The position numbers and the translations under genes are program-made. This document shows, piece by piece, positions 1-7,298 of a stretch of DNA of 7,298 nucleotides. The stretch is from positions 1-7,298 of the IMG/VR virus record IMGVR_UViG_2695420372_000001; one strand, 5' to 3'. The notes beneath the pieces are model-generated. The model was not told where the DNA came from and searched no databases. It worked only from the letters and a program-made list of their open reading frames with translations. Source of the DNA: a virus (Duplodnaviria > Heunggongvirae > Uroviricota > Caudoviricetes). How positions within the stretch are numbered: position 1 is the stretch's first letter; every line of letters starts with the position of its first letter.

Positions 1-300
1 GAAGAGGATTTTCCTGCGATCGCGGTTTATCTGACGGATGCAGAGTATACCGGTGAAGAGCTGGATGCAGATACCTGGCGGGCCACGCTGCATATTGAGG
101 TGTTTTTACCGGCACAGGTACCGGATTCAGAGCTTGATCAGTGGATGGAAAGCCGGATTTACCCGGCGATGACCGCGATCCCGGCACTGGCAGGACTGAT
201 TACCACGATGGTTACGCAGGGCTATGAGTATCGTCGTGATGACGATATGGCGTTATGGAGTTCTGCGGATCTGACTTATTCCATTACATACGAGATGTGA
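1..300 (+). CDS. U: Tail terminator protein (lambda gpU-like), 5' partial; start lies upstream of the window
   Basis: Frame 1 is open from base 1 to TGA at 298-300. Translation ([99 protein letters not shown]) matches the C-terminal part of lambda gpU as I recall it. Sits immediately upstream of V, as in lambda. Confidence 0.88.
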
Positions 301-307
301 GGACGAT

Positions 308-1054
308 ATGTCAACACCAAATCCCCTTGAGCCGGTAAAAGGTGCCGGTACCACCCTGTGGGTTTATAACGGTCAGGGTGACGCCTATGCAAACCCGTTG
401 TCAGACGATGACTGGCAGCGACTGGCTAAGGTGAAGGATCTGACGCCGGGCGAGATGACGGCAGAACCCTACGATGATAACTACCTGGATGATGAAGACG
501 CGGACTGGAGCGCGACCGGGCAGGGGCAGAAGTCTGCAGGAGATACCAGTTTTACGCTGGCCTGGAAACCGGGAGAAGAAGGTCAGAAAGGGCTTATAGG
601 CTGGTTTGAAAGCGGCGATGTCCGGGCCTATAAAATCCGTTTTCCGAATGGCACGGTGGATGTGTTTCGTGGCTGGGTCAGCAGTATCGGTAAGGCCGTG
701 ACGGCGAAAGAAGTGATCACCCGCACGGTGAAAGTCACTAACGTGGGTAAACCTTCTGTAGCGGAAGAACGCAGCAAAATTACGCCGGTCACTGCGATTA
801 AGGTAACGCCGACAGGTACGGTTGAAAAAGGGAAAACAACCACCCTGACCGTTACTGTGGAACCGGAAAATGCAACGGATAAGACATTCAGGGCGATTTC
901 CGCCGATCCATCAAAAGCCACCATTAGCGTGAAAGATATGACGATTACTGTGACGGGGGTTAAGGATGGAAAAGTCAGCATCCCTGTGATTTCCGGTAAT
1001 GGTCAGTTTGCTGCGGTGGCTGAAATTACCGTTAATAATGTGCCGGGTGGCTAA
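308..1054 (+). CDS. V: Major tail tube protein (lambda gpV-like), 248 aa, with C-terminal Ig-like domain
   Basis: ORF 308..1054. N-terminus [49 protein letters not shown] closely resembles lambda gpV (246 aa). GAGGA at 299-303 precedes the ATG at 308. Position between U and G matches lambda. Confidence 0.95.
776..1039 (+). other. C-terminal Ig-like (Big_2-type) domain of the major tail protein (approx. residues 157-244)
   Basis: Thr/Val-rich beta-strand pattern ([86 protein letters not shown]) typical of bacterial Ig-like group 2 domains. Lambda gpV is known to carry such a domain. Boundaries are approximate. Confidence 0.7.
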
Positions 1055-1072
1055 AGAGCTGAGAGATAAGCG

Positions 1073-1504
1073 ATGTTCCTGAAAACAGAACAATTTGAAT
1101 ATAACGGTGTATCCGTCACGCTTTCTGAGCTGTCTGCGCTGCAGCGTATTGAGCATCTTGCCCTCCTGAAACGGCGGGCAGAAGAGGCTGAAGCCAGCGG
1201 CAACCTGCAGGTGAGTGTGGAAGATCTTGTCAGAACCGGCGCGTTTCTGGTGGCGATGTCCCTGTGGCATAACCATCCACAGAAAACGCAGTCACCGTCA
1301 ATGAATGAGGCCGTGATGAAGATAGAGCAGGAAGTGCTCACCACCTGGCCTGCCGATGCCATTGCCCGGGCGGAAGACGTGGTGTTGTGCTTGTCCGGGA
1401 TGATCGAAGCTGTTCGTCCGGATACTGATATTACTGAAGTGGCGAAAAATAACACGCTGACTGATGATGATTTTTCTGCGGGAAAGTCTTCGACGGCGAG
1501 CTGA
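1073..1504 (+). CDS. G: Tail assembly chaperone (lambda gpG-like), 143 aa
   Basis: ORF 1073..1504. MFLKTEQFEYNGVSVTLSELSALQRIEHLALLKRRAEEAEA... and ...GAFLVAMSLWHNHPQKTQSPSMNEAVMKIEQEVLTTWP match lambda gpG as recalled. Located between V and H. Confidence 0.93.
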   Translation: MFLKTEQFEYNGVSVTLSELSALQRIEHLALLKRRAEEAEASGNLQVSVEDLVRTGAFLVAMSLWHNHPQKTQSPSMNEAVMKIEQEVLTTWPADAIARAEDVVLCLSGMIEAVRPDTDITEVAKNNTLTDDDFSAGKSSTAS

Positions 1505-1944
1505 ACTTTGCCCTCAGACTGGCGCGTGAGATGGGGAGACCCGACTGGCGCGCCATGCTTGCCGGGATGACATCCACCGAATATGCCGACTGGCACCGTT
1601 TTTACCGCACGCATTATTTTCAGGATACCCAGCTGGATATGCATTTTTCCGGGCTGACGTACGCTGTACTCAGCCTGTTTTTTTGCGATCCGGATATGCA
1701 TCCCTCTGATTTCAGTCTGCTTGTCCCCCGGCATGAGGAAGAGCAGGTGGAGAGGCCGGATGAGGACAAAATGCTGATGCAGAAAGCGGCAGGACTTGCC
1801 GGAGGCGTCCGGTTCGGTGGGGACGGAGGGCGCGATATTTTATCGTCTGCGGATGTGGCGGATGTCATGGTGGATGATGCCGCATTAATGATGGCTTCAG
1901 CGGGGATTCCGGGAGGTGTGAGATATGTCCCAGCCGGTTGGTGA
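1073..1944 (+). CDS. G-T: Tail assembly chaperone G-T fusion, made by programmed -1 ribosomal frameshift at 1480-1486 (joins 1073..1486 with -1 frame 1486..1944)
   Basis: Slippery heptamer G_GGA_AAG lies at 1480-1486 in the G frame. The -1 frame is open from there (VFDGELNFALRLAREMGRPDWRAMLAGMTSTEYADWHRFY...) to TGA at 1942-1944 and matches lambda gpT. The T frame has no convincing independent start or RBS. Confidence 0.85.
1480..1486 (+). other. -1 programmed ribosomal frameshift slippery heptamer GGGAAAG (G to G-T)
   Basis: Heptamer of form X_XXY_YYZ in the G frame, 6 codons before the G stop. Same sequence and relative position as the characterised lambda G/G-T recoding site. Confidence 0.85.
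1909..1913 (+). promoter_or_regulatory. Shine-Dalgarno (GGAGG) for the tape-measure gene
   Basis: GGAGG about 11 nt upstream of ATG 1925, lying inside the 3' end of the T reading frame. Confidence 0.6.
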
Positions 1945-4498
1945 TCTTGTTATTGACCTGAGTCTGGATGCTGTCCGTTTCGATGAGCAGATGAGCCGGG
2001 TAAGGCGTCATTTTTCAGGTCTGGATACCGACGCCAGAAAAACCGCCAGTGCTGTTGAACAGGGCCTGAGCCGCCAGGCGCTGGCTGCACAAAAAGCCGG
2101 GATTTCCGTCGGGCAGTATAAAGCGGCCATGCGAACCCTGCCCGCACAGTTTACGGATATCGCCACGCAGCTTGCCGGTGGTCAGAATCCCTGGCTGATC
2201 CTGCTGCAACAGGGCGGTCAGGTGAAGGACTCCTTCGGCGGGATGATCCCCATGTTCAGGGGGCTTGCCGGTGCGATCACCCTGCCGATGGTCGGGGTCA
2301 CCTCGCTGGCGGTGGCGACAGGTGCGCTGGTGTACGCCTGGTACCAGGGAGATTCCACGCTTTCAGCGTTTAATAAAACCCTGGTTCTTTCCGGTAATCA
2401 GTCCGGACTGACTGCCGATCGTATGCTGACTCTCTCAAGAGCCGGGCAGGCAGCAGGGCTGACGTTTAACCAGGCGAGAGAGTCACTGGCAGCCCTGGTG
2501 AATGCTGGTGTGCGTGGTGGTGAACAGTTTGATGCCATCAACCAGAGTGTCGCGCGTTTTGCGTCTGCATCCGGTGTGGAGGTGGATAAAGTCGCTGAAG
2601 CCTTCGGGAAGCTGACCACTGACCCGACGTCGGGACTGATGGCGATGGCGCGCCAGTTCCGTAACGTGACGGCAGAGCAGATTGCGTATGTTGCACAGCT
2701 GCAGCGTTCCGGAGACGAGGCCGGGGCATTGCAGGCGGCGAACGATATCGCCACGAAAGGCTTTGATGAGCAGACCCGTCGCCTGAAAGAAAACATGGGA
2801 ACACTGGAGACCTGGGCGGATAAAACAGGGAAGGCATTCAAATCGATGTGGGATGCCATTCTGGATATCGGTCGTCCTGAATCCTCAGCGGATATGCTCG
2901 CCAGTGCGCAGAAGGCATTTGATGAGGCGGATAAAAAATGGCAGTGGTACCAGAGCCGGAGCCAGCGCCGGGGAAAGACCTCCTCTTTTCGTGCGAACCT
3001 TCAGGGGGCATGGGATGACAGGGAAAATGCCCGTCTGGGTCTGGCAGCGGCCACGCTGCAGTCGGATATGGAAAAAGCCGGTGAACTGGCGGCAAGGGAC
3101 CGGGCTGAGCGTGAGGCGTCACAGCTGAAGTATACCGGAGAGGCGCAGAAGGCGTATGAGCGCCTGCAGACGCCGCTGGATAAATATACCGCCCGTCAGA
3201 AAGAGCTGAATAAGGCCCTGAAAGACGGAAAAATCCTGCAGGCGGATTACAACACGCTGATGGCGTCGGCAAAAAAGGATTATGAATCGACGCTGAAAAA
3301 GCCGTCCGGTGTGAAGGTGTCTGCCGGTGAGCGCCAGGAAGACCGGGCGCATGCAGCCATGCTGGCGCTTGAAACCGAGCTCAGGACGCTGGAAAAACAC
3401 AGCGGTGTGAATGAGAAAATCAGCCAGCAGCGCCGGGATTTATGGGAAGCGGAAAATCAGTATGTGGTCCTGAAAGAGGCCGCCACGAAACGGCAGTTAT
3501 CTGAGCAGGAAAAATCCCTGCTGGCTCATGAGAAAGAGACGCTGGAGTACAAACGCCAGCTGGCTGAGCTGGGAGACAAGATTGAACACCAGAAGCGGCT
3601 GAATGAGCTGGCACAGCAGGCGGCGCGGTTTGAACAGCAGCAGAGCGCGAAGCAGGCGGCAATCAGCGCAAAAGCCCGCGGCCTCACTGACCGTCAGGCG
3701 CAGCGGGAGTCGGAAGAGCAGCGCCTTCGTGAGGTGTACGGTGATAATCCGGCTGCGCTGGCGAAGGCCACATCTGCACTGAAGAACACCTGGTCTGCGG
3801 AGGAGCAGCTTCGTGGAAGCTGGATGGCCGGGATGAAGTCCGGCTGGGGCGAGTGGGCGGAAAGTGCGACGGACAGTTTTTCGCAGGTTAAAAACGCGGC
3901 CACGCAGACCTTTGACGGTATTGCACAGAATATGGCAGCGATGCTGACCGGCAGCGAACAGAACTGGCGGGGATTCACCCGTTCGGTGCTCTCCATGCTG
4001 ACAGAAATTCTGCTTAAGCAGGCAATGGTGGGGATTGTCGGGAGTATCGGCAGCGCCATTGGCGGGGCTGTTGGTGGCGGCGCATCCGCGTCAGGCGGTA
4101 CAGCCATTCAGGCCGCTACGGCGAAATTCCATTTTGCAACCGGAGGATTTACGGGAACCGGCGGCAAATATGAGCCAGCGGGAATTGTTCACCGCGGTGA
4201 ATTCGTCTTCACGAAGGAGGCAACCAGCCGGATTGGCGTGGGGAATCTCTACCGGCTGATGCGCGGCTATGCCACCGGCGGTTATGTCGGTACACCGGGC
4301 AGCATGGCGGACAGCCGGTCGCAGGCGTCCGGGACGTTTGAGCAGAATAACCATGTGGTGATTAACAACGACGGCACGAACGGTCAGATAGGGCCACAGG
4401 CACTGAAGGCTGTTTATGACGTAGCCCGTAAGGCGGCAATGGATGTTGTGACCGGGCAGATGCGCGATGGTGGTCTGTTCTCCGGAGGTGGACGATGA
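1925..4498 (+). CDS. H: Tail tape measure protein (lambda gpH-like), 857 aa
   Basis: ORF 1925..4498. N-terminus MSQPVGDLVIDLSLDAVRFDEQMSRVRRHFSG, the internal ...GGQNPWLILLQQGGQVKDSFGGMIPMFRGLAGAITLPMVG... and the C-terminus ...MRDGGLFSGGGR match lambda gpH (853 aa) as recalled. Start overlaps the T stop by 20 nt; stop overlaps the M start (ATGA). Confidence 0.95.
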   Translation: MSQPVGDLVIDLSLDAVRFDEQMSRVRRHFSGLDTDARKTASAVEQGLSRQALAAQKAGISVGQYKAAMRTLPAQFTDIATQLAGGQNPWLILLQQGGQVKDSFGGMIPMFRGLAGAITLPMVGVTSLAVATGALVYAWYQGDSTLSAFNKTLVLSGNQSGLTADRMLTLSRAGQAAGLTFNQARESLAALVNAGVRGGEQFDAINQSVARFASASGVEVDKVAEAFGKLTTDPTSGLMAMARQFRNVTAEQIAYVAQLQRSGDEAGALQAANDIATKGFDEQTRRLKENMGTLETWADKTGKAFKSMWDAILDIGRPESSADMLASAQKAFDEADKKWQWYQSRSQRRGKTSSFRANLQGAWDDRENARLGLAAATLQSDMEKAGELAARDRAEREASQLKYTGEAQKAYERLQTPLDKYTARQKELNKALKDGKILQADYNTLMASAKKDYESTLKKPSGVKVSAGERQEDRAHAAMLALETELRTLEKHSGVNEKISQQRRDLWEAENQYVVLKEAATKRQLSEQEKSLLAHEKETLEYKRQLAELGDKIEHQKRLNELAQQAARFEQQQSAKQAAISAKARGLTDRQAQRESEEQRLREVYGDNPAALAKATSALKNTWSAEEQLRGSWMAGMKSGWGEWAESATDSFSQVKNAATQTFDGIAQNMAAMLTGSEQNWRGFTRSVLSMLTEILLKQAMVGIVGSIGSAIGGAVGGGASASGGTAIQAATAKFHFATGGFTGTGGKYEPAGIVHRGEFVFTKEATSRIGVGNLYRLMRGYATGGYVGTPGSMADSRSQASGTFEQNNHVVINNDGTNGQIGPQALKAVYDVARKAAMDVVTGQMRDGGLFSGGGR

Positions 4499-4671
4499 AA
4501 ACCTTCCGCTGGAAAGTGAAACCCGGTATGGATGTGGCTTCGGCCCCTTCTGTAAGAAAGGTGCGCTTTGGTGATGGTTATTTCCAGCGAGCGCCTGCCG
4601 GGCTGAATGCCAACCTGAAAACGTACAGCGTGACGCTTTCTGTCCCCCGTGAGGAGGCCACGGTACTGGAG
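3410..4671 (+). repeat. Direct repeat copy A (gpH 3' portion + first 59 codons of gpM); homologous to 4683-5944
   Basis: Aligns to 4683-5944 at constant offset +1273 with no indels. 3999-4671 appears identical to 5272-5944; 3410-3998 is diverged (many substitutions, mostly at synonymous or conservative positions). Confidence 0.9.
4495..4671 (+). CDS. M: Minor tail protein (lambda gpM-like) 5' fragment, 59 codons, truncated by the N gap
   Basis: ATG at 4495 overlaps the H stop (ATGA). MKTFRWKVKPGMDVASAPSVRKVRFGDGYFQRAPAGLNANLKTYSVTLSVPREEATVLE is identical to the first 59 residues of the complete M at 5768. The reading frame runs into the N run at 4672. Confidence 0.75.
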
Positions 4672-4682
4672 NNNNNNNNNNN
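4672..4682. other. Run of 11 N (assembly or scaffold gap, or masked bases)
   Basis: Literal n characters in the sequence. They sit exactly at the junction between the two repeat copies. Confidence 0.99.
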
Positions 4683-5771
4683 AATGAGAAAATCAGCCAG
4701 CAGCGCCGGGATTTGTGGAAGGCGGAGAGTCAGTTCGCGGTACTGGAGGAGGCGGCGCAACGTCGCCAGCTGTCTGCACAGGAGAAATCCCTGCTGGCGC
4801 ATAAAGATGAGACGCTGGAGTACAAACGCCAGCTGGCTGCACTTGGCGACAAGGTTACGTATCAGGAGCGCCTGAACGCGCTGGCGCAGCAGGCGGATAA
4901 ATTCGCACAGCAGCAACGGGCAAAACGGGCCGCCATTGATGCGAAAAGCCGGGGGCTGACTGACCGGCAGGCAGAACGGGAAGCCACGGAACAGCGCCTG
5001 AAGGAACAGTATGGCGATAATCCGCTGGCGCTGAATAACATCATGTCAGAGCAGAAAAAGACCTGGGCGGCTGAAGACCAGCTTCGCGGGAACTGGATGG
5101 CAGGCCTGAAGTCCGGCTGGAGTGAGTGGGAAGAGAGCGCCACGGACAGTATGTCGCAGGTAAAAAGTGCAGCCACGCAGACCTTTGATGGTATTGCACA
5201 GAATATGGCGGCGATGCTGACCGGCAGTGAGCAGAACTGGCGCAGCTTCACCCGTTCCGTGCTGTCCATGATGACAGAAATTCTGCTTAAGCAGGCAATG
5301 GTGGGGATTGTCGGGAGTATCGGCAGCGCCATTGGCGGGGCTGTTGGTGGCGGCGCATCCGCGTCAGGCGGTACAGCCATTCAGGCCGCTACGGCGAAAT
5401 TCCATTTTGCAACCGGAGGATTTACGGGAACCGGCGGCAAATATGAGCCAGCGGGAATTGTTCACCGCGGTGAATTCGTCTTCACGAAGGAGGCAACCAG
5501 CCGGATTGGCGTGGGGAATCTCTACCGGCTGATGCGCGGCTATGCCACCGGCGGTTATGTCGGTACACCGGGCAGCATGGCGGACAGCCGGTCGCAGGCG
5601 TCCGGGACGTTTGAGCAGAATAACCATGTGGTGATTAACAACGACGGCACGAACGGTCAGATAGGGCCACAGGCACTGAAGGCTGTTTATGACGTAGCCC
5701 GTAAGGCGGCAATGGATGTTGTGACCGGGCAGATGCGCGATGGTGGTCTGTTCTCCGGAGGTGGACGATGA
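4683..5771 (+). CDS. H: Tail tape measure protein (gpH) 3' fragment, second allele, 5' end cut by the gap; about 362 codons
   Basis: Open frame from 4683 (NEKISQQRRDLWKAESQFAVLEEAAQRRQLSAQEKSLLAHKDETLEYKRQLAALGDKVTYQERLNALAQQ...) to TGA at 5769-5771. Homologous to H residues ~496-857 of the first copy. The ORF track calls it from a TTG at 4713, but the frame is open back to the gap. Confidence 0.8.
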   Translation, partial: NEKISQQRRDLWKAESQFAVLEEAAQRRQLSAQEKSLLAHKDETLEYKRQLAALGDKVTYQERLNALAQQADKFAQQQRAKRAAIDAKSRGLTDRQAEREATEQRLKEQYGDNPLALNNIMSEQKKTWAAEDQLRGNWMAGLKSGWSEWEESATDSMSQVKSAATQTFDGIAQNMAAMLTGSEQNWRSFTRSVLSMMTEILLKQAMVGIVGSIGSAIGGAVGGGASASGGTAIQAATAKFHFATGGFTGTGGKYEPAGIVHRGEFVFTKEATSRIGVGNLYRLMRGYATGGYVGTPGSMADSRSQASGTFEQNNHVVINNDGTNGQIGPQALKAVYDVARKAAMDVVTGQMRDGGLFSGGGR

Positions 5772-5944
5772 AAACCTTCCGCTGGAAAGTGAAACCCGGT
5801 ATGGATGTGGCTTCGGCCCCTTCTGTAAGAAAGGTGCGCTTTGGTGATGGTTATTTCCAGCGAGCGCCTGCCGGGCTGAATGCCAACCTGAAAACGTACA
5901 GCGTGACGCTTTCTGTCCCCCGTGAGGAGGCCACGGTACTGGAG
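4683..5944 (+). repeat. Direct repeat copy B (gpH 3' portion + 5' part of gpM); homologous to 3410-4671
   Basis: See copy A. Begins immediately after the N run. Confidence 0.9.
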
Positions 5945-6097
5945 TCGTTTCTGGCTGAGCACGGGGGCTGGAAAGCCTTTCTGTGGACGCCGCCTTATGA
6001 GTGGCGGCAGATAAAGGTGACCTGCGCAAAATGGTCGTCGCGGGTCAGTATGCTGCGTGTTGAGTTCAGCGCAGAGTTTGAACAGGTGGTTAACTGA
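5768..6097 (+). CDS. M: Minor tail protein (lambda gpM-like), 109 aa
   Basis: ORF 5768..6097. MKTFRWKVKPGMDVAS...FLWTPPYEWRQIKVTCAKWSSRVSMLRVEFSAEFEQVVN matches lambda gpM as recalled. GGAGG lies 7-11 nt upstream; start overlaps the H-fragment stop (ATGA). Confidence 0.95.
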   Translation: MKTFRWKVKPGMDVASAPSVRKVRFGDGYFQRAPAGLNANLKTYSVTLSVPREEATVLESFLAEHGGWKAFLWTPPYEWRQIKVTCAKWSSRVSMLRVEFSAEFEQVVN

Positions 6098-6795
6098 TGC
6101 AGGATATCCGGCAGGAAACACTGAATGAATGCACCCGTGCGGAGCAGTCGGCCAGCGTGGTGCTCTGGGAAATCGACCTGACAGAGGTCGGTGGAGAACG
6201 TTATTTTTTCTGTAATCAGCAGAACGAAAAAGGTGAGCCGGTCACCTGGCAGGGGCGACAGTATCAGCCGTATCCCATTCAGGGGAGTGGTTTTGAACTG
6301 AATGGCAAAGGCACCAGTACGCGCCCCACGCTGGCAGTCTCTAACCTGTACGGCATGGTCACCGGGATGGCGGAAGATCTGCAGAGTCTGGTCGGCGGAA
6401 CGGTGGTCCGGCGTAAGGTTTATGCCCGTTTTCTGGATGCAGTGAACTTCGTCAACGGAAACAGCGACGCCGATCCGGAGCAGGAGGTGATCAGCCGCTG
6501 GCGCATCGAGCAGTGCAGCGAACTGAGCGCGGTGAGTGCCTCCTTTGTACTGTCCACGCCGACTGAAACGGATGGCGCTGTTTTTCCGGGTCGTATCATG
6601 CTGGCCAACACCTGCACCTGGACCTATCGCGGCGATGAGTGCGGTTATCACGGTCCGGCTGTCGCGGATGAATATGACCAGCCGACGTCCGATATCACGA
6701 AGGATAAATGCAGCAAATGCCTGAGTGGCTGTAAGTTCCGCAATAATGTCGGCAACTTTGGCGGCTTCCTTTCCATTAACAAACTTTCGCAGTAA
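6097..6795 (+). CDS. L: Minor tail (tip) protein (lambda gpL-like), 232 aa, with C-terminal cysteine cluster
   Basis: ORF 6097..6795. MQDIRQETLNECTRAEQSASVVLWEIDLTEVGGERYFFCN... matches lambda gpL (232 aa) as recalled. Start overlaps the M stop (ATGA at 6094-6099). C-terminal Cys at residues 173, 182, 205, 208 and 212. Confidence 0.95.
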   Translation: MQDIRQETLNECTRAEQSASVVLWEIDLTEVGGERYFFCNQQNEKGEPVTWQGRQYQPYPIQGSGFELNGKGTSTRPTLAVSNLYGMVTGMAEDLQSLVGGTVVRRKVYARFLDAVNFVNGNSDADPEQEVISRWRIEQCSELSAVSASFVLSTPTETDGAVFPGRIMLANTCTWTYRGDECGYHGPAVADEYDQPTSDITKDKCSKCLSGCKFRNNVGNFGGFLSINKLSQ

Positions 6796-6800
6796 ATCCC

Positions 6801-7298
6801 ATGACAGAGACAGAATCAGCGATTCTGGCGCACGCCCGGCGATGTGCGCCAGCGGAGTCGTGCGGCTTCGTGGTGAGAACGCCGGAAGGGGAAAGATATT
6901 TTCCCTGTGTGAATATCTCCGGTGAGCCGGAGGCGTATTTCCGTATGGCTCCGGAGGACTGGCTGCAGGCAGAGATGCAGGGTGAGATTGTGGCGCTGGT
7001 CCACAGTCACCCCGGTGGTCTGCCCTGGCTGAGTGAGGCCGACCGGCGGCTGCAGGTGCAGAGTGATTTGCCGTGGTGGCTGGTCTGCCGGGGGGCGATT
7101 CACAAGTTCCGCTGTGTGCCGCATCTCACCGGGCGGCGCTTTGAGCACGGGGTGACGGACTGTTACACGCTGTTCCGGGATGCTTATCATCTGGCGGGGA
7201 TTGAGATGCCGGATTTTCATCGCGAGGATGACTGGTGGCGTCACGGTCAGAATCTCTATCTGGATAATCTGGAGGCCACAGGGCTGTATCAGGTGCCG
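6801..7298 (+). CDS. K: Tail assembly protein (lambda gpK-like), 3' partial (166 codons, runs off window); JAB/MPN and NlpC/P60 motifs
   Basis: ATG at 6801, frame open to the window end. MTETESAILAHARRCAPAESCGFVV...EIVALVHSHPGGLPWLSEADRRLQVQSDLPWWLVCRG...GVTDCYTLFRDAYHLAGIEMPDFHREDDWWRHGQNLYLDNLEATGLYQVP matches lambda gpK as recalled. Absent from the ORF track only because no stop lies in the window. Confidence 0.92.
   Translation, partial: MTETESAILAHARRCAPAESCGFVVRTPEGERYFPCVNISGEPEAYFRMAPEDWLQAEMQGEIVALVHSHPGGLPWLSEADRRLQVQSDLPWWLVCRGAIHKFRCVPHLTGRRFEHGVTDCYTLFRDAYHLAGIEMPDFHREDDWWRHGQNLYLDNLEATGLYQVP

What the first reader, a model, noticed from the sequence alone, without database searches (positions are those of the whole stretch)
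3410..5944. N gap flanked by a 1.26-kb direct repeat of the tape-measure 3' end and gpM 5' end
Seen directly: 3410-4671 and 4683-5944 align at a constant +1273 offset with no indels, separated by exactly 11 N (4672-4682). The first M copy is cut at codon 59 by the gap, and the second H copy starts mid-gene right after it. The last ~673 bp of each copy (3999-4671 vs 5272-5944) look identical, while the preceding ~589 bp differ by many substitutions. The most economical reading is a scaffold join between two contigs that end in a shared repeat and come from two related lambdoid prophages. In that case the true locus is a single U-V-G-T-H-M-L-K module, and one of the two H 3' alleles belongs elsewhere in the genome. 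The alternative, a real partial tandem duplication leaving a truncated M and a promoterless H 3' fragment, would be unusual for a tail operon where tape-measure length sets tail length.
Basis: partly seen in the sequence, partly recalled or inferred. Interest (0 to 1): 0.65.

Follow-up and report, generated by a model that had tools for sequence, protein, structure and literature searches.

The report
Scaffold-join artefact in lambdoid tail genes
The apparent 1.26-kb tandem repeat of the tape-measure and gpM genes is an assembly artefact: two overlapping contigs from different lambda-like prophages were joined across an 11-N gap, and the real locus is an ordinary single-copy tail operon.

Summary
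Window 3410-4671 and 4683-5944 align at offset 1273 without indels. All 141 mismatches lie in the first 589 bp; the last 673 bp are identical. The only N run (4672-4682) sits between the copies.

The window is one whole draft record, CYCD01000062.1 of GCA_001286045.1. Deleting 4672-5944 gives a sequence that is 99.7-100% identical and contiguous on 14 N-free public contigs, including the closed chromosome CP170299.1; a 15th diverges further downstream.

The divergent 589 bp of copy 2 matches the common phage-434/lambda-type H allele, with 0 mismatches inside intact tape-measure genes of closed genomes. The M-codon-59-to-H junction occurs in none of 5,426 closed E. coli genomes, nor in the viral, species-representative genome or metagenome collections.

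The right contig starts exactly at a 32-nt exact match between the alleles, and a contig in an unrelated scaffold starts at the same base. Other N-joined lambdoid scaffolds show the same false repeat.

One refinement: the right contig switches from 434-type to the local allele within a 119-nt shared stretch. It is therefore either chimeric or from a recombinant second prophage. Interest is low.

The parts
1..300 (+). 3' part of gpU (tail terminator), cut by the start of the record
   Evidence: Pfam Phage_tail_U on the record's own gene call; 100% identical to L003.
308..1054 (+). gpV major tail protein with C-terminal Big_2 domain (248 aa)
   Evidence: Phage_TTP_12, Big_2.
1073..1944 (+). gpG (1073-1504) and the gpT frame (ORF 1531-1944), with slippery heptamer G GGA AAG at 1480-1486 for the -1 G-T fusion
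   Evidence: The heptamer sits in the G frame as X XXY YYZ and the T ORF is in the -1 frame. Assigning it to the lambda G/GT frameshift rests on established knowledge of lambda.
1925..4498 (+). Complete tape-measure gene H (857 aa), local 'A' allele; the real gene of this locus
   Evidence: The exact protein is on at least 24 public contigs, always followed by a full M. The DNA is 100% identical to closed genome CP170299.1.
3410..3441 (+). 32-nt maximal exact match between the A and 434-type (B) alleles; its copy at 4683-4714 is the first 32 nt of the right contig
   Evidence: Only 5 exact matches of at least 28 nt exist between the two H alleles upstream of 3999. An unrelated scaffold (L113) has a contig starting at the same base.
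3410..4671 (+). Repeat copy 1: the genuine H 3' end plus M codons 1-59, and the end of the left contig
4495..4671 (+). M' : the first 59 codons of gpM, cut by the scaffold gap (a false partial gene)
   Evidence: In all N-free contigs the sequence continues directly into window 5945 onwards.
4672..4682 (.). 11-N scaffold gap, the only undetermined bases in the record
4683..5271 (+). Foreign segment: the middle of a 434/lambda-type H allele (B) that belongs to another prophage's tape-measure gene
   Evidence: 76% identical to copy 1. It has 0 mismatches to L010 and L011, 3 to L002 and 5 to phage 434, in each case inside an intact H gene. A query made of this segment plus the next 129 nt (4683-5400) is at least 99% identical in 1,697 complete-genome records.
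5272..5944 (+). Redundant second copy of 3999-4671 (100% identical); the false duplicate
   Evidence: 434-type references differ from it at 5391, 5456, 5468, 5477, 5522 and further positions, so from 5391 at the latest it is local-allele sequence.
4683..5771 (+). H' : a 362-codon promoterless H 3' fragment called as an edge-cut gene (a false partial gene)
   Evidence: this exact product is on record only in CYCD01000062.1.
5768..6097 (+). Complete gpM (109 aa)
6097..6795 (+). gpL (232 aa)
6801..7298 (+). 5' part of gpK (Prok-JAB), cut by the end of the record

Best explanation
The repeat is a false tandem duplication made when a short-read draft assembly was scaffolded. The strain carries a lambda-like prophage (P1) with an uncommon tape-measure allele. 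It very probably also carries at least one more lambdoid prophage with the common 434/lambda-type allele.

The two tail modules share short exact matches, so the assembly breaks there. One contig ran from U through the P1 H gene into M and stopped at 4671. A second contig began at a 32-nt exact match in the middle of H, followed the other prophage's allele for 589 nt, and then ran on through the H 3' end, M, L and K.

Read pairs correctly linked the first contig to the downstream tail genes. The contig ends overlap homologously by 1262 nt, but the first 589 nt of that overlap are only 76% identical. The overlap was therefore not merged, and a short N gap was inserted.

This produced a truncated M', an orphan H' fragment and a 673-nt exact duplicate, none of which exists in the cell.

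Shown: single-copy continuity in independent assemblies, the foreign origin of 4683-5271, the absence of the junction elsewhere, and the recurrence of the same artefact. Inferred: which assembler and scaffolder were used, and where the second prophage lies in this genome.
For: 1. The window is a complete 7,298-bp WGS record, CYCD01000062.1 of GCA_001286045.1. Its gene calls are cut on both sides of the Ns.

2. Window 1-4671 is directly followed by window 5945-7298 on N-free contigs. Both parts are 100% identical in closed genome CP170299.1 (L003/L021) and in L006. In L004, L005, L008, L009, L015, L016, L018-L020 and L022-L024 they are 99.7-100% identical and contiguous over the part each contig holds. 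In L007 the downstream part is 98.1%. Together these are 15 contigs from isolates and metagenomes, some 100-390 kb long.

3. Segment 4683-5271 has 0 mismatches to intact tape-measure genes of closed genomes NZ_CP027355.1 and NZ_CP033378.1, and 5 mismatches to phage 434. The junction query is 98.8% identical to phage 434 and 95.5% to lambda.

4. A junction-specific 300-nt query found 0 of 5,426 complete E. coli genomes with the M59-to-H junction. An exact pattern allowing a 0-30 nt gap found 0 hits in IMG/VR, the GTDB species-representative genomes and JGI metagenomes, while it does find the window itself. In phage records the two halves always lie 1262 nt apart in the single-copy order.

5. 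The right contig starts on the first base of a 32-nt maximal exact match between the alleles, one of only 5 matches of at least 28 nt upstream of 3999 in H. An unrelated scaffold, IMGVR_UViG_2690316188_000001, has a contig starting at the same base after its own N.

6. The same artefact recurs. Eight N joins in the fetched IMG/VR lambdoid loci had enough flanking sequence to test. At six of them the sequence after the N is a direct repeat (84-99% identical, 0.56-2.8 kb) of sequence that ends at or within a few bases of the N (L013 at both joins, L054, L070, L113, L145). L013 strings three H pieces in series, including window 2623-4561 and the window's right contig at 100%.

7. Complete E. coli genomes hold a median of 2 and up to 8 copies of this module.

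8. False duplications separated by an assembly gap are a described class of assembly error (PMC9516828). Greedy scaffolding and gap filling are acknowledged sources of false joins in bacterial pipelines (PMC5320598).
Against: The reads and the other contigs of GCA_001286045.1 could not be examined. The presence and location of a second prophage in this strain, and read depth over the two copies, are therefore inferred and not shown.

The left contig ends at 4671, which is 10 nt before the end of the exact match with 434-type references (4584-4681). It does not end at a match boundary, and neither this nor the gap length of 11 is explained.

The junction from the 434-type allele to the local allele seen in the right contig also occurs in one other scaffold (L013 segment 3). 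That is compatible with a real recombinant prophage as well as with a chimeric contig.
Confidence: 0.96

Rival explanations
1. The join is still an artefact, but the right contig is genuine. Under this reading the strain carries a second, recombinant prophage (P3). Its H gene is 434-type up to about codon 690, and its H 3' end, M, L and K are identical to P1 after homologous exchange between co-resident prophages. The scaffold then joins the P1 left arm to the P3 or collapsed right arm.
For: The switch from the 434-type allele to the local allele lies inside a 119-nt exact match (3999-4117), a plausible site for homologous recombination. The same junction occurs in a second, differently broken scaffold, L013 segment 3, which extends 500 nt further upstream in 434-type sequence. 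Lambdoid tail modules are visibly mosaic: L017 combines a B-like H with a P1-type L protein.
Against: The junction is found only in N-joined scaffolds of genomes that also carry both parental sequences. In IMG/VR the parental 434-type form occurs in at least 120 contigs, the parental local form in 2, and the recombinant form only in L013. It has 0 hits in the metagenome collection. No closed E. coli genome matches 4683-6100 better than 98.9% over its full length. L013 also contains the unrecombined 434-type 3' end (segment 1), so a real P3 would require three modules in that genome. A 119-nt exact match is long enough to collapse in a short-read graph and permit a chimeric path.
Confidence: 0.25
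2. A real partial tandem duplication in the prophage. Illegitimate recombination between two co-infecting or co-resident lambdoid phages joined M codon 59 of one to H codon 496 of the other. This would leave an intact H, a truncated M', an H' fragment and an intact M.
For: Both copies are open reading frames with substitutions concentrated at third codon positions. The extra 1.27 kb need not prevent packaging (inference). The Ns hide the junction, so it cannot be excluded from the sequence alone.
Against: The junction is exactly the unsequenced part of the record. Deleting it restores 99.7-100% identity to 14 N-free contigs. The junction is absent from 5,426 closed genomes and three large collections. 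Copy 2 starts at an inter-allele exact match where another assembly also breaks. The same pattern recurs at other N joins with different end points. A duplication of local sequence would not give 76% identity next to 100% identity.
Confidence: 0.02

Closest known systems
False duplications flanking assembly gaps in scaffolded short-read assemblies (the 'heterotype' false duplications of Ko et al. 2022, PMC9516828; Kelley and Salzberg 2010, as cited there)
   Same: Two diverged versions of one locus are placed in tandem and separated by an assembly gap. This creates false partial genes, and the duplication disappears in better assemblies.
   Different: In those cases the two versions are haplotypes of a diploid genome. 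Here they are paralogous tail modules of different prophages in a haploid bacterial genome, and one contig may also be a chimera across a 119-nt exact match.
Phage lambda / phage 434 tail module U-V-G-T-H-M-L-K
   Same: Gene order, Pfam families, the G GGA AAG slippery site and the H length (857 aa, against 853-859 aa in relatives) are all as in lambda. Copy 2's foreign segment has 5 mismatches in 589 nt to phage 434.
   Different: Between 3442 and 3998 the local H allele is only 76% identical to the 434/lambda type, and it is uncommon: only 31 complete-genome records are at least 95% identical to window 3300-4671.
Collapsed or mis-resolved multi-copy prophage repeats in draft E. coli assemblies
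   Same: Contigs break at exact matches between co-resident lambdoid prophages. The module is present 2-8 times per complete genome.
   Different: Instead of simply fragmenting, this assembly was scaffolded across the break, which turned the ambiguity into an apparent duplication.

Membership tests
False duplication at a scaffold gap (assembly artefact) | [quoted passage not shown] | tested here: met
   11 N at 4672-4682 lie exactly between the copies and are the only N run in the record.
False duplication at a scaffold gap (assembly artefact) | Independent assemblies of the same locus are single-copy | tested here: met
   Window 1-4671 and 5945-7298 are adjacent on 15 N-free contigs, including closed genome CP170299.1. 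Identity is 99.7-100% on 14 of them and 98.1% downstream on L007.
False duplication at a scaffold gap (assembly artefact) | The copies are alternative versions (allele or paralogue) of one locus and not copies of each other | tested here: met
   Segment 4683-5271 is 76% identical to copy 1 but has 0 mismatches to 434-type H genes elsewhere.
False duplication at a scaffold gap (assembly artefact) | Contig ends coincide with exact matches shared between the repeat versions | tested here: inconclusive
   The right contig starts exactly at a 32-nt maximal exact match, and this break point recurs in L113. The left contig ends 10 nt short of a match end.
False duplication at a scaffold gap (assembly artefact) | Abnormal read depth and discordant read pairs over the copies | not testable with these tools
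Genuine tandem duplication | A defined novel junction sequence that can be reproduced in independent data | tested here: not met
   The junction is unsequenced in the record. It has 0 hits in 5,426 closed E. coli genomes, IMG/VR, the GTDB species-representative genomes, JGI metagenomes and phage records.
Genuine tandem duplication | Copies derive from one another, with uniform similarity along their length | tested here: not met
   589 nt at 76% identity abut 673 nt at 100% identity.
Lambda-like siphovirus tail module | The ordered genes U, V, G, T, H, M, L, K with their Pfam families | tested here: met
   Phage_tail_U, Phage_TTP_12+Big_2, Phage_TAC_2, Phage_tail_T, TMP_2+Tape_meas_lam_C, Phage_min_tail, Phage_tail_L and Prok-JAB, in that order.
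Lambda-like siphovirus tail module | A -1 programmed frameshift site joining G to T | tested here: met
   G GGA AAG at 1480-1486 lies in the G frame and the T ORF is in the -1 frame. Frameshifting itself was not assayed.

The most novel reading that the evidence does not exclude
The right contig may not be a chimera. It could report a real second prophage whose tape-measure gene recombined with the resident P1 prophage inside a 119-nt identical stretch. The two co-resident prophages would then share identical H 3' end, M, L and K genes, which would be an example of recent homologous exchange between prophages in one chromosome. The scaffold join would still be an artefact.
Probability: 0.25. 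Interest if true: 0.15.

Novelty: not a real feature. Interest (0 to 1): 0.05.

Why it matters
Biologically it does not matter: the locus is an ordinary lambda-like tail operon.

Practically, the artefact has put two false partial proteins into public databases, a 59-aa M' and a 362-aa H'. The same error recurs in other N-joined E. coli prophage scaffolds, including IMG/VR entries. Apparent tape-measure duplications or odd tape-measure lengths in draft-derived prophage catalogues should therefore be discounted whenever an N run sits between the copies.

Tried and rejected
1. I searched for the source or for another instance of the junction, using an exact pattern across the Ns and a variable gap of 0-30 nt. 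Neither found a hit in IMG/VR, and the variable-gap pattern found none in the GTDB species-representative genomes or JGI metagenomes. The source was found instead by looking up the edge-cut 362-aa product. The alternative 352-aa TTG-start ORF is not on record.

2. I tried to read the closed genome CP170299.1 in the annotated E. coli collection, to look for a second prophage with the 434-type allele. The record is not in that collection, so I could not demonstrate both alleles in one closed genome.

3. I looked for an N-free contig carrying the right contig's junction from the 434-type to the local allele. There is none; only L013 segment 3 has it. The gpL look-up found a mosaic prophage (L017) with a B-like H and the same L protein, but its H 3' end is only 86% identical, so it is not the missing parent.

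4. The only near-80% hit of the junction query in closed genomes (NZ_CP009106.2 and its twin record) is a decayed prophage. There a small H remnant precedes M in the normal order, so it is not an M-to-H junction.

5. I searched the literature and the supplement of the Sanger assembly-pipeline paper for the accessions, to identify the assembler. Nothing was found, so no specific software is claimed. My recollection that SSPACE writes a single N for a negative gap, which would fit the single-N joins in the IMG/VR scaffolds, is unverified.

6. I did not run protein homology, structure prediction or RNA searches, because the question is one of assembly and not of function.


Full report
**Observation**

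The window has a single N run, 4672-4682. Window 3410-4671 and 4683-5944 align at a constant offset of 1273 with no indels. There are 141 mismatches, all between 3442 and 3998. The first 589 nt are therefore 76% identical and the last 673 nt (3999-4671 = 5272-5944) are identical. The repeat finder recovered the diverged part of the repeat at the same spacing.

Mismatches fall 29/27/85 on codon positions 1/2/3. Of the differing codons, 53 are synonymous and 46 non-synonymous. Both copies are open in the H frame. The first M copy (from 4495) is cut after codon 59. The second H copy begins on a codon boundary at 4683 and ends at 5771.

**What the window is**

Looking up the edge-cut 362-aa product of 4683-5771 returned one contig, CYCD01000062.1 of NCBI assembly GCA_001286045.1. 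It is 7,298 bp long, so it is the whole window. Its recorded gene calls and Pfam hits give, in order:
- U (partial)
- V with a Big_2 domain
- G and T
- H (TMP_2 + Tape_meas_lam_C, 857 aa)
- M' of 59 aa
- H' of 362 aa
- M and L
- K (partial)

The window is therefore a small scaffold of a draft E. coli genome that covers a lambda-like tail module.

**The real locus is single-copy**

The exact 857-aa H protein is carried by at least 24 public contigs. In every place shown it is followed by one full M, then L, K, I and J. At the DNA level, window 1-4671 is immediately followed by window 5945-7298 on N-free contigs:
- Both parts are 100% identical in the closed chromosome CP170299.1 (L003, positions 8077-12747 and 12748-14101).
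- The same holds at 99.7-100% in L004, L005, L006 and L008, and over the shorter stretch that L009 holds.
- It also holds in nine further contigs found through the gpL protein: L015, L016, L018-L020 and L022-L024, plus L021, which is CP170299.1 again. Several are 100-390 kb long and two come from metagenome assemblies.
- In L007 the two parts are also adjacent, but the downstream part is only 98.1% identical.

Deleting 4672-5944 (11 N plus 1262 nt) therefore reproduces a sequence seen repeatedly and contiguously elsewhere.

**Where copy 2 comes from**

The divergent 589 nt (4683-5271) match a different and very common H allele. They have 0 mismatches to closed-genome prophages in NZ_CP027355.1 and NZ_CP033378.1, 3 mismatches to NZ_CP148583.1 and 5 to phage 434. 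A query that extends this segment by 129 nt (4683-5400) is at least 99% identical in 1,697 complete-genome records. The junction query is 98.8% identical to phage 434 and 95.5% to lambda. In all of these the segment lies inside an intact 853-859-aa tape-measure gene, preceded by a normal H 5' half and followed by one M.

The local allele is uncommon: only 31 complete-genome records are at least 95% identical to window 3300-4671. Complete E. coli genomes hold a median of 2 and up to 8 copies of this module, so two alleles in one strain is the expected situation.

**Is the junction ever real?**

I built a 300-nt query from the last 150 nt before the Ns and the first 150 nt after them. At that length the two halves of a normal locus cannot be merged into one hit. 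It found 0 of 5,426 complete genomes with a place covering at least 80% of the query. The nearest hit is a decayed prophage with an H remnant upstream of M, in the normal order.

An exact pattern allowing 0-30 nt between the halves matches the window itself. It matches nothing in IMG/VR, the GTDB species-representative genomes or JGI metagenomes. In phage records the halves always lie 1262 nt apart in the single-copy arrangement.

**Signature of the assembly graph**

Between P1 and 434-type prophages there are only 5 exact matches of at least 28 nt in H upstream of 3999. The right contig starts on the first base of one of them (3410-3441, 32 nt). The preceding base differs between the alleles. 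An unrelated IMG/VR scaffold, IMGVR_UViG_2690316188_000001, has a contig that starts after its own N at exactly the same base, AATGAGAAAATC.... A break point that recurs at an inter-allele exact match is what a k-mer-graph assembler produces. It is not what a biological duplication end point looks like.

The left contig end at 4671 is less tidy. It lies 10 nt before the end of an exact match (4584-4681). The 11 Ns span exactly to the first position that differs between the alleles (4682, equivalent to 5955). I have no explanation for this, and it may be coincidence.

**The artefact recurs**

Eight N joins in the fetched IMG/VR lambdoid loci had enough flanking sequence to test. At six of them the sequence after the N is a direct repeat (84-99% identical, 0.56-2.8 kb) of sequence that ends at or within a few bases of the N. 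These are L013 (both joins), L054, L070, L113 and L145.

L013 (IMGVR_UViG_2695420863_000001) is the most instructive. It strings three H pieces together across two single-N joins:
- Segment 1 is a 434-type module running up to window-equivalent 5654.
- Segment 2 is window 2623-4561 at 100% identity.
- Segment 3 repeats the last 1472 nt of segment 1 with only 7 differences, and from L013 position 10681 it is identical to the window's right contig (window 4683-7075).

All four 434-type references differ from copy 2 at 5391, 5456, 5468, 5477 and 5522, and at further positions that vary between them. The exact match between the alleles is therefore only 119 nt (3999-4117), not 673 nt. The right contig is 434-type up to 5390 at the latest and local-allele from 5391 at the latest.

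A 134-nt junction pattern spanning this switch gave the following counts:
- The parental local form occurs in 2 contigs.
- The recombinant form occurs in 1 contig, L013 segment 3, and has 0 hits in the metagenome collection.

No closed genome matches 4683-6100 better than 98.9% over its full length.

So the right contig is either a chimeric path through the 119-nt shared stretch, which I favour, or evidence of a recombinant second prophage. In both cases the tandem arrangement is false, and 4683-5271 belongs to another tape-measure gene.

**Comparison with what is known**

False duplications separated by an assembly gap, which create false partial genes, are a described class of assembly error (PMC9516828). 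Bacterial pipelines that scaffold and gap-fill greedily acknowledge false joins (PMC5320598). I could not establish which software produced this record.

The underlying locus is a standard lambda-type tail module. It includes the G GGA AAG slippery site at 1480-1486, with T in the -1 frame.

**Verdict**

- The duplication is not a real feature.
- Interest is low.

The remaining uncertainty is whether the right contig is a chimera or a recombinant prophage, and where the second prophage lies. Settling this needs the reads or the other contigs of GCA_001286045.1, or a PCR or long-read experiment.

Noticed in passing
window 1480-1486 (with G at 1073-1504 and the T ORF at 1531-1944): The slippery heptamer G GGA AAG lies in the G reading frame near its end, with the T ORF in the -1 frame. 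This is the classical lambda G/GT programmed frameshift arrangement.
   Followed up: partly
window 4672-4682 and 4584-4681: The left contig stops 10 nt before the end of an exact match with 434-type prophages. The 11-N run reaches exactly to the first position that differs between the alleles (4682, equivalent to 5955). This is unexplained and possibly coincidence.
   Followed up: partly
L013 (IMGVR_UViG_2695420863_000001) 1-13073, with N at 8240 and 10180: This IMG/VR 'viral genome' strings three partial tape-measure copies in series across single-N joins: 434-type, then the local allele, then 434-type switching to the local allele. It shares 100% identical sequence with the window, so it is probably from a closely related strain or the same sequencing project.
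   Followed up: yes
L054, L070, L113/L053, L145 (IMG/VR contigs 2695420699_000004, 2671180724_000001, 2690316188_000001, 2695420718_000005): Further lambdoid prophage scaffolds in which a single N is flanked by homologous direct repeats of 0.56-2.8 kb. False duplications at N joins appear to be common in draft-derived prophage entries.
   Followed up: partly
window 3442-3998, compared with L002, L010, L011 and L012: The tape-measure gene is sharply mosaic: 76% identity to the 434/lambda type over 557 nt, then abruptly near-identical. The local allele is rare in closed genomes (31 records at least 95% identical to window 3300-4671). For the 434-type allele, 1,697 records are at least 99% identical to window 4683-5400.
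   Followed up: partly
L001 (NZ_AP022298.1) 894-2000: In this closed genome an IS200C element is inserted in gpU of a related prophage, splitting the tail-terminator gene.
   Followed up: no
L146 (NZ_CP009106.2) 4348-5524: A decayed lambdoid prophage in which a deletion removes the region from portal to most of H. A 129-nt H remnant is left directly upstream of an intact M-L-K-I block.
   Followed up: partly
L017 (GCA_032603635.1 ABNRGJ010000003.1) 7096-10699: This prophage has a 434-like H middle (98.3%), a third type of H 3' end (86% to the window) and an L protein identical to the window's. It is another example of fine-scale mosaicism in this module.
   Followed up: no
L010 (NZ_CP027355.1) 4915-5612: gpL is annotated as frameshifted in this closed-genome prophage, whose H middle is identical to window 4683-5271.
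   Followed up: no

What the first reader, a model, noticed from the sequence alone, without database searches (positions are those of the whole stretch)
3410..3998. Two equal-length alleles of the central tape-measure segment with an abrupt switch to sequence identity
The two H copies code the same ~196-residue segment with no length change but substantial amino-acid divergence, roughly a quarter of residues by eye. Example: copy A DLWEAENQYVVLKEAATKRQLSEQEKSLLAHEKETLEYKRQLAELGDKIEHQKRLNELAQQAARFEQQQSAK versus copy B DLWKAESQFAVLEEAAQRRQLSAQEKSLLAHKDETLEYKRQLAALGDKVTYQERLNALAQQADKFAQQQRAK. Nucleotide divergence stops sharply near 3998/5271, after which the copies are identical through the H C-terminus and into M. 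That sharp boundary is what a homologous-recombination mosaic junction between co-resident lambdoid phages looks like. Strict length conservation fits the tape measure's ruler function. The diverged stretch is charged and Q/E/K/R/A-rich, consistent with a coiled-coil-like ruler segment.
Basis: seen in the sequence. Interest (0 to 1): 0.5.

Follow-up and report, generated by a model that had tools for sequence, protein, structure and literature searches.

The report
Scaffold-gap false duplication of lambda tape-measure gene
The "two copies" of the phage tail tape-measure gene are two assembly contigs from different lambda-like prophages stitched in series across an 11-N scaffold gap, so the tandem arrangement is an artefact and the sharp identity switch is an ordinary, recurrent lambdoid mosaic boundary.

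Summary
Window 3410-3998 and 4683-5271 align without gaps at 76% nucleotide identity (46 of 197 residues differ), followed by 673 identical bases. Copy A ends at the last base before it and copy B starts at the first base after it. Deleting 4672-5944 restores, base for base, a normal U-V-G-T-H-M-L-K prophage found in several independent assemblies. No finished E. coli genome and no public contig has the M'-'H junction. Allele B is phage lambda's own H sequence (99.8%). Allele A belongs to another lambdoid lineage (PhiR12-like). The two are anciently diverged (dS ~1.2, omega 0.125). A related scaffold (L093) chains three H fragments across single-N gaps. It shows that copy B equals a co-resident lambda-type prophage up to the boundary and the A-type prophage after it. 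So copy B is either a chimeric assembly path through a 119-nt exact match or a very recent recombinant; reads are needed to decide. Across 86 related loci the boundary (~3940-3998, near the gpH*/gpHC split) is a recurrent mosaic junction. This is ordinary biology plus an assembly artefact, so interest is low.

The parts
1..300 (+). 3' part of gpU (tail terminator), cut by the window start
   Evidence: Window 1-4671 = L002 8077-12747 at 100%. L002 gene 7981-8376 carries PF06141 Phage_tail_U.
308..1054 (+). gpV major tail protein (248 aa)
   Evidence: ORF. The identical L002 gene carries PF16461 and Big_2.
1073..1944 (+). gpG (1073-1504) and gpT (1531-1944) tail assembly chaperones, with GGGAAAG heptamer at 1480
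   Evidence: ORFs. PF06894 and PF06223 on the identical L002 genes. Heptamer found.
1925..4498 (+). Complete tape-measure gene H (857 aa), 'A-type'
   Evidence: Pfam TMP_2 at residues 54-256 and Tape_meas_lam_C at 631-705. Aligns end to end with lambda gpH, PDB 8iyk_H. The exact protein occurs on at least 24 other contigs, always as a single gene before M-L-K.
3410..3998 (+). Allele A of the central H segment (H residues 496-692)
   Evidence: 99.2% to PhiR12 phages. 100% in L002-L008, L013 and L014. 76.1% to allele B.
3999..4671 (+). First copy of the shared block (H C-terminus = roughly gpHC, plus the first 59 codons of M). This is the overhang of contig 1 into the repeat.
   Evidence: 0 mismatches to 5272-5944. 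M' hits PF05939 positions 1-57 of 108 only.
4672..4682 (.). Run of 11 N: scaffold gap joining two contigs
   Evidence: The only non-ACGT stretch in the window. It sits exactly between the repeat units.
4683..5271 (+). Allele B of the central H segment and 5' end of contig 2. It is a lambda-type sequence and a fragment with no start codon.
   Evidence: 99.8% to lambda J02459 12015-12603 and 100% to phage Chlobot. It starts at the first base of the maximal 32-nt exact match between lambda-type and A-type H. The same sequence continues 500 nt further upstream in L093.
5272..5944 (+). Second copy of the shared block (H C-terminus plus 5' part of M)
   Evidence: Identical to 3999-4671. It carries the A-type state at all 7 sites where the lambda-type prophage of L093 differs.
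5768..7298 (+). gpM (5768-6097), gpL (6097-6795), 5' part of gpK (from ~6801, cut by the window end)
   Evidence: ORFs. PF05939 full length. Window 5945-7298 = L002 12748-14101 with 0 mismatches, directly contiguous with the end of contig 1 in L002.

Best explanation
The window is a scaffold made of two contigs joined by 11 N.

Contig 1 (1-4671) is a lambdoid prophage tail module, U'-V-G-T-H-M', of the 'A-type'. Contig 2 (4683-7298) starts in mid-H with a lambda/434-type central arm. From 5272 on it continues as sequence identical to the A-type prophage (H C-terminus, M, L, K').

The sequenced sample held at least two related lambdoid prophages. The assembler could not resolve them because they share long exact matches, and the scaffolder laid the two alternative paths through the same locus end to end. 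The result is a gap-flanked false duplication, not a tandem gene pair.

The two 589-nt arms are genuine, anciently diverged, functional alleles of the helical C-terminal part of gpH*. The switch at 3998/5271 is where both lineages enter a 119-nt exact match at the start of the conserved hydrophobic/Gly-rich gpHC region. That point is a recurrent homologous-recombination junction among lambdoid H genes.

Shown: the gap, the absence of the junction elsewhere, the exact restoration of a known prophage on deleting 4672-5944, the allele identities, and the population-level junction.

Inferred: the assembly mechanism. Also inferred, and only weakly favoured, is that copy B's downstream identity is an assembly path crossing from the lambda-type prophage into the A-type prophage rather than a separate piece of DNA.
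For: (1) The N run at 4672-4682 sits exactly between the repeat units.
(2) Window 1-4671 plus 5945-7298 equals L002 (complete chromosome CP170299.1) 8077-14101 with 0 mismatches and no break. The same holds for L005 across that whole path, and for L006 and L008 over window 1-4671.
(3) The full window maps onto ~6,025 nt (7298 minus 1273) in finished E. coli genomes; 3,681 genomes cover at least 80% of it. The one ~7.3-kb hit owes its length to an ISEc31 insertion in gpU, not to a duplication.
(4) The junction pattern M'..N{0,30}..'H gives 0 hits in genome, viral and metagenome contigs.
(5) The exact H protein is on at least 24 contigs, and in all 7 places shown it is a single gene before M-L-K-I-J.
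(6) Contig 2 begins at the first base of a maximal 32-nt exact match between lambda-type and A-type H. The chance of that for a random breakpoint is ~0.5%.
(7) dS 1.20 in the arms against 0 differences over 673 nt cannot arise by in-place divergence of a duplication.
(8) Two independent scaffolds show the same pathology: L085 (H-M-L' N 'H-M-L-K) and L093 (three H fragments across two single-N gaps).
(9) In L093 the lambda-type prophage contig is identical to copy B over the B arm plus 500 nt upstream. It then differs at exactly the 7 lambda-vs-A sites.
(10) A gap between duplicated pairs on one scaffold is a listed hallmark of false duplications (PMC9516828).
Against: No reads are available, so depth and read-pair support cannot be checked. 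The 'B arm + A-type C-terminus' contig was assembled in two records with different contig ends (the window and L093). That could mean it is read-supported and real. Similar natural combinations exist: phage 434 at 98.7% and E. coli Z1322HEC0001 at 99.0%. The end of contig 1 at 4671 does not fall on an exact-match boundary; it is 10 nt short of one. The assembler and the meaning of exactly 11 N are unknown.
Confidence: 0.88

Rival explanations
1. The tandem layout is an artefact, but copy B is real DNA. The strain carries another H gene (a further prophage, or a recombinant subpopulation). Its lambda-type central arm was joined to the A-type gpHC-M-L-K block by very recent homologous recombination or gene conversion between co-resident prophages.
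For: The same B-arm-to-A-type contig appears in the window and in L093 with different ends, alongside separate B-to-lambda-type and A-to-A-type contigs. Only 121 nt separate the last B-specific variant (5271) from the first A-private variant (5391), so single reads could have supported the link. B-arm plus A-like C-terminus combinations are common in nature (P0003 cluster of 5,299 members, phage 434 at 98.7%). The boundary is a recurrent junction. E. coli genomes that match this H/M unit carry a median of 2 and up to 8 matching places.
Against: The exact 156-nt diagnostic string occurs only in L093, which is itself a gapped scaffold, and never in an ungapped record. No finished genome has the copy-B unit above 99.0%. 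The B arm is 100% identical to one co-resident prophage and the remainder is 100% identical to the other. That is exactly what a path switch inside a 119-nt exact match produces. The reciprocal product (A arm plus lambda-type C-terminus) is not seen.
Confidence: 0.38
2. A genuine tandem partial duplication exists in one phage genome (H-M'-'H-M). It was created by illegitimate recombination between an A-type and a lambda-type phage, and the 11 N are merely masked or low-quality bases.
For: Both reading frames are intact up to their ends. A 1.27-kb insertion would still fit in a lambda-sized capsid (general knowledge, not tested).
Against: The junction is unsequenced (N) precisely where proof is needed. 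It is found nowhere else. Removing it restores a known prophage exactly. Copy B's 5' end coincides with an exact-match boundary (P ~0.005), and in L093 the same sequence continues 500 nt further upstream, so 4683 is an assembly end and not a recombination breakpoint.
Confidence: 0.03
3. The second allele comes from a different cell or from contaminating lambda-like phage DNA in the library (mixed culture or metagenome), not from a co-resident prophage.
For: Allele B is 99.8-100% identical to lambda and Chlobot. Lambda DNA turns up in unrelated records, for example a 'Campylobacter phage' record that is 99.8% lambda.
Against: Allele B differs from laboratory lambda by one base. In L093 it sits on an 8.2-kb contig with head genes that is not identical to lambda; its 500 nt upstream have 5 mismatches to lambda. 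Multiple lambdoid prophages per E. coli genome are the norm.
Confidence: 0.1

Closest known systems
Phage lambda tape measure protein gpH (J02459 / NC_001416 gene H, 853 aa; PDB 8IYK chain H)
   Same: The window H aligns end to end with it and has the same Pfam architecture and the same V-G-T-H-M-L-K synteny. Allele B is 99.8% identical to lambda 12015-12603.
   Different: The window's complete H (A-type) is 857 aa and is only ~70-88% identical to lambda in nucleotides across 3410-3998. Its indels relative to lambda lie at residues ~342-362 and ~460. Its last ~25 residues are of the 'DVARKAAMDVVTG' type rather than lambda's 'DMARKGARDEIQT'.
Lambdoid prophage in CP170299.1 (locus L002) and related draft contigs L005, L006, L008
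   Same: 100% nucleotide identity to window 1-4671 in all four. In L002 and L005 the 100% identity also continues contiguously through window 5945-7298.
   Different: They have one H and one M. They lack the N run and the 1,262-nt copy-B unit.
Phage 434 H-M region (OL657226) and E. coli Z1322HEC0001 prophage (L012)
   Same: They combine a lambda-type central arm with an A-like H C-terminus and M. Identity to the copy-B unit is 98.7% and 99.0%.
   Different: Not identical: L012 has 12 mismatches. Both lack the private variant giving 'IQAATAKF' that the two window copies share.
False 'heterotype' duplications next to scaffold gaps (Ko et al. 2022, Genome Biol 23:205, PMC9516828)
   Same: Two diverged versions of one locus are placed in series on one scaffold with a gap between them, and the arrangement is absent from better assemblies.
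   Different: That work concerns heterozygous diploid vertebrate genomes. Here the 'haplotypes' are paralogous prophages, or a mixture, in a bacterial sample. The read-depth criteria could not be tested.
Mosaic genome structure of lambdoid phages
   Same: Pairwise identity switches abruptly, and flanking modules reassort in the population.
   Different: Nothing essential. The junction here lies inside a gene, within PF09718 and near the gpH*/gpHC split, rather than at a gene boundary.

Membership tests
Lambda-family tail tape measure protein (gpH) | N-terminal TMP_2 (PF06791) and Tape_meas_lam_C (PF09718) domains | tested here: met
   H 1925-4498: PF06791 at 54-256 (E 3.7e-69) and PF09718 at 631-705 (E 1.1e-21). 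The copy-B fragment has PF09718 only.
Lambda-family tail tape measure protein (gpH) | Full-length homology to lambda gpH and position between G/T chaperones and M-L-K tip genes | tested here: met
   8iyk_H aligns 1-857 to 1-853, E = 0. Gene order shown.
Lambda-family tail tape measure protein (gpH) | Complete ORF with its own start codon (applied to 'copy B') | tested here: not met
   Copy B begins in frame at H residue 496 directly after the N run. It has no upstream sequence and only an internal TTG at 4713. No such gene product is on record.
Gap-flanked false duplication in a scaffolded assembly | Assembly gap between the duplicated pair on the same scaffold | tested here: met
   11 N at 4672-4682, flanked on both sides by the repeat units.
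Gap-flanked false duplication in a scaffolded assembly | Duplication absent from independent or finished assemblies of the same locus; removing it restores them | tested here: met
Gap-flanked false duplication in a scaffolded assembly | Copy-specific variants (heterotype) rather than read errors | tested here: met
   141 differences. Each arm matches a different natural phage lineage at 99% or more.
Gap-flanked false duplication in a scaffolded assembly | Reduced read depth and discordant read pairs over the duplicated copies | not testable with these tools
   No reads for the source assembly are available.
Genuine tandem segmental duplication | Contiguously sequenced novel junction | tested here: not met
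   The junction is N and is not found in any collection.
Genuine tandem segmental duplication | Divergence between copies compatible with divergence in place after the duplication | tested here: not met
   Two regimes: dS 1.20 over 589 nt, then 0 differences in 673 nt. P ~1e-80 under one rate.
Lambdoid homologous-recombination mosaic junction | Abrupt identity switch between independently sequenced phages at this position | tested here: met
   Lambda vs A-type: 24% divergence up to 3998, then a 119-nt exact match and dS 0.19. PhiR12 vs A-type: 0 mismatches in 3410-3936, then 122 mismatches in 3937-4498.
Lambdoid homologous-recombination mosaic junction | Flanking modules reassort in the population and breakpoints cluster | tested here: met
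   A-type arm is found with C-terminal blocks ~100, 99, 92 and 77% identical to the window's. 90 of 176 sharp-switch pairs break in 3850-3999. The pairs are not phylogenetically independent.
Lambdoid homologous-recombination mosaic junction | Exchange occurred between prophages co-resident in this very genome | tested here: inconclusive
   The L093 pattern fits either a chimeric assembly path or a recent recombinant. The diagnostic string is present only in gapped scaffolds.

The most novel reading that the evidence does not exclude
The ~3940-3998 boundary may be a genuine intragenic module boundary. It would coincide with the processing site that splits gpH into gpH* and gpHC, so that the C-terminal fragment (which binds gpI in the tip complex) is inherited together with M-L-K-I while the helical ruler/channel part is exchanged independently. 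In that case the source strain would have caught such an exchange between two co-resident prophages essentially in the act (copy B real, 100% identical to one parent on each side).
Probability: 0.3. Interest if true: 0.35.

Novelty: already known. Interest (0 to 1): 0.08.

Why it matters
Mainly as a caution. Taken at face value, the window suggests a phage with two tape-measure genes, or a caught-in-the-act recombination event. It is in fact a scaffold join, and H is a habitual contig-break point in draft E. coli assemblies; most of the closest database homologues are 'partial'. Gene-count, duplication or 'paralogue divergence' analyses on such scaffolds would be misled. The biology underneath is standard lambdoid mosaicism: two old H alleles and a recurrent junction just before the conserved hydrophobic/Gly-rich gpHC region. 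One mildly useful point is that the junction falls near the gpH*/gpHC split discussed in recent Ur-lambda structural work (PMC12617516). That is a testable reason why the C-terminal fragment travels with the tip genes.

Tried and rejected
(1) I looked for the source record or any other instance of the M'-'H junction using a gapped pattern. There were 0 hits in genome contigs, viral contigs and metagenome contigs. It is uncertain whether N in a subject sequence can match the pattern, so this does not prove the source is absent.

(2) An exact look-up of the 352-aa TTG-start ORF of copy B found nothing on record. I listed other possible starts but did not pursue them.

(3) I searched for an exact copy-B unit in finished E. 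coli genomes and cultured phages. The best matches were 99.0% and 98.7%, never 100%.

(4) A protein search with the copy-B fragment, looking for a full-length 'B arm + IQAATAKF' H on an ungapped contig, found none among the representatives shown. Clusters at 90% identity may hide one.

(5) I tested whether all contig ends sit on exact-match boundaries, as a simple de Bruijn graph would give. This holds for the start of contig 2. It does not hold exactly for the end of contig 1 (10 nt short), nor for the L093 piece ends (comparing with the match list). I therefore do not name an assembler or a k-mer size.

(6) The first MAFFT run of the 87-sequence alignment timed out. I repeated it with faster settings.

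(7) I considered and rejected two ideas. Copy B as a decaying pseudogene: it has no frame disruption and omega is 0.125. Divergence in place after a tandem duplication: the two-regime divergence rules it out.

(8) I did not run a dedicated coiled-coil predictor. Single-sequence AlphaFold2 only shows that both arms are predicted helical.
Full report
**1. What is in the window**

The + strand carries a lambda-type tail module:
- 3' end of U (1-300)
- V (308-1054)
- G (1073-1504)
- T (1531-1944)
- H (1925-4498, 857 aa)
- the first 59 codons of M (4495-4671)
- eleven N (4672-4682)
- an H fragment that starts in frame at H residue 496 and runs to the H stop (4683-5771)
- a complete M (5768-6097)
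- L (6097-6795)
- the start of K

**2. Checking the observation**

The ungapped alignment at offset 1273 covers 3410-4671 against 4683-5944. Key numbers:
- 141 mismatches, all between 3442 and 3998, giving 76.1% identity over 589 nt with no indels.
- 46 of 197 codons differ in amino acid, and 53 more differ only synonymously.
- The following 673 bases are identical, up to the N run.
- A two-rate model places the change point after 3998.
- At the diverged rate, 673 identical bases have probability ~1e-80.

Two qualifications apply. Divergence already tapers to ~3-13% in the last 100 nt before 3998. The identity also extends much further than "into M", as shown below.

**3. The tandem layout is a scaffold artefact**

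Copy A ends at the last base before the N run, and copy B begins at the first base after it.

Evidence from other assemblies:
- Window 1-4671 is 100% identical to L002 (complete chromosome CP170299.1), L005, L006 and L008. Window 5945-7298 is the directly contiguous continuation in L002, with 0 mismatches. Deleting 4672-5944 therefore restores a known prophage base for base.
- The exact 857-aa H protein occurs on at least 24 contigs. In all seven places shown it is a single gene followed by M-L-K-I-J.
- Against 5,426 finished E. coli genomes, the 7,298-nt query maps onto ~6,025 nt, which is 7,298 minus 1,273. The single ~7.3-kb hit (DEC5D) owes its length to an ISEc31 insertion in gpU and has one H.
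- A pattern for the M'-'H junction with 0-30 intervening bases finds nothing in the genome, viral or metagenome contig collections.

Evidence from the contig ends:
- Contig 2 begins exactly at the first base of the maximal 32-nt exact match between lambda-type and A-type H. The preceding base is A in lambda, Chlobot and Z1322, and G in the A-type.
- Only ~0.5% of positions in H-M are the first base of an exact match of 30 nt or more.
- In L093 the identical sequence continues 500 nt further upstream. Position 4683 is therefore an assembly end and not a biological breakpoint.

Ko et al. list a gap between duplicated pairs on one scaffold as a primary hallmark of false duplications (PMC9516828).

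The same pathology recurs in two other scaffolds. L085 is H-M-L', a single N, then 'H-M-L-K, with copies 85.9% identical. L093 chains three H fragments across two single-N gaps.

**4. What the two arms are**

Allele B (4683-5271) is 99.8% identical to lambda J02459 12015-12603 and 100% identical to phage Chlobot. Allele A is 99.2% identical to the PhiR12 phages and 100% identical in the L002-type prophages.

Nei-Gojobori estimates between the arms are dS 1.20, dN 0.15 and omega 0.125. These are old alleles, both under purifying selection. They are not the product of a recent duplication and not a decaying copy.

Single-sequence AlphaFold2 models predict both arms as almost entirely alpha-helical, with mean pLDDT 76.5 and 72.8. 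This fits a ruler-like helical region but does not demonstrate a coiled coil.

The segment corresponds to H residues 496-692 (lambda ~492-688). The boundary lies inside PF09718 (residues 631-705), just before the hydrophobic/Gly-rich stretch.

The Ur-lambda structural paper places the gpH*/gpHC cleavage roughly at residues 690-710, with a hydrophobic stretch at 691-712, and shows the C-terminus of gpHC bound to gpI (PMC12617516). The block that is identical in the window therefore corresponds roughly to gpHC plus the tip genes.

**5. The boundary is a real, recurrent mosaic junction in the population**

Two independently sequenced phages switch identity here:
- Lambda against the A-type H: ~24% divergence up to 3998, then a 119-nt exact match (3999-4117), then dS 0.19 for the rest of H.
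- PhiR12 against the A-type H: 8 mismatches in 1925-3409, none in 3410-3936, then 122 in 3937-4498.

In 86 related loci, A-type arms are combined with C-terminal blocks that are ~100, 99, 92 or 77% identical to the window's. Among 68 unique sequences, 176 pairs show a sharp switch, and 90 of these have the breakpoint in 3850-3999, peaking at 3940-3979. The pairs are not phylogenetically independent, so this shows clustering and does not count events.

Segment length is 589 nt in 81 of 86 loci, 610 nt in 3 and 586 nt in 2. The length differences among six full-length H proteins (853, 857 and 859 aa) lie upstream, at residues ~342-362 and ~460. Natural 612-aa H variants with a large in-frame deletion also exist. 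Length is therefore conserved but not strictly.

**6. Why copy B is identical to copy A after the boundary**

I built a 156-nt diagnostic string (5240-5395). It combines B-specific variants with the A-type private variant at 5391, which gives "IQAATAKF" where other sequences have "IQAAAAKF". It occurs in exactly one other record, L093, and in no genome or metagenome contig.

L093 has three pieces:
- Piece 1 is a lambda-type prophage contig running from head genes to H.
- Piece 2 equals window 2623-4561.
- Piece 3 equals window 4683-7075 plus 500 nt upstream.

Piece 1 has 0 mismatches to copy B over the B arm and the 500 nt upstream. After the boundary it differs at exactly seven sites (5391, 5456, 5468, 5474, 5477, 5522, 5582). 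At all seven, piece 1 has the lambda state and copy B has the A-type state.

Copy B is thus 100% one co-resident prophage on the left and 100% the other on the right, with the switch inside the 119-nt exact match. This has two possible explanations:
- A chimeric assembly path or collapsed repeat. In that case the "identity" is the same DNA written twice.
- A very recent real recombinant, either an extra prophage or a subpopulation.

In favour of the real recombinant:
- The contig was assembled in two records with different ends.
- Only 121 nt separate the linking variants.
- Similar combinations are common, for example phage 434 at 98.7%, Z1322HEC0001 at 99.0%, and the P0003 cluster of 5,299 members.

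In favour of the chimera:
- The exact combination appears only in gapped scaffolds.
- No finished genome has it.
- The reciprocal product is not seen.

I cannot decide between these without reads, and I lean slightly towards the assembly explanation.

**7. Verdict**

The sequence observation is confirmed. The exchange between co-resident prophages is unproven.

The biology (lambda-family tape measure gene, lambdoid mosaicism) is already known, and the tandem arrangement is not a real genomic feature.

Interest is low (0.08). The most novel surviving reading is a module boundary at the gpH*/gpHC split, with an exchange caught between co-resident prophages. I give it about 0.3 probability, and it would be of modest interest if true.

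Noticed in passing
window 4672-4682: A run of exactly 11 N, the only ambiguous bases in the window. It lies between a truncated M (59 codons) and a truncated H fragment.
   Followed up: yes
L093 (IMGVR_UViG_2695420863_000001) 1-13073; N at 8240 and 10180: A scaffold chaining three H fragments across two single-N gaps: a lambda-type prophage contig, an A-type piece identical to window 2623-4561, and a piece identical to window 4683-7075. It probably comes from the same or a very close strain as the window, assembled with different contig ends.
   Followed up: yes
L085 (IMGVR_UViG_2671180724_000001) N at 2998; copies 221-2997 and 2999-5787: An independent gap-flanked pseudo-tandem of lambdoid tail genes (H-M-L' N 'H-M-L-K), with the two copies 85.9% identical over 2.8 kb.
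   Followed up: partly
window 1480-1486: GGGAAAG heptamer near the end of G, 24 nt before its stop. This is the position of the lambda G/GT -1 programmed frameshift site. Two other GGGAAAG copies (2971, 6889) are presumably chance.
   Followed up: no
window 3994-4117 (H residues ~691-731); lambda residues ~688-727: The mosaic boundary coincides with the start of the hydrophobic/Gly-rich stretch and with the approximate gpH*/gpHC cleavage region described for Ur-lambda (PMC12617516). The identical block is therefore roughly gpHC plus the tip genes M-L-K.
   Followed up: partly
proteins P0001, P0002, P0017: H proteins from short draft contigs with in-frame internal tandem repeats of ~50-110 residues. 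In P0001, for example, 'NWRSFTRSVLSMM...GGKYEPAG' appears twice. They could be assembly artefacts or real lengthened tape measures; I did not test which.
   Followed up: no
proteins P0007, P0008, P0010: 612-aa H proteins with a ~241-residue in-frame internal deletion ('SSASGV|KVSAGDRQED'), on contigs up to 4.9 Mb. These are natural shortened tape measures, probably in defective prophages.
   Followed up: no
protein P0119: A 444-aa ORF fusing frameshifted H C-terminal sequence with M-like sequence (PF09718 + PF05939). It starts with 'MRKSASSAGICGRR', the same out-of-frame reading of the H arm that appears after the N run in window ORF 4495-4875.
   Followed up: no
L001 (E. coli O55:H7 DEC5D, NZ_CP038386.1) locus 3230-4443: An ISEc31 (IS3 family) insertion splits gpU in the finished genome closest to the window's left part (99.1%). 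That prophage is probably tail-defective.
   Followed up: no
phage collection hit H102 (MW057783.1 'Campylobacter phage CJLB-4', 48,361 nt): A record labelled as a Campylobacter phage matches lambda H at 99.8% at lambda-like coordinates, and a 'Xanthomonas' record also matches. These are probably lambda contamination or mislabelling in the public records.
   Followed up: no
loci L070, L090, L092 and others: In-frame length variants of the central H segment: 610 nt (+7 codons) in 3 loci and 586 nt (-1 codon) in 2 loci, against 589 nt in 81 loci.
   Followed up: partly
one search hit list: Most of the 120 best homologues of the H C-terminal fragment are annotated 'partial'. H is therefore a habitual contig-break point in draft E. 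coli assemblies.
   Followed up: no

What the first reader, a model, noticed from the sequence alone, without database searches (positions are those of the whole stretch)
4683..7298. Right-hand genes look closer to canonical phage lambda than the left-hand genes do
From memory of the lambda proteins, the second H fragment, M, L and K here are almost residue-for-residue lambda-like, for example the H segment DLWKAESQFAVLEEAAQRRQLSAQEKSLLAHKDETLEYKRQLAALGDKVTYQERLNALAQQADKFAQQQRAKRAAIDAKSRGLTDRQAEREATEQRL. By contrast U, V, G, T and the first H copy carry many substitutions relative to lambda. If correct, the gap joins two different lambdoid backgrounds, which supports either a misjoin between two prophages or a natural mosaic. 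This rests on recall, not on a computed alignment.
Basis: partly seen in the sequence, partly recalled or inferred. Interest (0 to 1): 0.4.

Follow-up and report, generated by a model that had tools for sequence, protein, structure and literature searches.

The report
Mosaic lambdoid prophage plus scaffold misjoin
The right-hand genes really are much closer to phage lambda than the left-hand ones, but this is ordinary prophage mosaicism, with the switch point inside the tape-measure gene, and the N gap is an assembly artefact that splices in about 0.6 kb of a second prophage's tape-measure gene.

Summary
Against lambda NC_001416, the left flank (1-4671) is 81.4% identical in DNA and the right flank (4683-7298) is 96.8%. 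At protein level U, V, G, T and H score 70-81%, while H', M, L and K score 96-98%. The quoted 97-residue peptide equals lambda H 501-597 exactly.

The switch is not at the gap. A maximum chi-square test puts it at about 3898, inside the intact left H gene, where mismatches fall from 20% to 4%. The last 673 nt of the left flank (3999-4671) are identical, base for base, to 5272-5944.

The two flanks overlap by 1262 nt of homologous sequence with no indels, so they cannot be true neighbours. Deleting 4672-5944 gives a single-copy prophage. That arrangement appears at 99.9-100% over H-M-L-K in two N-free IMG/VR contigs, at 100% in a sibling scaffold, and in complete E. coli genomes.

Only 4683-5271 is foreign. 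It is a lambda-type H allele that is 100% identical to many wild E. coli prophages. The finished O104:H4 genome carries both alleles in two separate prophages, which share an 837-nt exact repeat starting at the same place in H.

Verdict: known lambdoid mosaicism plus a scaffolding artefact. Low interest.

The parts
1..300 (+). 3' part of tail terminator gene U (left-type allele), cut by the window start
   Evidence: Pfam Phage_tail_U, E=4e-47. 80.8% aa and 76.5% nt identity to lambda U.
308..1054 (+). Major tail tube gene V with a C-terminal Big_2 Ig-like domain (left-type allele)
   Evidence: Pfam Phage_TTP_12 and Big_2. 77.3% aa identity to lambda V. The 801-1000 stretch is only 63-67% nt identical to lambda.
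1073..1944 (+). Tail assembly chaperone genes G (1073-1504) and G-T. The slippery heptamer G GGA AAG lies at 1480-1486, and the -1 frame runs on to 1944.
   Evidence: Pfam Phage_TAC_2 and Phage_tail_T. The -1 frame read from 1480 gives GKVFDGELNFALRLAREMGRPDW..., which matches the start of lambda T.
1925..4498 (+). Intact tape measure gene H, 857 aa, left-type. It is itself a mosaic: about 80% lambda-like up to ~3898 and about 96% after.
   Evidence: ORF. Pfam TMP_2 and Tape_meas_lam_C. Identity profile in 50-aa bins. Found at 99.6-100% in DEC5D, L020 and L006.
3898..3999 (+). Natural recombination (mosaic) junction zone inside H, where identity to lambda jumps from about 80% to about 96%
   Evidence: Maximum chi-square breakpoint at 3898: chi2 282 against a permutation maximum of 22. 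The last left/right difference is at 3998. The two O104:H4 prophages switch from ~80% to ~100% mutual identity at the same place.
3999..4671 (+). End of the left contig (3' end of H plus the first 59 codons of M). It is the same sequence as 5272-5944.
   Evidence: 673/673 identical at an offset of 1273.
4672..4682 (.). Run of 11 N: an artificial join, not a real adjacency
   Evidence: The flanks overlap by 1262 homologous nt. All 40 best complete-genome places map the two flanks onto one 2128-2134-nt locus, which equals the query length minus 1273.
4683..5271 (+). Foreign piece: a lambda-type allele of H (lambda H aa 492-687) from a second lambdoid prophage. It has no start codon of its own.
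   Evidence: One mismatch to lambda. 76% identical to the collinear left stretch 3410-3998. 100% identical in many wild complete E. coli genomes, with 1832 records at >=99%. Its first 32 nt (4683-4714) are a maximal exact match to 3410-3441.
5272..5944 (+). Redundant second copy of 3999-4671. 5272-5390 is a 119-nt run identical in both H alleles; from 5391 on, the sequence follows the left-type prophage.
   Evidence: All 7 differences from the sibling's true lambda-type contig (L024 piece 1) lie at >=5391. At each of them L024 piece 1 matches lambda and the window's right flank matches its left flank.
5768..6097 (+). Tail tip gene M (complete)
   Evidence: Pfam Phage_min_tail. 96.3% aa identity to lambda M.
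6097..6795 (+). Tail tip gene L
   Evidence: Pfam Phage_tail_L, E=3e-100. 97.8% aa identity to lambda L.
6801..7298 (+). 5' part of tail tip assembly gene K (JAB/MPN domain), cut by the window end
   Evidence: Pfam Prok-JAB. 97.5% aa identity over the 118 residues that overlap lambda's annotated K.

Best explanation
The window is a scaffold, not a continuous piece of chromosome.

The real element is one lambdoid prophage tail module, U-V-G/GT-H-M-L-K, equal to window 1-4671 followed directly by 5945-7298. It is a natural recombinational mosaic. From U to about codon 660-690 of H it belongs to a lineage roughly 80% identical to lambda. From there through M, L and K it belongs to the lambda-like lineage, at about 96%.

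The source sample also holds a second, lambda-type prophage. Its H gene is collinear with the first, without indels, and shares exact runs with it: 32 nt at 3410-3441, and 119 nt from 3999 on. The assembler emitted the alternative lambda-type branch (4683-5271) attached to the shared downstream sequence. The scaffolder then placed that contig after the left contig with an N spacer. The result is an apparent H...M' | H'-M-L-K partial duplication.

What is shown: the identities, the overlap, the position of the breakpoint, the single-copy arrangement elsewhere, and the co-residence of both alleles in a finished genome. What is inferred: the assembly-graph mechanism, and that the two alleles sit in one genome in this particular sample.
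For: - Overlap: 3410-4671 is collinear with 4683-5944. The first 589 nt are 76% identical and the last 673 nt are 100% identical.
- Breakpoint to lambda at 3898, inside continuous sequence.
- With 4672-5944 deleted, the window matches L038 at 100% over 3168 nt across the junction, and L020 and L006 as single HSPs over all 6025 nt.
- In L020 and L006, H is 100.0% and M-L-K 99.9% identical to the window.
- The 40 best complete-genome places for window 3000-6400 all span 2128-2134 nt, so both flanks fall on one copy and none is tandem.
- Sibling scaffolds L024 and L038 interleave the same two alleles with N joins in other orders.
- The right contig starts on the first base of a maximal 32-nt exact run shared by the two alleles.
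- The differences from the true lambda-type contig all lie after the 119-nt shared run.
- O104:H4 FDAARGOS_349 carries both alleles in two separate prophages, at about 0.13 Mb and 4.72 Mb, with an 837-nt exact repeat beginning in the 3' end of H and the same M protein accession.
- Literature: lambdoid mosaics are commonplace and mostly sub-genic (PMC3945230). Lambdoid prophages fragment short-read E. coli assemblies (PMC7175801).
Against: - The source record and its reads were not found, so the assembler, the k-mer size and the scaffolder are unknown.
- The left contig end at 4671 does not fall exactly on a repeat boundary that I could define.
- A 31-nt exact run at 4809-4839 did not break the right contig, so a simple k=31 de Bruijn picture is incomplete.
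- The junction 'lambda-type head, left-type body' (5240-5400) occurs in one other place, sibling L024. It could therefore be a real recombinant in a further prophage rather than a chimera. The control showed this test has little power, because the left-type parental 160-mer is itself found in only 2 contigs.
Confidence: 0.88

Rival explanations
1. The whole right flank (4683-7298) is a faithful contig of a second prophage. That prophage is lambda-type up to 5390 and from 5272 on is identical to the first prophage through M-L-K, giving an exact repeat of at least 2 kb. The gap is still an artificial join, but the right contig is not a chimera. This is a sub-variant of the best explanation and differs only in whether the right contig is chimeric.
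For: The same lambda-type to left-type junction is present at 100% in sibling scaffold L024, piece 3, which extends 500 nt further upstream in lambda-type sequence. The finished O104:H4 genome shows two prophages sharing an 837-nt exact run and an identical M protein.
Against: L024 also holds a lambda-type contig (piece 1) that stays lambda-type through 5654-equivalent. This reading therefore needs three H alleles in that lineage. No complete genome matches the right flank better than 98.2%. The junction 160-mer was found in no other IMG/VR contig, although that test has low power.
Confidence: 0.3
2. A genuine local partial duplication exists in one prophage: intact H, a truncated M', then a promoterless H' fragment followed by M-L-K.
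For: The window reads this way at face value. The same left-type then lambda-type order recurs in L024.
Against: The two copies differ by 24% over 589 nt and then by 0% over 673 nt. That is not the pattern of a duplication. A run of N sits exactly at the supposed junction. None of the 40 best complete-genome places has the extra 1273 nt. N-free contigs of the same haplotype are single-copy. L038 joins the alleles in the opposite order.
Confidence: 0.03
3. The lambda-type piece 4683-5271 is laboratory lambda DNA contaminating the library, or comes from a second strain in a mixed sample, rather than from a co-resident prophage.
For: 4683-5382 has a single mismatch to the lambda reference. Lambda-like records under implausible host names exist in the phage collection.
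Against: The one difference from lambda (A at 5040) is shared with L024 piece 1. That piece is only 98.5% identical to lambda over 5.5 kb, so it is a wild relative and not the laboratory strain. The 589 nt are 100% identical in many wild complete E. coli chromosomes. Both alleles co-reside in O104:H4. A mixed-strain origin cannot be excluded without reads.
Confidence: 0.07

Closest known systems
Phage lambda tail module U-V-G/GT-H-M-L-K (NC_001416, 8552-14875)
   Same: Identical gene order and Pfam families. The G-T slippery heptamer is conserved. H' (4683-5771), M, L and K are 96-98% identical in protein, and 4683-5382 is 699/700 identical in DNA.
   Different: U, V, G, T and the first ~690 codons of H are only 70-81% identical in protein. 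H is 857 aa against 853 aa, and H residues 301-400 are only 44-46% identical.
Prophage of E. coli O55:H7 DEC5D (NZ_CP038386, L002) and the left-type prophage of O104:H4 FDAARGOS_349 (L044)
   Same: The same left-type U-V-G-T-H, with the same intragenic switch to lambda-like sequence, followed by a single M-L-K. DEC5D is 99.6-99.8% identical over G-T-H. L044 is 97% identical over the left flank.
   Different: M-L-K is only 96.5% identical to the window's. U is split by ISEc31 in DEC5D. Neither has an N gap or a second H fragment.
IMG/VR contigs L020 (IMGVR_UViG_2609459801_000002) and L006 (IMGVR_UViG_2585427758_000002)
   Same: N-free and single-copy. H is 100.0%, H3'-M' 99.9% and M-L-K 99.9% identical to the window with 4672-5944 removed.
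   Different: The U'-V region is 95-96% identical, which is a further small mosaic patch. They have no lambda-type H fragment.
Sibling scaffolds L024 (IMGVR_UViG_2695420863_000001) and L038 (IMGVR_UViG_2695420718_000005)
   Same: They hold the same two H alleles at 100% identity, and N joins fall inside the H/M region.
   Different: The contig breakpoints and the order of the alleles differ. L038 runs from left-type H straight into M-L-K without a gap.

Membership tests
Lambda-like siphovirus tail assembly module | Gene order U-V-G-T-H-M-L-K on one strand, with the corresponding protein families | tested here: met
   ORFs. Pfam Phage_tail_U, Phage_TTP_12+Big_2, Phage_TAC_2, Phage_tail_T, TMP_2+Tape_meas_lam_C, Phage_min_tail, Phage_tail_L and Prok-JAB, all above the curated cut-offs. 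Order as in NC_001416.
Lambda-like siphovirus tail assembly module | Programmed -1 frameshift site G GGA AAG near the end of G that fuses G to T | tested here: met
   GGGAAAG at 1480-1486 in the G frame. The -1 frame from 1480 is open to 1944 and matches lambda T. Frameshifting itself was not tested.
Species Lambdavirus lambda (about 95% nucleotide identity genome-wide) | At least ~95% nucleotide identity over the compared region | tested here: not met
   1-3998 is 80.3% identical to lambda. Only 3999-7298 reaches 96-97%. The whole genome was not available.
Natural recombinational mosaic between lambdoid phages | Abrupt, statistically supported change of identity inside uninterrupted sequence | tested here: met
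   Maximum chi-square 282 at 3898 against a permutation maximum of 22. Mismatch rate falls from 20.0% to 4.0%.
Natural recombinational mosaic between lambdoid phages | The same junction present in independent finished genomes or contigs | tested here: met
   DEC5D is 99-100% identical through 3800-4500. The two O104:H4 prophages switch from ~80% to 100% mutual identity at the equivalent position. L020 and L006 agree.
Scaffolding or assembly artefact at a multi-copy prophage repeat | The sequences flanking the gap overlap in homologous coordinates instead of abutting | tested here: met
   3410-4671 and 4683-5944 are collinear, and the last 673 nt are identical. Both map to lambda 12015-13276.
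Scaffolding or assembly artefact at a multi-copy prophage repeat | Contig ends coincide with the boundaries of exact repeats | tested here: inconclusive
   The right contig starts on the first base of a maximal 32-nt shared run. The left contig end at 4671 lies inside a shared run, not at its edge.
Scaffolding or assembly artefact at a multi-copy prophage repeat | Single-copy arrangement in finished genomes and independent contigs of the same haplotype | tested here: met
   The top 40 complete-genome places span 2128-2134 nt. L038 matches at 100%, and L020 and L006 at 99.9-100% across the junction.
Scaffolding or assembly artefact at a multi-copy prophage repeat | Read-level evidence: depth doubling over the shared part, and no reads crossing the join | not testable with these tools
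   The source record and its reads were not available.

The most novel reading that the evidence does not exclude
The H...M' | H'-M-L-K arrangement is a real local structure. It would be a partial duplication created by recombination between two co-resident lambdoid prophages, leaving a second, promoterless C-terminal tape-measure fragment of a different allele inside a tail operon.
Probability: 0.03. Interest if true: 0.3.

Novelty: already known. Interest (0 to 1): 0.08.

Why it matters
The value is mainly in curation. Any gene call, prophage boundary or duplication inferred across 4672-5944 of this scaffold would be wrong, and the H' fragment should not be annotated as a pseudogene of this prophage.

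Biologically it is one more clean example of a sub-genic recombination junction inside the lambda-family tape measure gene. That junction is shared by prophages of O55:H7, O104:H4 and other E. coli, which fits the known picture of lambdoid mosaicism. It opens no new question.

Tried and rejected
- Looking for the source scaffold with a pattern spanning the N run found nothing in IMG/VR.
- A left-specific 40-mer in the species-representative genomes found only an Escherichia albertii NBRC 107761 contig. It is 94% identical and is not the source.
- I tried to decide whether the right contig is a chimera by counting exact 160-mers across the 119-nt shared run. The recombinant form appears in 1 contig, the lambda-type parental form in at least 120, and the left-type parental form in only 2. 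The A at 4118/5391 is lineage-specific, so the test cannot discriminate and I do not lean on it.
- My first collinearity check used an offset of 1272 and gave random-level identity. The correct offset is 1273.
- Laboratory lambda contamination as the origin of 4683-5271 was rejected. The piece differs from lambda at 5040, it is 100% identical in many wild chromosomes, and its sibling contig is only 98.5% lambda-like.
- The first literature search, on general terms, gave nothing useful.
Full report
**Anatomy**

The window carries a lambda-type tail module on the + strand. Every gene hits the expected Pfam family above its curated cut-off.

| Feature | Coordinates | Note |
|---|---|---|
| U' | 1-300 | cut by the window start |
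| V | 308-1054 | |
| G | 1073-1504 | -1 frame (T) continues to 1944 |
| H | 1925-4498 | intact, 857 aa |
| M' | 4495-4671 | first 59 codons only |
| N run | 4672-4682 | 11 N |
| H' | 4683-5771 | fragment without a start codon |
| M | 5768-6097 | complete |
| L | 6097-6795 | |
| K' | 6801-7298 | cut by the window end |

**Checking the observation**

I fetched lambda NC_001416 7500-16000 as L001 and aligned both flanks to it.

- The left flank is 81.4% identical and the right flank 96.8%.
- Protein identities are U' 80.8%, V 77.3%, G 69.8%, T 75.5% and left H 80.8%. Against these, M' is 96.6%, H' 97.2%, M 96.3%, L 97.8% and K' 97.5%.
- 4683-5382 differs from lambda at one base, 5040.

**Where the switch lies**

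The 100-nt identity profile of the left flank rises to 0.90-1.00 from 3901 onward.

I then tested the window with 4672-5944 removed. A maximum chi-square scan puts the breakpoint at 3898, with mismatch rates of 20.0% before it and 4.0% after. Chi-square is 282, against a maximum of 22 in 1000 permutations. The change in background therefore sits about 770 nt upstream of the gap, in uninterrupted sequence, inside an intact H reading frame.

**The gap**

The two flanks overlap. 3410-4671 is collinear with 4683-5944 at an offset of 1273, with no indels. The first 589 nt are 76% identical and the last 673 nt (3999-4671 = 5272-5944) are 100% identical. Both stretches map to lambda 12015-13276. Sequences that overlap by 1.26 kb of homologous coordinates cannot be neighbours across a short gap. 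The only exception would be a partial duplication.

**Is a duplication real anywhere?**

- Querying 3000-6400 against 5,426 complete E. coli genomes, the best 40 places all span 2128-2134 nt in the record. That equals the query length minus 1273, so both flanks fall on one copy.
- An IMG/VR scan with a left-specific 40-mer returned 38 loci.
- With 4672-5944 deleted, the window matches L038 at 100% over 3168 nt straight across the junction. It matches the N-free contigs L020 and L006 as single alignments over all 6025 nt.
- By segment, L020 and L006 are 100.0% identical over H 1945-3998, 99.9% over 3999-4671 and 99.9% over M-L-K 5945-7298.

The right-hand M, L and K therefore belong to the same haplotype as the left-hand H. 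Their greater lambda-likeness is a property of one natural mosaic prophage.

The same junction is present in the finished genome of O55:H7 DEC5D, which is 99-100% identical through it and has a single H-M-L-K.

**What 4683-5271 is**

This 589-nt stretch is the only sequence with no counterpart in that prophage. It is a lambda-type H allele. It is 100% identical in many wild complete E. coli chromosomes, and 1832 records match at 99% or better.

Two sibling scaffolds hold both alleles at 100% identity, with N joins in other places and in other orders.

- L024 reads: lambda-type Fi..H | N | left-type H 2623-4561 | N | lambda-type H, running into the window's right flank.
- L038 reads: lambda-type ..H | N | left-type H running straight into M-L-K.

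All seven differences between the window's right flank and L024's lambda-type contig lie at 5391 or beyond. At each of them the sibling contig matches lambda and the window's right flank matches its own left flank.

The right flank can therefore be read in three parts:

- 4683-5271, the lambda-type branch;
- 5272-5390, a 119-nt run that is exact in both alleles;
- from 5391 on, left-type prophage sequence.

The right flank also begins on the first base of a maximal 32-nt exact run shared by the alleles, 3410-3441 = 4683-4714. That is what a contig starting at an assembly-graph branch point looks like.

**A finished-genome model**

E. coli O104:H4 FDAARGOS_349 carries both alleles in two separate prophages. 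The left-type prophage lies at about 0.13 Mb (L044) and the lambda-type prophage at about 4.72 Mb (L042). The two are 65-95% identical from U to mid-H, then share an 837-nt exact run starting in the 3' end of H. They also encode the same M protein accession. A short-read assembly of such a genome would produce exactly the contig topology seen here.

Published work agrees. Homogeneous lambdoid prophages are a known cause of fragmented E. coli assemblies (PMC7175801). [quoted passage not shown]

**Mechanism**

Shown:
- the identities to lambda;
- the overlap between the flanks;
- the intragenic breakpoint;
- the single-copy arrangement in independent contigs and finished genomes;
- the co-residence of the two alleles in one finished chromosome.

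Inferred:
- that homologous recombination between lambdoid phages or prophages created the H junction;
- that an assembler and scaffolder serialised two alternative H branches between shared exact runs.

**Open points**

- I could not find the source record.
- I could not decide whether the right contig is a chimera through the 119-nt run or a faithful contig of a further recombinant prophage. The exact-160-mer test had too little power.
- The left contig end at 4671 is not at a repeat edge that I could define.
- A 31-nt shared run at 4809-4839 did not break the right contig.

**Verdict**

The mosaic is real but lies inside H. The misjoin is real but concerns only the 589-nt H' head plus a redundant 673 nt. 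Both phenomena are well known, and interest is low.

Noticed in passing
window 1480-1486 and 1480-1944: The lambda G-T programmed -1 frameshift heptamer G GGA AAG is conserved in the G frame, even though G is only 70% identical to lambda in protein. The -1 frame reads GKVFDGELNFALRLAREMGRPDW... through to 1944.
   Followed up: partly
window 2825-3125 (H codons ~301-400): A hyperdivergent block inside the left-type H is only 44-46% identical to lambda in protein and contains several indels. It accounts for the length difference of 857 against 853 aa. It sits between blocks at 92% identity, so the left side is itself a fine-grained mosaic.
   Followed up: partly
window 800-1100 (C-terminal Big_2 domain of V): This is the stretch of V most divergent from lambda, at 63-67% nt identity. 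It is also the stretch where otherwise close left-type relatives diverge: O104:H4 L044 is 82-86% identical there, and L020 and L006 are 95-96% over U'-V. That suggests a separate exchangeable patch.
   Followed up: no
window 4384-4441 and 5657-5714 (H residues ~821-840): About 18 substitutions relative to lambda are packed into 58 nt near the C-terminus of H, in an otherwise 96-100% identical region. The cluster is present in both copies and looks like a micro-mosaic patch.
   Followed up: no
L024 8240 and 10180; L038 5990: Two IMG/VR scaffolds, from IMG taxon ids in the same number range, carry single-N joins inside the same H/M region. They interleave the same two H alleles in different orders, so the misassembly recurs across that batch of assemblies.
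   Followed up: yes
L002 6192-7457 (E. coli O55:H7 DEC5D): The closest complete-genome relative of the left flank has its U gene split by an ISEc31 insertion, so that prophage is probably defective.
   Followed up: no
L003 (Escherichia albertii NBRC 107761, NZ_BBMY01000112.1): The E. albertii type strain carries the left-type tail module at 94.3% nt identity over 4.7 kb. Its downstream M-L-K is only 79% identical to the window's right flank, so the left-type module is combined with a different tail tip in another species.
   Followed up: partly
phage collection hit H47, MW057783.1: A record named 'Campylobacter phage CJLB-4' (48,361 nt, host Campylobacter jejuni) matches the right flank exactly as lambda does, at 96.6% with lambda gene names. 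It may be lambda DNA filed under another host.
   Followed up: no
window 6801 (start of K): The K reading frame opens at 6801, well upstream of the position equivalent to lambda RefSeq's annotated K start (14276). It encodes an N-terminal JAB/MPN domain. PGAP annotates the longer 247-aa C40 peptidase form in E. coli prophages.
   Followed up: no
window 4672-4682: The N run is 11 nt long. With lambda-type proxies (O104:H4 L042, RM7190 L043), the exact run shared around the left contig end finishes at 5954-equivalent, 10-11 nt after the contig end. This may be coincidence or a trace of how the scaffold was built.
   Followed up: no
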